In this document: positions 1 to 64,000 of the stretch, piece by piece
Position numbering within the stretch: position 1 is the first letter of the stretch
How the letters are laid out: each line of letters begins with the position of its first letter
NCBI GenBank assembly: GCA_965205235.1
Contig: CBDBGD010000008.1
Coordinates: 204,514 to 268,513 of the forward strand
DNA from: Dehalococcoidia bacterium
GTDB lineage: Bacteria > Chloroflexota > Dehalococcoidia > Lucifugimonadales > UBA1127
Direction of reading: 5' to 3'
DNA length: 64,000 bases
Program-made: the position numbers and the translations under genes
Notes under the pieces: model-generated
The model's input: the letters and a program-made list of their open reading frames with translations, nothing else
Databases searched by the model: none
Told to the model about the DNA's origin: nothing

Positions 1-17
1 ATCCGTCGCCGGTGTTC

Positions 18-46
18 ATTCTATGCACGCGCCCGCGCGGTGTCAA
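18..46 (-). promoter_or_regulatory. sigma70-like promoter firing leftwards out of the window
   Basis: Minus strand TTGACA (41-46), 17-bp spacer, TAGAAT (18-23). Confidence 0.6.
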
Positions 47-106
47 TTTGCGTCGGTGCGGTGGCAGCGCGCTCACCACGAGCGTGAGGTCAACGCTCGT
101 AGACTT

Positions 107-136
107 TCGTCGTTCCTGCGGAGGCAGGACCTCGAC
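107..136. repeat. REP-like palindrome, family A (GTCRTTCC-GCGnAGGC-GGAAnC)
   Basis: TCGTCGTTCCTGCGGAGGCAGGACCTCGAC; related copies at 14965, 20094, 22818 and 24419. Confidence 0.75.
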
Positions 137-156
137 CCCCTACGGCGCTTTGCGCC

Positions 157-185
157 GCTCACCCTGAGGCCCTCGAAGGGTGAGC
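157..185. repeat. REP-like hairpin, family B (TGAG...CGAA core)
   Basis: GCTCACCCTGAGGCCCTCGAAGGGTGAGC; related copies at 3660, 22642, 22766 and 27261. Confidence 0.7.
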
Positions 186-243
186 CGTGGTGCGGTGCGG
201 CAGGGCGAGCGTGCACCCCGTCGGAAGGCGCTACACGCAAACG

Positions 244-969
244 TCACCCCCCGAACAGCCCCACCACCTCCGTCAGCGATCCCACCCTCACGACGCCCCC
301 CACCGGCTCCGCGGTCCCGTACCGGTCGATGAGCACCGTCCCCATCCCCACCCCCAGCGCGCCGACGATGTCCGAGGCGTACTGGTCGCCCACGTGGACC
401 GCCTCGGCGGCCTCCGCGCCCAGCCGCTCCAGCGCTGCTAGAAAGATCGGCGCGTGTGGCTTTTCGGCGCCAACCTCGCGGGAGGTGACGGCGCAGTCCA
501 CCACCACCTCCAGGCCAAGGCTCTGCAGCAGGTCCTGCCCCGTCCGGTTGATGTTCGAGATGATGCCCAGGCGCAGCCCCAGCTTCTTCAGGCGTCGCAG
601 CGAGGGCAGGACGTCGTCGAACAGTGCGAGGTCGTAGCGGATCTTCCGCACCTCCTGCCACACCCGCCATGCGAACTGATGGCTCACCTCCACCCCCGCC
701 CCGTGCAGCACCAGCCGTTCGTACTCGGCGAAGAAGGCCGCAGTCGCCTCCGGCGAGCGCATGCGCACCGGGAGCCCGCCCGCGTTCTCACGCGCCATGT
801 ACGCGTCCGCCAGGGCGTAGCCCTGGTCGATGCCTTCCGGCGTCACCTCGATGCCGAAGACGCTGCAGGCCTGCGCCTGGATCTGCTCCCGCGGCGGCCA
901 GAAGCGCGCCAGCGTGTCGAACAGGTCGAAAGTCACGGCGCGCACGCCCGCGAACTCCCCCGAGCGCAC
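244..969 (-). CDS. HAD-superfamily hydrolase (subfamily IA)
   Basis: Motifs FDLFDTL, IISN, EKP and HVGD..SD; GTG start chosen just after the comF stop. Confidence 0.85.
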   Translation of the reverse strand: MRSGEFAGVRAVTFDLFDTLARFWPPREQIQAQACSVFGIEVTPEGIDQGYALADAYMARENAGGLPVRMRSPEATAAFFAEYERLVLHGAGVEVSHQFAWRVWQEVRKIRYDLALFDDVLPSLRRLKKLGLRLGIISNINRTGQDLLQSLGLEVVVDCAVTSREVGAEKPHAPIFLAALERLGAEAAEAVHVGDQYASDIVGALGVGMGTVLIDRYGTAEPVGGVVRVGSLTEVVGLFGG

Positions 970-974
970 GCGGC

Positions 975-1691
975 CTAGGCCTCCCGGGCCGCGGTCACGG
1001 CCCACACGGAGGAGACCCCCGCAGCCTTGAGCGCGGCCGCGCATGCCGACAGCGTGCTGCCCGTCGTGCAAACGTCGTCGACCAGGAGCACGTGGCTCCC
1101 CGCCAGCGACCCGTCCCGCACGCTGAAGCTCCCCTCCACGTTCCGCCTGCGCTCCTCCATGTCTGACGACCGTGCCTGCGGGGGCGCGGCCCGCGACCGG
1201 CGCAGCGCCCGCTCCGCCACCGGCAGACCCATCTGCCGCCCCATCGTGCGGGCCAGCAGCGCCGACTGGTTGTAGCCCCGCGCCCGGAGCCGGCGCGGGT
1301 GTAGCGGAACGGGGACCAGCACGCTGGCCGGCAGGGATAGCTCCGACGCGTACGCGGCCAGCAGTTCCCCCAACACCCCACCCAGTGCGCGGAAGTCCTG
1401 GTACTTGAGCCTGTGGACGCAGTCTCGTACCGTGCCCTCCATGAGGTAGGGCGCTCGGATGCCTTCCAGGCAGGGCAGCGGCGTCTCGCGGCAGCGGCCG
1501 CACAGGTCGCTCGAGGCGAGCGGTTGGGCGCACTGTCGGCAGAACGGAGGGGCGAGCCGTGGGAGCGATGCCTCGCAGCGTCCGCAGAGGAAGCTGCCTT
1601 CCTCCTCGCATCCCACGCACCGGCGCGGGAACAGGAGGTCCAGCGTCGCCGACAGAACGCGGCCCGGGGCCTGTCGCACCGTCACGGACAC
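975..1691 (-). CDS. comF: ComF-family protein (zinc ribbon plus PRTase domain)
   Basis: LDLLFP-CxxC..CxxC N-terminus, VPVPLH..RGYNQ, LLVDDVCTTGST. Confidence 0.9.
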   Translation of the reverse strand: MSVTVRQAPGRVLSATLDLLFPRRCVGCEEEGSFLCGRCEASLPRLAPPFCRQCAQPLASSDLCGRCRETPLPCLEGIRAPYLMEGTVRDCVHRLKYQDFRALGGVLGELLAAYASELSLPASVLVPVPLHPRRLRARGYNQSALLARTMGRQMGLPVAERALRRSRAAPPQARSSDMEERRRNVEGSFSVRDGSLAGSHVLLVDDVCTTGSTLSACAAALKAAGVSSVWAVTAAREA

Positions 1692-1802
1692 CTCCTTACC
1701 CTTGTGGGCCGGGAGCCTCGTCTGCGGAGCATGGTACTATTGAACGGGGTGGAAGCGCATCGGCTTTCACGCCGTTGGCCAATACGCGAGAAAGGACCTG
1801 CT

Positions 1803-3593
1803 ATGAAGAAAGGACTCCTCCTGGCGCTGTTGTCGGCTCTCGCGTGTGCGGCGATGGTCGCATGCGCTGACGACTCGGACGAGCAATCGGCCGTCGTCGA
1901 CCAGATGCGAAAGAACGTGGAGGAGTTCGAGTACAAGGCCGGAAAGCGGGGCGGCGCTCTGACCTTCGCCACCATCTCCGACCCGCTCACCTTCAACCTC
2001 GCCATTTCCACCGACGCCTCGTCGTCGGGCGTCCTCGGCTACCTCTTCGAGGGTCTCACCGAGACGTCCTGGCTCACCGACGAGGTGGAGCCGGCGCTGG
2101 CCCAGTCCTGGGAGCACTCGGCGGACGGCCTGACGTGGACCTTCTACCTGCGCCGCGACGTTCAGTGGCACGACGGCGAACCCCTCACCGCCCACGACGT
2201 GGACTTCACCTTCAACCGCATCATCTACAACCAGGACATCCCGGCCAGCTCCCGCCCGTCCTTCAACTTCCGCTTCCTCGACGAGCAGACCGGCGAGTGG
2301 CAGCAGGCGCCCATGACGGTCACCGCACTCGACGACTACACCGTCCAGTGCGTCCTGCCTGCGCCTTTCGCTCCCTTCCTCCGCTCCATGGGCACGGCCA
2401 TATACCCGAAGCACATCCTCGAACCTCACGTCGACGACGGAACCTTCGTCGACACGTGGGGCCTCGACACGCCCCCCGCCGAGATCATCGGCACGGGTCC
2501 CTTCACCATCGCTACCTACGAGCCCGGCCAGCGCGTGGTCATGCAGCGCAACCCTAGCTACTGGCTCCGTGACGACGCGGGCAACCCCCTGCCGTACCTG
2601 GACCAGGTCGTCCACCTCATCGTCCCGGACCTGGACGCCGAGCTCGCTCTGTTCCTCTCCGGCGACTCGGACGCCTACGGCGTGCGTGGAGAGGACTACG
2701 CACGGCTCGAACCGATGCAGGAGGAGGGCAACTTCACCATGCACCGGCGAGGCCCTGCCTTCGGCACCACGTTCATGGGTTTCAACATGAACCCTGGCGT
2801 GTCGCCTGACACCGGCCAGCCCTATGTCGCTCCTGAGAAGCTCCGGTGGTTCCAGAACCTGCAGTTCAGGCAGGCCGTGGCCCACACCATCGACAAGGCG
2901 ACGATGGTCGCGCAGGTGCAGCACGGCCTTGGCTATCCCCAGTGGGCCTCCATAAGCCCCGCCGCAGGCGACTTCCACAACCCCAACGTCCCCCGCTATG
3001 AGTACGACCTGGAGAAGGCCAACGAAATCCTGGACGACCTGGGCTGGACGGACACCAACGGGGACGGCATACGAGAGGACGACCAGGGCAACGAGATCGC
3101 CTTCTCCCTGGTGACCAACACCGGCAACACCGTGCGCGGCGAGGTGGGCGAGCTGGTCCACCGGGGCATGCAGGGGCTGGGCCTCAGGGTCGACTTCCGG
3201 CTGGTCGAGTTCGGAGACCTCGTCGGTCAGCTCACGGCGACCTACGACTGGGAGGCCATGATCATTGGCTTCACGGGCGGCACGGAACCCCATTTCGGCA
3301 TCAACTTCTGGCACAGCGGGGAGAACTTGCACCTCTGGTATCCCAACCAGCCGGAGCCGGCGACGGACTGGGAAGCCAGGATCGACGAGCTCTACATAAT
3401 GGCAAGCCGTGAGCTGGACCGGACCAAGCGGGTGGACCTGTACCACGAGGCGCAGGATGTCGCCGCCGAGAACCTCCCCGTGATCTACACCACCCTCTCC
3501 GAGCGGCTGAGCGCGGTGCGGAACGTCTTTGGCAACACCACGCCCACCCTCTACGCGCTCTGGGACATCCGCTACCTGTACCGCACGGACTAA
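1803..3593 (+). CDS. ABC transporter substrate-binding lipoprotein, family 5 (peptide/nickel)
   Basis: Signal peptide with lipobox-like cysteine, WTFYLR..W.HDG..TA.DV.FT and IGTGPF; ATG 1803 follows an AGGA RBS. Confidence 0.9.
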   Translation: MKKGLLLALLSALACAAMVACADDSDEQSAVVDQMRKNVEEFEYKAGKRGGALTFATISDPLTFNLAISTDASSSGVLGYLFEGLTETSWLTDEVEPALAQSWEHSADGLTWTFYLRRDVQWHDGEPLTAHDVDFTFNRIIYNQDIPASSRPSFNFRFLDEQTGEWQQAPMTVTALDDYTVQCVLPAPFAPFLRSMGTAIYPKHILEPHVDDGTFVDTWGLDTPPAEIIGTGPFTIATYEPGQRVVMQRNPSYWLRDDAGNPLPYLDQVVHLIVPDLDAELALFLSGDSDAYGVRGEDYARLEPMQEEGNFTMHRRGPAFGTTFMGFNMNPGVSPDTGQPYVAPEKLRWFQNLQFRQAVAHTIDKATMVAQVQHGLGYPQWASISPAAGDFHNPNVPRYEYDLEKANEILDDLGWTDTNGDGIREDDQGNEIAFSLVTNTGNTVRGEVGELVHRGMQGLGLRVDFRLVEFGDLVGQLTATYDWEAMIIGFTGGTEPHFGINFWHSGENLHLWYPNQPEPATDWEARIDELYIMASRELDRTKRVDLYHEAQDVAAENLPVIYTTLSERLSAVRNVFGNTTPTLYALWDIRYLYRTD

Positions 3594-3606
3594 GGGCTGA
3601 TGGTGC

Positions 3607-3634
3607 GTAGGAGCGGTTCGCGGACCGCCCCTAC
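3607..3634. repeat. GTAG-type REP palindrome
   Basis: GTAGGAGCGGTTCGCGGACCGCCCCTAC between convergent genes. Confidence 0.65.
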
Positions 3635-3659
3635 TGCGAGATGCGGCGGATGAGGGGGC

Positions 3660-3686
3660 GCTCACCCTGAGCTTGTCGAAGGGCGA
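3660..3686. repeat. REP-like hairpin, family B
   Basis: GCTCACCCTGAGCTTGTCGAAGGGCGA. Confidence 0.75.
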
Positions 3687-3710
3687 CCCTACCCGGCCGG
3701 TCCGTGGCTC

Positions 3711-4052
3711 TCAGCGTTTCGCTCGTGCCAGCCCCACGGTCGTTAGGTCGTCGACGCTGTGCGCTCCCTCCTGGACCGCCTCCACCTCGTAGATGCTCAC
3801 GACGGGGGCGACCCCGGTCATCGCCTCGACTCGCCCCATCGTCTCCACCTCGTCGAGCAGTGCGGCCTTCGACTCCCAGAGGTAGAAGGCCCCCCAGTGC
3901 AGCGTTTCCGCGTTGGAGAACCACACCTTCTGCCTGAGACCCTTCCGCGTCCCGTACCGCGCCCACGATTCGTTGGCGATGTAGTCTCGGAGCTTGCGCA
4001 GCACGTCGGGACCGAGGCCGCTAAAGTCCCACTCTAGGATGAGTGCAAACAT
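3711..4052 (-). CDS. YdhR-like dimeric alpha-beta barrel protein (putative monooxygenase)
   Basis: GLRQKVW..WGAFYLWES pattern; 113 aa; GGAGG-like RBS. Confidence 0.7.
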   Translation of the reverse strand: MFALILEWDFSGLGPDVLRKLRDYIANESWARYGTRKGLRQKVWFSNAETLHWGAFYLWESKAALLDEVETMGRVEAMTGVAPVVSIYEVEAVQEGAHSVDDLTTVGLARAKR

Positions 4053-4076
4053 GGACCCTCCTCCGCCTCTGCGCCG

Positions 4077-4805
4077 TCAGTCCGCCCGCGCAGCCTGCCC
4101 CGCGCCCGCCCGCTCCGCTGCGTACTCCTCCGCCCGACGCACCAGCATCCCGAACAGCTGCTGGAACTGCCGCGGCAGCTCGTCCTGCCACTCCGGGTGG
4201 CACTGCACGGCCACCACCCAGCGGTGGTGCGGGCTCTCCAGTCCCTCGATGATCCCGTCGTCCAGCGAGTACGCGCACGCCAGGAGGCGGCGTGACCGCT
4301 GGGCCTCGCGCAGGCCCTGGTGGTGCAGGCTGTTGACCCGCACGCGGCCGCCCGACCCCAGCGCCGCGGCCAGCTTGCTCCCCGGCGACACCCAGATGCG
4401 GTGCCGGCTCGACTCCCACTCCCCGTCCTCCCGCTCCTTGCGATGGTCCGGCAGGTCCTGCAGCAGCGTCCCGCCCGACACCACGTTCAACGCCTGCATG
4501 CCGCGGCAGAGGCCTAGCACCGGCATGTCGCGCTCCATCGCCGCTTGCAGCAGCGGTAGCTCCAGCGCGTCCCGCGCCGGGTTCATCTCCACCCCAGCCT
4601 TCGGGTCCACCTCGCGATGGTAGTACGACGGGTCGATGTCCTCTCCGCCGGTCACCAGCAGCCCGTCGATGCGCGCCAGCGTCTCCTCCGTGCTCGGCGC
4701 AGTGCCGGGCAGCAGGGTCAGTGTCTCCGCTCCCCAGGCCGCTACGGCGTTCACCGAGTCCAGGGCGTCCTTCTCCGTCGATGCAACGACTCCGATAACC
4801 GGCAT
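4077..4805 (-). CDS. class I glutamine amidotransferase / peptidase C26 (PuuD-like)
   Basis: TGGEDIDP, GLCRGMQ nucleophile elbow, VNSLHHQG, VQCHPE. Confidence 0.9.
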   Translation of the reverse strand: MPVIGVVASTEKDALDSVNAVAAWGAETLTLLPGTAPSTEETLARIDGLLVTGGEDIDPSYYHREVDPKAGVEMNPARDALELPLLQAAMERDMPVLGLCRGMQALNVVSGGTLLQDLPDHRKEREDGEWESSRHRIWVSPGSKLAAALGSGGRVRVNSLHHQGLREAQRSRRLLACAYSLDDGIIEGLESPHHRWVVAVQCHPEWQDELPRQFQQLFGMLVRRAEEYAAERAGAGQAARAD

Positions 4806-4815
4806 TGGCCTCTCC

Positions 4816-5586
4816 TTACGGCTGTAGACGTCGGCGCACCAGGCGCACTGCAAGAGTGGTGAAGACCGCGGCGTAGGCCGCGAGCTCCAGGATCGCCAGG
4901 AGGTGCGTGGGCCCCAGGTCCCCCATGAACAGCCCCCGGATGAGGTAGGCGGCGGGAGTCAGCGGGAGCGCCCACGCGATGATCTGCACGGCCTCCGGGA
5001 GAGCGGACAGCGGGAAGAATATGCCGCTGACGTAGAACATGGGCAGAGCGAATATCGAGACCAGGTTGTTGACGCTCGCGATGCTGGGCGCGATCGACGT
5101 ATAGCACAGCCCCATCCCGTAGAACGCCAGCCCCGTCAGGAAGCCCGCCGGCACTATCAGCAGCGCCCACGGTGACGACACCAGCCCTAACGCCGCAGCC
5201 ACCGACAGCACCGCCACCGAACTCATCGCCGATCGCGTCGCCCCCCACAGGCACTCCCCCACCACCATGTCCGACACTCCCACCGGCGTCGCCAGCACGT
5301 TGTCGTAGATGCGGTGCATCGACATGCGAAGGTACGCGCCGTAGCCCGCTTCCAGCAGCGAGTGGAACATCGCGTAGGCCGCGATGAACCCCGGCGCCAC
5401 GAACTCGGCGTACCCCACCCCGCCGTCCACCTCCCCCACGAACTGCCCCAGCCCGTAGCCGATGGCCACCAGCAGGAGGATGGGCTCAATGACCATCCCA
5501 CCCGTTTCGGTCGTCCAGTTCTTGAAGAAGGCGTCGCGGTGCCGGGCCCAGACCGCGAAGCTGTACCCTGCGTCCTGCGCGATCAC
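4816..5586 (-). CDS. ABC-2 exporter permease (NodJ-like)
   Basis: Multiple TM segments, YAEFVAPG, SGIFFPL..LP; overlaps the ATPase stop. Confidence 0.85.
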   Translation of the reverse strand: MIAQDAGYSFAVWARHRDAFFKNWTTETGGMVIEPILLLVAIGYGLGQFVGEVDGGVGYAEFVAPGFIAAYAMFHSLLEAGYGAYLRMSMHRIYDNVLATPVGVSDMVVGECLWGATRSAMSSVAVLSVAAALGLVSSPWALLIVPAGFLTGLAFYGMGLCYTSIAPSIASVNNLVSIFALPMFYVSGIFFPLSALPEAVQIIAWALPLTPAAYLIRGLFMGDLGPTHLLAILELAAYAAVFTTLAVRLVRRRLQP

Positions 5587-6506
5587 GCTTCACCCTCTTC
5601 CAGCCCCCGGCCGGTCAGACGGAGGAACACGTCCTCCAGGTTCGCCGTGCGATGCACCACGTGGAGCCCCTCCGTGGCCAGGTCGCGCTCCAGGGCGTCC
5701 CCGTTTCTGCTCAGCACCAGGAGGGCCGTGCCCGCCTCCTCCACCCGCAGGCCGCGCGACGTCAGCAGCCCCTTCACCGACTCCATCTCGCCGAACTCCG
5801 GCCTCACCTCCACCACCTCTCGCCCGGCGTACTCCAGCACCAGCTCCCGCGGCTTCCCCTGCGCCAGCACCCGCCCCCCGTCGATGATCACGAGGCGGTC
5901 GCACAGCGCCATCGCCTCCTCCATGTTGTGCGTCGAAAGGAGAATCGTCGCGCCCTGCCGCCGGAGCTCCAGCACGCGGCTCCACACCAGGTGCCGCCCC
6001 GCCGGGTCCAGCCCCGTCGTCGGCTCGTCCAGCACCAGCACCGTCGGGTGGCTCAGCAGCGCCCGCGCGATGACCAGCCGGCGCTTCATACCCCCCGACA
6101 GCGCGTCCACCCGGCTCTCCGCCCGGTCCCAGAGTGCCAGGAACTTCAGCGTGTCCTGCGCCCGGCGACGCGCCTCTGCCTTGGGGATGCGGAAGTAGCG
6201 AGCGTGGGCCAGCAGGTTCCCCAGCACGGTCAGGTCCGGGTCCAGGTTCTCGTCCTGCGGCACGATGCCCAGGACCTTCTTCACCTCGCGCGGCTGCTGC
6301 GCTACGTCCAGCCCCGCCACCACGGCCCTGCCGCCCGTGATGGGCGAAACGGCCGTCAGCATGCGCATGGTCGAGGTCTTCCCCGCGCCGTTCGGCCCCA
6401 GCAGCCCGAAGCACTCCCCGGCCTCGACGGAGAAGCTGACGCCGTTCACGGCGGTGAAGTCGCCGTAGCGCTTCACCAGGTCATGGACTCCGATGATCGA
6501 TTGCAT
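5583..6506 (-). CDS. ABC exporter ATP-binding protein (NodI-like)
   Basis: GPNGAGKT, LSGGMKRR, LDEPTTGLD. Confidence 0.92.
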   Translation of the reverse strand: MQSIIGVHDLVKRYGDFTAVNGVSFSVEAGECFGLLGPNGAGKTSTMRMLTAVSPITGGRAVVAGLDVAQQPREVKKVLGIVPQDENLDPDLTVLGNLLAHARYFRIPKAEARRRAQDTLKFLALWDRAESRVDALSGGMKRRLVIARALLSHPTVLVLDEPTTGLDPAGRHLVWSRVLELRRQGATILLSTHNMEEAMALCDRLVIIDGGRVLAQGKPRELVLEYAGREVVEVRPEFGEMESVKGLLTSRGLRVEEAGTALLVLSRNGDALERDLATEGLHVVHRTANLEDVFLRLTGRGLEEGEA

Positions 6507-6612
6507 TCGTTGCTCCGACGAATATCGTACCACAGACGTTCCTGCCGCCCTGTTCGCCGCTCCATCCGCCGACGTATAATCCCCCCAGAGGCCCGCAACA
6601 CAGGAGGTACGC

Positions 6613-7254
6613 ATGCCGGTCCACTTCGAGGACGACAAGCTCCGCATCCACAAGGTCGTCGCCAGCCCCTACGACAACAACGCCTACGTCATCGTCTGCC
6701 GGGCCACCGGCGAGAGCGTCGTCGTCGACGCCCCCCGCGAGGTGGACAAGGTCATCGCGGAGACCCAGGGGACCAAGGTGAGGTCCGTCCTCATCACCCA
6801 CAGCCACTTCGACCACATCGAGGGCTTCGCAGCCATGCGGGCCAAGCTCGACACGTCCTACGCCATCCACCAGGACGACGCGCCCCGCCTGCCCTCACCG
6901 CCCGACTACTACCTCGAGGAGGGCGACGTCATTCCCGTGGGCAACCTCTCCCTGCAGGTGCTCTTCACCCCCGGCCACACGCCTGGCGGCGTCTGCCTGC
7001 TCATGCCGGGCCACCTCTTCTCAGGCGACACCCTGTTCCCCGGCGGCCCCGGCAAGACCGTCGGCCCGGACGAGTTCCGACAGGTCGTCGAAAGTATCAC
7101 CGCCCGGCTGCTGCCCCTCCCCGCCGACACCGCCGTCTACCCCGGCCACGGCGGCGACACCACCATCCGACAGTCCGGCGAGGAGTACGCCGCCTTCGCC
7201 GTGCGGCCCCACCCGTCCGACCTCCACGGCGACGTCCTCTGGCTTACGAGCTAG
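6613..7254 (+). CDS. MBL-fold metallo-hydrolase (glyoxalase II-like)
   Basis: THSHFDH, TPGHTPG, SGDTLF, PGHG. Confidence 0.9.
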   Translation: MPVHFEDDKLRIHKVVASPYDNNAYVIVCRATGESVVVDAPREVDKVIAETQGTKVRSVLITHSHFDHIEGFAAMRAKLDTSYAIHQDDAPRLPSPPDYYLEEGDVIPVGNLSLQVLFTPGHTPGGVCLLMPGHLFSGDTLFPGGPGKTVGPDEFRQVVESITARLLPLPADTAVYPGHGGDTTIRQSGEEYAAFAVRPHPSDLHGDVLWLTS

Positions 7255-7257
7255 CGC

Positions 7258-8484
7258 CTAGCACCTCCACGGAATGTGGCCGGGGTACTGCGATGCCTTG
7301 GCGCTCTCTTGCCAGCAGGCAAGGTCGTCGAGCGTCGACTCCCAAGCGCGTTCGAGCGTTTGCAGCCGCACAAAGACGTTGGTTGGGACTGTGCACCGCT
7401 GACCGCGCTCGCAGTACCGGTCGTAGAGAGCAAAATAGGCCGCAACGGCCTCCTTCCACGTGTCGATGGCCTCGTTGACCAGCTCTCTGAGCTCGGCGTT
7501 CTCGGGCCGGACGTTCCGGTGCATCTCAACGATGTAGCCGCGGATGTTCTGCTCCGGTATCCAGCATCCGTCCGCCGCCAGGTTGTTGTCCCCCTTGGGC
7601 CAGTAGTAGTGCACCCCACCGCGTACCTCGATCGCCTCGACGCGATGGGCCGTCCCCCGGCCCGAAACATCGTCCCCGCAACCCGGATGAAACGCGATGG
7701 TCGCACCCACGGTGATGTCCTCCGGTCGAAAGTCCTCCAGCCACGTCGCCTCGTCCAGGCACGTCACCACCGGCTCCATGCTCCCCGTGCAGGCGAACCC
7801 GCTGCGCCGTTTCGCGTCCACGCCCAGGATGAGCGGCTTGCGCGCCTCCTCCAGCCCCAGGATCTCCTGCCGTAGCGTCCGTATCTCCTCCCGAAGCCCC
7901 TCCGCCGTCCCCGCTTGCGCCTTCAGATCTTCGAATTGGCCGGTGAGCGTCATGTGGGACGTCTCGAGTGCGTTGTGCGTGGCGGTCAGGGCGCCAAGCT
8001 CAAAGTTGGCGCTGGCAAGCTCTCCCCGCAGTCCGTCCCTGTCCGCGATGGTCGTCGTCAGGTCGGCCCTCAGCCCGTCGTTCTCACTCGACAGGGCGAT
8101 GTTCGTGTCGTTGGCAGCTCGCAGGTCGGTCTCCAGGTCATCGTTGGCCGCCTCCACCGCTTCCTTGGCCGTCTCCAGGAGGCGGTTCTCCGCCGTCAGG
8201 TCCACGTTCGCCGACCGCTGCTCCGCGAGCGCATCGTCGGTCTCCCGCAGGTCGGCCTGCGTGTCCGCCAGGTCGTCCTGCGTCTCGGCGAGCGTGACCT
8301 TGGTGGCCGAAAGAGTGGCGAGGGTGCCGCTGAGCACCTTCTCGGTCTCCGTCAGAGCGGCCTGGGTCTCGGCGAGGAGGTCGTTGCTCTCGCGAAGCTC
8401 CACGTACAGCCACACCGCGAGGCCTCCCACGGCGAGAATCAGAATAGCGGCGACGACGACGATGCCACGGTAACCTGCGAACAT
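7258..8484 (-). CDS. membrane-anchored coiled-coil protein with S26 (signal peptidase I-like) domain
   Basis: N-terminal TM, long heptad region, then TGSMEP, HRV and KGDNN motifs. Confidence 0.7.
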   Translation of the reverse strand: MFAGYRGIVVVAAILILAVGGLAVWLYVELRESNDLLAETQAALTETEKVLSGTLATLSATKVTLAETQDDLADTQADLRETDDALAEQRSANVDLTAENRLLETAKEAVEAANDDLETDLRAANDTNIALSSENDGLRADLTTTIADRDGLRGELASANFELGALTATHNALETSHMTLTGQFEDLKAQAGTAEGLREEIRTLRQEILGLEEARKPLILGVDAKRRSGFACTGSMEPVVTCLDEATWLEDFRPEDITVGATIAFHPGCGDDVSGRGTAHRVEAIEVRGGVHYYWPKGDNNLAADGCWIPEQNIRGYIVEMHRNVRPENAELRELVNEAIDTWKEAVAAYFALYDRYCERGQRCTVPTNVFVRLQTLERAWESTLDDLACWQESAKASQYPGHIPWRC

Positions 8485-8567
8485 GGGAGCCCTCCTCGAG
8501 TCTGACTACCCTCGGACTGCGCTGCTACCCACCGCCGAAGCGAAGGGCCGACCGGTCCCCACGCCTC

Positions 8568-9503
8568 CTAACCGTCCAGCGCTGCCAGCGCCGCCTCCGG
8601 CAGCCGCACGTCCACCGCCGCCGCATTCTGCGCGACCTGCTCCGGTCGGCTCGCCCCCACGATCACCGACGACACCGCCGGCCTGGTCAGCGCCCACGCC
8701 AGCCCCGCCTGCACCGGTGTCAGGCCGCACTCGGCGGCCAGCGCCGCCACCCGGTCGACAAGCGCAAAGCACTCCGGCGTCCAGTACTTGTTGAAGGCGG
8801 CCCCGGCGTGGCGTGATGCCATGTGGCTGTCGGCTGCGGGCTTCTCATCCCGGCGGTACGCCCCGGTCAGGATGCCGCCCATCAGGACCTGGTACGGCGT
8901 CACCCCCACGCCGTGCTTCTCGCACAGCGGCAGCAGGTCCCCCTCGATCTCCCGACGGGCGAAGTTGTACTCCGGCTGCACCACCGCCAGCGGCGCCATG
9001 CCTCGCTCCCGGGCGATGCCCAGGGCCTGCGCCACCTGCCATGCGCTGAAGTTGCAGCATCCCACGTAGCGCACCTTCCCCTGCCGCACCATGTCGTCCA
9101 GCGCCCCCAGCGACTCCTCCAGCGGCGTCTCCGGGTCCCAGAAGTGCAGCAGGTACAGGTCGATGTAGTCCGTCCCCAGCCGCCGCAGGCTCGCGTCCAC
9201 CGCGTCCGACAGGTGCCGCCGGGAGCTGCCTCGGTCGTTCGGCCCCGGCCCCATCGCGCTGAACCCCTTGGTCGCCACGACGAAGTCGCCCCGCCGACCC
9301 CGGATGGCCTTCCCCACCACCTCTTCGGAGCGGCCGTCGTTGTACATGTCAGCCGTGTCGATGAAGTTGATGCCGTGCTCCGCCGCCGCGTGCATCACGG
9401 CGATCGCGCGGGAGTCGTCGACATAACCCGCGCCGAACATGTTCGTCCCCAGGCACACCTTCGACACCTTCAGCCCGCTGCCGCCCAGACGTGCGTACTC
9501 CAC
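8568..9503 (-). CDS. aldo/keto reductase
   Basis: LG.SGLKVS..LGT, DTADMY, VATK, SLRRLGTDYIDLY. Confidence 0.92.
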   Translation of the reverse strand: MEYARLGGSGLKVSKVCLGTNMFGAGYVDDSRAIAVMHAAAEHGINFIDTADMYNDGRSEEVVGKAIRGRRGDFVVATKGFSAMGPGPNDRGSSRRHLSDAVDASLRRLGTDYIDLYLLHFWDPETPLEESLGALDDMVRQGKVRYVGCCNFSAWQVAQALGIARERGMAPLAVVQPEYNFARREIEGDLLPLCEKHGVGVTPYQVLMGGILTGAYRRDEKPAADSHMASRHAGAAFNKYWTPECFALVDRVAALAAECGLTPVQAGLAWALTRPAVSSVIVGASRPEQVAQNAAAVDVRLPEAALAALDG

Positions 9504-9585
9504 GGCGTCCCCCTTTGGGTTCCTCTGGCTATTCCGACCTGATATTATGCGCAACAGCCCACCGACTGCCAGGGGGAGCGCCGCC

Positions 9586-10554
9586 ATGACCATTCCCACC
9601 GAACAGCAGTATCCCTACGAGAATCTGGACCGCCTCGTCCGCGTGGTCATGCGGCCCAAGGGCATGTCCGCCAAGAGCCTCCTCAACGCGCTCCTCTACG
9701 CCGAGGCTCGCGGCGATGCCCCAATCTCCTACGACATCGCGTGCGCGCTCGACCCGGCCGCGCCCCGCACCGTCGGCATCTTCACCGGCGCCAGCGAGCC
9801 GGAGCACTACCCCAACGGCGAGAACGACGGCCCCCTCGGCACGATCATGCTCGCCGAGGGCCTCCGAAAGGTCGGCCACAGCGTCGGCCTCTTCATCGAC
9901 CCGCAGCTCCGGCCCGTCATGGGCGCGCTCATGGACTACGTCGGCTACCGCTATCCCGTCACCGTGCTCGACATCGACTCGCCGGAGAACAACGACCCCC
10001 TCGCCGACGGCCTCCAGGTCGCCATCGCCGTCGAGAAGGCGGGCACCAACCCCGCCGGCAAGGTCCACTCCATCACCGGCTTCACCCGCGAGGGCACCCG
10101 CGCCAAGGTCGATGGCCTCTTCCGCCGCGTCGAGGAGCAGGGCGGCATCACCGTCAGCGCCTGCGACGGCATCAACGAGATCGGCTTCGGCGCCATCTAC
10201 GACGCCGTTGCCGCCGCCGTCCCCTGGGCCACCGAATGCCGCTGCGGCTGCGAGCGCGGCGTGATGTGCTCCACGCCCGTCACCTACCTCTACCCCACTG
10301 CCATCTCCAACTGGGGCGCCTATGCCCTGGTCGCAGCCATGGCGCTGTACACCGCCAACCCGGCCCTCATCCACACCCCGGACGTCGAGCGCGACCTTGA
10401 GCAGATCGCCCTCGACTACGACGTCCGCGACGGCAGCCTCGGCGAGGCGGGCCTGTCGATGGACGGCGTGCCCCTGGCCGTCACCCAGTCCATGCTGGCC
10501 ATGATGCGGCACCTGGTGGAGGTCTCCCTGACCACCTACGTCCGCCCCTACTAG
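9586..10554 (+). CDS. D-glutamate cyclase-like (DUF4392) protein
   Basis: ENDGPLG, AVEKAG, DGINEIGFG, SNWGAY motifs. Confidence 0.75.
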   Translation: MTIPTEQQYPYENLDRLVRVVMRPKGMSAKSLLNALLYAEARGDAPISYDIACALDPAAPRTVGIFTGASEPEHYPNGENDGPLGTIMLAEGLRKVGHSVGLFIDPQLRPVMGALMDYVGYRYPVTVLDIDSPENNDPLADGLQVAIAVEKAGTNPAGKVHSITGFTREGTRAKVDGLFRRVEEQGGITVSACDGINEIGFGAIYDAVAAAVPWATECRCGCERGVMCSTPVTYLYPTAISNWGAYALVAAMALYTANPALIHTPDVERDLEQIALDYDVRDGSLGEAGLSMDGVPLAVTQSMLAMMRHLVEVSLTTYVRPY

Positions 10555-10586
10555 CGCCTGTTCCACCAACGGAGGCAGCGTCGAAC

Positions 10587-11276
10587 ATGGCCGAATTCCT
10601 GACCACCACCGGGATAAGTAGTGAGTTGGAGAAGATCATCAAAGGGTCGCAGCGGGGCAGGCTGCTGCTCATCTGCCCCTACCTCAAGTTCAGCCGTAGG
10701 ATTAAGGAGTTGCTCGAATTTCAGGCAAAACGCTGGAAGACGAGCATCTACATTGTGTATAGAAAGAAGCCTGACCTCGAGGAGACCAAGTGGTTGGACG
10801 AAAACAGCGTGTACGCCTTTTTCCGAGAAAATCTCCATACCAAGTGCTATATGAACGACACTCACGCTCTCGTCACATCCATGAACCTGCACGAGTCCTC
10901 ACAGGTGAACAATGATGAGATGGGCATCCTGGTGTCAGTCCAAGACGACCCCGAACTCTACCAGGAAATCAGGGATGAAGCCGACCATATTCTCAGACAG
11001 AGCATGGCTGCAAGGAAAACGAGCCCGGCCCGGGCTGTAGGGCAAACTGCACAACCCGCGTCTGGATTCTGCCTGCGCTGCGCTTCTGCGATCCCATTCG
11101 CTCCGGCACGCCCATATTGCAACTCGCACTATCGAAGTTGGGCCAGATACCAGAACAAGAATGAAGCATCCAAAGAGAAACACTGTCACGCCTGCGGTGA
11201 GAAGCACGGCGCTAGTATGGCCAAACCCGTGTGCTTGTCCTGTTACCGGAAGTGGCCGCTCGTAGGAACGCGATGA
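10587..11276 (+). CDS. single PLD (HKD) domain protein with Cys-rich C-terminal zinc-finger region
   Basis: LHTKCYMND...VTSMNL...EMG; CxxC, YCxxH, CxxC, CxxC tail; lower GC than neighbours. Confidence 0.8.
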   Translation: MAEFLTTTGISSELEKIIKGSQRGRLLLICPYLKFSRRIKELLEFQAKRWKTSIYIVYRKKPDLEETKWLDENSVYAFFRENLHTKCYMNDTHALVTSMNLHESSQVNNDEMGILVSVQDDPELYQEIRDEADHILRQSMAARKTSPARAVGQTAQPASGFCLRCASAIPFAPARPYCNSHYRSWARYQNKNEASKEKHCHACGEKHGASMAKPVCLSCYRKWPLVGTR

Positions 11277-12157
11277 ACAAGCTCCACGGCGTCATCACCT
11301 CCATGCTCACCCCCTTCACCCAGGACGGCGCGCTGGACGAGGAGACCCTCGCCGGCGAGTTGGAGCACCAGCTCCGCAGCGGCGTCGACGGCGTCTGCGT
11401 CCTCGGCGGCACCGGCGAGTCCCTCAGCCTCACCGCCGACGAGCGCCTGCGCGTCGTCGAGACCGCCGTCGGCGTCGTCGACGGTCGCGTGCCGGTCATC
11501 GTCGGCTGCTTCGCGGCCCAGGAGGCGGAGCTCATCGCCTTCGCCCACGCTGCCCACGCCCGCGGCGCCACGGCGATGATGCTCACGCCGCCGCCCTTCT
11601 ACAAGGTCACCGCGTTCCATTTCCAGCGACTGCTGGAGCGCATCACCGCCGCCTGCGACATCCCCCTGGTCCTCTACAACGCCCCCAAGCGCGCCGGCGT
11701 GCGCCTCACCTCCGGCGAAATTTGCGGCCTCGTGCGCGACGTCCCCGCCGTCGTCGGCGTGAAGGACGCCACCGGCGACGTGCCCGACCTCGCCCGCATG
11801 GCCCACGGCCTCGACGCCCGCTGCGGCCTCCTCCAGGGCCTCGACGACGTCTTCCTGCCCAGCCTCGCGGCCGGCGCGTCCGGCGGCATCCTCGCCCTCG
11901 CCTCCGTCCTCCCTGAGCGGTTCGTCGCGATGTACCGCGGCTGGAGGTCCGGCGCTGTCGACGACGCGCTCGCGCAGCAGATGTCCGTGCTGCCTCTCAT
12001 GCAGGTCGTCAACCGCGAGCCCATGCCCGTGCTGGTCAAGGAGGCCATGGCCGCAGTCGGTCGACCCATGGGCCCCACCCGTCCGCCCCTCTACCCCCCG
12101 GACGCCGACGTCGTGCGCGACCTCCACGCCGCCGTCGAGCGGCTGCTGGCGGCCTAG
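11273..12157 (+). CDS. dihydrodipicolinate synthase / N-acetylneuraminate lyase family aldolase
   Basis: TPF..DG, GGTGE, LYN.P and GVKDA (Schiff-base Lys); ATGA overlap with the PLD gene. Confidence 0.88.
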   Translation: MNKLHGVITSMLTPFTQDGALDEETLAGELEHQLRSGVDGVCVLGGTGESLSLTADERLRVVETAVGVVDGRVPVIVGCFAAQEAELIAFAHAAHARGATAMMLTPPPFYKVTAFHFQRLLERITAACDIPLVLYNAPKRAGVRLTSGEICGLVRDVPAVVGVKDATGDVPDLARMAHGLDARCGLLQGLDDVFLPSLAAGASGGILALASVLPERFVAMYRGWRSGAVDDALAQQMSVLPLMQVVNREPMPVLVKEAMAAVGRPMGPTRPPLYPPDADVVRDLHAAVERLLAA

Positions 12158-12161
12158 CTCG

Positions 12162-13124
12162 GTGCGCATCGCGCAGCTTGTCGGCCCTCAGCGCTTCGAG
12201 ATTATCGACGCGCCCGCGCCCACACCCGCCGACGGCGAGGCCCTCGTGCGCCTGCAGCGCCTCTCCGTCTGCGGCAGCGACATGCGCTACTTCGACCGCG
12301 TCCTCCCCGAGGAGCAGTACCCCCTCCTGCCCGGCCGCCCCTGCCACGAGTGCGCCGGCGTCGTCGAGGAGTCCCGCTTCCCCGACCTACGCCCCGGCCA
12401 GCGCGTCATCGTCCTCCCGCCCGGCAGCGCCGGCCTCGCCGAGTACGTCACCGCGCCCGCCAACCGCATCGTCCCCCTGCCGGACGATGGCGACCTCTCC
12501 ATGTGGCTCATGTGCCAGCACATGGGCACCGTCATGTACTCCTACGGGCGATTGGGGAGCGTCTTGGGGCAGCGCGTCGTCGTCCTCGGCCAGGGCCCCA
12601 TTGGCCTCAACTTCACCCTCTGGCTCACTCGCGGCGGCGCACGCCAGGTCATCGTCACCGACCTGCACGACGACCGGCTGGCGATGGCCCGGACCCTGGG
12701 CGCGACCCACACGATCAACGCCGCGACCGACAACGTCCCCGCCGCGGTCGCCGAGGCCACCGGCGGCGCGATGGCTGACGTCGTCATCGAAGCCGCGGGC
12801 GAGCCCGAGACCGTGAACCAGGTCGCAAAGGTGCTGCGATTGGAGGGCAGGGTCGTCCTATTCGGCCAGCCCCGAATGCAGGACGTCTTCCCCGTCGACT
12901 ACGACGCCCTCATGGGACGCATGGCCACCATCGTCATCACCATCGGCGGCCGCACCGCCAACCCCACCCGCCACCTCGCCGACTGCGTCGCCATGGTCGA
13001 AAGTGGCCGCCTCGACCTCTCCCACCTCGTGACCCACACCCTCCCCTTCGACGACGTCCAGCGCGCCTTCGAGCTCTACAGCGAAAAGCCCCCCGGCCTC
13101 CTCAAAGTCGTCCTGGAGATCTGA
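12162..13124 (+). CDS. zinc-binding medium-chain dehydrogenase
   Basis: VCGSD, CHE.AG, GQGPIG Rossmann motif, KVVL C-terminus. Confidence 0.9.
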   Translation: MRIAQLVGPQRFEIIDAPAPTPADGEALVRLQRLSVCGSDMRYFDRVLPEEQYPLLPGRPCHECAGVVEESRFPDLRPGQRVIVLPPGSAGLAEYVTAPANRIVPLPDDGDLSMWLMCQHMGTVMYSYGRLGSVLGQRVVVLGQGPIGLNFTLWLTRGGARQVIVTDLHDDRLAMARTLGATHTINAATDNVPAAVAEATGGAMADVVIEAAGEPETVNQVAKVLRLEGRVVLFGQPRMQDVFPVDYDALMGRMATIVITIGGRTANPTRHLADCVAMVESGRLDLSHLVTHTLPFDDVQRAFELYSEKPPGLLKVVLEI

Positions 13125-13163
13125 GGCCCCCGCGCTCACCGACGGGCACCGCGAGGCGGTATA

Positions 13164-14852
13164 TCAGGACTGGATCAGCCCCTCCTGCGGCCGCGTCCAC
13201 GGCAGGTTGTACAGGGGCGCGAACTGCGGCGCCCGCGGTATGGGCATGTCGCCGAACGGTACGTCGATGAGCGCGGGCGCGCCGCACTCCAGCGCCTCGG
13301 GGATCAGCGTTTCCAGCTCCAGGGGGTCCCTCGCCCTCATTCCGACCGCGCCGAACAGCTCCGCGAACTTCACGAAGTCCGGGTTGTGCAGGTCTGTCTC
13401 GTAGGCGCCGCCGAAGGCCTCGTCCAGGTCGCGGCCCACGTTCCCGTACGAGTCGTTCCTGAACACGACGGTCACCGCGTTGATCCCGTACTTGACGGCC
13501 GTGGAAAGCTCTGACGAGTTGAACATGAAGCCGCCGTCCCCGGCGATGCACACCACGGGCCGGTCGGGCCTGGCCACCTTCACGCCCAGCGCTGTCGGGA
13601 ACGCGTAGCCCAGGTTGAACGAGTAGCCGGAGTCAATGTACGTCTTGGGGTGGTTCACCTGGTAGTGGGTGCGGGCGTAGTAGCCGAACTGGGTGACGTC
13701 CCAGACCATGAACGCGTTGTCCGGAATGCCCCTGCGCATCGCCTCCATGACCGGATACTGCGGCTCCTTGTCCCGGATGTCGTAGTAGGCGATGAGGCTG
13801 CGCGCCGCGGCCACCGCCTCGGCCGGGGATGGTCGGTCGCCGGCCCCGGCCTCGATGAGTAGCGGCAGCAGGGCCTCCATCGTGGCCCTGGCGTCGCCGT
13901 GCAGCGGGACCGTGTTTGCCTGGATGCGCGTGAGGTCGGCGTCGTCTATGTTGATGTTCACCAGCGTGGAGGCCTCGCCGGCAGGGTTGCCGAGCGAGAA
14001 CCGTGCGCCGATGCCTATCACCACGTCGGCCGACTGCATCACCTCGTAGAGCTGGTTCATCTCCTGGCGGTCTCCGCGGGGGCTGAAGCACGAGCCGTAG
14101 GAGAGGGGATGGCTGTCGGGGATGGTCCCCTTGCCTCCGCTGGAGGTGACGACGGGTATGTTCGTGGCCTCCGCCAGTCTGACCAGGGCTTCCTCGGCGT
14201 CGGAGCGCGCCACGCCCCCGCCCGCGAAGATCAGCGGCGTGCGGGAGTTGGCGATGACGTTGGCGGCCTCTCGGAGGTCTTCGCTGCTCGGCACGATCCG
14301 CGGGGCGCGGGCGGGGTCGCGCAGCCTGACCTCCTCGCGCTCCACGCCGGCGTCCGGGGGAATCTCGAGCAGAACGGGGCGGGCGCGGCCCGTCCGCATC
14401 TGCCTGAACGCCTCGAACACGGCGTCCGGGATCTCGCGGGGCCGCAGGGCCCGCCGCTGCCACTTGGTCACGGAGCGCACGGCGCCCGGCTGGTCCTCGA
14501 TCTCATGGACCGCGCCCAGGTTCTTGCCGATTGCCGCCCGCGGGATCTGGCCGGCGATGACCAGCACCGGCGACGAGCGTGCGTAGGCGTTCGCCATGCC
14601 CGAGGCGGCGTTGTAGAGGCCCGCGCCCGGCACCACCAGCGCAACCCCCGGCTTGCCCGACGCTCGGGCGTAGCCGTCGGCCATGTATGTGGTCGCCTGC
14701 TCGTGGCGCGTCGTGATCATGCGGATGGCCGGCTCGTCTCGCAGGGCGGCGACGATCCCGTACACCTGTATGCCGGGGATGCCGAACACAACCTCCACGC
14801 CCTCCCTCACCAGCGACTTGACGAGGGCTTCGCCCCCGCTCATTACGGCCAT
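13164..14852 (-). CDS. thiamine-diphosphate-dependent enzyme (acetolactate synthase-like)
   Basis: VFGIPG, RHEQ..MADGYAR, GDGGFMF...N ThDP motif. Confidence 0.92.
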   Translation of the reverse strand: MAVMSGGEALVKSLVREGVEVVFGIPGIQVYGIVAALRDEPAIRMITTRHEQATTYMADGYARASGKPGVALVVPGAGLYNAASGMANAYARSSPVLVIAGQIPRAAIGKNLGAVHEIEDQPGAVRSVTKWQRRALRPREIPDAVFEAFRQMRTGRARPVLLEIPPDAGVEREEVRLRDPARAPRIVPSSEDLREAANVIANSRTPLIFAGGGVARSDAEEALVRLAEATNIPVVTSSGGKGTIPDSHPLSYGSCFSPRGDRQEMNQLYEVMQSADVVIGIGARFSLGNPAGEASTLVNINIDDADLTRIQANTVPLHGDARATMEALLPLLIEAGAGDRPSPAEAVAAARSLIAYYDIRDKEPQYPVMEAMRRGIPDNAFMVWDVTQFGYYARTHYQVNHPKTYIDSGYSFNLGYAFPTALGVKVARPDRPVVCIAGDGGFMFNSSELSTAVKYGINAVTVVFRNDSYGNVGRDLDEAFGGAYETDLHNPDFVKFAELFGAVGMRARDPLELETLIPEALECGAPALIDVPFGDMPIPRAPQFAPLYNLPWTRPQEGLIQS

Positions 14853-14964
14853 ATCACGCCCTCCCGGCTCGCCTTGGCATGAGACACTATCCTATCACTC
14901 GTCGGTCGTGCGCAGACAGAGCCCGTCCCTGCGAGGGCTGGGGAACCTCGACCACTCCCTCACG

Positions 14965-14996
14965 TCGTTATTCCGGCGAAGGCCGGCATCCAGGGG
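14965..14996. repeat. REP-like palindrome, family A
   Basis: TCGTTATTCCGGCGAAGGCCGGCATCCAGGGG. Confidence 0.7.
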
Positions 14997-15007
14997 TGGG
15001 GGGGCAT

Positions 15008-15126
15008 AGGGGGTGTCCAGAGGGGGATATCCCCCTCTGGCAAGGGGTCTGGGGGATGTGCCCCCAGTCATCAAAATAACGTCCGAGGGTGGGCGGGTGG
15101 GCAAGACCAACGCCGCTCCGTAGGGA
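15008..15126. repeat. ~118-bp double-hairpin dispersed repeat, copy 1
   Basis: Near-identical to 25967-26083; hairpins CCAGAGGGG/CCCCTCTGG and CTGGGGG/CCCCCAG. Confidence 0.85.
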
Positions 15127-15196
15127 GCCGAATTCCCCTGTCACGCGAAGTCGTACACCTGCAGGGGGACAGACCTGGTCGCCTGCGCCCCTCCCA

Positions 15197-15240
15197 CCAT
15201 CACCCCACCCCCAGCACGCGCTGCGCCTCCGCCGCCGCCG
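15197..15240. repeat. 44-bp direct repeat duplicating the lhr 3' end
   Basis: 41/44 identical to 15766-15809. Confidence 0.9.
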
Positions 15241-15257
15241 ACACGAGCGGGAAGCCC

Positions 15258-15769
15258 TCAGGCCTGCCGGAGGTCGTCCCAGCAAAGCTCCTCGTCAACC
15301 ACGAATCTGGGGTCCCGCTCGTATGGGCCGAGAGGACGGCCGTAGCGACGGCGAATCTTCTTCCGAGTGACCTTCCGACCTCCCCGCCGGTCGCGTAAGG
15401 CATGAACTTCGTGCAGGAGGGGAACCACATGGACCACGTCCTGGGATGGTAGACCCCGTCGCCTGGGCGATAGACGCGCATCCTCATCGGGTCCGGGCCG
15501 TAGGCGATGAAGAAAGTGTTGCCGTCACGGAACCAGACGAACCACACCTCTCTGTCAAGGTCGGCATCCTTATCCTCCACGAACAGCCTATGGTCACGAG
15601 CGATGCCGTGCCTCTCCGAGAATGCGTCCCACGTGCCTTCAATTTCGAGAAGGTCAGCTAAATCGTTCAGGCCCATCGGTAGCACGTCGTCACAGTGCAA
15701 GAGGAACCTCAAATTCATGCTCGATTCTTCGAGCATGCGCCGAAGCGTTTCCGCTGTCATGTCCCCCAT
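15258..15769 (-). CDS. hypothetical protein, probably with a -1 frameshift near 15443
   Basis: ATG overlaps the lhr stop (TGATG). After VYHP the alternative frame QDVVHVVPLL...WDDLRQA* has better codon usage; the as-read frame runs on to 15200. Confidence 0.55.
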
Positions 15770-18700
15770 CACCCCACCCCCAACACGCGCCGCGCCTCCG
15801 CCGCCACCGCTGCGTCCGCCGCGTGCACCTCCCCGCCCTGTAGCGACGCCACTGGCACGCCGTCGCGCACCACCACCCGGTTCCCCGGCGTCGCCGGCAC
15901 CCGAGGCCCCGGCGTCAGGATGCCCGCCAGGTTCAGCGGGTCGCACGCCGACACCACCGTCAGCGCCCCCGACGCCTCCGTGCGACGCTCACGACGCAGC
16001 GCCTCCACCGCCTCCGGCAGCGCGTACTGCTCCCCCACCAGCCCCGCCACGAAGCGACCGCCGCGAATCTCCCCCCGCGCCTCGGCGCGCCGGAAGACCG
16101 GCAGCAGCGTCCGCCACGGCGGCGCCATCGTCTCGCGCAGCAGCAGCTCCGGCGTGACCACCCCGTAGCGGCGCAGGAGCTGGAACGCCCGCTCCTCCAG
16201 CACGTCCCCCGTCGACTCCGGCGACTCCAGCAGCGCCCACCGGCTCGACCGCGCGTGCCGACGAGGTCGAGCGCGCAGCCGCGGCCGTCCTCGACGCACC
16301 CGGCGGTTCACGCCGCTGATGAGCCCCCGCAGCGCGCCGAAGCCGTCCGCCGTCACCCGACCCGCCGCCACGAGCTGCCACAGCGCGTCCTCCACCTCCG
16401 ACGGCAGTCGCGCCACCCCCGCCAGGATGTCTGGCAGGAACGACGCGCCCCGCTCCTCCAGGCACGCCAGCACCTCTCGCGCCGCGCCCGACAGCGCCTC
16501 CCCGTCCGCGGTCCGACGGTCCAGCAGCCACGGTAGGTCCTCCCGAAGCCCCAGGCTCAGCGGCCCCGTGCGCGACAGCGGCGTCCGGGCGACCGCCCCG
16601 TTCGCGCTCGACTTCCGACGGGCGAAGCGGCCCCACACCACCTCGCCCCCGAAGCACAGCCGGTCCAGCATCAGCGGGTCGTAGTGCGCCAGCCGGGCGG
16701 GCAGGAGCTCCTCCTCCCACGCGCCCGCCGCCGTCTCGTACCCCTGCAGCTGGTCGATGACCTCCAGCAGCCCCCCGTCGCCCTGCAGCCGCGACGTGGG
16801 GTCCACGTGCTGCCATCGGAACAGGAAGCGCAGGAACAGCGCCACCGGCGCCGGCTCGATCTCCCGACGCAGCCGTGCGATGGTCGCACGGTGGATGCGC
16901 GCCAGGATGCGCCGGTCGCACATCTCCTCGACGGTCCCGCCCGGCGTGAACCGCCCCCGCAGCAGCATCCCCTCGCCCTCCAGCCGCGCGAGCGCGATGC
17001 CGACGTCCCCCTCCCGCAGCGACAGCCATCCGGCCATCTGCCCGACCGTGAACGGCCCCGAGCACTCGGCGCGGCCGCGCACCAGCGCCGCCACCGCCTC
17101 CTCCTCCGACGGCACATCGCCGTCAGCCGGCATCGCCGGCTCGAAGCGCGCATCGGGGTACGCCGCGCCCGCGAGCGCCGCCCGCTCCGCCGCCACCCAG
17201 AACACCGCCCCCTCCGGCGTGCGGAGCAGTGCCGCCCGGTCGTCGGCCACCAGCGCCTCGAACCACTCCCTCCACGTCGCGGCCCACGGTGAGTCCTCCG
17301 GCAGCACGCCCAGCGTGAGCAGTGCGTCGTGCAGCTCCTCGGCGTCCCGCACCGTCGGCCACGCATCTTCTGCCGCCGCCTCGATCGCCGCCACGTCCAG
17401 CGCGCCCAGGTCCTGCGCGTCCTCCGGCAGCGCTCGCCGAAGCGTCACCGCCCTCGCCCGACGCTCCTCCAGCGGGGCGTCGTCCAGGAAGGCGTACGGC
17501 ATCGCGTTGAGCAGTTGGTGGCTGAACGCCGACGGCTGCGGCGTCTCCCGGGCGAACACCTCGATCTCCCCCCGCTCGACAGCCTCCAGCACCCCCGTCA
17601 GCCCCGCCAGGTCCAGCGCCTCCGTGAGGCAGTCCCGCACGGTCTCGAACACCAGCGGGTGGTCCGGCGCCTCGATGTCCGCCCCCCGCAGGCCGTTGTC
17701 CTGGCACGCCACCTGCGCCGGGAACACCGCCGCCAGCAGGTCGTCCGACCGCATGCGTTGCAGCGGCGCGGGCACCTTGCGCCCGCCCGTGTGCCGCAGC
17801 ACCGCCAGCGACCGCGTCGCGTTCCACCGCCAGCGCGTCGTGAAGAACGGCGATTGCAGCGCCGCCTGCAGCAGCACGTCCTCCACCGTCCGCGAGTTCA
17901 GAAAACGAAACACCTGCTCCAGCGGGAACGAGTGCTGCGGCCCCAGCGATATCACGATGCCGTCGTCCGTCGCCGCCGCTTGCAGCTCGAAGTCGAACGT
18001 GCGACACAGCCGCTTCCGCAGCGCCAGCCCCCACGCGCGGTTGATCGCCGTCCCGAACGGCGCGTGGATGACGAGCTGCATCCCGCCCGCCTCGTCGAAG
18101 AACCGCTCCGCCACCACCCGGCGCCGCGTCGGCACGTGCCCCAGCACCCGCACCCCCTCCTCGATGTACGCCACGGCCTGCTCAGCCTCCTCCGCCGATG
18201 CCCCCGTCTCCTCTCGGAGCCACGCCGCGGCCGCCGACGGCTCCTGAAGCCGGTCGTCCAACGCCTCCCGCAGCGCTGACACCTCGTCCGACAGCTCCAG
18301 CGTGCGGCCCGGCGCCTCCCCCAGCCAGAACGGGATCGTCGGCGCCATGCCCTGTGCGTCCTGCACCCGCACCCGCCCCTGCTCGATGCGTCGAATTCGC
18401 CACGGCGTGTTGCCCAGCAGGAACACGTCGCCGGCCATGCTCTCGATGGCGAAGTCCTCGTTCACCGTGCCTACGTGCACGCCCTCCGGGTCCGCCACCA
18501 CGTCGTAGTCGGCGTTGTCCGGGATTGCGCCCCCGCTCGTGATCGCCGCCAGCCGCGCCCCCCGGCGCGGCCGAAGCACGCCGTGGACCCCGTCGCGGTG
18601 CAGGTACGCGCCCCACCGGCCCCGAACGGGCGCAACGCCCTGGCTCAGCTGCTCCACCACCTGGTCGAACTTCCCTCTGGGCAGGTCACGATACGGGTAG

Positions 18701-20025
18701 GCCCGGCGGCACAGCGCGTACAGCGCCTCCTCCTCCCACTCCCCGGCGGCGCACGCGGCCACCATCTGCTGCGCCAGCACGTCCAGCGGCCAGTCGGGGA
18801 TGCGCAGCCGGTCCAGGTTCCCGCCCCGGTACGCCCGCACCAGCGCCAGGCACTCCAGCAGCTCGTCCCGCGTCAGCGGGAACAGCCGCCCCTTGGGCGT
18901 CGCCGCCACCGCGTGCCCGGACCGCCCCACGCGCTGCAGCATCAGCCCTATCGACCGCGGCGACCCGATCTGGCACACCAGGTCGACGGCGCCGATGTCG
19001 ATGCCCAGCTCCAGCGATGCCGTCGCCACGCATATCCGTAGCTCGCCCCGCTTCAGCCGCTGCTCGACGGCGAACCGCGTCCGACGCGACAGACTCCCGT
19101 GGTGCGCTGCGACCGCCTCCTCGCCCAGCCGCTCCGACAGCTGGTGTGCGACGCGCTCCACCAGCCGCCGCGTGTTGACGAAGACCAGCGTCGTGCGATG
19201 CTCGTTGCCCAGCGCGGCCACCCGGTCCAGCACCTCGCCCCACAGCTCGTGCGTGGCGATGGGCCCCAGCTCCCGCTCCGTCGGCGTCTCCAGCGCCAGG
19301 TCCATCTCCCGCCGGTGCCCCGTCTCGACGACAAGGCAGTCCGGCGCGCCCTCGTCCGACACCTCCGACGTGCCCACCAGGAAGCGCGCAACCTCCTCGA
19401 TCGGCCGCTGCGTCGCCGACAGGCCGATGCGCGTCACCGGCCCCGACGCCAGCGCGCACAGACGCTCCGCCGACAGGCTCAGGTGCGCCCCGCGCTTGCT
19501 CCCGACGACGGCGTGCACCTCGTCGAGGATGAGCGTGCGCACGCCCGCGAGCCCCTTCCGCCCGCTCTCGGATGTCAGCAGGATGAACAGCGACTCCGGC
19601 GTGGTGATGAGGATGTGCGGCGGCCGGCGGGCCATCGCCTGCCGCTCCGACGCCATCGTGTCGCCCGTCCGCACCGCCGCCCGGATCTCCGGCAGCGGCG
19701 TCCCCATCGCTTCCGCCAGCGCCGTCATCTCCGCCAGCGGCTCCGACAGGTTGCGCTGGATGTCGTTCGACAGCGCCTTCAGCGGCGAGACGTACACCAC
19801 CTGCGTCGCGTCCGGCAGCCCCTCAGCCAGCCCCTGCCGCACCAGCCCGTCCACGCACGTCAGGAACGCCGCCAGCGTCTTCCCCGACCCCGTCGGCGCC
19901 GATATCAGCGTGTGTCGCCCCCGTGCGATCGCGGGCCACCCCTGCTCCTGCGCGGCCGTCGGCGCGGCGTACCGCTCCTCGAACCAGCGCCGGACAATCG
20001 GATGGAACCCAGCCGTCGCGCCCAT
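15769..20025 (-). CDS. lhr: Lhr-family SF2 helicase
   Basis: APTGSGKT, SPLKALSND, TTPESL, DEVH, GLSAT, ELGIDIG, QRVGRSGH; C-terminal RGGRFV.G..GEQYA domain. Confidence 0.95.
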   Translation of the reverse strand: MGATAGFHPIVRRWFEERYAAPTAAQEQGWPAIARGRHTLISAPTGSGKTLAAFLTCVDGLVRQGLAEGLPDATQVVYVSPLKALSNDIQRNLSEPLAEMTALAEAMGTPLPEIRAAVRTGDTMASERQAMARRPPHILITTPESLFILLTSESGRKGLAGVRTLILDEVHAVVGSKRGAHLSLSAERLCALASGPVTRIGLSATQRPIEEVARFLVGTSEVSDEGAPDCLVVETGHRREMDLALETPTERELGPIATHELWGEVLDRVAALGNEHRTTLVFVNTRRLVERVAHQLSERLGEEAVAAHHGSLSRRTRFAVEQRLKRGELRICVATASLELGIDIGAVDLVCQIGSPRSIGLMLQRVGRSGHAVAATPKGRLFPLTRDELLECLALVRAYRGGNLDRLRIPDWPLDVLAQQMVAACAAGEWEEEALYALCRRAYPYRDLPRGKFDQVVEQLSQGVAPVRGRWGAYLHRDGVHGVLRPRRGARLAAITSGGAIPDNADYDVVADPEGVHVGTVNEDFAIESMAGDVFLLGNTPWRIRRIEQGRVRVQDAQGMAPTIPFWLGEAPGRTLELSDEVSALREALDDRLQEPSAAAAWLREETGASAEEAEQAVAYIEEGVRVLGHVPTRRRVVAERFFDEAGGMQLVIHAPFGTAINRAWGLALRKRLCRTFDFELQAAATDDGIVISLGPQHSFPLEQVFRFLNSRTVEDVLLQAALQSPFFTTRWRWNATRSLAVLRHTGGRKVPAPLQRMRSDDLLAAVFPAQVACQDNGLRGADIEAPDHPLVFETVRDCLTEALDLAGLTGVLEAVERGEIEVFARETPQPSAFSHQLLNAMPYAFLDDAPLEERRARAVTLRRALPEDAQDLGALDVAAIEAAAEDAWPTVRDAEELHDALLTLGVLPEDSPWAATWREWFEALVADDRAALLRTPEGAVFWVAAERAALAGAAYPDARFEPAMPADGDVPSEEEAVAALVRGRAECSGPFTVGQMAGWLSLREGDVGIALARLEGEGMLLRGRFTPGGTVEEMCDRRILARIHRATIARLRREIEPAPVALFLRFLFRWQHVDPTSRLQGDGGLLEVIDQLQGYETAAGAWEEELLPARLAHYDPLMLDRLCFGGEVVWGRFARRKSSANGAVARTPLSRTGPLSLGLREDLPWLLDRRTADGEALSGAAREVLACLEERGASFLPDILAGVARLPSEVEDALWQLVAAGRVTADGFGALRGLISGVNRRVRRGRPRLRARPRRHARSSRWALLESPESTGDVLEERAFQLLRRYGVVTPELLLRETMAPPWRTLLPVFRRAEARGEIRGGRFVAGLVGEQYALPEAVEALRRERRTEASGALTVVSACDPLNLAGILTPGPRVPATPGNRVVVRDGVPVASLQGGEVHAADAAVAAEARRVLGVG

Positions 20026-20093
20026 AACCAGCCCATTCTATCGCGCAACGCTCCCGACACCCACCACCCCCTGTCACCCCCACCACCACACCA

Positions 20094-20145
20094 TCGTCGT
20101 TCCTGCGAAACCTCTCGTCGTTCCTGCGAAGGCAGGAACCTCGAC
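20094..20145. repeat. REP-like family A, tandem partial plus full copy
   Basis: TCGTCGTTCCTGCGAA repeated, followed by GGCAGGAACCTCGAC. Confidence 0.75.
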
Positions 20146-20172
20146 TCAGCCCCTCAACACTTCATCGCGTTC

Positions 20173-20562
20173 CTACCACGCAGACCGCAAATACCCCCCA
20201 GCAGCCTCCGCGAGCCGGCGGTCAAACGTGACCAGTGGGATCGACAACGCCCGCGCCAGCCAGAGGTAGCTGGCGTCGTACGTCGTGAGGTCCGCATCCA
20301 AGGCCAGGCCCAGCGCCGCCGAGTGGTCGACGTCGCTCCAACGAATGGGAAGCATCAGGGCCGCAGTGAGCGCCTCGGTGAGGGCTTGAGCGTCCCTCGG
20401 GTAGGCCGCCACCTTCCTCCGTGCAATGCTGGCAAGCTCATAGGCCAGAAGGCGGGGCGCGTACAGGTCGACGTCCCGAAGCAGCCGCAGCGCCTCCGCG
20501 GCTCGCGGCTCCCGAAAGCACCACGCCGCCACCACCGACGCGTCGACGACCCTACCGGCCAT
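20173..20562 (-). CDS. vapC: VapC-type PIN toxin
   Basis: VVDAS, E, LTTYDASY, LVTFD PIN acidic residues. Confidence 0.9.
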   Translation of the reverse strand: MAGRVVDASVVAAWCFREPRAAEALRLLRDVDLYAPRLLAYELASIARRKVAAYPRDAQALTEALTAALMLPIRWSDVDHSAALGLALDADLTTYDASYLWLARALSIPLVTFDRRLAEAAGGYLRSAW

Positions 20563-20785
20563 CGCGCAGCGTTCGCACCCATGCCGTCGAGTCGTCCCCT
20601 GTCCCGAAGCTGAGAGCGCTCAAACGCCTCTCTGCTTCATCCAGGGAGAGTCTCTCAGGACCTGTCGCCTCCTCCAGGATGACCATAAGCTCGCCCTGCA
20701 ACGAGCGATGGTGGCGCTTTGCCCTGCTGCGCAGCTTTTCCATCACCTCGTCGGGCACGTTCTTGACGGACAGATTGACCGGCAC
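20552..20785 (-). CDS. Arc/FitA-like RHH antitoxin
   Basis: NLSVKNVPDEV...RAKRHHRSLQGE; overlaps the vapC start. Confidence 0.85.
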   Translation of the reverse strand: MPVNLSVKNVPDEVMEKLRSRAKRHHRSLQGELMVILEEATGPERLSLDEAERRLSALSFGTGDDSTAWVRTLRDGR

Positions 20786-20819
20786 GTCTTCTGCTCCATA
20801 ACGCATCTATTCTGGCGCC

Positions 20820-20849
20820 ATTCTAGACCGGATATGACGCCGGTTTCAA
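20820..20849 (-). promoter_or_regulatory. putative promoter of the TA operon
   Basis: Minus strand TTGAAA, 18-bp spacer, TAGAAT. Confidence 0.45.
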
Positions 20850-20897
20850 GCACGTCAGTCCCCTCTCCCTGGAGGGTGAGGGCTCCCGCCCCTCGCC

Positions 20898-22561
20898 TCA
20901 ACCCACCCCATCCCCACCGCCATCCTCACCGTACAGTATCCGCAGCGCCAGCTCCCGCGCCTCGTCCAGGGTCGACACGTAGTGGCCGGCGGGAACGTGG
21001 TCCAGCACGTTCAGCGCATGGAGATTGTCGGCCACTGGCCCCGCAGGCCCATGATGATGCACGGGGTCATCTCCTCGTTCTCCTGTTCGATGAGCTGCTC
21101 CACCACCATCGCTGCGCTGTCGTCCATGTACACCGTCTCGGTGAAGTCCATGATCAGCACCTCGTGGTCCCGAATGTCCGCGCTGATCGTGTTGACCAAC
21201 CGACGCGACGACGCCACGGTGAACGTCCCCCGCAGCGACACCATCCCCACCCGCGCCGAGAACTCGTCGCCGCCTGGGCCGACGCGCCCCAGGAACGCCC
21301 GGTCCAGCAGCGGCGTCGAGACCACGCTGTCCATCTCCAGCCGGACGAACTGCCGCGTGCTGGCTATGCCGGCGGCGATGAGGCCCACCATCACGGCGGT
21401 GATCAGGTCCAGGATCACGGTCATCGCCATCGTGCCCAGCATGACGAACAGGTTTTCCCGCTGCACCTGGTGGGCTCGCGCCAGGAACCGCTTGTCCAGG
21501 ATGTCCCAGCCCACCTTGACCAGGATGCCCGCCAGCGCCGCATGCGGCACCGATTCCACAAAGTCGCCCAGGCCCACCGCCATCGCCACCAGGATCACCG
21601 CCACCAGCACGCCCGCCACCGCCGTTCTGCCTCCGGCCTGGAAGTTCACCAGCGTGCTCAGGGTGTTCCCGGCCCCTGGCAGAGCGCCGATGAGCCCCGC
21701 CACGGTATTGGCGATGCCCTGTCCCACCAGCTCCTTGTCGGGGTTGTGTACGGCCCTGCTCTTGGCGTCGACGATGAGCGAAGTGAGCAGGCTGTCTATC
21801 GACCCCAGCAGCGCCAGCGTCAACGCAGGCACCACGGCGTTGAGCAGCAGCCCCGCGTCGACGCTCGGTAGCACCAGGTCGGGCATGCCCGTGGGCACCT
21901 TGCCGATGACCGGCGCCCCGTCCAGCCATAGCACGCCCAGCAGTGTCCCGGCGACCAGCGCCGCCAGGGTTGGCGGAAACCACCGCCCTATCCTCGCCGG
22001 AAACAGCACGCCCACGGCCAGCGTCACGACGGCGATGATGAACGCGTCGTAGTTCACCCCTGCTACCGCCTCCGGTATCGCCCGCACCGCGCCCAGCGGC
22101 CCCCCGTCCGCCGACCCCGACCCCAGGAAGGGCAGCACCTGCAGCACGATGATGATTAGGCCGATTCCGGACATGAACCCTGAGATGACCGAGTGGGGTG
22201 TGAAGGCCACCAGGCGGCCTATCCGCAGCGCGCCCAGGAGGATCTGCAGCAGCCCCGCCAGTATGACGATGAAGAAGGCGTCGGCCATGTTGTCCGAGTG
22301 CACCGTCACGATGGCCGCCATCGCCACCGACATCGGCCCAGTGGGCCCCGATATCTGCGACCTCGTCCCGCCGAACACCGCGGCGAAGAACCCCACCGCC
22401 ACGGCCCCGTAGATGCCCGCCAGCGGTCCCAGCCCCGACGCCACGCCGAAGGCCAGCGCCACCGGCAGCCCCACCACCGCAGCCGTTATCCCGCCGAATA
22501 CGTCACCCCGGAACGTCCGGAGGTCGTACCCGATGTGCGGCATTCCCAGACTAAGCGACAT
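20898..22561 (-). CDS. SulP anion transporter with STAS domain; frameshift near 21040
   Basis: GD..GGIT...LP.ALAFG and SGPTGPM; the STAS C-terminus continues in another frame (PVADNLHALNVLDHVPAGHYVSTLDEA). Confidence 0.85.
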
Positions 22562-22641
22562 CAACACCCCCCGACGACACATCCACCCGCGCCCCTACCC
22601 ATACCACGCCCCTCCACCCCCTGTCACCCCTGCCGTCTCCC

Positions 22642-22896
22642 GCTCGCCCTGAGCCTGTCGAAGGGCCACCCTGAACCTCAATCCCCTCTCCCAGAGGGAG
22701 AGGGTTAGGGTGAGGGTCCCGCGGTGCAGGCAAGCGCCACTCCACTCGTGGTCAGCCCAACCCCCGCTCATGGTGAGCCTGTCGAACCACGGGCGCGCAC
22801 ACCCGCCGCACCCCATCTCGTCACTCCGGCGCAGGCCGGAGTCCAGGGGTGGAGTGGGGCATCCTCCGTTGTGGACGGGTTCGCGAGCCGCCCTAG
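22642..22896. repeat. composite cluster of REP-like elements (B, CCCTCTCCC-type, B, A, GTAG-like)
   Basis: Units at 22642-22666, 22683-22716, 22766-22794, 22818-22849 and ~22871-22896. Confidence 0.75.
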
Positions 22897-22946
22897 AGCA
22901 ATGGCACTACCGAGGCCTTTAGCCGAGGCTTGCGAGGCTGCTCGTC

Positions 22947-24284
22947 TCAGCCAGCCAGCACGCTCCTGACCGCATCCTCAACACGCAGCACGGCCAGTTG
23001 CACGCCGCGTATATCTTCTCTGGTTTGCTGGATGGCTTCCAAATCCGTGTTGCCGATAGCTTCGTCGAGAGACCCAAGCCTTCCTCGAAAGCCCTCCAGT
23101 GTGTTACGAAGTTCGCCCATCCGATCCCCTAGTACAGAGTCCCTGCTAAGGCTAAAGTCGTTCTCAATCTCCTTGACGGCGACTTGGATTCCCGTAATCG
23201 CCTCTGGCTTCTCGCGTAGAGTTGCTCTTGCTTCACTGATCTCAGCGAAACTTCGATCTGAGTCCAGTGCCTTTGTGCTCGCCAGGATGTCTTCTAGGAA
23301 GGATTCGATGCCGACAGCGTCCATGCGCTCCAGGAAGCTCTGCCGCAGAGGTCCGGTCACGCTGCTAGGCATCCCTGCTGTACGCTGGAATCCGAAGAGA
23401 CGTTCTGTATCAACCACGCCGGAGACTTTGAATTCGGCGGCTATGAGTCCTGGCCTCGCGACCGTCACGGCCATACACTGGATGTCCCCCGGCTCCATTC
23501 CCCCTAGTTGCAACTCCCTAACCTCTCGCCTATCTCGTCCTTCACCTTGCCACATCGGAGTGCCACTCCTCTGGATGACGACGTCCCTAAAGTGGACGGC
23601 AGGGACATCACTACTATCAGGCACGGTGTTGCGAACTGTAATGGTCACGTTCGCTAAGTTGTCTGGGTCATGCTCGTTGTCCCCCACCTCCACCGTCATC
23701 TGCAGGCTGTCCACCAGTTGATGCCAGAAGTCCCACTGGTCCGCGGGCATATCCCTAGGGGGCGCTTCACCTACTGGTTCCTCAACGTCTGGAAGAGGCC
23801 TGTCTGGGGGCGTATAGTCGCCGTTTGCGGCAGCAGTGTCACGCACCATGTTCTCAATCTCCAAAGCTTCGTCACGCCTCAACGAGACGAGAATGTGCTT
23901 CATCATGTCGGCGCCCCAACCGACGCGGTCCCACGACATACTGAGATCGTGTGCCCACTCGTTGCGGAGAGCCACTAGTCGTCGCAGTATCGTTTGCACG
24001 TCACGCGGGTTGTCGAACGCGTCGGAGAAGGAACGATTGTAGTTTTGCTCGACAATCTGTGGAAAGTGATTGGGGTCCAGGTGGAGATGCTCCTCTCTTG
24101 CGGGGTATCTGTCGAAGTACCTTCGGATCGGACCCTTCTGGTCCTCCGACAGCGCCATCATGACACCCCAGTCCCACCAGTCCTTCCCAAACACTTGCTC
24201 CAGTCGGTATCTGATGGCTTCTCTCATCCCGCCCACGTATAAGCGGTGAAGAGCCGTGAATAGTAGATATGGGTCGCTATACAA
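22947..24284 (-). CDS. Swt1-like HEPN domain protein
   Basis: GKDWW, LD...QIV..N...F and LRNEWAH (Rx4H); lower GC; TTG start after GAGGTG is inferred. Confidence 0.7.
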   Translation of the reverse strand: MYSDPYLLFTALHRLYVGGMREAIRYRLEQVFGKDWWDWGVMMALSEDQKGPIRRYFDRYPAREEHLHLDPNHFPQIVEQNYNRSFSDAFDNPRDVQTILRRLVALRNEWAHDLSMSWDRVGWGADMMKHILVSLRRDEALEIENMVRDTAAANGDYTPPDRPLPDVEEPVGEAPPRDMPADQWDFWHQLVDSLQMTVEVGDNEHDPDNLANVTITVRNTVPDSSDVPAVHFRDVVIQRSGTPMWQGEGRDRREVRELQLGGMEPGDIQCMAVTVARPGLIAAEFKVSGVVDTERLFGFQRTAGMPSSVTGPLRQSFLERMDAVGIESFLEDILASTKALDSDRSFAEISEARATLREKPEAITGIQVAVKEIENDFSLSRDSVLGDRMGELRNTLEGFRGRLGSLDEAIGNTDLEAIQQTREDIRGVQLAVLRVEDAVRSVLAG

Positions 24285-24418
24285 ATCGCACCTCGCAATT
24301 TTGCATAATACCACACCCTTCCCGGCGCCCCCACCCACTGCCACCTCCCCCTACCCCTCAACCCCTCCCGTCCCCTACCATGACCCCATGCCCACCGACT
24401 CCACGCGCCCGACCACAA

Positions 24419-24471
24419 TCGTCGTTCCTGCGCAGGCAGAGTCTGCCCCTGCGAAGGCAGGGGAACCTCGA
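24419..24471. repeat. REP-like family A with nested internal hairpin
   Basis: GTCGTTCCTGCGCAGGCAG[AGTCTGCCCCTGCGAAGGCAGGG]GAACCTCG. Confidence 0.7.
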
Positions 24472-24915
24472 TGCCCTCCCCCACTAACCCCCGCCGTGGA
24501 CCAACGACAAAAGGTGTGGGTCCAGGGCGTGCCCTGCAAGTTGTTTCATATCCCTCGTTTTCGGCCCCTGTTCCCTATCTGGAGGTCGTTCCGCGGTTGT
24601 TCCGCGCGGCGTTTGTCTCCTATCTGCGACCCGCGACTCAAACCCCGCGTCGCGAAACAACCTCCAAGCTGCGACCCCCTCTCCGATGGCCGGACGAAAA
24701 CACGAATCCAAGCTGCCCCCCATCCCCACGCGGAACAACCGAGAATCAACGTCAAAGCTGTTTCGGGCCGGGGAGAGCCGACCCCAGGCACGGGAGGCCC
24801 GGAAAAAAACGCGCGAAACGGAACGAATCGAATCGAACCCCAGCCCTTGCTGGACGGCGTCCCAGACGTCGTGTACCGTACGGGAGTGACGCACCCCGAC
24901 GACCAGGAGGCGCCC

Positions 24916-25899
24916 ATGACCATCCGTAGCACACCCTGGCGAGAGGGCCACTGCACCCTCGCCGGCGCCACCGGCACGGCCACCCGAGACGGCCGCCCCC
25001 TCATCGGCGGCACCAGCGACGACCCCTACAGCATCCGCACCCGCCTCCTCGTCGTCGCCCCGCCCGACGGCGCCCGGTTCGTCGCCACCCAGATCGTCTC
25101 CGGCAACGGCGCCCACGCCGCCGACTTCGACCGCATGCACACCCGCGGCGTCAACGACCGCGGCTTCGCCTACACCTGGTCCTCCGCCGCCCCCGACCCC
25201 AGCGTCGAGCCCCTCTCCACCCAGGCGTTCGGCGTCCCCTACTCCCAGTTCGGGCGGCTCCTCCTCAGCCAGGCCGGCTCCGTCGAGGAGGCCGTCGGCC
25301 TCTTCGAGCGCTACCCCCGGGCCATCCACGGCAACTTCCTCCTCGCCGATGCCTCCGGCGTCGCCGCCCTCGTCGAGGTCAGCACCCGTTCCCTCAACGT
25401 CGAGACACACATGTCGAATGGCGTCCTCGGCCGCAGCAACCACTACGTCTCACCGACCATGGCCGCCATCGCCCCGCCAAAGGACGCCGAGGGCTCCTCC
25501 GCCGTCCGCCTCGCCCGCATCACCGAGCTCATGGAGGCCGGCGCCGGCGACATCGACGTCCCGTACATGGCCCGCTGCTTCAGCGACCACGAGACCCTGG
25601 CCGAGACCGGCTGGTCGGTTTGCGCCCACGGCATGGGGCGCGACGACGGCGGCGAGCGCGGCGGCACCGTCAGCTCGGAGCTCCTCGACCCCACGCGCCG
25701 GGTGCTGCACTACTGCTACGGCTGGCCCTGCGGCGGCGACCCGGAGGCTCCCGACGATCAGCCTCTGCAGGACCGCTCCTGGGGCCGCTACCTCCCCTTC
25801 CGCCTCGACGACCTGGAGCCCGGCGAGTACGTCACCGCCGACGGCAGACTCACCCCCCTCGCCGTCCGATACCTCGGCGCGCAGGCAGGCGCATCGTAG
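24916..25899 (+). CDS. Ntn-hydrolase, peptidase C45 / acyltransferase family
   Basis: Short leader then CT nucleophile; GVNDRG, GNFLLAD, RSNHY, TVSS; AGGAGG RBS. Confidence 0.8.
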   Translation: MTIRSTPWREGHCTLAGATGTATRDGRPLIGGTSDDPYSIRTRLLVVAPPDGARFVATQIVSGNGAHAADFDRMHTRGVNDRGFAYTWSSAAPDPSVEPLSTQAFGVPYSQFGRLLLSQAGSVEEAVGLFERYPRAIHGNFLLADASGVAALVEVSTRSLNVETHMSNGVLGRSNHYVSPTMAAIAPPKDAEGSSAVRLARITELMEAGAGDIDVPYMARCFSDHETLAETGWSVCAHGMGRDDGGERGGTVSSELLDPTRRVLHYCYGWPCGGDPEAPDDQPLQDRSWGRYLPFRLDDLEPGEYVTADGRLTPLAVRYLGAQAGAS

Positions 25900-25966
25900 A
25901 AGTCGGCCCCTGGGAGGGGTAGGCTTGAGGGCGATCCGCTGCGAGGGCAAGAACCTTCCTCCGAAA

Positions 25967-26083
25967 AGGGGGAGTCCAGAGGGGGAAAGCCCCTCTGGCA
26001 AGGGGTCTGGGGGATGTGCCCCCAGCTATCAAAAGACGTCCGAGGGCGGGCGGGTGGGCCCACCCAAGGTCGCACCGTAGGGA
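25967..26083. repeat. ~118-bp double-hairpin dispersed repeat, copy 2
   Basis: Near-identical to 15008-15126, same orientation. Confidence 0.85.
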
Positions 26084-26130
26084 ATCACCACCCCTGGGAG
26101 AGACCGGGGTGAAAGAACCGGAGGCGCTGA

Positions 26131-27249
26131 ATGCTGGAGCAGTTCAAGGTTAGAGAGGGCGACGCCGTCCGGGTTGACTCGGACGCCCTGAGGTCCACGG
26201 TCCAGGCGGTCTTCGCGGCCATGGGCGTCCCCGGCGACGATGCGGCCCTCGCCGCCGACGTCCTCGTCGCCGCCGACCTACGCGGCGTCGACAGCCACGG
26301 CGTCTCGAACCAGCTACGCTCCTACGTCGCCGCCTACCGCGACGGCCGCACCAACCCCACGCCCCAGTGGCGGGTCGTGCGAGAGAGCCCTTCCACCGCC
26401 ACCATAGACTGCGACCATGGCCTGGGCCTCATCCTCGCCCCCAAGGCCATGGACATCGCCATCGCCAAGGCGCGGCAGGTCGGCGTGGGCATGGTCAGCA
26501 TGCGGCGGGGCCGGCACCTCGGCATGGCCGGCTACCACGCCATGCTCCCCCTCAAGCACGACATGATCGGCATCTGCATGACCGCGCCGGGGCCGCTGGT
26601 GCTCCCCACCCACGGCAGCGCCGCCCGCCTCGGCACCAACCCCATCGCCTTCGCCGCGCCCACCAGGGACGAGCAGCCCTTCGTCCTCGACATGGCGACC
26701 AGCGTCATCGCCGCCAACAAGATCGGCCTGGCCCGGCGGCTCGGCACCCTCATGGCCCCCGGCTGGATCGCCGAGGAGTCCGGCGCGCCCATCATGGTCC
26801 CCGCAGACCCTCCGCCTCCGGCGCCCCACTCGCGCTCCGGCTACCCGGACCGGCTCCTTCCCCTGGGCAGCACTCGGGAGATGGGCGCGCACAAGGGCTA
26901 CGGCCTTGGGGTCATGGTGGAGATACTCTGCTCCGTCCTCTCCGGCGCCGCCCCCTCGACGCTGGGTGAGACGGAGGATATGGACCACTTCGTCGCCGCC
27001 ATCGACGTCGCGGCCTTCACCGACGTGGACGAGTTCAAGGCGATGATGGACAGCTTCATGCGAGTGCTGAAGGAGACGCCGCCCGCGCCCGGCCACGACC
27101 GCGTCATGGTGGCTGGTCAGCCCGAAGCCGAAGCCGAGGCCGACCGGCGCGCGAACGGCATTCCCTTGCACCCGGAGGTCATCGACTGGTTCGCCGCAAC
27201 CTGCGAAGAGCTCGGCATCCCCTGGACCCTCACGGCGCCCGCCGCCTGA
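26131..27249 (+). CDS. Ldh_2 family oxidoreductase (ComC/AllD-like)
   Basis: ADLRGVDSHG, H.GMAGY, GTNPIA, LDMATS, HKGYGL. Confidence 0.92.
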   Translation: MLEQFKVREGDAVRVDSDALRSTVQAVFAAMGVPGDDAALAADVLVAADLRGVDSHGVSNQLRSYVAAYRDGRTNPTPQWRVVRESPSTATIDCDHGLGLILAPKAMDIAIAKARQVGVGMVSMRRGRHLGMAGYHAMLPLKHDMIGICMTAPGPLVLPTHGSAARLGTNPIAFAAPTRDEQPFVLDMATSVIAANKIGLARRLGTLMAPGWIAEESGAPIMVPADPPPPAPHSRSGYPDRLLPLGSTREMGAHKGYGLGVMVEILCSVLSGAAPSTLGETEDMDHFVAAIDVAAFTDVDEFKAMMDSFMRVLKETPPAPGHDRVMVAGQPEAEAEADRRANGIPLHPEVIDWFAATCEELGIPWTLTAPAA

Positions 27250-27260
27250 TGAGCGCCCCC

Positions 27261-27285
27261 GCTCGTGGTGAGCCTGTCGAACCAC
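27261..27285. repeat. REP-like hairpin, family B
   Basis: GCTCGTGGTGAGCCTGTCGAACCAC between convergent genes. Confidence 0.75.
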
Positions 27286-27301
27286 ACCGCCCAGGGCGAC
27301 C

Positions 27302-28432
27302 TTACGCGTGCGTCTCCAGCAGCCGCGGCCCGTAGATCCGTAGCGAGTTGTCCCACAGGATTTTCGACTTGGCCTCGTCCGAGATGGGCTGCGCCATCAG
27401 GTCCTGCAGCGGCTGCGGCGGGGCCGGCGCGTCGAAATGGGGGTAGTCCGTGTTGAAGACGATGTTCTCGTCGCCCAGGTAGTCCACCACGTACTTGAGC
27501 GTCGGCTCGTCGGCGTCCGCGGCGATGGCGCACTGCCGCAGGAAGTACTCCTTCGGCGACGCCTTGAGCGGGTGCTCCCGGAAGTAGGTCGCCTGCCGGC
27601 CACCGGTGATCTCGCCGAGCCGGTGCAGCGCCCACGGCAGCCACCCCGCGTTCGACTCCAGCACCAGCAGCCGCAGCGACGGGAAGCGGTCCAGGATGCC
27701 CGTCAGCATGAAGTGGGCCATCGCCAGCATGTTCTCGAACGGGAAGCCGGTGAGCCCGTTGATGGCCCCCGCTCCGCCGGACGCGCTCCGGTAGCGCGCC
27801 CCCGCCAGCGGGAAGCCGCTCGCGCTGTCCATCCCGTGGATGGCGAAGGGGAACTCCATCTCCACCGCCGCCTGCCACACCTGGTCGTAGTCCGAGTGGT
27901 GCCAGGGAGTGTCAGTGAGGACCTGGGGAAGGAAGACTGAGACGGCGCCCAGCTTCCCCACGGCGCGGCGGGACTCCGTCACCATCGCGTCCAGGTTCCG
28001 GCCCGGCACCATGGCCGCGTACTTGACCCGCCCTGGAGCGCCGCCGCAGAAGTCGGCGGCCCACGTGTTGAACGCGCGGCACATGGCCGCGTAGAGCATG
28101 ACGTCGCGGTCGTACGCGGCTGACACGGCGGCGTTGGTAGCGAGGCACACCTGCACGTCCCACCCCTGCTCGTCCATGTCCTGGATGCGGCTCTCCAGGC
28201 TCCACCACGCATCGTACGCCCGCCCGAACTTCTCCTGGATCATGCGCGTGGAGATCGTCCGGTCCGGCCCCACGGCCACCTTGCCGTCCTCGTACTCCAG
28301 GATCGCCCTGCTGTGGATCTGCGCCACCCGCGGGATCTGGTCCTGGTACGCGGCCTCCACGTACTGCTCCCAGATGTTCGCGGGCTCGTAGAAATGAGCG
28401 TCGGCGTCGATGACCCGATAGCCCTGGTACAT
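27302..28432 (-). CDS. amidohydrolase_2 family protein
   Basis: IDADAH, AIHG, G.LDRFP.L..LES..GW, FNTDYPH. Confidence 0.9.
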   Translation of the reverse strand: MYQGYRVIDADAHFYEPANIWEQYVEAAYQDQIPRVAQIHSRAILEYEDGKVAVGPDRTISTRMIQEKFGRAYDAWWSLESRIQDMDEQGWDVQVCLATNAAVSAAYDRDVMLYAAMCRAFNTWAADFCGGAPGRVKYAAMVPGRNLDAMVTESRRAVGKLGAVSVFLPQVLTDTPWHHSDYDQVWQAAVEMEFPFAIHGMDSASGFPLAGARYRSASGGAGAINGLTGFPFENMLAMAHFMLTGILDRFPSLRLLVLESNAGWLPWALHRLGEITGGRQATYFREHPLKASPKEYFLRQCAIAADADEPTLKYVVDYLGDENIVFNTDYPHFDAPAPPQPLQDLMAQPISDEAKSKILWDNSLRIYGPRLLETHA

Positions 28433-28512
28433 ACTGGTCTCCTTCTCCAGCTGCGTGGGGGGAGGTGTCGAATGCCGAAAGGGCCCCGAAGCTGGTGTTC
28501 CTGGTTCCCTGG

Positions 28513-30000
28513 CTACTCCGCCGATGGGCCGTGGGGGGCGTACGCGGTCGCGTTGGGGTTTCCCGGCACGAACAGCGCTTGGCCCTGGCGCCCCACCAGC
28601 CGCCCCTCGTCGACCACCACCTGGCCTCGCACCATGGTCAGCACGGGCATCCCCAGCAGCTCCATGCCGCTGAAGGTGCCCAGGTCGCTGATGCCGTGCT
28701 CCCGGTCCACCACGTGGGGCCGGGCCGGGTCCCACAGCGCCAGGTCCGCGTCCGAGCCCGGCTGCAGCACACCCTTACGCGGGTAGATGCCGAAGACCTT
28801 GGCCGGGTTCTCGCAGAAGAGCTGCACGAATCGGGGGATCGTGATCCGGCCGGTGTTGACGCCGTGGCTCCAGACCACCGGCATCATGAACTCCAGCGTG
28901 CTGAGCCCCGCTGCGATGTCAAAGATGTTCTCCCCGTCCAACGGCGGCTCTTGCGGGTCGCCGTCGAGCTCGCCCGTCAGCTTCAGCGTCCGCGTGTAGC
29001 CGGTGAAGTCGCTGCTGATGACGTTCAGCGCGCCCGACGCGACCCCGCCCCACATCGCCTCCCGGTCCTGCGCCTCGCGCAGCGGCGGGGCCACCTTGAA
29101 ATTGTAGCCCCTGGTGATGAGGTCCTCGTTCGTCAGCGTCAGGTAGTGAGGGCAGGTCTCCGCGTACAGCGGCAGCCCGCGGTCCTTGTAGTGCTCCAGC
29201 ACCGGCACCACCTCGTGGGCGCTCAGGTGTACCGGGTAGAGCGGCGACTGCGTCACCAGGGCCATCGTTGCGGCCCGGTTCACCGCCTCCGACTCCAGGA
29301 TGTTGGGCGCCGAGGCCAGCCAGCTGTGCCGCGACACCTTCCCCTGCCCCCGCAGCGAGTCCTCCAGGTACGCCTTGCAACACCCGTTCTCGGCGTGGAC
29401 CATCGCCATGCCCCCGTCGCGGGCGGCAAGGTCCATCACCTCCATGACCACCTCGTCGGGTATGGCCATGAGGCTGGGGCGGATGCCGGCGGCCCACGGG
29501 TTCCACGTCATGAACATCTTGAAGGAGATGACGCCCATGCGGATGAGCTCGGGCACCACCTGCGTCAGCGTGTCCCGGTCGCGCATGGTGATCAGGCCGT
29601 GCACGGCGAAGTCGGTGTACGACGCCTGCTCGGCGTACTCCACGAACCCCTTGACGATGTCGGGGTTGTACGACCGGACGCCCCATTCGTTGCCGAACTG
29701 CTCGTGGCGGTGCGTCTCCGAGCCGATGAACGCGGCGATGGTGGTCACGCCCCCGTACGCTGCGCAGATGGAGAAGGTGTCCATCTTGTCCGCGAAGATG
29801 GGATGGGCGTGGGAGTCGATGCCGCCCGGCAGGACGTACTTCCCCGTCGCGTCGATGACCCGGCCTACACCCTCCGCCGAGAGGTCCGGCCCCACCTCGC
29901 GCACCTTGCCGCCACTGATAAGCAGGTCGGCGCGGGTGATGCCGCGTCCCGAGGCTAGGAGTCCGCCCCGTACCAGCGTATCCGCCGTCGTGTCCGCCAT
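28513..30000 (-). CDS. dihydropyrimidinase/hydantoinase-like cyclic amidohydrolase
   Basis: PGGIDSHAH, SFKMFM, VHAEN, VHLS, ETCPHYL, KG.L.PGSDAD. Confidence 0.88.
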   Translation of the reverse strand: MADTTADTLVRGGLLASGRGITRADLLISGGKVREVGPDLSAEGVGRVIDATGKYVLPGGIDSHAHPIFADKMDTFSICAAYGGVTTIAAFIGSETHRHEQFGNEWGVRSYNPDIVKGFVEYAEQASYTDFAVHGLITMRDRDTLTQVVPELIRMGVISFKMFMTWNPWAAGIRPSLMAIPDEVVMEVMDLAARDGGMAMVHAENGCCKAYLEDSLRGQGKVSRHSWLASAPNILESEAVNRAATMALVTQSPLYPVHLSAHEVVPVLEHYKDRGLPLYAETCPHYLTLTNEDLITRGYNFKVAPPLREAQDREAMWGGVASGALNVISSDFTGYTRTLKLTGELDGDPQEPPLDGENIFDIAAGLSTLEFMMPVVWSHGVNTGRITIPRFVQLFCENPAKVFGIYPRKGVLQPGSDADLALWDPARPHVVDREHGISDLGTFSGMELLGMPVLTMVRGQVVVDEGRLVGRQGQALFVPGNPNATAYAPHGPSAE

Positions 30001-30185
30001 CTCTACACCGCCATCGGAGAGGTCGGGGCTTGAGGAGTTGCTGCGAGTCTACAGGCGCCCCCTGCCTCGGTCAATAGAGCGTCCCCCTTGCGGGGACGCC
30101 TGTGGGTGGTACAATGCGGCATCGCACGCAACCACCGGACGGCCTCGGTCTCCCTCTGCGGAGGAAGCACGGAAAGGGGAAAGCC

Positions 30186-31577
30186 ATGGACCTTCTCACG
30201 ATGACACTTGCCGACGCAGCGGAGGCCATCAAGTCTCGCAAGCTCTCTCCTGTCGAGTTGACGCAGTACACTCTGGACCGCATCGACCTCCTCGAGCCCA
30301 GGCTCAACGCCTTCATTACCCTCTGCGGCGACCGGGCCATGGAAGCCGCGCGCGTCGCCGAGCAAGAGGTCATCAGCGGGCGCTACCGCGGTCCCATGCA
30401 TGGTATTCCCTACGGCGTGAAGGACATCTTCTCCACCGCCGGCCTGCGCACAACCAACGGCTCCAAGGTCTTCCAGGACCACGTCCCGGACGTCACCAGC
30501 ACCGCCGTGCGCAACCTCGACGCCGCCGGCGGCGTGCTCGTGGGCAAGAACAACTGCGCCGAGTTCGCCAGCGGCGGCGACCACAGCAGCTTCCACGGCG
30601 CTGTCCACAACCCCTGGGGCTTGGAGTACTCGCCGGGCGGGTCCTCCAGCGGCTCCGGCGCGGCGGTGGCCGCCGGCATGCTCTTCGGCTCCATGGGTAC
30701 CTGCACCGGAGGCTCCATCCGCGGGCCCGCGTCCTACTGCAGCGTCGTTGGGCTGAAACCCTCCTACGGGCTGGTGAGCCGTCATGGCGTCTTCCCGCTG
30801 AGCTGGTCCATCGACCACGCTGGGCCCATGACGCGTACCGTGGAGGACTGCGCGCTGATGCTGGAGGCCGTCGCGGGCTACGATCCGCTCGACCCTTCCT
30901 CAGCCAACGTTAGGGTCCCCCACTACGCCGGCGCGCTCGACGGGGACATCCGGGGCATGCGCATCGGCATCACCCGCGAGCTGAACGAGGGCGCAGGCGC
31001 CGAGACCGGCGAGCTGGTGCAGCGGGCCTTCGAGGTACTGCGCGAGCTTGGCGCCGAGGTCGAGGAGGTTCCCGTGCCCATCACCGGCGACTATGCCACC
31101 GTCGCGGGCAACGTCATCACCTGGGCGGAGTGCGCCCAGATTCACGCTCCCTGGCGCGACCGCCTGGCCGACTACTCGGTGGGCGTTCGGGAGAAGGTGC
31201 TGGTCGGATCGGTCCTGCCATCGGCGTTTTACCACAAGGCGCAGGAGATGCGGCGCGCCGTCCAGGCGGAGCTGACCGAGGTCCTCCAGCGCTACGACGT
31301 CCTCGTGGGCTACACGACGAACAACCCAGCGGGGCTCCTGGAGGCCGGTACCACGGGCGGCACCGCCATGGGCATGGCCACGGCCCGAAGCTCCACCCGT
31401 CCCTACAACCTCACGGGGATGCCGGCCGTGAGCGTCCCTTGCGGCTTCGTCGCCTCCAACGGGCTGCCGGTGGGGCTCCACATCTCCGGCCGCCTCTTCG
31501 ACGACGCGACGGTGCTCAAGGTGGCCCACGCCTACGAGCAGGCGGCGGGCTGGTACACCCGCCACCCGGACCTCTAG
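30186..31577 (+). CDS. amidase-signature family enzyme
   Basis: GVKD, PGGSSSGS, GTCTGGSIR.PAS, GLKP.YG.VSR.G. Confidence 0.92.
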   Translation: MDLLTMTLADAAEAIKSRKLSPVELTQYTLDRIDLLEPRLNAFITLCGDRAMEAARVAEQEVISGRYRGPMHGIPYGVKDIFSTAGLRTTNGSKVFQDHVPDVTSTAVRNLDAAGGVLVGKNNCAEFASGGDHSSFHGAVHNPWGLEYSPGGSSSGSGAAVAAGMLFGSMGTCTGGSIRGPASYCSVVGLKPSYGLVSRHGVFPLSWSIDHAGPMTRTVEDCALMLEAVAGYDPLDPSSANVRVPHYAGALDGDIRGMRIGITRELNEGAGAETGELVQRAFEVLRELGAEVEEVPVPITGDYATVAGNVITWAECAQIHAPWRDRLADYSVGVREKVLVGSVLPSAFYHKAQEMRRAVQAELTEVLQRYDVLVGYTTNNPAGLLEAGTTGGTAMGMATARSSTRPYNLTGMPAVSVPCGFVASNGLPVGLHISGRLFDDATVLKVAHAYEQAAGWYTRHPDL

Positions 31578-31645
31578 AGACAGGTCGCCTTCGCAGGCGA
31601 GACCAGAACGGCTTGTCCACGGTCCTGCTGGGTGGCAGGTGATTC

Positions 31646-32062
31646 ATGCACAACCCTCGCCACCCTGCCGCTGTTCTCCTATCGACTCACGGTGCAGTCG
31701 CCATCGTCGCGCTAGCCGCCGTCCTGACCCTCGCACTCGGCGGCGGCGAAGAGCCGGGCGGCCACGTGTACGGGCCCATGGCGCTGGGCGTGGAGTACCC
31801 CGTCTCGTGGAGCACCCGCTGCGACATCCACTATCCCATCTTCGATGGACGACACTGGGAGCTGTTCGCCCAGAGCGGGCCGAGCGGAGAGCCTGGGGAG
31901 GAGGACGACCTGCGCATCGGCATGCGCGGAGGCGGACGAGACGATGTGCAGCGCGGCAATCTCATGCTGCTGTGGCCGGGCCTGGCGGTCCTCATGGGCG
32001 ACTTCGGAGAGAACACCTGGTACGTCGAGAGGCGGCGAGTCGAGAACTACTACTGGTGTTGA
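31646..32062 (+). CDS. hypothetical exported protein
   Basis: Hydrophobic N-terminal segment and plausible codon usage; no family recognised. Confidence 0.45.
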   Translation: MHNPRHPAAVLLSTHGAVAIVALAAVLTLALGGGEEPGGHVYGPMALGVEYPVSWSTRCDIHYPIFDGRHWELFAQSGPSGEPGEEDDLRIGMRGGGRDDVQRGNLMLLWPGLAVLMGDFGENTWYVERRRVENYYWC

Positions 32063-32104
32063 GTCGCGGCAAGGCGAGAGGCGCTCGTTGACGGATGAGT
32101 GGGA

Positions 32105-32818
32105 CTAGGGTGTGACGCCGACGGTGAGGGAGACCATGTAGCCTTCCCCGTGCTCGGTGACGTGCCCGATCAGTGAGCTGCCCACCGCATCGCCGGGGAA
32201 GATGCCATCGTCGTCGTTGCTCACGCGATGAGGGCCGCGGGCCGCGTAGGGCTCGGTCCGGTAGACGGCCTTGGAGATGGCGTCGGGGAAGTAGAGCTGC
32301 GAGGTCACCAGGCGTCCCCGATCCGTGTATGCCATGAAGTGGATGTGGACTGCCCTGGTGGGGTACCAGCCGGGGTAGATGGTCTCGAACTCGGCGACGC
32401 CGACGGCGTCGGTGACCTGCTTGCCGCGGAGGAAGCTCTCGCCGGTGGTGTCGACACGGTCGACGCCCTGATCGCGGTAGCCGGAGTAGCGGCCGAAGAC
32501 GTCCGTGTGCCAGACGTCGACGGTCGCGCCGGCCACCGGCTCACACGAACCGACTTCGACGAGGCGCAGAGACACGAGAAGGGGCGTGCCGGACAGGCCC
32601 TCGGTGATGTCGCGGCGGACCTCGCCGGTGTCGAAGTAGAAGGGGCCCTCGGTCTGGGACGGCGTCCGGACGCAATCGTCGAGGGCAACCGAGTCTGCCG
32701 TCTGCGGCGCGGCGTCGGCGCGCTCGACAGAGGCGTCGTCGGAGCCGCCATCGCATGATGCGAGGGCGAGGGACGCCGCCAGGAGCGCCGCAAGGCCGAG
32801 GGGTTGCAGCATGTTCAT
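32105..32818 (-). CDS. intradiol ring-cleavage dioxygenase-like lipoprotein
   Basis: TEGPFY, VDVWH, FLRG.Q, TIYPGWY..RAVHIH, TSQLYF; lipobox LASC. Confidence 0.88.
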   Translation of the reverse strand: MNMLQPLGLAALLAASLALASCDGGSDDASVERADAAPQTADSVALDDCVRTPSQTEGPFYFDTGEVRRDITEGLSGTPLLVSLRLVEVGSCEPVAGATVDVWHTDVFGRYSGYRDQGVDRVDTTGESFLRGKQVTDAVGVAEFETIYPGWYPTRAVHIHFMAYTDRGRLVTSQLYFPDAISKAVYRTEPYAARGPHRVSNDDDGIFPGDAVGSSLIGHVTEHGEGYMVSLTVGVTP

Positions 32819-32943
32819 CGCCTCAAGTATAGCGGCGGGCGCACGCGTGGATGGACCCACTGGATGGAACGAGGGGTAGCTGCCGGAGGTTAGCTCGTCG
32901 TCCCGGCCAGGCCGCTCTGCGCGTCTCCCAGCGCCCCCGCGTC

Positions 32944-32973
32944 TTTACGTGCCGTACGTGCGTGTGCTATAGT
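32944..32973 (+). promoter_or_regulatory. putative promoter of infC-rpmI-rplT
   Basis: TTTACG, 18-bp spacer, then extended -10 TGcTATAGT. Confidence 0.45.
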
Positions 32974-33014
32974 CCCGTAGCAGAATTGCAGACGAGTTTT
33001 GGAGGTAGCGTAGC

Positions 33015-33605
33015 ATCCCACCGCGAGAGTACCGGGTGAACCAGCAGATCCGGATCCGTGAGGTCCGGGTCATTGGAGAGAACGGAGAGCAGCTGGGCAT
33101 CCTGCCCACCGTCCAGGCCCTCCAGGCGGCCAGGGAGCGGGAGCTGGACCTGGTAGAGGTTGCGCCGACAGCATCGCCGCCGGTCTGTCGCATCATGGAC
33201 TACGGGCGGTTCCGATTCCTTCAGTCGAAGAAGGACCGGGAGGCCCGGCGGATCCAAAAGCCCAACCTTCTGCGGGAGATGCGCTTCAGGCCCCGAATCG
33301 CCACCCATGACCGGGAGGCGAAGATCCGCCGAGTGCGGGACTTCCTGGATGAAGGAAGCAAGGTCAAGCTTACGGTGCTGTTCCGGGGTCGAGAGATGAG
33401 CCACCCGGAGGCGGGTGTGACCCTTCTGCGGAGCGTGGCGGAAAGTCTGAAGGAACGTGCGAAGGTGGAGGCGGCGCCGGCCATGGAAGGTCGGCGTATG
33501 AGCCTGATTCTGGTCCCCATCGCCCAGCCGCGAGCGAAGAGCGATGGGGCTGCTCCAGCCAAGGAGACCCCTGTTGGCGAAGAAAGCAAAGAAGTCAAAG
33601 CTTAA
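33015..33605 (+). CDS. infC: translation initiation factor IF-3 (ATC start)
   Basis: VNQQIR..EVRVI, LDLVEV, PPVCRIMDYG, FRGRE; in-frame ATC 8 nt after GGAGGT. Confidence 0.95.
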   Translation: MPPREYRVNQQIRIREVRVIGENGEQLGILPTVQALQAARERELDLVEVAPTASPPVCRIMDYGRFRFLQSKKDREARRIQKPNLLREMRFRPRIATHDREAKIRRVRDFLDEGSKVKLTVLFRGREMSHPEAGVTLLRSVAESLKERAKVEAAPAMEGRRMSLILVPIAQPRAKSDGAAPAKETPVGEESKEVKA

Positions 33606-33798
33606 GACCCACAAGGCAGCGGCAGCCCGGATTCACGTCACCGGGACCGGCAAGCTGCTGCGCATGAAGCGCCATCGCAGCCACCTGCGTCGCAAGAAAT
33701 CGGCGAAGGCCAAGCGCGAGTTCGGCCAGAAGCTGCCTGTGTCCGGCAACGGCAACGTGGCCCGACTGCGGCGTCTCATCCCCTACGGCGTTCCGTAG
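33574..33798 (+). CDS. rpmI: 50S ribosomal protein L35
   Basis: KLKTHK.AA.R..VTGTGK; TTG start after AAGGAG; position in operon. Confidence 0.92.
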   Translation: MAKKAKKSKLKTHKAAAARIHVTGTGKLLRMKRHRSHLRRKKSAKAKREFGQKLPVSGNGNVARLRRLIPYGVP

Positions 33799-33822
33799 AC
33801 CTCGAATAACAGGAGCACTCTC

Positions 33823-34185
33823 GTGGCCCGTGTAAAGCGCGGTACCGTCAAGCGACGCAAGCACAACGCCATTCGCAAGCTGGTGAAGGGCCACTACAGC
33901 GTCCGCCACCGGCACTATCGCAAGGCGAAGGAAGACCTTCTGCACGCCATGCGGTACGCCTACGTTCACCGCCGCGAGCGGAAGGGCGACTTCAGGCGGC
34001 TGTGGGTCATCCGCATCGGCGCGGCGTCTCGAAGCCTGGGCCTCAACTACAGCACCTTCATGCACGGGCTGAAAGAGGCCGGGGTGGACGTCAACCGCAA
34101 GATGCTGGCCGACCTGGCGGTGCGTGAGCCCGAGGCCTTCGCACAGCTCGCCGAGAAGGCCCGCGGCGCCCTGGCCTCCGCCTGA
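33823..34185 (+). CDS. rplT: 50S ribosomal protein L20
   Basis: MARVKRG, RK.DFR.LW..RI.AA, NRKMLADLAV. Confidence 0.97.
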   Translation: MARVKRGTVKRRKHNAIRKLVKGHYSVRHRHYRKAKEDLLHAMRYAYVHRRERKGDFRRLWVIRIGAASRSLGLNYSTFMHGLKEAGVDVNRKMLADLAVREPEAFAQLAEKARGALASA

Positions 34186-34208
34186 CCTCGTCGCGAGGTC
34201 CCGGCCCC

Positions 34209-36164
34209 TTGCACCGGCGACTCGCCCTCCTAGCTGTCGGACTTGGTCTTCTGGCCCTGGCTTGCACCGAAACGTCGCCCTCGCCGCCACCCGCGCCCAC
34301 GACCTCGACGCCTACCACCGCGGTCGAGTCCGCCGCCGCTGAGACCGCGACGCCGGAGGCCGCGACACCAACGCCTGCTGCCCCGCAGGCCGGGACCGCG
34401 CCTCCCGAAGGCACGGCAGCACCGGCGCTCCACAGCCCCGTCCCCGTGCCGCCGGACCGCGACGTCGTCGGCCTCGCCCAGCGCCTGCGAGGCCTCTCGG
34501 ACGCGTCCTCTGCGACCGGCCTTCCGTCGCGTCCGGCCCCGAGGGTAGGCCAGGAGGAGGACTTCTGGCTCATCGAGCTCAGGGGGCCCACGGCCTACCA
34601 GACCACCGCCGAGCTGCGACTGATCAGCGCACGGGCGCTGTGGTACGTGGAGTCCGGCGCAACGGTGGCTGATCGCTCGCTGGAGACGGCGGCTCGTGCG
34701 TTCGAGGAGCAGATATACCCGCAGGTGACCGCGGCCTTTGGTGAGCCGTCGCTGCGCCCCGGTGAGCGCATCACCGTCCTCCACGCCCGGCTCGGCGGAG
34801 CGGGCGGCTATTTCTCCAGCGGTGACGGCCACCCGATTGCGGTGCAACCTTTCAGCAACGAGCGTCCCATGCTGTACCTGAACGTGCACGGTCCGCCCGT
34901 GGGCAGCCGCAGCTATCTTTCCATCTTGGCCCACGAGTTCCAGCACATGGTCCATGACGCCGCCGACGGCAACGAGGAGTCCTGGGTGAACGAGGGCCTT
35001 TCTGAAGTGGCCACCGGCGTGGCCGGCTACCCCACGCCCCTGGGCGGTCGTCCGCTTCCGTCGCCGCCTGTGTCGCTGACCGCCTGGCCCGACGCTCCCG
35101 GCTCGACGCTACCGCACTACCTCACGAGCTTCCTCTTCTTCCACTACCTGTCGGAGCACCACGGCGGCACGGACGACCTGGCGCGCCTCCTGCAACGGCC
35201 GGAGGACGGCATCGCCGGCATCGACGGCTACCTGCGGGACCTTGGCATCGATGTGACCTTCCTGGACGTGTACCGGGACTGGACGGTAGCCCTTCTTCTC
35301 GGCCCTGAAGGCCGGGGCCCCTACGCCTCCTCCGCGATCAGGACGTCTTTGTTCCCTCGCCAGTACCTTGCGCCGGGCCAGGAGGAGGCGGGGGTTCTGA
35401 CGCCCTTCGCCCCCGCCTACGTCGCCCTGGACCCAGGCGGGGCGCCCACCACCCTGCGGTTCCAGGGTGACGGCAGCGTCCCGCTGGTGCCGGTGGACGC
35501 GTACAGCGGGGATTTCTGCTGGTGGAGCAACCGCGGCGACTCGATCCACAGCAGCCTGCAGCGGACGGTCGACCTGAGCGGCGTGGAGGCTGCAACGCTG
35601 GAGTTCCGTCTCTGGCACGACATCGAGGAGGGGTGGGACTTCGCCTACGTCACCGCCTCACCCGACGGTGGCGACACCTGGCACGTCCTCGCAGGCGACC
35701 ACACGACGGACGACGATCCGGTGGGGAACGCCTACGGGCCGGGCTACACGGGCGCGACCCGCGGCTGGGTCCAGGAGAGCATCGACCTCACCCCGTTCGT
35801 CGGGGGAGACCTCTTCCTGGCCTTCGAGTATGTCACCGACGACGCCGTCCACGGCCCCGGCATGTGCGTCGATGACATCAGCGTGCCGGAGACTGGCTTC
35901 GCCGACGACGCGGAGTCGGACGCGGGCTGGCAGGCGGAGGGCTTCTATCGCACGAACAATGCCCTGCCTGCGCGTTACCAGGTGCAGGTGGTGGAGTTCC
36001 CGGAGGACGGAGAACCTCGCATGCGCCTGGTGCCACTGGAGTCGGGAGCGCAGGGCGAGCTGCGGCTGTCGGAGGGCCTGGAGCGGGCGGTGGCGATCGT
36101 CTCGCTGGTCACGGAGGAGACGACGCAGGGGGCGGGGTACACACTCCGGCTGCAGGAGGACTAA
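34209..36164 (+). CDS. secreted zinc metalloprotease lipoprotein with InhA-like C-terminal beta domain
   Basis: Lipobox LALAC, Pro/Thr linker, HEFQH...NEGLSE, DIEEGWDFAYV, FEYVTD. Confidence 0.8.
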   Translation: MHRRLALLAVGLGLLALACTETSPSPPPAPTTSTPTTAVESAAAETATPEAATPTPAAPQAGTAPPEGTAAPALHSPVPVPPDRDVVGLAQRLRGLSDASSATGLPSRPAPRVGQEEDFWLIELRGPTAYQTTAELRLISARALWYVESGATVADRSLETAARAFEEQIYPQVTAAFGEPSLRPGERITVLHARLGGAGGYFSSGDGHPIAVQPFSNERPMLYLNVHGPPVGSRSYLSILAHEFQHMVHDAADGNEESWVNEGLSEVATGVAGYPTPLGGRPLPSPPVSLTAWPDAPGSTLPHYLTSFLFFHYLSEHHGGTDDLARLLQRPEDGIAGIDGYLRDLGIDVTFLDVYRDWTVALLLGPEGRGPYASSAIRTSLFPRQYLAPGQEEAGVLTPFAPAYVALDPGGAPTTLRFQGDGSVPLVPVDAYSGDFCWWSNRGDSIHSSLQRTVDLSGVEAATLEFRLWHDIEEGWDFAYVTASPDGGDTWHVLAGDHTTDDDPVGNAYGPGYTGATRGWVQESIDLTPFVGGDLFLAFEYVTDDAVHGPGMCVDDISVPETGFADDAESDAGWQAEGFYRTNNALPARYQVQVVEFPEDGEPRMRLVPLESGAQGELRLSEGLERAVAIVSLVTEETTQGAGYTLRLQED

Positions 36165-36255
36165 CCGCCCGCAACCGTGACGTCCACCCCTCGCCCAACC
36201 CCGCCGCGCCGCGGTACACTACCCTAGTCGACGCAGCCGCACAGGAGGAGGCGCG

Positions 36256-39186
<2,931 letters not shown>

Positions 39187-39230
39187 CGACGCACGCCTGG
39201 CTCAGCGATGCGCTCCTTGATGAAGGTCCA

Positions 39231-39875
39231 ATGCAGCGACGCAAGACAACCATAGGCAGGGGCCAGTTTGGGCACACCGTCCCGGTTGATCAGCACGCTG
39301 CCGAAGTGCTGGACCGCATCCTTAGTAAGGGTAGGCCCCTGACCGAGGACGCGGTCTTTCTTAGCATGTACCTCCACCTACGCCGGCACAACCGTAGCCG
39401 AATGTTCCAGAAGGTGCGGGCCAGTAAGAACATCGGAGGCTACCGCGACTTCGGCTTCTCGCCGGACGTCGACCTGCTGGAGGTGCGGAGTGGCGGTGTT
39501 GTGGTGGGCTATGAGCTGAAGGGGTTTCGTAGGGCAGGCAGGGAGATGCAGGCGCCTCCGTTCTACGATGGTATAGACCAAGCCTTAGCGTTGCTCAAGA
39601 ACCCAGTTCGTTCGCCTTTGTCAGAGTCCTTTGCTGGAAGCGTGTTCGACTACATGTACTTGGTCCACCCCGGAGGCTCCGATGTGGATGCACTCGTCGA
39701 CCTGTTGCACATGTGCACACCGATAGGCCTCATCGTCGTGGAACACTTCACCATCAAAGAGCTAGTCAAGCCCAAGCTCAATCCGTTTCTCGAGCAGGGG
39801 ATCAAATCGTTTTTCGTCTCTCGGCTTGACGCTTTGGAGACGTACACCAAGTTCAGAGTCAATCCTATTCAGTGA
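39231..39875 (+). CDS. hypothetical protein with PD-(D/E)xK-like motif
   Basis: SPDVDLL...GYELKG...GIDQA; lower GC; start uncertain. Confidence 0.6.
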   Translation: MQRRKTTIGRGQFGHTVPVDQHAAEVLDRILSKGRPLTEDAVFLSMYLHLRRHNRSRMFQKVRASKNIGGYRDFGFSPDVDLLEVRSGGVVVGYELKGFRRAGREMQAPPFYDGIDQALALLKNPVRSPLSESFAGSVFDYMYLVHPGGSDVDALVDLLHMCTPIGLIVVEHFTIKELVKPKLNPFLEQGIKSFFVSRLDALETYTKFRVNPIQ

Positions 39876-39957
39876 GAGCCGGTTGGTAGCGACGGCTCAT
39901 TCGATAGGAGACTCCCGACCGGATACCCCGCATCCATGAGCGCGATGAGGAGACGGC

Positions 39958-40797
39958 TTGCCTCTACCTGAGCTTCTTGCACTGACTGGCCTGGGCGTCC
40001 TCACCGGCGCGTACGGGGTCATCGTCGGAGCGGGGGTGGGCTTCCTGCTGGCGCCCCTCCTCATCCTCGTCTGGGGCTTCGAGCCGGGCACGGCCGTCGG
40101 GACCAGCCTGGCCGTCGTCCTGGTCACCGCCGTCTCCGGCTCTCTGCGATACGCCAGGTCCCGCAGCATCGACTACCGTAGCGGCATCCTGTTCGCGCTG
40201 GCCGCGCTTCCCGGCTCGATCCTCGGCGCCGTGGCCGCCGACTGGACCCCCGGCAGGCTGCTCACCGTCGCGTTCGGCCTGCTGCTCATCGGCATAGCGG
40301 CCTACACGGCTCTGCGACCGGCGTCCCGGCCCGCGCCTCCTCCGCCGCCGACCCCACACCAGCCGCCGAGGCAAGGCCTTGCCGTCCGCACCCTGACCAC
40401 GGCCAGCGGTGCCACCTACACCTTCTCCTTCTCGGAGAGCCGGGCCATGGCCTACAACGTCCTCTTCGGCTTCTTGTCCAGCTTCTTCGGCGTGGGCGGC
40501 GGCCTCGTGCGAGTCCCCCTGCTGGTCTTCGGCTTCCGGTTCCCCGTGCCCGTCGCCGCGGCCACGTCCCTCTTCTCGATGGCTCTCTACACGGGCGTTG
40601 GCGTGGCCAGCCATGCGGTGCTGGGCAACGTGGAGGTGCAGGCGCTGCTGTTCGCCGGCGCGGGCGTGGTCGTGGGCGCGCAGATCGGCGTGCCCCTGGC
40701 GCCCCGGCTGCGAGGCGGCCTGGTGTTGCGGCTCCTGGCCGGCGGCCTGGCCTTCAGCGGCGGCTGGCTCATCCTCCGGGGCGTCGGGGTCGTGTAG
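39958..40797 (+). CDS. TauE/SafE (TSUP) family permease
   Basis: G.G.GF..P, AVGTSL, GVGGG..VP, AAATS; multiple TM segments. Confidence 0.88.
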   Translation: MPLPELLALTGLGVLTGAYGVIVGAGVGFLLAPLLILVWGFEPGTAVGTSLAVVLVTAVSGSLRYARSRSIDYRSGILFALAALPGSILGAVAADWTPGRLLTVAFGLLLIGIAAYTALRPASRPAPPPPPTPHQPPRQGLAVRTLTTASGATYTFSFSESRAMAYNVLFGFLSSFFGVGGGLVRVPLLVFGFRFPVPVAAATSLFSMALYTGVGVASHAVLGNVEVQALLFAGAGVVVGAQIGVPLAPRLRGGLVLRLLAGGLAFSGGWLILRGVGVV

Positions 40798-40804
40798 GCC
40801 GAGG

Positions 40805-41947
40805 CTACACCTTGATCCGCCAGCCTAGGTCCCAGTCCCCGGTCAGCCGCTCCGCCCCGTTCGCGGTGATGAGGATGTCATCGTAGACGCGGGGGTGAGC
40901 GACGAGCGGCACCGTGTCCCTGTGTGGGTGGTAGGAGAAGACCATCCCTTCCACCAGCGGCGTGTCCCGGTTCCCCGCCATCATCGGCGAGAAGTAGGGC
41001 CACTCCACCGAGTCCATCCCCTGGCCGTGGAGGTAGTAGTGCCACGCCGGCTCGCCGAGCTTCCAGCCGTCCTCCGCCACGATGCGCTCGAACGCGGTCG
41101 AAAGCTCTTCCAGCGTGACGCCGGGCACGGCGATCTTTCGCAGCTCGTCGAAGGCCCGCATCTCGCTCTCCAGCAGTCTCACCTCGTCGGCGGTGGGCTC
41201 GCGGAAGGCGCACGTCACGTTCAACTCCGACCAGTGGCCGCTTTCGCCGCAGATCTCCAGGTGGAAGCCCACCAGGTCGTCGCAGGCCATGGGGATGTCC
41301 TTGGGCAGCCCCGCCGCGCCGCCCACCTGTATCAGGCTCAGGTCGTCGAAGACGCCGCCGGCGCGGAACACCTTGGCCGCCTCCGCCGCCACCTCGCGCT
41401 GCGTCAGGTCCGGCCCGAGGACGTCCACGAATCGGCTCAATGCGGCCGTGGCCAGCGCGCACACCTCGCGGACCTGCTGCACCTCCAGCGGGCTCTTCAC
41501 CGCGCGGATGCGGTCCACCATGGCGTCCGCGCTCACGAACGTCACGTTCGGGAGTGCGTTTCGCAGCGTCTCGTAGGCGCCCACCGTGATCGCCCTCTCC
41601 AGCCCCGCAACGCCCACCTTGCCGCTGGTCAGTCCCTTCTCCTTCATCGCACTCACGATCTCGTCCTGCGGCGCCGGCGCAAGCCTGACGTCCGAGACCC
41701 ACGGCACGTCGGGCCTCGATGCACCGGCGTAGGTGACCTGTGCGTGCGCCGGCTCGCTCTCCAGCGGGATGAGCAGCAGCGAGTCGCCGGTCCAGAAGTG
41801 CGCGTCCGTGAAGTACCGGATGTAACCGCGGATGAACATGCTCCCGTGCCCCGCGACCACCAGCGCGCTCAGCCCCTCCGCCTCCATGGCCTGCCGCGCT
41901 GCCTGCAGCCGACGGTCTCGCTCTGCCAGGTCTGCTCGTGTGCCCAT
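40805..41947 (-). CDS. M24 (creatinase / Xaa-Pro) family protein
   Basis: Creatinase-type N-terminus, R.VKS.E, HG.G, L.EGMVF; canonical metal ligands look divergent. Confidence 0.8.
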   Translation of the reverse strand: MGTRADLAERDRRLQAARQAMEAEGLSALVVAGHGSMFIRGYIRYFTDAHFWTGDSLLLIPLESEPAHAQVTYAGASRPDVPWVSDVRLAPAPQDEIVSAMKEKGLTSGKVGVAGLERAITVGAYETLRNALPNVTFVSADAMVDRIRAVKSPLEVQQVREVCALATAALSRFVDVLGPDLTQREVAAEAAKVFRAGGVFDDLSLIQVGGAAGLPKDIPMACDDLVGFHLEICGESGHWSELNVTCAFREPTADEVRLLESEMRAFDELRKIAVPGVTLEELSTAFERIVAEDGWKLGEPAWHYYLHGQGMDSVEWPYFSPMMAGNRDTPLVEGMVFSYHPHRDTVPLVAHPRVYDDILITANGAERLTGDWDLGWRIKV

Positions 41948-41978
41948 TGTTGCTCCTCTCTGGTGTGGAATGACGACG

Positions 41979-42410
41979 TTAGCTGGTGAAGCGGATGATC
42001 AACGGCACGATGATGGCCGTGGCCGCCAGTGAGATGATGACCGCGGTGAAGAGAAGGTAGCGCACCCCGTAGTTCGACATGAGGGCGGGGTCGTAGTACT
42101 TGTCGACGTTGTTGTCGCGGTACATGGCGACCAGCCCGCCGATGAGCGTCCGGCGGTTCCGCCCGCCCAGCACCAACGCCGCCACCGCGACGACGTTCAG
42201 CACCACGGTCATGACGATGAACACCGCCAGCAGGATGTCGTAGGTGGCGGTGGTGTCATCCACGGTGGCCTCCGTCGCCACGCCGAAGTTCACGGCGAGG
42301 ACGATGAGGTTGAAGACGATAGCCGTCAGCACGAAGATCGTGTCCGTGCGACTGCTCTCGCCCAGCTCCCTCACGATGTGCTCGTGGACCTGACTCTGCA
42401 CGTCCGACAC
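41979..42410 (-). CDS. small membrane protein (3 TM)
   Basis: Three hydrophobic segments; GTG after GGAGGAG. Confidence 0.65.
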   Translation of the reverse strand: MSDVQSQVHEHIVRELGESSRTDTIFVLTAIVFNLIVLAVNFGVATEATVDDTTATYDILLAVFIVMTVVLNVVAVAALVLGGRNRRTLIGGLVAMYRDNNVDKYYDPALMSNYGVRYLLFTAVIISLAATAIIVPLIIRFTS

Positions 42411-42574
42411 CTCCTCCAAGTCGCTCCATGATAGCACCCTTCGCCTTGTGCAACAGCCGTAACCGATGCTCCAGGAGTCCACCTCGCCGGCCCGCGGCGG
42501 GTGACAAACGCGCCTTCCGCGTGGCCGCCTCTGCACGAGAAGATGGAGCCCATCACGAACGAGGGCAGGCTCGA

Positions 42575-42961
42575 ATGACACAGCACACGCATCCCGAGTA
42601 CGGTCGACCGGGCGGCCCGCCCACCTCCAACCCCGGCTGGTATCGAGGCGACGGCGGCCAGTGGCGCCTCGACCCCGTGCGCAGGCCCTCCTGGTGGCGA
42701 GAGGGCCAGCACGCCGTCATCGGCGCCCTCACCGGCGCGCTACCCTACGCCGCCTACTGGTGGGGCGACCTGCCGCTCGTCGCGGCCGCGCTGGTCGCCC
42801 AGTTCCTCGGCGTCACCCTCTTCCTCGCGTACGAGGTCACCGAGGGCTGGCGCATCCGCGACTGGGCCTACCGGGACATCGGCGGCTTCATGGCCGGCAT
42901 GCTGGCGGTCACCGTCTGCGGCCTCGCGGCGACGCTTGGCGTGCGAGCGGCGCTGGGGTAG
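42575..42961 (+). CDS. hypothetical membrane protein
   Basis: Hydrophobic segments with FLAYE..E and AYRDIGGF; strong host codon bias. Confidence 0.6.
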   Translation: MTQHTHPEYGRPGGPPTSNPGWYRGDGGQWRLDPVRRPSWWREGQHAVIGALTGALPYAAYWWGDLPLVAAALVAQFLGVTLFLAYEVTEGWRIRDWAYRDIGGFMAGMLAVTVCGLAATLGVRAALG

Positions 42962-43137
42962 CCGACCTTTTTGGTTTCTCGAGCCTTGACCATGGTCACA
43001 CGCGACTCATTCACCTGCGAGGCACCGGGGGAACGGAGGACGTACTCTCTTGTGCACGCGGCCGTGGCAAAGTATCTTGGCCTTGGCCGCCTGTTCGTAG
43101 CGTAAACGATAGGACTCACGTGGCGAGGAGATCCCTT

Positions 43138-43806
43138 ATGGCCCATATGGTGTTGGATTGTCCCCACTGCGCCTCCACAAAGATTGGATTTGATGTGATC
43201 GCCTCTTCGCCCGCAACAGGAGAAGGCCAGCCAAACCGACGGTGGAATGTGTTCCTGCATTGCCGCCACTGCAATAGAGGTGTAGTCGTAGAGTTGTACG
43301 CAGTAGCGGTTGCTTCAACGACGAGCCCGGCCCAGTTTTCCGGCGATCCGCGAGACCAAGGATATGCCGAGGGCGAAATGTTTCCGAGACCTCAGAAAGC
43401 TGTAGCTCCAGAGCATGTCACAGAGGCAATCGCAAGAGACTATGAAGAAGCAGTGGACAATCTAGGCCGTGGCAATTACACGTCTGCAGGAATGATGTTT
43501 CGAAAAGTCCTGCAGCGGTCGACGACGGCTCTAACGCGCGACGCGGCCTCGATGAAATCCAAGAGACTAGAGGAGCGCATTGAGATTCTAGAAACCAATG
43601 GGCTCATCACCAGCGCTATGCGAGACTGGGCTACGATAATTCGGCTTGAAGGCAATGCCGCTACACACTGGGAAGAGGAATATGGCGAAGCAGAATTCAC
43701 GAAGGAAAGCGCTACGCAGTTACACCACTTTACGGAACTCTTCCTAATCTACACATTCACACTTCCTGCTCAAGTTGCACGATATGCTCAGGTCGGAGAA
43801 GAATAG
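43138..43806 (+). CDS. zinc ribbon plus DUF4145 (HEPN-superfamily) protein
   Basis: CPHC...CRHC, YEEA, M.FRK.L, IRLEGNAATH; low GC. Confidence 0.8.
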   Translation: MAHMVLDCPHCASTKIGFDVIASSPATGEGQPNRRWNVFLHCRHCNRGVVVELYAVAVASTTSPAQFSGDPRDQGYAEGEMFPRPQKAVAPEHVTEAIARDYEEAVDNLGRGNYTSAGMMFRKVLQRSTTALTRDAASMKSKRLEERIEILETNGLITSAMRDWATIIRLEGNAATHWEEEYGEAEFTKESATQLHHFTELFLIYTFTLPAQVARYAQVGEE

Positions 43807-43898
43807 AAGCTCTTGTCTCCACAACCACCTTCCCCAGGGTCAGCCTAGACTAGCCGTCTAATGGCTGCCCCCCGTTTGAGGGATAAGGAGGCCCCACC

Positions 43899-44789
43899 AT
43901 GACCACCCAACGCGACCTCATCGGCTACGGCGCCAACCCCCCGCAGGTCGAGTGGCCGGACGGCGCCCGCATCGCCGTCTCCGTCGTCGTCAACTACGAG
44001 GAGGGCTCCGAGTACTCCCTCCTCGACGGCGACGCCGCGCACGAGGTGAACAACGAGATGCCGTCGCCCGTCCCGCCCGAAGACCGCGACCTCGCCAACG
44101 AGTCCTTCTTCGAGTACGGCAGCCGCGTGGGCGTCTGGCGCATCATGGACCTGCTGGACGAGTACAACGTCAAGTGCACCTTCTTCTGCTGCGCCCTGGC
44201 CGTGGAGCGCAACCCGGAGGTCGGCCGGGCCATCGTCGCCCGGGGGCACGAGGTGTTCGGCCACGGCTACCGCTGGGAGGAGTCCTTCAAGATGGACCGC
44301 GAGGCCGAGCGGGAGGCCATCCACAAGGCGGTGGAGTCGCTCCGGCGCACCACCGGCGAGCGGCCGCTGGGCTGGTACGTCCGGTACGGCCCCAGCGTGA
44401 ACACCCGCCAGCTTGTGGTCGAAGAGGGCGGCTTCATCTACGACAGCATGGCCTACAACGACGACATCCCCTACTACGTGCAGGTGGACGACCGCAAGTG
44501 GCTCGTCGTCCCCTACTCCCTCGAAGTCAACGACACCCGCTTCTGGCGCGGCAACATGATCAGCCCGAACGACTTCTTCGAGACGATGAAAAACAGCTTC
44601 GACACCCTCTACGCCGAGGGCCAGAAGACGCCCAAGATGATGAGCGTCGGGTTGCACTGCCGCATCGTCGGCAGGCCCTCACGGATCGTCGCCCTCCGGC
44701 GCTTCATCGAGTACGCCCGCGGCTTCCCCGGCGTCTGGTTCGCCCGGCGAATCGACATCGCTCGCTGGTGGCTGGAGCACTACCCGTAG
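43899..44789 (+). CDS. PuuE-type allantoinase / polysaccharide deacetylase family
   Basis: RDLIGYG, VNYEEG.E, EYGSRVG.WR, HG.RW, KMMSVGLH.R..GRP.R. Confidence 0.9.
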   Translation: MTTQRDLIGYGANPPQVEWPDGARIAVSVVVNYEEGSEYSLLDGDAAHEVNNEMPSPVPPEDRDLANESFFEYGSRVGVWRIMDLLDEYNVKCTFFCCALAVERNPEVGRAIVARGHEVFGHGYRWEESFKMDREAEREAIHKAVESLRRTTGERPLGWYVRYGPSVNTRQLVVEEGGFIYDSMAYNDDIPYYVQVDDRKWLVVPYSLEVNDTRFWRGNMISPNDFFETMKNSFDTLYAEGQKTPKMMSVGLHCRIVGRPSRIVALRRFIEYARGFPGVWFARRIDIARWWLEHYP

Positions 44790-44839
44790 GAATTGACATA
44801 ACACATGGAGGCTTGGTGGACGGTCGGTTCGGGAACATC

Positions 44840-45454
44840 ATGGCGTCGATGAACGTCGGCAGGTTCTTGCCGCTCGTGTTGCTGGCGCTCGCGCTGGTAG
44901 TCGCGGCGTCGTGCGACTCGGAGGCGCCTCCGGGACCGGGCGTCGAGTCGGGGGTGGCCCGAGTGGCGCGCGAGGCCGGACCGTCGACGGGGGCAGACTC
45001 CACTGCCGGCCAACCCGCCCCTGCGTCGGAGGCGGAGCGGATCAAGGCCGAGATGCAGGACCGCTCGTTCCGTCAGTTCGAGCCGTCGGTGGATGCGAGT
45101 CCCAGGAGGGGCGTCATTCTCAGCTTCTTCGGCCCGCTCACCATCTGGGCCCAGTACGCCGAAGGCGACCACGCGCTGCACGAGTGGGAGATCGCCGCCG
45201 CCGACTACAGCGTTGAGCTGCACGGCGGCGCTTCGGAGGTCACCCTCCACCTCGACCAGCCCAGGTCGTCCCAGGGCATCCCCACCCGCTGCGACGACTG
45301 CATACCCACGGACGGCGTATCCCTCTCGATACGCAATCTCTTTGACAGCGAGAGGATTGAGTTCAGAGTGAACGACCCCGACGGCGTTCTACCGCCGCCG
45401 TTCCCGGTGTTCGGCTCGTGGACACGCTTCACCGAGGACGAGATCCAGAACTGA
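44840..45454 (+). CDS. hypothetical lipoprotein
   Basis: Signal peptide with VAASC lipobox. Confidence 0.65.
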   Translation: MASMNVGRFLPLVLLALALVVAASCDSEAPPGPGVESGVARVAREAGPSTGADSTAGQPAPASEAERIKAEMQDRSFRQFEPSVDASPRRGVILSFFGPLTIWAQYAEGDHALHEWEIAAADYSVELHGGASEVTLHLDQPRSSQGIPTRCDDCIPTDGVSLSIRNLFDSERIEFRVNDPDGVLPPPFPVFGSWTRFTEDEIQN

Positions 45455-45458
45455 CAGG

Positions 45459-46139
45459 TCAGCGCCGGATCGCGGCGAGGCGCCGTTCCACGCTGCCCCG
45501 TAGCAGCAGCACTCCCATGACCACGAGCCATATGAAGAAGGCGTTGCCGCTGATGCGGTGCATGATCGTCGCCGCGTCCACCCATATCAGCAGCATCCCA
45601 AGGCCGATCACCAGCGACGCCGCAGCAATCACCCTCGAAGCCTTCCACTGGCCCAGCCCCACGGTCGCCAGCGCCAGGCCCGCGGCCGAGAAGCCCAGCT
45701 TGCCCGTCACCCACCGCAGCGTGGACACTGTCTCCGTCGTGGCGGTGGCGGCGACGTCGGAGGCGTCGCCCACGAACGCCGCCAGCACGAGCGCGCACAC
45801 TCCCGACGCGGCGGTGATGACGCCCGACGCTGCGAGCAGGTACGGGACCAGCGGCGTCCCGAGGCCCTCTCGAACGACCGTGCTCCTCCACAGCACCCAC
45901 GCCGCGGCGACGAGCGTGAACCCCGAGAGAACCCGCGCAACGCCGGCCACGGTGTACATCCCCGTGTTGGTCGCAATCGCCCGCAGCGACTCCTCGATGG
46001 TCGGCTGGTCGGCGTCGGCGGAGATGCGCGCGAACACCGAGATGCCCGTCGCTACCGCGGTGAGCAGCAGGAGCACGCCCGCTCGGCGCGCGGCCCTGTC
46101 CATGGGTCCTTCTGGCATGCTCTTTGTCAGCGTCGACAC
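45459..46139 (-). CDS. integral membrane protein (DUF4386-like)
   Basis: About six hydrophobic segments; AR.AG.L N-terminal pattern. Confidence 0.6.
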   Translation of the reverse strand: MSTLTKSMPEGPMDRAARRAGVLLLLTAVATGISVFARISADADQPTIEESLRAIATNTGMYTVAGVARVLSGFTLVAAAWVLWRSTVVREGLGTPLVPYLLAASGVITAASGVCALVLAAFVGDASDVAATATTETVSTLRWVTGKLGFSAAGLALATVGLGQWKASRVIAAASLVIGLGMLLIWVDAATIMHRISGNAFFIWLVVMGVLLLRGSVERRLAAIRR

Positions 46140-46147
46140 GTTGGCCG

Positions 46148-46894
46148 CTATGTCACGTCCATTTTCCTGAGCCGCCTGACGGTCAGGAGGAAGAACACCA
46201 CGGTCACAGCCGCCACGCCGACAATCGCCGCAGGCAGTTCGATGACCCGCTCTTCGAGCGGAGCAAAGCTCTCACCGTCTATCCCGTGCAGTATCGCCAG
46301 CGTGTAGGCGCGGATGCTCAGGTATCGGACGCCCTCCAGGAGGCTGGACAGGAACCCCTCCCAGATGAAGACGTAGATGAGGCCCGCCGCCAGCGCCCGC
46401 GTCGTCACCAGCCCCGCCCACGTGAACACCGACGAGTAGGCGATGACGCCCACCAGCACGGCGACGCCCACGGCCACGAGGGCCGTCACGTCGCTTTCAG
46501 CGACGAACAGGGCGGCGCTCGCACCTAGCGCCGTGCTGGCCACGCCGCTGACCACCAGCGCCGGACCGCCGATGGCGATGGGCGCCAGCGTCTTGGGCAA
46601 CGCGATGAGCCACCGGGGCACGGGCTTCAACAGGAGGTAGCTCAGCGTCTTGTCGTCCACCTCGTTGCCGAACGACGCAGTGGCCAGGACCAGCGCCACG
46701 ATGGGCAGGGCTCCGGCGATGATCATCGGGTCCAGCACAGTGGAGATGAAAGGTCCGTTTGTCGATTCGGGGCCGCCGGTCGTGATCATGATGATGGCCG
46801 TCAGGCCCACGGGCAGAGCGGCGAGCAGCAGGATGAAGAGCAGCCTGACCCTGCCGCCGAGCTGGCGCAGACTGAGGCGCAGGACCGCCGTCAT
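46148..46894 (-). CDS. ABC-2 permease
   Basis: E..DKTL.YLL.KP.PR..I...K signature. Confidence 0.88.
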   Translation of the reverse strand: MTAVLRLSLRQLGGRVRLLFILLLAALPVGLTAIIMITTGGPESTNGPFISTVLDPMIIAGALPIVALVLATASFGNEVDDKTLSYLLLKPVPRWLIALPKTLAPIAIGGPALVVSGVASTALGASAALFVAESDVTALVAVGVAVLVGVIAYSSVFTWAGLVTTRALAAGLIYVFIWEGFLSSLLEGVRYLSIRAYTLAILHGIDGESFAPLEERVIELPAAIVGVAAVTVVFFLLTVRRLRKMDVT

Positions 46895-47817
46895 GCGCCC
46901 TCCACCAGGTAGCCGAACACGCTGTCCAGCGACTCGTCCAGGGGCTCGACCCTGAACAGGCGTATGCCCCGCTCCTTCGCCAGCCGCGGCAGCGACCGCT
47001 GCAGCTCGGCGATGTCCCTGGTCAGCAGCGTCAGCGCACCCTCCTCGTCGATCGACACGGAGTCCACCGCATCGACGCCGATGAGCGCGGCGGCCATCGC
47101 GCGGGTGTCGCTGCTTCCCACCCGCACCTGGTAGGGCCGCTCGTCCAGCTTCGCCCGAATCGCCACGAAATCGCCGGCCGCCGCCAGCTTGCCCGCCACC
47201 AGCAGCAGGATGTTGTCCGTCAGCGTCTCGATCTCCTCCAGGATGTGCGACGACACCAGCACCGTCCGACCCTCCGACGCGAGGCGGCGCATCAGGTCCT
47301 GGGTGGCGATCCGCTGCTGCGGGTCCGTACCGTTCATAGGCTCGTCCAGCAGCAGCACTTCGGGGTCGTGCACCAGGGAGGCCGCCAGCCTCGTGCGCTG
47401 GCGCATCCCACGGGAGAAGGTCGATACCGACCGGTGTTGGACGTCGCTCAGAGCCACGTACTCGAACGCCCGGTCAACCGCCGGCCCCACCGGGTCGAGT
47501 CCGTACAGCGTGGCCGCCATCTCGATGAACTGCCTGGCGGTGAGCACGTCGTACAGGGACTCGTGGCCCGGCATGAAGCCTATGCGCCGGTAGAGGGGCG
47601 TGTTGTCCCGCACCGGCTCGCCGAGCACCGTCACCTCACCCTCGGACGGCGCCGCGAGCCCGGTGATCAGGTTGAGCATGGTCGTCTTGCCCGCGCCGTT
47701 GGGGCCAAGCAGCCCGGTGATGCCGGGGCCGACCTGCAACGACACGTCGTTCACGGCAACGAGGTTGCCGTACCATTTCGATACGGAGCGGGTCTCGATT
47801 GTTGCGGCGCTCGTCAT
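46891..47817 (-). CDS. ABC ATP-binding protein
   Basis: GPNGAGKT, FSRGMRQR, LLDEP, SSH. Confidence 0.92.
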   Translation of the reverse strand: MTSAATIETRSVSKWYGNLVAVNDVSLQVGPGITGLLGPNGAGKTTMLNLITGLAAPSEGEVTVLGEPVRDNTPLYRRIGFMPGHESLYDVLTARQFIEMAATLYGLDPVGPAVDRAFEYVALSDVQHRSVSTFSRGMRQRTRLAASLVHDPEVLLLDEPMNGTDPQQRIATQDLMRRLASEGRTVLVSSHILEEIETLTDNILLLVAGKLAAAGDFVAIRAKLDERPYQVRVGSSDTRAMAAALIGVDAVDSVSIDEEGALTLLTRDIAELQRSLPRLAKERGIRLFRVEPLDESLDSVFGYLVEGA

Positions 47818-48776
47818 ATCGACAACCTCCGGTAGCGCCACCAGAGGACGTAGCCGAGCGCACCCACGACGGTCAGGTACCACGCGATGGGGACCGCGTC
47901 GTGCAACTCCGACGAAGCTTGTTCCGGCCCGCCGAAGCCGTCAGGGTCCTCGAATGTCCCGCCGGGGAATATCAGGTCGTTCACCAGCGTAGGCACGCCC
48001 AGGACGTTGATCAGGCTCAGCCACTTCGCTGCATCGCCGGTGGCATAGTCGCACTCCGTGATCCTGTTCGATGAATCGTTCGGGTCCGAGATGGTGGTGC
48101 ACTCGGTCGAAGTCAGGGCCCCGGAGATGATCGGCGTGATGATGAAGACGGCGACGACAAAGGCCGTGGCGTAGGCCCGTCTCGTCGTGAAAGCGGAGAC
48201 GGCAAGCGGAATGGTCGTCGTGAATGCGGCCAGGGCCAGGCCCGCCAGCAGGAACCTGGGCACGTCGAGCCAGTTGTCCCGCACGTAGTCCAGCGGCTCG
48301 GCGGCGGCCAGAAGCAGCCCCGCGAAGAGCACCACCTGCCCGGCGAGCACGAACCCCAGCGTTATCGAGAAGAAGGCGAACCATCGCGCTGCCACGTAGT
48401 CCGTGCGCGTCAGTGGCCGCACCAAGTACAGGCCCAGCACGCCGTGGCGCCTGTCCGGGCAGAGCAGCTCCGGCGCCATGATGGCGGCGAACAGCGCGAC
48501 CACGATCAGCACGATCGCGTAGTACTCCTCGTGCCGGAAGACCTGGAACTCTCCGAGACCAAGTACGCTGGCGATGATTGCCGCCACCAGGGCGGGCGTG
48601 ATGACGCAGATGAACAGGATTACCGGCAGCACCTTGGAGCCCCAGCCCCGCCCGATGCCCAGAACGGTCCGGATGCCGTCGACCCAAAGGGCCTTGTGTG
48701 CGCGCAGCCGGCCCTCGCGCGGCCCATCGTAGTGGCGGTATCCGAGGTCGTAGACTTCGCCCTGCGGTGTGCTCAC
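47814..48776 (-). CDS. ABC-2 permease
   Basis: YDLGYR.Y.G, APEL...DRR.G.L.LY..RP. Confidence 0.88.
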   Translation of the reverse strand: MSTPQGEVYDLGYRHYDGPREGRLRAHKALWVDGIRTVLGIGRGWGSKVLPVILFICVITPALVAAIIASVLGLGEFQVFRHEEYYAIVLIVVALFAAIMAPELLCPDRRHGVLGLYLVRPLTRTDYVAARWFAFFSITLGFVLAGQVVLFAGLLLAAAEPLDYVRDNWLDVPRFLLAGLALAAFTTTIPLAVSAFTTRRAYATAFVVAVFIITPIISGALTSTECTTISDPNDSSNRITECDYATGDAAKWLSLINVLGVPTLVNDLIFPGGTFEDPDGFGGPEQASSELHDAVPIAWYLTVVGALGYVLWWRYRRLSI

Positions 48777-49675
48777 GTCGTCCCGCCTCGGAAGAGGTCT
48801 GCGAGACCGCGGCGCCGGGGCGCCAGCCTGCGCAGCCGCGCTCCAACGTCAACGATGGCGTCGCGAATGAGGTCGTACTGCTCCTCGGTCGCGCCCTCGA
48901 CAACCAGCGACCGGCCGTCTTCCGCCGCCTCGACGCCTCGGGCCGCTAGGGCGGCCACGAGCTCACCTCGCCGGTCGTCCACGTCGATGAACAGCGTCTC
49001 CGTCTCCCGCGTGTAGCCGGAGACCTCGCCCTGCTCCATCACCCTGCCGGAGTCGAGCACGACGATGCGGTCGCAGATGCTCTCGACGTCGCCCATGAGG
49101 TGGGTGGAGAGCAGGATGCTGATGCCGAACTCCCGCCCGATGCGGGCAATGAGCTCCAGCATCTTCTCCCGGCCGCCGGGGTCCAGGCCTGCCGTGGGCT
49201 CGTCCAGCAGCGCCAGGACGGGGTCGTGCACCAGCGCCTGGGCCAGCTTCACTCGCTGCACCATGCCCGTGGAGTACTGGCCGATGGACCGGTAGCGCTC
49301 CTCGTCCAGCCCCACGAGTCGAAGGATGTCGGCGGCCCGCGTTCGCGCCTGGGCTGGGGGCAAGCCGCTGATCTGCGCCATGTGGATGAGGAACTCCGTG
49401 GCGGCCACGCTGCGCGGCAGGCAGTCATGCTCCGGCATGTAGCCCAGCCTGCTCCGGGCGTCCGGCGCTTCGTAGGGCATCTGCCCCATTACCTCAGCCG
49501 ACCCGGCCGTGGGCTGCAGCAGGCCCAGGAACAGCTTGATCGCCGTGCTCTTGCCGGCCCCGTTCTGCCCAAGCAGCCCGGTGATGCCCTCCGAGACCTG
49601 GAAGGACGCCGAGTCGAGTGCGATGACGGCGCCGTAGCGCTTTGTCAGGCCCTTGGCTTCGAGCAGGGCTTGCAT
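48773..49675 (-). CDS. ABC ATP-binding protein
   Basis: GQNGAGKS, YSTGM.QR.KLAQAL, LDEPT.GLDP. Confidence 0.92.
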   Translation of the reverse strand: MQALLEAKGLTKRYGAVIALDSASFQVSEGITGLLGQNGAGKSTAIKLFLGLLQPTAGSAEVMGQMPYEAPDARSRLGYMPEHDCLPRSVAATEFLIHMAQISGLPPAQARTRAADILRLVGLDEERYRSIGQYSTGMVQRVKLAQALVHDPVLALLDEPTAGLDPGGREKMLELIARIGREFGISILLSTHLMGDVESICDRIVVLDSGRVMEQGEVSGYTRETETLFIDVDDRRGELVAALAARGVEAAEDGRSLVVEGATEEQYDLIRDAIVDVGARLRRLAPRRRGLADLFRGGTT

Positions 49676-50269
49676 CTATTTCTCGAAGAAGTCCAGGTCC
49701 ACGGCAAACGCGGTAGCGAGGACGAGGCTTTGCAGGTCCTCGTCGCCTTCGGCTGGTAGCTCGACCGTGAAGGTGTCGGCGTCGGTGAACATCTCGCGGC
49801 CCATGCCGCTCCACTGCTTCGTGATCCTGCCGACCTCCTGGCCTCTGCGGTTCACCATGAAGGTGTAGCGGCGGAAGACGGAGCCGTTCACCTCGGCGAC
49901 GGGGCTTCCGCGCTCGTTCTCGAGGATGATCTTGCGCTTCAGCAGCCCGAACTTGCGGCGTATGGCGCCCACGGGTCTGCCGTCGGCGGTCCGTACGTGC
50001 ATGGTGGGGAAGAACCAGAAGAAGGCGCGGCTGGCTGCCAGGAGCTCCCGGCCGCCCATGTCTGCGATGTGCAGCGTGAGGGCCCGGTTGCGCTGCAGGA
50101 GCACCCTCCCCCAGCCGCCCGACTCTTCGTAGGCGAGCAGCACGGTCCTGCCGTCCGACGTCATCACCTCGTACCGGTTCCGAGTTTCGATGCCGGTGAT
50201 GGCCTCCCAGCCCTCCACTCGCTGTTTCACAACCAGCCGGCCGTCTTGCGCCAGGTCACGTATCGACAT
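49676..50269 (-). CDS. phospholipid scramblase / Tubby-LURP1-like protein
   Basis: ET.NRY, G.ITKQWSG...E.FTDAD.F, A..DL.FFE C-terminus. Confidence 0.8.
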   Translation of the reverse strand: MSIRDLAQDGRLVVKQRVEGWEAITGIETRNRYEVMTSDGRTVLLAYEESGGWGRVLLQRNRALTLHIADMGGRELLAASRAFFWFFPTMHVRTADGRPVGAIRRKFGLLKRKIILENERGSPVAEVNGSVFRRYTFMVNRRGQEVGRITKQWSGMGREMFTDADTFTVELPAEGDEDLQSLVLATAFAVDLDFFEK

Positions 50270-50451
50270 TGCCGCCTCCCCTTCGGGTTCTCTCTATTGT
50301 ACCGTTTCCCGGCCGCGATTGTATGGTGCGACCTGTGAGATAGAATGACATGCGGGTCATGACCTTGGTAGCCTGTATGCAGTGGGAGCAGGTGCAGCAC
50401 GCGTGACCGGCCCTTAAACTCGCCACCGATTTCCGGAGGAGGCACACGGAC

Positions 50452-51138
50452 TTGAGAGCGGCGTTCGCCATGGTCAGTCTTGCAGCGCTCATGGCCGCGC
50501 TGTCGGCGTGCGGGGAGGACGCGGGACCCGCGGCCACTGCGGCGGACCCGACTCCGGCGGTGACGCCCTCCGCTGCAGCCGCGCAGGCGACCGCGCCAAC
50601 CCCTGCCCCACCCACACCGGTATCCACGCCGTCGCTGAGCCCCCTGCCTGCCGCCTTCTCCCCCGGCGACCGTTCGGACGGGTCACAGGGCCCGTACGAA
50701 GCGCCGGACTTCACGCTGGCGGACGGGTTCGGCGAGAAAGTCGTCCTCGCAGACCTCTTGGGAGAATACGAGGCCGTCGTTCTCGTCTTCTACCGAGGCT
50801 TCTTCTGAGGCATCTGCCAGCAGCAGCTGGTCCAGCTGCAGGTCTCATACCCGGAGTTCATGAGCCGCAACGTCGAGCTGGTCGCCATCAGCACCGACGC
50901 GCGACCGGACGCCCTGGAAATGATGGCGCTGTCGGGGGCCAAGTTCCCGGTGCTGACGGACCCGGACGGCGCGACCGCCCGCAGCTACGGCGTGTTCGAC
51001 CTTCTGGGCGACGGCGTTGCCACGCCCGCGACCTTCATCGTGCGGGAGGACAGGAGCATCGGGTGGTACCGGGTCGGCGTGGATATCGTCGACAGAGCCA
51101 CGGTCGAGGAGATCATGACCGCGCTGGACGGCTCGTAG
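50452..51138 (+). CDS. AhpC/TSA (peroxiredoxin-like) lipoprotein selenoprotein, UxxC
   Basis: APDFTL...VLVFYRGFF-TGA-GIC continues in frame into VAIS.D...FP.L.D...YGV...PATFIV; downstream SECIS-like hairpin. Confidence 0.85.
50823..50839 (+). promoter_or_regulatory. candidate bacterial SECIS apical stem-loop
   Basis: GCAGCTG-GTC-CAGCTGC, loop about 21 nt after the in-frame TGA (50806-50808). Confidence 0.6.
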
Positions 51139-51166
51139 CGCCGTGGGGCGGGAGATGGCCCCGCGC

Positions 51167-51691
51167 CTACCCCGGCTCCAGGTGCGTGAGCAGCCACTCG
51201 CCGTCGAACTGCTCGTAGATGAACACGATGTTCACCGACCCGCCGGTGAAGCTCGCCTTGTGCTTGGTCTCCCACTTGCCCGGTGCGGTCTCGGTGGGCG
51301 GCGACGTCTCCTCCGGCGTAATCCGTAGGCCGCGGTTCTGGAACGGCTGCATCTCCAACCGGGTCTGCTCTTCCCGCTCCTGCCAGTAGCTCTCCTCGTA
51401 GAAGACCTTCAGCCCCTCCAGGTCGTACGTGTTGTAGACCTCCCACAGCTGCATGCTCTTCTCGCGCAGGTGCGCCACAAGCTCCGTCGTGTCGCTCGAC
51501 CCAGCTGCAGCCTCTCCCGACGCGCTCTCGGCGGGCGTGGGCTCGGCCTGAGGCGCAGCGGCGGCCGGTGCTGGGGCGGGTCTGTCGGAGGCCGCGGCGC
51601 TCGTCTCCTCCTCCTCCGCTGAGCCGCCGCACGCAGCCAGGGCCAGGGACAGCGCCAGGATGACCGCCAGTGCCGTTCGCCGATGCGGCAT
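51167..51691 (-). CDS. hypothetical lipoprotein
   Basis: LAACG lipobox, Ala/Pro linker, small alpha/beta domain. Confidence 0.7.
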   Translation of the reverse strand: MPHRRTALAVILALSLALAACGGSAEEEETSAAASDRPAPAPAAAAPQAEPTPAESASGEAAAGSSDTTELVAHLREKSMQLWEVYNTYDLEGLKVFYEESYWQEREEQTRLEMQPFQNRGLRITPEETSPPTETAPGKWETKHKASFTGGSVNIVFIYEQFDGEWLLTHLEPG

Positions 51692-51813
51692 TCCGTCTTC
51701 TCCTCAGCCTGCCACTTACGTATGCAACTAGCTCGATGGCAAAGGGTAGTGAAGACTGGCCCGTGCGTCAACAAACACGGGGACTGCCGCCCGGCGTGCG
51801 TGAGGACGGCGGG

Positions 51814-53181
51814 CTACCCGCCGCGCTCCTCCAGCAGGTCCGCCGCCTCCGTCGCGGCCTTGTGGCCGCTGGACAGCGCGCCGTTGACTGACGGAATGCC
51901 CATGTAGTCGCCCGCCAGGAACAGGTTGCCGATGCTCTCCGCCAACTGCCCCGGCGCCTCCGCCAGTGCGGCCAGCATTCCCGGCGTTCCCATGCACAGC
52001 GCCTCCTCCCAGCGGTACACGCGATGGAACAGCCCCTCGTCGTCCCCCGGAAGCGCCGACCCTGGCGGCGCCTTCCGGCGAGCGGCCCCGAGCATCTGGC
52101 GCTTGATCTCTTCGTCATCGAGCGGTATGAGCTCCTTTGCCCGTTCGCGTCCGATGAGCAGGTCCAGGATGCTCTTGCCTGCAGGAGCGCAGGCGGGGAG
52201 GAAGGCGGACCGGTTCAACAGCAGCGGAGTGTCGTCGTCCTCCGGGAAGAGCGCGCCGTGCCAGCCGGGAGGAAGCGGCGAGCGGTCCATGCCTATCACC
52301 ACCCGGCAGCCTGTCGAGTAGCTGACGGTGCCGAGCGCGCGGCGGGTCGCTTCCGGCAGTTCGGGGATGAGGCCTGTGACCTTGGTGCCGGGGACGGCGC
52401 AGATGACCGCGTCCGCTTCGATGGTGTTGCCGTCCACCACGACGCTCGTGGCCCGCCCGCCGTCGACGATGATGCGTCTGACGGGCGTGGACGTTCGGAT
52501 CGCATCGGAGCAGACGTCGCCTAGCGCTGCGCTCAGGGAGCCGATGCCGCGCTCCGGCATGTACACCCTGCCGCTGCTCAGCATCGTCTCACCGATGTAC
52601 GCCCGCATCAGCGCTTGGCCGGCGGGCATTGGATCGCCCAGCACCATCTCCAGCGGCCCGCCGAGCGTCACCCGGAGCTTCTCCGGCACGCGCAGGCGCT
52701 GCAGGTAGTCGCCGTAGGACTCGGCGTCGTCGATCTCGGCGAGGGGGCTGTTGCTGGCGAAGCTCATGTACTCCGCCTCGCGGTAGAGCTGCCGCATCAC
52801 CTTCAAGCTTGCCCGCATCCCGGAGGGTGACAGGAACCCCATGGCCATGGCCGATGGAAGCTGCCGCACGATGTTCCAGAACGACTGGTCCGGTGTCGTG
52901 GTGACCCACCGCCCGCTGCGGCGATGCCCGAACTTCATCTGCGAGGGCACCAGCGGGAGCCCCAGCTCCTCGCAGATGCGGAACGCCGTGTCGTAGGTGG
53001 AGGTGAAGACGAATGCGCCCCTGTCCAGGGAGAAGCCGTCGACCATTTCGCCGCTGCCGCGCCCTCCAACTCGCTCTTGGGCCTCGAGCAGGAGGGGCGT
53101 GATGCCCCGTTTCATCAGCGTGTAGGCCGCGCTGAGGCCGGCGAAGCCCCCGCCAACTATCACGACTCGCTGAGTGCTCAT
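51814..53181 (-). CDS. FAD-dependent oxidoreductase (amine oxidase / protoporphyrinogen oxidase family)
   Basis: VGGGFAGL.AA, E....GGR, D.GA, LFLAGDY....GA..SG. Confidence 0.88.
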   Translation of the reverse strand: MSTQRVVIVGGGFAGLSAAYTLMKRGITPLLLEAQERVGGRGSGEMVDGFSLDRGAFVFTSTYDTAFRICEELGLPLVPSQMKFGHRRSGRWVTTTPDQSFWNIVRQLPSAMAMGFLSPSGMRASLKVMRQLYREAEYMSFASNSPLAEIDDAESYGDYLQRLRVPEKLRVTLGGPLEMVLGDPMPAGQALMRAYIGETMLSSGRVYMPERGIGSLSAALGDVCSDAIRTSTPVRRIIVDGGRATSVVVDGNTIEADAVICAVPGTKVTGLIPELPEATRRALGTVSYSTGCRVVIGMDRSPLPPGWHGALFPEDDDTPLLLNRSAFLPACAPAGKSILDLLIGRERAKELIPLDDEEIKRQMLGAARRKAPPGSALPGDDEGLFHRVYRWEEALCMGTPGMLAALAEAPGQLAESIGNLFLAGDYMGIPSVNGALSSGHKAATEAADLLEERGG

Positions 53182-53259
53182 AGGCGCGGCGCCCTCCTCG
53201 CCGCCACGATATTATGGCACAGGCGCCCTCCGCACGTTCTTCGAGCTTGGCGAAGAGGC

Positions 53260-54156
53260 CTAGGGCGCTCCTGTGTCCGTTAGCCGTTCGCTCAGGTCCC
53301 AGAGACCGGAGGCCAGCCCGGCGTCGTAGCTCAGGGCAGACGATGGGACGGGGCGACCGGCCACGAAGTACTGCCCTGTGGTCCCCTCCACCTCTGGCGA
53401 GGTTGCCAGGTAGACCACCTCCTGCGCCGCTTTCGAGGGGTCGATTCCCAGGACGCCGACCACGGCGTTGACTGCCAGACCCAGGAGGCCGTTGTTGCGT
53501 GCCATGTTGGTGCGGACCAGACCGGGGTGCATGGCGTTGACGGTCACCCCCGAACCTTCGAGTCGTCGGGCTAACTCGCAGGTGAACAGCAGGTTGCACA
53601 GCTTGGAGCGAGCGTAGGCCCGGTGACGGCCGCTGTGGTCGGGGTCGGGCAGGTCTTCCAGCGATAGGTTGTCGACCGAACGGTGGTAGCTCGAGGAGAC
53701 GTTGACGACCCGTGCCGGGGCGGAGTCCTTCAGCAGGTCCAAGAGCAGCGTGGTCAACAGGAAGTGTCCCAGGTGATTCAGAGCGAAGGTCATTTCGATG
53801 CCGTCGACGCTGCGGCGCTTGGAGAGGAACACAGCGCCGGCGTTGTTCACCAGGACGTCCAGCCTTGGCAGCTGCTCCCTGGCCTGGCCGGCCAGCCTGC
53901 GCACGTCTGCTTGCGACGACAGGTCCGTCGCCAGGTGACTGACTCGGTGGTTGCCGGTCTCCTCGACGATACGCGCTACGGCTGCGGCAGTCTTCGCGGC
54001 GCTCCGGCTGGCGATGACAACGGTCGCACCCAAGCGGGCCAGCTCCCGGGTGGCCTCAAGGCCGATGCCGCTGCTGCCGCCGGTTATCAGGCAGGTCTTC
54101 CCTTCCATGTGTGGTGTGTCCATCAGCGCAACTTGCCTCGGTTCATGCGTAGCCAT
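53260..54156 (-). CDS. SDR oxidoreductase (retinol dehydrogenase-like)
   Basis: TGGSSGIG, NNAG, NHLGHF, YARSK, HPG.V.T. Confidence 0.92.
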   Translation of the reverse strand: MATHEPRQVALMDTPHMEGKTCLITGGSSGIGLEATRELARLGATVVIASRSAAKTAAAVARIVEETGNHRVSHLATDLSSQADVRRLAGQAREQLPRLDVLVNNAGAVFLSKRRSVDGIEMTFALNHLGHFLLTTLLLDLLKDSAPARVVNVSSSYHRSVDNLSLEDLPDPDHSGRHRAYARSKLCNLLFTCELARRLEGSGVTVNAMHPGLVRTNMARNNGLLGLAVNAVVGVLGIDPSKAAQEVVYLATSPEVEGTTGQYFVAGRPVPSSALSYDAGLASGLWDLSERLTDTGAP

Positions 54157-55942
54157 AGTCTCGGAACCAGCGCACCGAGACCGTCACGACCTCCCAACCA
54201 CCTGCACAGTCGTCGTTGTCGACAGTCGTAATCGTCGCAGTTCCGGTGCTGACAGTCTCCCCCGCGGCCAGACGGCCCCAAAGGCAATACGGTGGAGCCA
54301 ATGAGGCTTCATATGCTCTAGCGAGTCTCAGCCGTACGGCACGCCTGAAAGCTGGTGGGCCGGACTTGACGGTAGACAGAACCGAGCCGTTCAGCATGAT
54401 GTCCTCCGCCTTCCGGCCGGGTATCCGGCTGTCGTCCGGCATGGGCACGGTGTACCGGACGACAGCCTTCCCGGGCATGATGACGATCTCCTTGACGAAG
54501 GTCTGGATGAAGGCCCGGCGCTCGGTGAGCTCGCTCTCCCTGAGAAACTCGCTCATGTCCTGTGCGTAGGCCGCAATCGTTTCCACGTCGTCCAGGACCT
54601 CTCTGCGCTGGGACAGAATCGCCCTGGCTTCGGACGCCGCGGCTTCAAGGCGCTCCTGCCGATCGCGGTGCTCCCTGATGCGGTCCGAGGCGTCGGCCAT
54701 CTGGACGTTGTCGGTTGACTCGATGTACATCCAGATTCGACCCAGCTTGCGCTTCACGTCCTCAAGCTCATCCTCGATGGTCGCAAGCCGCTGGTTCTGC
54801 TCGGCAGTCACCCCGTCCATCTGCTCGTCCACGACCTTCACAAGGGCGTGGATGTTGCCCTCGGTGAGGATGTTGGAGCGGATGCTACCGACGATCATCT
54901 CCTCGAAGCGCCTGGCGTTGATCCTGGGAGCGTCGCAGGCATCCTTGCCGTGCTTCATGATGGACTGGCAGACGTAGTAGGAGAACTGGCCGCTCTTGGC
55001 GTCGTGGCCGCTGAAGGCCCGATTGCACGCCTTGCACTTGACCAGACCGCTGAGCATGTAGGTGCTCCCTACACGGCGGGGGTGAGTCCTGTTGGGCGCC
55101 CGGGAGCTCATCAGCCGCTTCACACGGAGGAACTGGGCCTTGGAGACGATGCCGGGGAACGCATTCTCTACGCGCACCGGCTCGGCCTTGCCCTTCCCAT
55201 TGAGGCCCCAGACCAGAGTGCCCATGTAGACTTCGTTTCTGAGCATGTTGTGAACAACCGTCTTCGACCATCGCTTGCCGGCGGGGCTGGCGATGCCCTC
55301 GTCGTTCAGGGTCTTGGCGATGTCGAGCATCCCCTTACCGGATTCGGCCATGTCGAAGATGCGCTTGATCACGTGAGACAAGTCCTCGTCAGGGTCCAGC
55401 CTAGGCCGCTTCTTGGCCCCGTCCTGCACCATCAGCTTGCGGTAGCCGTAGGGGACCCTGCTGGTGACCCAGAAGCCCCTGGACGCCGACTCGCGCATCC
55501 CTCGCGTGACCTCCTGGGCCAGATTCTCGCTGTAGAACTCGTCGACGCTTTCGATGATTCCCTCCAGCAACTTGCCGGTGGGGGAGTCGTCGGCCTGCTC
55601 GGTGATGGAGACGACGCGTACTCCCTTGCGTCGGAGCATGGACTTGAAGGCGACCGCGTGCTCACGCCTGCGGGTGAAGCGGCTGAACTTCCAGACCAAG
55701 ATTTCTTCGAAGGGGGCATCGGTCTTGGTGGCTTCGTCGATCATCTTGCGGAACTCAGGGCGGTCGGCTACGCGGCCGCTCTCGGCCTCGTCCACGTACT
55801 CGCGGGCGACGACATAGCCGTTCTTGTTTGCGTAGTCCCTGAGCGCCCTCATCTGGGCGGCGACGGACAGGTCCACGTCCTGGCGGTCGCTGGAGACCCT
55901 CGCGTAGAGGGCTGCGGGTGTGTAGTCTTGCTCGCTACTCAT
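54143..55942 (-). CDS. large serine recombinase
   Basis: YARVSS, ESG...RP, SRF.R, PYGY, LSGLVKC..C...YY.C zinc ribbon, coiled coil. Confidence 0.95.
   Translation of the reverse strand: MSSEQDYTPAALYARVSSDRQDVDLSVAAQMRALRDYANKNGYVVAREYVDEAESGRVADRPEFRKMIDEATKTDAPFEEILVWKFSRFTRRREHAVAFKSMLRRKGVRVVSITEQADDSPTGKLLEGIIESVDEFYSENLAQEVTRGMRESASRGFWVTSRVPYGYRKLMVQDGAKKRPRLDPDEDLSHVIKRIFDMAESGKGMLDIAKTLNDEGIASPAGKRWSKTVVHNMLRNEVYMGTLVWGLNGKGKAEPVRVENAFPGIVSKAQFLRVKRLMSSRAPNRTHPRRVGSTYMLSGLVKCKACNRAFSGHDAKSGQFSYYVCQSIMKHGKDACDAPRINARRFEEMIVGSIRSNILTEGNIHALVKVVDEQMDGVTAEQNQRLATIEDELEDVKRKLGRIWMYIESTDNVQMADASDRIREHRDRQERLEAAASEARAILSQRREVLDDVETIAAYAQDMSEFLRESELTERRAFIQTFVKEIVIMPGKAVVRYTVPMPDDSRIPGRKAEDIMLNGSVLSTVKSGPPAFRRAVRLRLARAYEASLAPPYCLWGRLAAGETVSTGTATITTVDNDDCAGGWEVVTVSVRWFRDYGYA
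54353..54361 (-). other. candidate att core resembling a tRNA 3' end (GGCCCACCA)
   Basis: Lies where recombinase-like sequence ends (VKSGPP). Confidence 0.45.
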
Positions 55943-56156
55943 CGGTTGGTCCTCCTCGTGCGGGGCGTCTATTCCTGCGGGCCTCGACCCGTTGACGACG
56001 CTGCGTTCGCAGCCACTCCTGGTCGTCCAAATACATCCGGATCGCCTCTCGCAGGAACTCGCTCATGGTCCGGTCTTCCTCTTCTATGAATCTCCTGACC
56101 TGCTCGTCCATCTCCGGGGGGAGGGACAGAGTTATGGTCTTTCTCTTTCTGGGCAT
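55935..56156 (-). CDS. CopG/RHH regulator
   Basis: TITLSLP.EM...RTMSEFLREAIR.Y; overlaps the recombinase start. Confidence 0.88.
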   Translation of the reverse strand: MPRKRKTITLSLPPEMDEQVRRFIEEEDRTMSEFLREAIRMYLDDQEWLRTQRRQRVEARRNRRPARGGPTDE

Positions 56157-56171
56157 TTCTCAACCCTTTGG

Positions 56172-56223
56172 GGTAACACCGGGTGTTACCGGCATTGTAG
56201 GCGAACAGGAATACAGTTGTCAA
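56172..56223 (-). promoter_or_regulatory. promoter (TTGACA-18-TACAAT) with perfect palindromic operator
   Basis: -35 at 56218-56223, -10 at 56194-56199, GGTAACACC-G-GGTGTTACC at 56172-56190. Confidence 0.7.
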
Positions 56224-56233
56224 GGATGCGCAG

Positions 56234-57161
56234 TGTTATGCGTAGATATCCGACAGTGCCTGCCCTCCTCTCCTCAATGGTGGTTCCAGGCCAAGGCTCA
56301 GGTGGGGTCGGTGATAGTGGTACCGCTCCAAGAACCGTTCCACGTTGCTCCGACACCCGGACAGGTCCTCGACACCATACCGCACCCAGCCCAGGCACTC
56401 CTTGCGCAGCGTCCGGTTGAAGCTCTCGATGTAGGCCTGCTCGTTCTTCTTGTACGGCCGGGCAACGCGGTGGTGCTGGCAGTAGGTCAGCACCCGGTCT
56501 GCGAAAGCCTCTTTGAACTCACTGCCCCCATCGGTTTGGATCAGTTCCACCCTGCCGTCGAAGCGCCGGGCCATGGCCAGCTCCAGGAACGCACAGCCGT
56601 AGGCGGCCGTCAGCGCTGGCGCCAGGAAGACGTCTGCCTCTCTGGTGTAGATGTCGATGCCCGTGAAGGCAAAGAGACCGCCGAAGAACACGGTGTCCAT
56701 CTGGACCACCTGACGAGGGCCGCCGGCGACCGGCACGGGTCCCCGGGGGCGGTGCTTCTTCCACCTGGAGCGGATGACGTACTTCTCCCGAAGGATCTCA
56801 TACACCTTGGGCACGGACAGATGCACCCCATATTCCCGTTCCAGGAAGTAGACGATCTTCTGCCCGCAGCACCCGGACTCCCGCTCTCGGATGGCCCACA
56901 CCCAGCGCTTCACGACCGGGTCGACCTGCCGCTTTGGGCGCGGCCCTTTCTTCGCCTGCTGATAGCGGTCGAGGAAAGGCAGCAGCCCCTCCTGCTGGAT
57001 GCCGCAGATCCAGAGGTGCACCGTCTCCCGGTGTTTCCCCAGGCGTTGGGCGATCCGAGCTTTCGGGACGCCCTGCTGGTACAGCTCCCAGGCCAGCGCA
57101 ATCATCGTGAGGTTTGACATGTCCATGAGCATACATGGACTGTCGGATTTCTACGGCAACA
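56234..57161. mobile_element. IS481-like insertion sequence (928 bp)
   Basis: TGT...ACA ends; imperfect IRs TGTTATGCGTAGATATCCGACAGT and TGTTGCCGTAGAAATCCGACAGT; no clear target duplication. Confidence 0.8.
56236..57126 (-). CDS. DDE (rve) transposase
   Basis: HTH N-terminus, QMDT, QTDGGSEF, N...ESFNRT, Y...RPH.SL. Confidence 0.9.
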   Translation of the reverse strand: MDMSNLTMIALAWELYQQGVPKARIAQRLGKHRETVHLWICGIQQEGLLPFLDRYQQAKKGPRPKRQVDPVVKRWVWAIRERESGCCGQKIVYFLEREYGVHLSVPKVYEILREKYVIRSRWKKHRPRGPVPVAGGPRQVVQMDTVFFGGLFAFTGIDIYTREADVFLAPALTAAYGCAFLELAMARRFDGRVELIQTDGGSEFKEAFADRVLTYCQHHRVARPYKKNEQAYIESFNRTLRKECLGWVRYGVEDLSGCRSNVERFLERYHYHRPHLSLGLEPPLRRGGQALSDIYA

Positions 57162-57328
57162 TTGCGGGTCGGCGAGCCCGACGGTTAGGCTTCGAAGATT
57201 GGGGGGGCGACTCCCTTTGTCTCCATTCACCGCGTCCCCTTGGTCAGAATGTCGAAACCTTCGCTCAGATCAACCTCTGTCCTCTTGATTGAACAGAGAA
57301 CGTGAATGCTCGCAAGGCGGTGCCCCTC

Positions 57329-58729
57329 CTAATCGCCCGGATCTTTGGTGAGCCTTTCGATTAGAGCAGGTGCAACCAATAGCATGGGCTTCCCGTCCAG
57401 CAGTGTGACGCAGCCGCTTATAGTGATCCTGTCACCAAGATTGACGCCCTTGAGTTGGTCCCGCTCCTTCTCGGTTGCGAAGAAGCACTCGACTTGGGTG
57501 AAGAATGTTTCGTCCCACAGAGCCAGTTCTACCTTCCCGGGTTGCCCATATGCTGCATGCACGACCCTGATGTCATAGATAACCCCCCTCAGCGTGCGAC
57601 ATTCAGAGTGATATGTTGGCCCTCCTGTTGGTTCATCCCTGTGGCTGGGCCACAGCAGCAGGTCTGGCTCGTCTGCTCGGATTTCACCGACGAGCGATAC
57701 CCACTTGCCGTCAAGGCCGTGGTAATCCTCGGCGTCCCGCTTGTAGAACTGGGCAACTACCTCGCGCTGGCGTTCTTCGGAGTTGACCACAACCTCGACG
57801 ACGCCATACGGGTCAAACCCGTCGGGTATCCTCACCGCCCGTACGCGACCTTCTACCAGAGCCGGTACGGACCGGGGCCTAGGCTTGCCTTCATCATCCT
57901 CTGCGCTTGGGGATGTGGTCGTCGTGATGCTGACCTTGATTGGCGAGTTGTCTCTGAACACCCGGTTCGAGGCAGACAACAGGAAATCGGAGGCACTCAA
58001 TAGCTTGGGCATATCTAAGGAGAGATCAGGAGAGGTGAGGTCGGTGATGTACCTCCACTTCTTGTAGAGTCTATTGTTCTCTGAGAGGAATTCCCGGAAG
58101 CTACCCTCGAAGTGGGCTCTCTTTGCATCCGACTGGTTCCACCAGTTCTCCAGCTGCTTCTTCTCTTCCTCATCAAGCAAATTGAATAGGTCGATGAGGT
58201 CGTGCGTTCGCCATTGCCGGATGTCTCCGGGGTTCGACGATGCCAACTTTCCCAGAACTTCCAGATACGCCTTGAGTGACAGCTCAAGGGTGAGGGCGAC
58301 CTGCTGCGCGTAGGCCAAGGCCTGGCCCTTGCCCGCGTCGGTGTTCCAGAAGTGACCGTTCTCACCGTGGTGATCGAACATTCCCTTCAGGTTGATGCCG
58401 GACACCGGAATCAACCTTGATGCCTCGTAGTACATTCTCGCGAGGTGCGTGAATGTTGTGATGCCGGGGACCTCGGTTGCGAGTGACTTGACGTCCAAAC
58501 TCAGCGCAACTGCTTTCTTCTTTTCCGCCTCTGTGAACTTCCGCTGGTTTCCCTTCTTGTCTACGGCGGCTATCACGTGGACATGCTTTTGCGAGATTGG
58601 ATGTACTGGTATCTCACTGCCGTGGCGTTGCGTGACCGTGGCGAAACAGGCAGCGGCATCTTCCAGACTGGAGTGGGCTCCATGTATTTGAGAACACCGG
58701 GCGAAAATGCTGAATACTTCGTAGGGCAT
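57329..58729 (-). CDS. HEPN-like domain plus two putative OB folds
   Basis: ELSLKA...THDL...WRY, then two beta-rich repeats (VEGRV..VSLVGEI and LRGVI..LWDET..GDRITISG); low GC. Confidence 0.6.
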   Translation of the reverse strand: MPYEVFSIFARCSQIHGAHSSLEDAAACFATVTQRHGSEIPVHPISQKHVHVIAAVDKKGNQRKFTEAEKKKAVALSLDVKSLATEVPGITTFTHLARMYYEASRLIPVSGINLKGMFDHHGENGHFWNTDAGKGQALAYAQQVALTLELSLKAYLEVLGKLASSNPGDIRQWRTHDLIDLFNLLDEEEKKQLENWWNQSDAKRAHFEGSFREFLSENNRLYKKWRYITDLTSPDLSLDMPKLLSASDFLLSASNRVFRDNSPIKVSITTTTSPSAEDDEGKPRPRSVPALVEGRVRAVRIPDGFDPYGVVEVVVNSEERQREVVAQFYKRDAEDYHGLDGKWVSLVGEIRADEPDLLLWPSHRDEPTGGPTYHSECRTLRGVIYDIRVVHAAYGQPGKVELALWDETFFTQVECFFATEKERDQLKGVNLGDRITISGCVTLLDGKPMLLVAPALIERLTKDPGD

Positions 58730-58765
58730 GCTCAGCGGCTCCTCTTCGGCCTTCGGAGGGTCGTT

Positions 58766-59800
58766 TCAACCAGAAAAGGAGCGCTCCACTTGGAACAGGT
58801 ATGAATAGGCGGTGACCTTGCTCGCCCCCGCAGACTTGAAGCCAAGAGAGCTTGAGGTCAGGCCCAGCGCAGACAGGACTGTTCCAATTGGATCGCCAGC
58901 AACCGCAGACCAAGCGCTGCCAGCCAGCCCAAAGGACCAAGACGGGAGGTTTTTCCCAAGTGCACTTCGAGTGGACCGTTGAAGTTCGTGGGCCATGTCG
59001 GATATCTCCTGCCTTCGCTGGAGGAGCATCGCAGCTCGTTCTTCTTGGGTATCAATGTATGCAAGCTCGGCCATGAATCCCCGCAGATCTCGCATATATG
59101 CCCGATGCGCATCCTTGTGCTCATTTCGAAAATCAAGAAGCTCGTCGATGGGAACCGACTCCAGATCAAAGCTCACGGGTTCAAGGTCGAAGGCGATTAC
59201 GCTGCTGCGGGATGGCATCCGCTCCCTCGAAAGAGTCTCTACCAGGTCCTTGACGGCACACCTGTCGCGGGTTGCTGGATGGACGTTCATGTCGTGCTTC
59301 TTGCCTGCCGAGCGGGATAGTTGGGCGAGCAGGACAAGAATAGTCGTGCGCACTACTGGGTGAAGAGGAATCGAAACACCATCTTCGCTGGGCTTTGCCA
59401 GCCCCTTCTGTTGAAGTTCCGACACGACCCACTTGGCCAAGCTGAGGTCGGCCCCGTAGCCGATGCGAGATTGGGACAATTCGTGGAACATGACGTCCTT
59501 GGCGAGGTCATCAAAGACACCGTTTGCGAGCAGCCCGATTACCGCCTCAGCCAGCGCCTTGGTCATCTCCTCGTCGATCCAATAGCCGGGTTCCAGGACC
59601 TCAAGCAAGCCCAAGTCTTCCAGCGGCTCAGCCAGCGCGGGGGCAGCCACATGATGTCGGCCGTACATGTAGTGTGGTAGCAGGATGGAGATTTTGTCGA
59701 AGAACAGAAGCAGTGATTTGACCCACCCCCCTTCACCCCAACCCCAATAAGGTGCAGGGTAGTAGTACGCAACATCCAGACGTTCGCTCAACTGGTTCAC
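58766..59800 (-). CDS. hypothetical protein (DUF6236-like) with hydrophobic C-terminus
   Basis: YYP...W.K..LLFFD N-terminus, IDELLDFR, Gly/Ala-rich hairpin near the C-terminus; low GC. Confidence 0.6.
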   Translation of the reverse strand: MNQLSERLDVAYYYPAPYWGWGEGGWVKSLLLFFDKISILLPHYMYGRHHVAAPALAEPLEDLGLLEVLEPGYWIDEEMTKALAEAVIGLLANGVFDDLAKDVMFHELSQSRIGYGADLSLAKWVVSELQQKGLAKPSEDGVSIPLHPVVRTTILVLLAQLSRSAGKKHDMNVHPATRDRCAVKDLVETLSRERMPSRSSVIAFDLEPVSFDLESVPIDELLDFRNEHKDAHRAYMRDLRGFMAELAYIDTQEERAAMLLQRRQEISDMAHELQRSTRSALGKNLPSWSFGLAGSAWSAVAGDPIGTVLSALGLTSSSLGFKSAGASKVTAYSYLFQVERSFSG

Positions 59801-59867
59801 CTACCTCTAGCCGCTAACCTTCAATCTGGATCAAATTCCCTCGGCAACTCTGAGAGAGCCAGGTCAA

Positions 59868-60299
59868 TCACCTCTGGTCGTTCGCCATTGCTACGCGTCC
59901 TGCGACACTCACGGGCCCGCGCCTTCCGGGGACCACCTCCACCGGCGTGGGGATGAGCCACTCGGCGCCAGCCTTCGTAGCCCCCCGCACACGGCCATCG
60001 CGGGCCAACTTGCGCACCCTGCGCTCCGACACGCCCAACCGATTGGCCGCCTCCTTCACCGTGACGTTGGCGACGTCATCGGCGGGGGCCTCGGACGCCA
60101 GCTCGAACTCGACGGGGCTCGGCTCGGTGAGTGTGCTCATTTCGTGGATGAGGAAGCCGATGACCTCGCCGTTGTCGTCCAGCCGCTTGAGGACGCGCTC
60201 GTCGTCGGTCGGAGTGAAGTACCCGTCTCGGAGCGCCCACAGCACCTCAAGCATGTCGCCTTCGTGGTCATAGGAGACGAACACCTTCCTGGTCGTCAT
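59868..60299 (-). CDS. DUF2283-like antitoxin fused to an excisionase-type HTH
   Basis: YD.EGD.L..., GEVIGF.I, then TVKEAA.RLGVSERRV...G...W.IP. Confidence 0.75.
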   Translation of the reverse strand: MTTRKVFVSYDHEGDMLEVLWALRDGYFTPTDDERVLKRLDDNGEVIGFLIHEMSTLTEPSPVEFELASEAPADDVANVTVKEAANRLGVSERRVRKLARDGRVRGATKAGAEWLIPTPVEVVPGRRGPVSVAGRVAMANDQR

Positions 60300-60301
60300 G
60301 G

Positions 60302-60610
60302 TCACGCTCCTTTGATTCTCCGGTCGAGATAGGCGGTGAGGATGAAGGAGTAGTCCGGCCCTCGCTTCACCACCAGGCACACATAGCGATTCCTGCCCTG
60401 CAGGTCCGGGTAGAGTCGGTAGTAGAGTCGGACCGCCGGACTCGACCTGGAGGGACTCACCGCGCCCGGGCTGGCGAGGGTCTCGGCGAACCGGTGCAGA
60501 TGGAAGGCCACTTCAGGGTGCCTTCGCAGGATGTGCCGGAGGCGCTCGTCGGTGAGCCGAACCTCGTTTCCATGCTCATCGGTGAACCGCCGCACGCCGG
60601 TCTCCATCAC
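60302..60610 (-). CDS. RelE/BECR-fold putative toxin (PBECR2-like)
   Basis: RLTDER..HI..RHPE, V.VK.....FILTAY. Confidence 0.7.
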   Translation of the reverse strand: MMETGVRRFTDEHGNEVRLTDERLRHILRRHPEVAFHLHRFAETLASPGAVSPSRSSPAVRLYYRLYPDLQGRNRYVCLVVKRGPDYSFILTAYLDRRIKGA

Positions 60611-60710
60611 CGGATACCGTTCCGTAAAGTATACCGTGAGACTGCATGGACCGGCAATCCCTGGACGGCGTGACGAGGGGTGGTAATAGTGAGAGTCGGA
60701 GGGAAGTGCA

Positions 60711-61037
60711 TCAGCATTCCTCCGCGGTCGGCCCCGGCTCGGCGTCCTCCGATGACGGCGGAGCTGCCTGCCGTCCCATGTGGGCGCGGATGGCGACGTC
60801 GGCCAGGATGCGGAACCCCCTGAGGAAGATCTCCCGCTGCTTGGGGGTGTATCCCGCCAATGGGTCGTCGTGCGGCGATTCGTCCTCGCCGCCTCTCTGC
60901 GGTTTCCTGCTTTCTTCGTTGTCTCTCATGGTGTGCAGTCGCAGCAGTGGGGTAACCGGTCCACTGGCCTCTCGTTTCAGGTCTCTGGATTCGCCGCCCG
61001 GCGCGGACGGAAGGGGCGAACGCCGGTCAGCGTCCAT
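60711..61037 (-). CDS. small hypothetical protein of the integrative element
   Basis: Helical core YT.KQRE...RGFRILA.VAIRAH; start uncertain. Confidence 0.5.
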   Translation of the reverse strand: MDADRRSPLPSAPGGESRDLKREASGPVTPLLRLHTMRDNEESRKPQRGGEDESPHDDPLAGYTPKQREIFLRGFRILADVAIRAHMGRQAAPPSSEDAEPGPTAEEC

Positions 61038-61083
61038 GCCGGCTCATGCACCGCCGTTGCGGTTGCGCGGGCGGGCGATCCGG

Positions 61084-61407
61084 TCAGTCCCTGAGGTAGG
61101 TCAACTGGAACTCCCGGGCCAGGAGGATTGCGACCCCTCCGCGGATGGTGCTGGCGAAGTCGTAGAGGGCGTGCATCGCGCCTCCGCTGGGTTCCACGTC
61201 CTCCCTGTGCCACCGGTACATCTGCTTGTAATCGACGCCGACGGCTGCTGCGAGGCCGCTCCAGGTGAGGCCGCTGGTCTCTTTGAGGCGCCTGAGCCTG
61301 TCGGGGAAGTCGTTGGGAAGCAGGCTCCCGTAGGGGAGGCGCTCCTGGTCGTCCGGGATCAGTTTCAGTGTCCCGCCGGGGCGGGACGCGCGGCTAGTGT
61401 TGGTCAT
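61084..61407 (-). CDS. XRE-like HTH protein
   Basis: RL..LK..SGLTW..LA..VGV...YRW...EP. Confidence 0.75.
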   Translation of the reverse strand: MTNTSRASRPGGTLKLIPDDQERLPYGSLLPNDFPDRLRRLKETSGLTWSGLAAAVGVDYKQMYRWHREDVEPSGGAMHALYDFASTIRGGVAILLAREFQLTYLRD

Positions 61408-61675
61408 GTCTATCCTCCAGTCTGAACAGCTCTTCGAATCGGGTGATTCCCAGGGCCACTTGCATCCGTTGTCGGATGCGGCCCGAGGGTGCTCGCCCCT
61501 CGTTGACCAGCGTCGAGAGGTAGCCGGGACTCATCCCGACCTCCCTGGCGAGCCAGTTCTGGGAGCGGTTCAGCACTGCCAACCGCCTCCAGAGCGCCGC
61601 CGTGTCGAGCCGGACAACGGTCCGTCCTGCACGCCTCGGGCGTCCCTTGGCTTCGTTGGCGTCTGGCAAAGACAT
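61394..61675 (-). CDS. XRE-like HTH protein
   Basis: SQNWLAREVGMS..YLS......PS...EELF; AGGAG RBS. Confidence 0.8.
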   Translation of the reverse strand: MSLPDANEAKGRPRRAGRTVVRLDTAALWRRLAVLNRSQNWLAREVGMSPGYLSTLVNEGRAPSGRIRQRMQVALGITRFEELFRLEDRHDQH

Positions 61676-61721
61676 GGCTTCTCTTCTCCTGTATCAGATG
61701 TGCCGGGAGGAGTGCTTGGGC

Positions 61722-63398
61722 TCACGCTCCCGGCGTTGGACCCTGTTCACGGGGTGGCATGGCCTGAAGGGACTCCCAATGGCTTGGGGTGCGCCAAGCC
61801 AGCCCCAGGGGCCCCAGGGCGTTGACGGCCTCCCTGTGGGAGACCCACAGAGGCACGCTCACCCCCTCCGCCCGCATCTCCTCCCGCGCCACCCGCAGGA
61901 AGTGGGTCAGAGCGATCTCGTTGTCCAAGACGACCAGTACCGCGGGCCGGGTTCCGTGGTCGTCGGTGGGCCTGTGCGATGAGTAGTAGCGGAGATAGGG
62001 TGCGAGCCGCTCCGAAATGGTGGATGGGCGCACCGCGCGACGCTCCCATTCAAGGAAGAAGGGCCACGTTGTATCGCCCTTCCTCAGGACGCCGAAGGCG
62101 TCGGGGTTGACGGCGCGCATCCCGTCGTCGTGCCGGAAGTGGCGGGAGGCCCTCCGCGGTGGGTCGAGCTGCACGATCTCCCAACCCAGGTGGCGGGCTT
62201 GGACGGTGAGCCCGGCCAGGAAGACGTGTACGGCGGCGGTGTGCTCGATGTTCCTGAGGAGCTGCCGACCTCGCCTGCCGGTGACGTTGCGCCACTCGAA
62301 GGGGGAGTCGGCGTCCTCGGGGGCGATGCTCCAGCGCCGCTTCCCAACGCCCACGGAGGTGCGGTCCCTGCGGGCCAGAAGGGTCAGCGCCCGGTCGGTG
62401 ACGGCCAGCCGCCCCCCCGCCTCGCGGTGTCGCGCCACGAGATTGAATCCCTCCAGCGGGTTGAGCAGCTGGGTGACCCTCGGCGGCGACACGTCCAGCA
62501 TCCCCGCCAGGTCCGCAAGGGAAATCCAGGGCCAGTTGTGTATGACGTCGAGGGCGCGCTTCTCGGCGGGCCTGAGCATCACCGGCAGCATGTGGTCCGC
62601 GATGTCGCCCGCCGCGCCCCTATCGGGAATGTCGGCGGGAACGGAGACACGCTGGGGCTCGTCCTCCTCGGGTAGCTCTCCGCCGGGGTCGGTGCGGTCG
62701 AGGATGTAGCGCAGGTCGACGGAGGCGGCGACCCTGGCGGGGCTCCATATCCGGTCGTCCTCCCCGGCCAGGACGGCATCGCGCTCCAGGGCGAAGAGGG
62801 CGGGCACGTCGGTGGTGGAGAGCACCCTGCGGGCGTGCCGGAGGCGCACGTCGTCTGCCATGAGGACGAGCACCGCTCCGGGCATGGGCTCCTCGCGCAT
62901 CCGCCAGAGCCGCTTGGCGAAGCCGGACCGGTCGGCGGTGAGGCCCTGCCTGATAATGCCCACGGTCCTGCCGTCGGGCAGGGTTACGGCGGCGTCCATC
63001 CGCACGGACCGGTACCAGCGGAACCGGATGGGGAAGGCGATGCCGGAGAGGACGGCGGCCAGGCGATAGATGACGGCCAGGGCGTCGAGGCGTTCCATTA
63101 GGCCGCGCCGCCACTGGGCCGAGAGGGGGCGGGTGCGCACCAGCAGGTGAAGCGATACGTCCTCCTCCTCGGCGAGCCTTCGCAGCCCCGCCCCGGTCAG
63201 ATGAAACCTGCGCACCGGGGGGAGCGGGTCGATGGAGTGGAGCACGGAGGCGCAGATGCCGTCCGCCTCCAGCTTCTCCACGGCTTGGTGGACCGCGCCC
63301 CTGGACCTGCCGGTGACGGCGGCCATCTCCTGTCGGTCAAGGAAGGGCATCCAGCCCAGGGCGTGGAGCACCTGGGACTCGCAGCCTTCGGGTTTCAT
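61722..63398 (-). CDS. replication-relaxation (Replic_Relax) family protein, apparently two tandem units
   Basis: Two wHTH-like starts (MPFLD and WPWIS); second unit has HT..V, PDA.G and FFLEWER. Confidence 0.7.
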   Translation of the reverse strand: MKPEGCESQVLHALGWMPFLDRQEMAAVTGRSRGAVHQAVEKLEADGICASVLHSIDPLPPVRRFHLTGAGLRRLAEEEDVSLHLLVRTRPLSAQWRRGLMERLDALAVIYRLAAVLSGIAFPIRFRWYRSVRMDAAVTLPDGRTVGIIRQGLTADRSGFAKRLWRMREEPMPGAVLVLMADDVRLRHARRVLSTTDVPALFALERDAVLAGEDDRIWSPARVAASVDLRYILDRTDPGGELPEEDEPQRVSVPADIPDRGAAGDIADHMLPVMLRPAEKRALDVIHNWPWISLADLAGMLDVSPPRVTQLLNPLEGFNLVARHREAGGRLAVTDRALTLLARRDRTSVGVGKRRWSIAPEDADSPFEWRNVTGRRGRQLLRNIEHTAAVHVFLAGLTVQARHLGWEIVQLDPPRRASRHFRHDDGMRAVNPDAFGVLRKGDTTWPFFLEWERRAVRPSTISERLAPYLRYYSSHRPTDDHGTRPAVLVVLDNEIALTHFLRVAREEMRAEGVSVPLWVSHREAVNALGPLGLAWRTPSHWESLQAMPPREQGPTPGA

Positions 63399-64000
63399 GG
63401 CTGAGCCTCCTCTTCAACGCCGGTCTCGGTTGATTCGCCGGTCGCATCCTCGTCGGCCTCCGCGGGGGCCTTCATGGGCTCTTCGGTCTGCTCCCCCTCC
63501 TCTTCCCGGGCGGCGTTCTCGATGTCCTCGACGCGCCTGCGGTAGTTGCCCACCTTCCTGTGGCCGTCGGCATCGGCGTAGTCCGCCTGCCGATTGGACA
63601 TGGTGTAGACGTGGGACGCGTCGCGAATGCGGTCGGCGACGGCGGGGTCTCCGTCCTCCGGCTTGCGCACCATCATCGAGAAGGCGGGCATCCGTTCCTT
63701 GCCCACGGTGGCGCGGACGTAGCAGTGGTGGACGGGGAGCGACGTGATGTCGTCCTCGGTCACCCGCTCCTTGCCCAGCTCCCAGACCAGCGTCCGGGCG
63801 TCGTTGCCCGCCACCTGGAAGACGGCCAGGCATCCGATGTTGGCGAGCAGGGTGTCCCGCATGGTCCGGGAGAGATCGTCCAGCTTAGCGAGGCTCTGGG
63901 TCGCCAGCACGAAGCTGGCCCCGAACTTCCCAAGCTCGGAGAGCATCGACTCGTAGTCCACGCCGGGCATGGACTGCATCTCGTCGACCACCACCAGCGC
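63395..64000 (-). CDS. VirD4/TraD-like coupling ATPase, C-terminal part
   Basis: Walker B VVDEMQ, LSE..KFG, LATQ.L, LLAN.G, DA..L; begins beyond the window. Confidence 0.85.
   Translation of the reverse strand, partial: ALVVVDEMQSMPGVDYESMLSELGKFGASFVLATQSLAKLDDLSRTMRDTLLANIGCLAVFQVAGNDARTLVWELGKERVTEDDITSLPVHHCYVRATVGKERMPAFSMMVRKPEDGDPAVADRIRDASHVYTMSNRQADYADADGHRKVGNYRRRVEDIENAAREEEGEQTEEPMKAPAEADEDATGESTETGVEEEAQP

Follow-up and report, generated by a model that had tools for sequence, protein, structure and literature searches.

Two adjacent genes in a conjugative element

The window analysed here is a stretch of 64,000 nucleotides from a Dehalococcoidia bacterium, and the two genes under study lie on its minus strand: gene A (57329-58729), encoding 466 aa from an ATG start, and gene B (58766-59800), whose open reading frame gives 344 aa from a GTG start. 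The sequence-only reading had described them as two co-oriented, low-GC genes 36 bp apart, and both the coordinates (gap at 58730-58765) and the GC content in 1-kb windows (0.555-0.580 over 57000-59999, 0.64-0.71 in the flanks on both sides) confirmed it. The spacer between B and A (58730..58765, minus strand) carries a GAGGAG ribosome-binding site 9 nt ahead of the ATG of A, and its final ~25 nt are similar to the region preceding the start in A homologues. Promoter and terminator scans of the locus gave no excess over shuffles; a weak terminator-like hairpin (58797-58782) falls within the 3' end of B, from a scan that returned 6 such sites where 3.0 were expected. We also looked near A for tandem repeats able to encode an RNA antitoxin and found none. 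The sequencing runs listed as containing the sequence were two, both from a single study, with no RNA run among them.

The flanking genes were as first described too. On one side is a toxin-antitoxin-like pair (59868..60610, minus strand), in which the gene for a PBECR2 nuclease (60302-60610, E 1.8e-6) overlaps that for an HTH_17 protein (59868-60380, E 4e-7). On the other side are an IS-type transposase (56236..57132, minus strand; rve_3 E 1.5e-12, rve, HTH_23), an RHH protein (55935-56156) and the large serine recombinase of the element (54143..55942, minus strand; Resolvase E 1.6e-32, Recombinase, Zn_ribbon_recom). Conjugation genes are represented by a Replic_Relax relaxase (61722-63398, minus strand) and by the start of a type IV coupling protein (63395-64000, minus strand, a fragment); past the window end the same contig continues with the remainder of the coupling protein (TrwB_AAD_bind), a VirB4/TraC-like ATPase and a PrgI-like protein. 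These genes bear out the mobile-element setting first proposed, and the low-GC patch that contains A and B is part of an integrative conjugative element.

Domains and relatives of gene A

We found 116 homologues of A, a family apparently restricted to Chloroflexota. In the AlphaFold model (57329..58729, minus strand; pLDDT 84.9) the protein consists of an N-terminal domain, a HEPN-like domain and two OB folds. The N-terminal part (residues 1-85; 58475..58729, minus strand) is a small alpha/beta domain in which C12, H16 and H19 are invariant and C28 is near-invariant, forming a possible metal site. Scanned alone against Pfam it gave no match, and no structural match among those listed for A covers it. 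A TPR protein matching positions 8-43 (P0275) was judged a compositional match.

The helical domain (residues 91-258; 57956..58459, minus strand) contains the ELSLKA, THDL and WRY motifs from which a HEPN-type core had been proposed, a proposal upheld by motif conservation, by profile relatives and by a dimer model. These motifs supply E149, K153, H176, R226 and Y227, all invariant across 39 A homologues, as is E157, and the domain adopts the four-helix up-down bundle of the HEPN superfamily. Pfam HEPN families gave no match to A directly, even at E <= 10, and the tie to HEPN is transitive, as it runs through small stand-alone relatives. The A profile finds 32 small proteins matching the HEPN-like domain alone, 13 of which match Pfam HEPN (PF05168) at E <= 0.01 and 7 of which exceed the 22-bit cut-off, in a scan that covered the relatives except P0293 (84 aa). 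In these distant relatives E149, K153, H176 and R226 are invariant as in A, and E157 is not. ESM features of A also point to HEPN clusters at 0.85, which we take as a lead only.

The canonical Rx4-6H motif is absent from A: R226 is invariant and no His lies 4-6 residues after it, so catalysis by A is not assured. The invariant H176 stands 50 residues upstream of R226, and in its sequence this arrangement matches a variant already described, as HEPN-T families that lack the motif His have a conserved His further towards the N-terminus, and AF0298/AbiV-type HEPN domains are presented with such a site (Anantharaman et al. 2013, PMC3710099). We modelled a homodimer of residues 86-270, which gave an ipSAE of 0.71 versus 0.40 for the best control, a contact agreement between runs of at least 94% and a pLDDT never below 79; of 30 solved homodimers 20 attain the mark used for dimers, as does 1 of 23 solved single chains. 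The modelled interface includes R226. A may thus dimerise and form a composite site in the model, a pass that may partly be recall, since HEPN dimers have already been solved structurally.

The C-terminal half agreed with the two OB folds suggested from the sequence. Both the structural model and the structure matches give two five-stranded beta-barrels in tandem, of the tRNA_anti-like/SSB-like kind, the first at residues 285-365 (57635..57877, minus strand; beta strands 287-363 in the model) and the second, of tRNA_anti-like type, at residues 371-465 (57335..57619, minus strand). Tandem-OB matches were Teb1 AB (E 9.8e-5), Taq SSB and HIN-200, and a further set of structure matches includes ones spanning A from residue 285 or 298 to 465. 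The folds resemble those of SSB, RPA and PriB, and the second one resembles tRNA anticodon-binding domains.

Searches with A gave no match in PADLOC at E <= 0.1 and none in PHROGs, NCBIfam returned only noise for A and B, and PDB searched by sequence with A and with its profile returned nothing meaningful. Relatives of A and of B were sought in viral contigs and none were found, and the literature searched held no nuclease, binding or phage assay on any A-family member. PADLOC lacked a match at E <= 0.1 for B as well, so neither protein matches a named defence system there, in keeping with what had been supposed. The best reading of A is an undescribed kind of HEPN-OB nuclease candidate.

By analogy, DARNA and PrrC are best read as the functionally nearest systems. 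DARNA/PD-T7-3 is a 456-aa single-protein HEPN tRNA nuclease activated by ssDNA (bioRxiv 10.64898/2026.02.22.705581). It shares with A a single chain of ~460 aa, the combination of a HEPN domain that dimerises and a distinct part that binds nucleic acid, defence contexts and, if our proposal holds, a logic leading from single-stranded nucleic acid to RNA cleavage. However, DARNA has an N-terminal HEPN domain with R117x4H122 and a C-terminal all-helical Pds5-like ssDNA-binding domain, as its preprint describes, whereas A has an extra N-terminal domain, an HEPN-T variant without the motif His and two OB folds. A thus does not have the DARNA/PD-T7-3 architecture, and it found no match in PADLOC. 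PADLOC 2.0 presumably includes a PD-T7-3 model. The anticodon nucleases PrrC and RloC are likewise HEPN-superfamily RNases beside restriction-modification (R-M) genes and a possible second line of defence (PMC3710099), and the resemblance of the second OB fold of A to anticodon-binding domains is a further likeness. They differ in their N-terminal ABC ATPase, canonical motif and Type Ic R-M loci, whereas A lies behind Type IIG genes, in only about half of its loci, and has no ATPase, a P-loop/ABC domain having been sought by Pfam and in the model and not found. HEPN-T (PF05168; AF0298/2hsb-type variants) resembles A in its fold, its retained motif R, its lost His and its second, N-terminal His, and the family clusters with R-M operons in genomes (PMC3710099); A differs in matching no Pfam HEPN model itself, and a tandem-OB fusion is not listed for HEPN-T in the accessible part of that survey.

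Gene B and its association with gene A

The product of B (58766..59800, minus strand; model pLDDT 69.5) has an N-terminal part of alpha/beta type, followed by a long helical hairpin and by a tail rich in Gly, Ala and Ser. At least 1204 homologues were found, and because they are mostly of 341 aa and start with MSER, we prefer the TTG at 59791, which is probably the true start (341 aa). The N-terminal motifs pointed out earlier, YYP and W.K.LLLFFD, are conserved in the 35 homologues aligned, which have a mean column identity of 72% and form a separate, highly conserved branch. The suggested likeness to DUF6236 (PF19749) also found support: B itself reaches 15.1 bits (E 0.013), below the gathering cut-off of 26.2, 12 of the 35 family members match the model at E <= 0.01 (best 2.2e-5), and in the ESM Atlas B scores 0.98 to DUF6236-bearing clusters. 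Judged by its sequence, B is a superfamily-level relative of DUF6236 and not a curated member; one third of its family matches the model, B shares with DUF6236 the character of a solitary mobile cargo gene, and it differs by its sub-threshold score, its separate branch and the lack of a PHROG match. PDB searched by sequence with B and its profile gave nothing meaningful, Foldseek against PDB and BFVD gave no match at E <= 0.001, and a full-text literature search for DUF6236 found no paper.

A membrane helix is usually called at a 19-residue Kyte-Doolittle mean of 1.6. The best such mean in the tail of B, which is modelled at pLDDT < 50, is 1.16, and those of the 35 homologues have a median of 1.46 and a maximum of 1.92. 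The hydrophobicity of the Gly/Ala-rich C-terminal tail is marginal and weaker than stated, and B is at most a candidate for the membrane-active role that had been envisaged. The machine-learning screen DefensePredictor predicted the wider family of B to be defensive, and the single DUF6236 protein tested there was scored 'defensive 0', with no protection (Table S6 of PMC13092281). The neighbours of B are not recurrent, the largest neighbour cluster, a Mu-type transposase with an AAA_22 ATPase, being found at 6 of 86 loci. In one locus (L031) a B-like gene has a CBASS cyclase two genes upstream, a single case among 87 loci from which we drew no link.

We then considered whether A and B belong together. 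B was sought within 10 kb of A homologues and found at 0 of 15 genome loci, and A was found at 0 of 7 genome loci and 0 of 80 metagenome loci of B; the metagenome loci extend at least 1.5 kb downstream of B in 39 cases and at least 1.5 kb upstream in 43. Among 400 further genomes sampled from the phylum, 5 contain A and 7 contain B. The two-gene defence module initially proposed is thus not sustained: the lack of co-occurrence at these genome and metagenome loci is essentially the outcome that had been named beforehand as refuting it.

One could still imagine that B and A work as a genuine two-gene system within the lineage of this element, with B as sensor, membrane effector or antitoxin for A. 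The two genes are co-oriented within one low-GC patch, 36 bp apart and without a convincing terminator between them, and their closest homologues lie on contigs of equal size in three metagenome assemblies (212962, 120001 and 185201), so that near relatives of the element may have kept the pair. Set against this are the lack of co-occurrence at all 102 other loci (15 of A and 87 of B), two genomes that hold both genes far apart, on different contigs in G302 and at 746.7 kb and 1240.7 kb (~494 kb apart) in G366, and a B family about 10 times larger than that of A. Moreover, related conjugative elements have A without B: one with a relaxase and a serine recombinase (L008), where an unrelated 679-aa ORF without a match in PHROGs occupies the place of B, and one with a coupling protein and a relaxase (L011). 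Finally, the A homologues of L001, L002 and L004-L007 have an upstream region in common that is missing from the copy in the window. We consider a true pair very unlikely.

Instead, A and B are probably independent single-gene cargo genes that became neighbours in a variable region of the integrative conjugative element, A being the candidate for a nucleic-acid-sensing nuclease. B would be a divergent member of the DUF6236 superfamily that moves alone among defence islands, transposons and prophages. It may have replaced the native upstream region of A in the window, so that A is probably transcribed from the promoter of B, and the two would form an operon by accretion, not by function. Close adjacency in a cargo slot did not, in this case, imply a functional pair.

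Restriction-modification neighbours and a possible role for gene A

The expectation that A is defence-linked cargo agreed with the neighbourhoods of its homologues, which have a defence-island flavour: R-M genes lie at most three genes from A in 9 of 15 loci, and most loci are chromosomal defence islands beside R-M genes, not conjugation modules. A Type IIG R-M gene is found just upstream of A in 7 of the 15. The upstream Type IIG REase-MTase gene is co-oriented with A in L002, L004, L005, L006, L007 and L015, and in L009 the upstream gene belongs to another Type IIG family; the five Type IIG genes scanned gave PADLOC E-values from 1.5e-87 to 3e-59. The 3' end of the Type IIG gene and a spacer of ~200-240 nt are conserved in DNA sequence. 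Opposite-strand ORFs between the two genes (L002, L005, L006) proved spurious, six-frame translation and Pfam giving HicB/HicA genes and a Type_ISP_C fragment.

This junction, the example of PrrC/EcoprrI and the broader tendency of HEPN genes to lie with R-M operons (PMC3710099) could mean that A belongs to Type IIG R-M as an accessory subunit, a PrrC-like latent nuclease restrained by the R-M enzyme, and that the copy in the window is a displaced orphan. We regard this as rather unlikely. Neither 8 of the 15 loci nor the window has an adjacent Type IIG gene, and in four loci HicBA pairs or a pentapeptide-repeat gene intervene, so tight coupling is not required. In addition, of the seven loci with this linkage, four (L002, L004, L005, L006) appear by their coordinates to be A matches all within a single family, f39, and the linkage may therefore be partly inherited.

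In the reading that we favour, A would work by itself as a nucleic-acid-sensing nuclease. It would dimerise through its HEPN-T-type helical domain, as modelled, with an active site built from R226 and the upstream H176 in place of the canonical motif. The tandem OB folds would bind single-stranded nucleic acid, either ssDNA from phage or plasmid replication or the tRNA substrate itself. By analogy with DARNA, PrrC and ApeA, this contact would activate A to cut RNA, and the infected cell would cease to grow. In the many relatives where it stands directly behind a Type IIG gene, A might serve as a second line of defence. A bolder version, which is possible but in our view falls short of probable, has A founding an undescribed class of single-protein immune nucleases: the OB folds would control the HEPN dimer by reading the single-stranded nucleic acid of the invader, either sensing ssDNA from replication as in DARNA or clamping the anticodon loop of tRNA for cleavage, and A would be a fail-safe behind Type IIG enzymes for when restriction is overcome.

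A further reading takes A not as a nuclease but as a protein with a dead HEPN-like dimerisation or binding module, namely a mobile-element factor that binds ssDNA or RNA and, for example, protects or regulates transferred ssDNA. It would account for the missing Rx4-6H motif, for the similarity of the OB folds to SSB, RPA and PriB and for the occurrence of A, in the window as in L008 and L011, on conjugative elements, and HEPN domains lacking catalytic residues are known to serve as binding domains (PMC3710099). Nevertheless, E149, K153, E157, H176 and R226 are invariant in the 39 sequences, and all except E157 also in the stand-alone relatives; the dimer model puts R226 at the interface, where active HEPN sites also have it; and A loci are mostly chromosomal defence islands near R-M genes. 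A role without nuclease activity thus seems quite unlikely to us.

HEPN nucleases are recurrent immune effectors, and what activates each of them is mostly unexplained. A as predicted here has a compact design, with an OB-fold sensor and a variant HEPN effector in one chain, and it offers clear invariant residues for mutation as well as a recurring position downstream of Type IIG restriction genes. Should A prove active, the ssDNA-activated RNase principle of DARNA would have a second embodiment with an unrelated structure, and the alternative HEPN active site predicted in 2013 could be examined on this protein.

Mobile setting of the two genes

The sequence-only reading had described a co-oriented gene pair in a low-GC patch, and both the open reading frames and the GC profile agree. 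Gene A (57329-58729, minus strand, 466 aa) and gene B (58766-59800, minus strand, 344 aa) have a 36-bp gap between them, in which a GAGGAG ribosome-binding site precedes the ATG of A by 9 nt, and GC content is 0.555-0.580 over 57000-59999 versus 0.64-0.71 in both flanks. Judged from sequence, both are real genes, A with 116 homologues and B with at least 1204. As the homologues of B are mostly 341 aa long and start with MSER, its start is probably the TTG at 59791.

Pfam placed a large serine recombinase (54143-55942), an IS-type transposase (56236-57132) and an RHH protein on one side of the pair and, on the other, the overlapping genes of a PBECR2 nuclease and an HTH protein (59868-60610), two HTH regulators, a Replic_Relax relaxase and, where the window ends, part of a coupling protein. 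Past the window, a further 20 kb of contig contain the remainder of this coupling protein together with a VirB4/TraC-like ATPase and a PrgI-like protein. The element gene set (window 54143-64000 and locus L119 1-7000) comprises the coupling protein (830 aa), the VirB4/TraC-like ATPase (802 aa), the serine recombinase, the relaxase and the PrgI-like protein; because these flank the pair, A and B reside in an integrative conjugative element, in agreement with the sequence-only placement in the cargo slot of an integrative element. Directly upstream of B, the PBECR2 (BECR-fold) nuclease gene and the HTH_17 gene overlap by 79 nt as a toxin-antitoxin-like pair, the N-terminal half of the HTH_17 protein being without family assignment.

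Occurrence of A and B apart

The main proposal of the sequence-only reading was that A and B form a two-gene defence module, a HEPN-OB RNase with a DUF6236-like partner. We looked for each gene around homologues of the other. B lay within 10 kb of an A homologue (42-70% identity) in 0/15 species-representative genome loci, where tblastn for B gave a best chance match of E 1.4 and the control on the window worked. Conversely, A was found within 8 kb of B in none of seven genome loci (6 genomes) and at none of 80 metagenome loci with B, of which 39 extend 1.5 kb or more beyond B on the downstream side and 43 on the upstream side. Adjacency is therefore not conserved across genome and metagenome loci, and the evidence says that A and B are not a module and that A is independent of B.

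Their distribution was also surveyed. Among 400 other genomes of the phylum (one sample), A occurred in 5 and B in 7, a count that includes the unpublished genome G173; two genomes had both genes, G302 with each on its own contig and G366 with 494 kb between them. Sixty close relatives, 20 of them from the same family, gave no A, so A arrived with the element. Moreover, B is missing from the A-bearing elements of L008 and L011, which are related through a homologous relaxase, serine recombinase or coupling protein, and in L008 the place of B is taken by an unrelated 679-aa ORF without family match. The one sign that the pair may persist is that the nearest homologues of A (71-75% identity) and of B (79-87%) come from contigs of the same three lengths, which may represent this element in closely related genomes.

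B has no recurrent neighbours, its largest neighbour cluster (6/86 loci) being a Mu-type transposase and an AAA_22 ATPase. In these metagenome loci (L086, L097, L098, L113, L078, L083), B comes after the transposase and the TnsC/MuB-like AAA_22 ATPase (64-65 nt away in four of the six), at the transposon end, and so also travels as transposon cargo. The only Pfam match of B is DUF6236, at E 0.013 and 15.1 bits against a cut-off of 26.2 bits; this model is matched at E <= 0.01 by 12 of 35 members of the B family, and in the ESM Atlas B adjoins DUF6236-bearing clusters (0.98). The DUF6236 likeness thus holds, and B is, by sequence criteria, a divergent member of this catalogued family. Its mediocre model (pLDDT 69.5) starts with an alpha/beta part at the N-terminus, continues in a long helical hairpin (residues 218-281) and ends in a Gly/Ala/Ser-rich tail of poor model quality. 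A full-text literature search for 'DUF6236' found no mention; in the DefensePredictor supplements (PMC13092281, Table S6 and others), DUF6236 proteins are classed as 'Predicted novel defense gene', and the sole tested member listed there (working id 6236) is scored defensive = 0.

In loci L083 and L084, a further, incomplete B-like ORF lies in tandem with B. In G366, a second B-like copy (L025/L026; G366:C1:571002-572020) is broken into two ORFs by an internal TGA, the intact copy being also present. At L031 (6739-10667), a CBASS oligonucleotide cyclase (PADLOC E 7.6e-143) is encoded two genes upstream of a B-like gene (42% identity); an unassigned 173-aa ORF separates them, and an AriA-like ATPase is close by. 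The arrangement was seen once, and we claim no link between CBASS and B.

Architecture and predicted active site of A

The confident AlphaFold model of A, built on an alignment of 39 homologues (pLDDT 84.9), begins with a small alpha/beta domain (residues 1-85), followed by a helical domain (about 91-261) and two beta-barrels (about 285-365 and 371-465). A gave no match to Pfam HEPN models directly, and no PDB sequence matched its profile; by ESM features, HEPN clusters were nearest to residues 1-270 (0.85), a lead only. Searching the profile against 1.84 billion representatives returned 85 matches, and Pfam was run on 39 of the 40 weakest (P0293 left out). Results showed that 32 of these 39 are small proteins aligning to the helical domain only, with Pfam HEPN (PF05168) at E <= 0.01 in 13 and above the cut-off in 7, while the second OB fold is matched by six, all tRNA_anti-like. 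One TPR protein among the 39 was dismissed. The HEPN-type core and two OB folds proposed earlier are therefore supported by the model and by profile-linked relatives, the Pfam HEPN link being indirect. In the alignment, E149, K153, H176 and R226 are invariant in the A family and common to the small HEPN proteins, and Y227 is near-invariant. The stand-alone proteins P0274-P0311 (113-216 aa) carry the E-x3-K / T-H-D-L / W-R-Y constellation of the helical domain and appear to form a separate HEPN-T subfamily with an upstream-His site.

A lacks the canonical Rx4-6H motif: R226 is retained with no His after it, and H176 precedes R226 by 50 residues. The same variant, R kept with His upstream, is described for HEPN-T families such as AF0298 and for AbiV by Anantharaman et al. 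2013 (PMC3710099), who proposed an alternative active site formed by the upstream His. A modelled homodimer of residues 86-270 scored 0.71 versus 0.40 for the best control (contact agreement >= 94%, pLDDT >= 79), a mark attained by 20/30 solved homodimers and 1/23 solved single chains, and R226 is within its interface. The model supports dimerisation through the HEPN-type domain, although previously solved HEPN dimers may have contributed to this score.

Restriction-modification neighbours and proposed activity of A

At L002, L004, L005 (truncated), L006, L007 and L015, a co-oriented gene directly upstream of A encodes a 1120-1215 aa protein with N6_Mtase and Type_ISP_C domains, a linkage that calls for caution about kinship, since L002, L004, L005 and L006 trace, by matching coordinates, to genomes of a single family (f39). 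PADLOC identified this protein as a Type IIG restriction enzyme-methyltransferase (E 1.5e-87 to 5.4e-85, four copies scanned); the Type IIG gene next to A in L009 belongs to a different family (3e-59). The IIG 3' end and a spacer of ~200-240 nt ahead of A are conserved in DNA even across inserted genes, namely a HicB/HicA pair in L002 and L006 (HicA by Pfam, E 3.7e-19 and 9e-17) and L005 (the HicB-like gene by six-frame reading), and a pentapeptide-repeat gene in L007. Overall, restriction-modification genes lie at most three genes from A in 9/15 loci, including L011 (Eco57I/MmeI-type methylase) and L012 (HsdS), in line with the predicted defence-gene neighbourhoods; the remaining loci have integrases, IS elements, or PIN, NYN, RES or PIN-TPR-GreABC genes. 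In the window, the native upstream region of A is lost save the last ~25 nt, and the B stop codon is now 36 nt before the A start.

The HicB-like/HicA genes separate the IIG body from a detached Type_ISP_C C-terminal fragment (L002 9136-9580, L005 9559-9792, L006 9001-9409), apparently through insertion of the toxin-antitoxin pair into the IIG 3' end or through duplication of that end. In L015 (6960-11115), an IS1595-type transposase, a 122-aa ORF and a methylase-HNH gene split A into residues 1-169 (7137-7643) and 101-462 (10001-11115). In L001 (3472-8199), the region upstream of A encodes a separate Pfam-HEPN protein and a 1280-aa TPR protein that includes a PIN-TPR-GreABC domain, and an IS3-type transposase is inserted just ahead of A. 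After A, L004 (11477-12664) and L007 (11317-12663) encode homologous 395- and 448-aa proteins whose sole family match, a weak one, is PADLOC PD-T7-5 (E 1e-4 and 4e-4).

Beyond the features shown or modelled for A (architecture, invariant polar residues, modelled HEPN-type dimer, defence-island and restriction-modification context, independence from B), we propose that A would be a latent RNase with a composite site of R226 and H176. Its OB folds may bind single-stranded nucleic acid, either the ssDNA of a replicating invader or a tRNA anticodon loop, and binding would switch on cleavage, arresting the cell. The closest parallel in function is DARNA/PD-T7-3, a HEPN tRNA nuclease of 456 aa that ssDNA presented by phage SSB switches on, as described in its preprint (bioRxiv 10.64898/2026.02.22.705581); according to the same source, it combines a canonical HEPN motif with a helical non-catalytic domain, neither of which holds for A, and A is therefore outside that family. 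For a nuclease linked to restriction-modification, PrrC is a precedent, whereas A has no ATPase, and HEPN-T genes are reported to cluster with restriction-modification operons (both PMC3710099). PADLOC gave no match for A, in keeping with the earlier statement that the pair is not a named system, and a literature search found no description of its domain combination. Judged from sequence, models and genomic context, A is an uncharacterised family of candidate nucleases of a known kind, the single-protein HEPN immune nucleases, and its architecture and variant active site are open to experimental test. Source names of the A homologues, and record titles giving a phylum, are all Chloroflexi/Chloroflexota, Dehalococcoidia or SAR202, and the family appears restricted to Chloroflexota.
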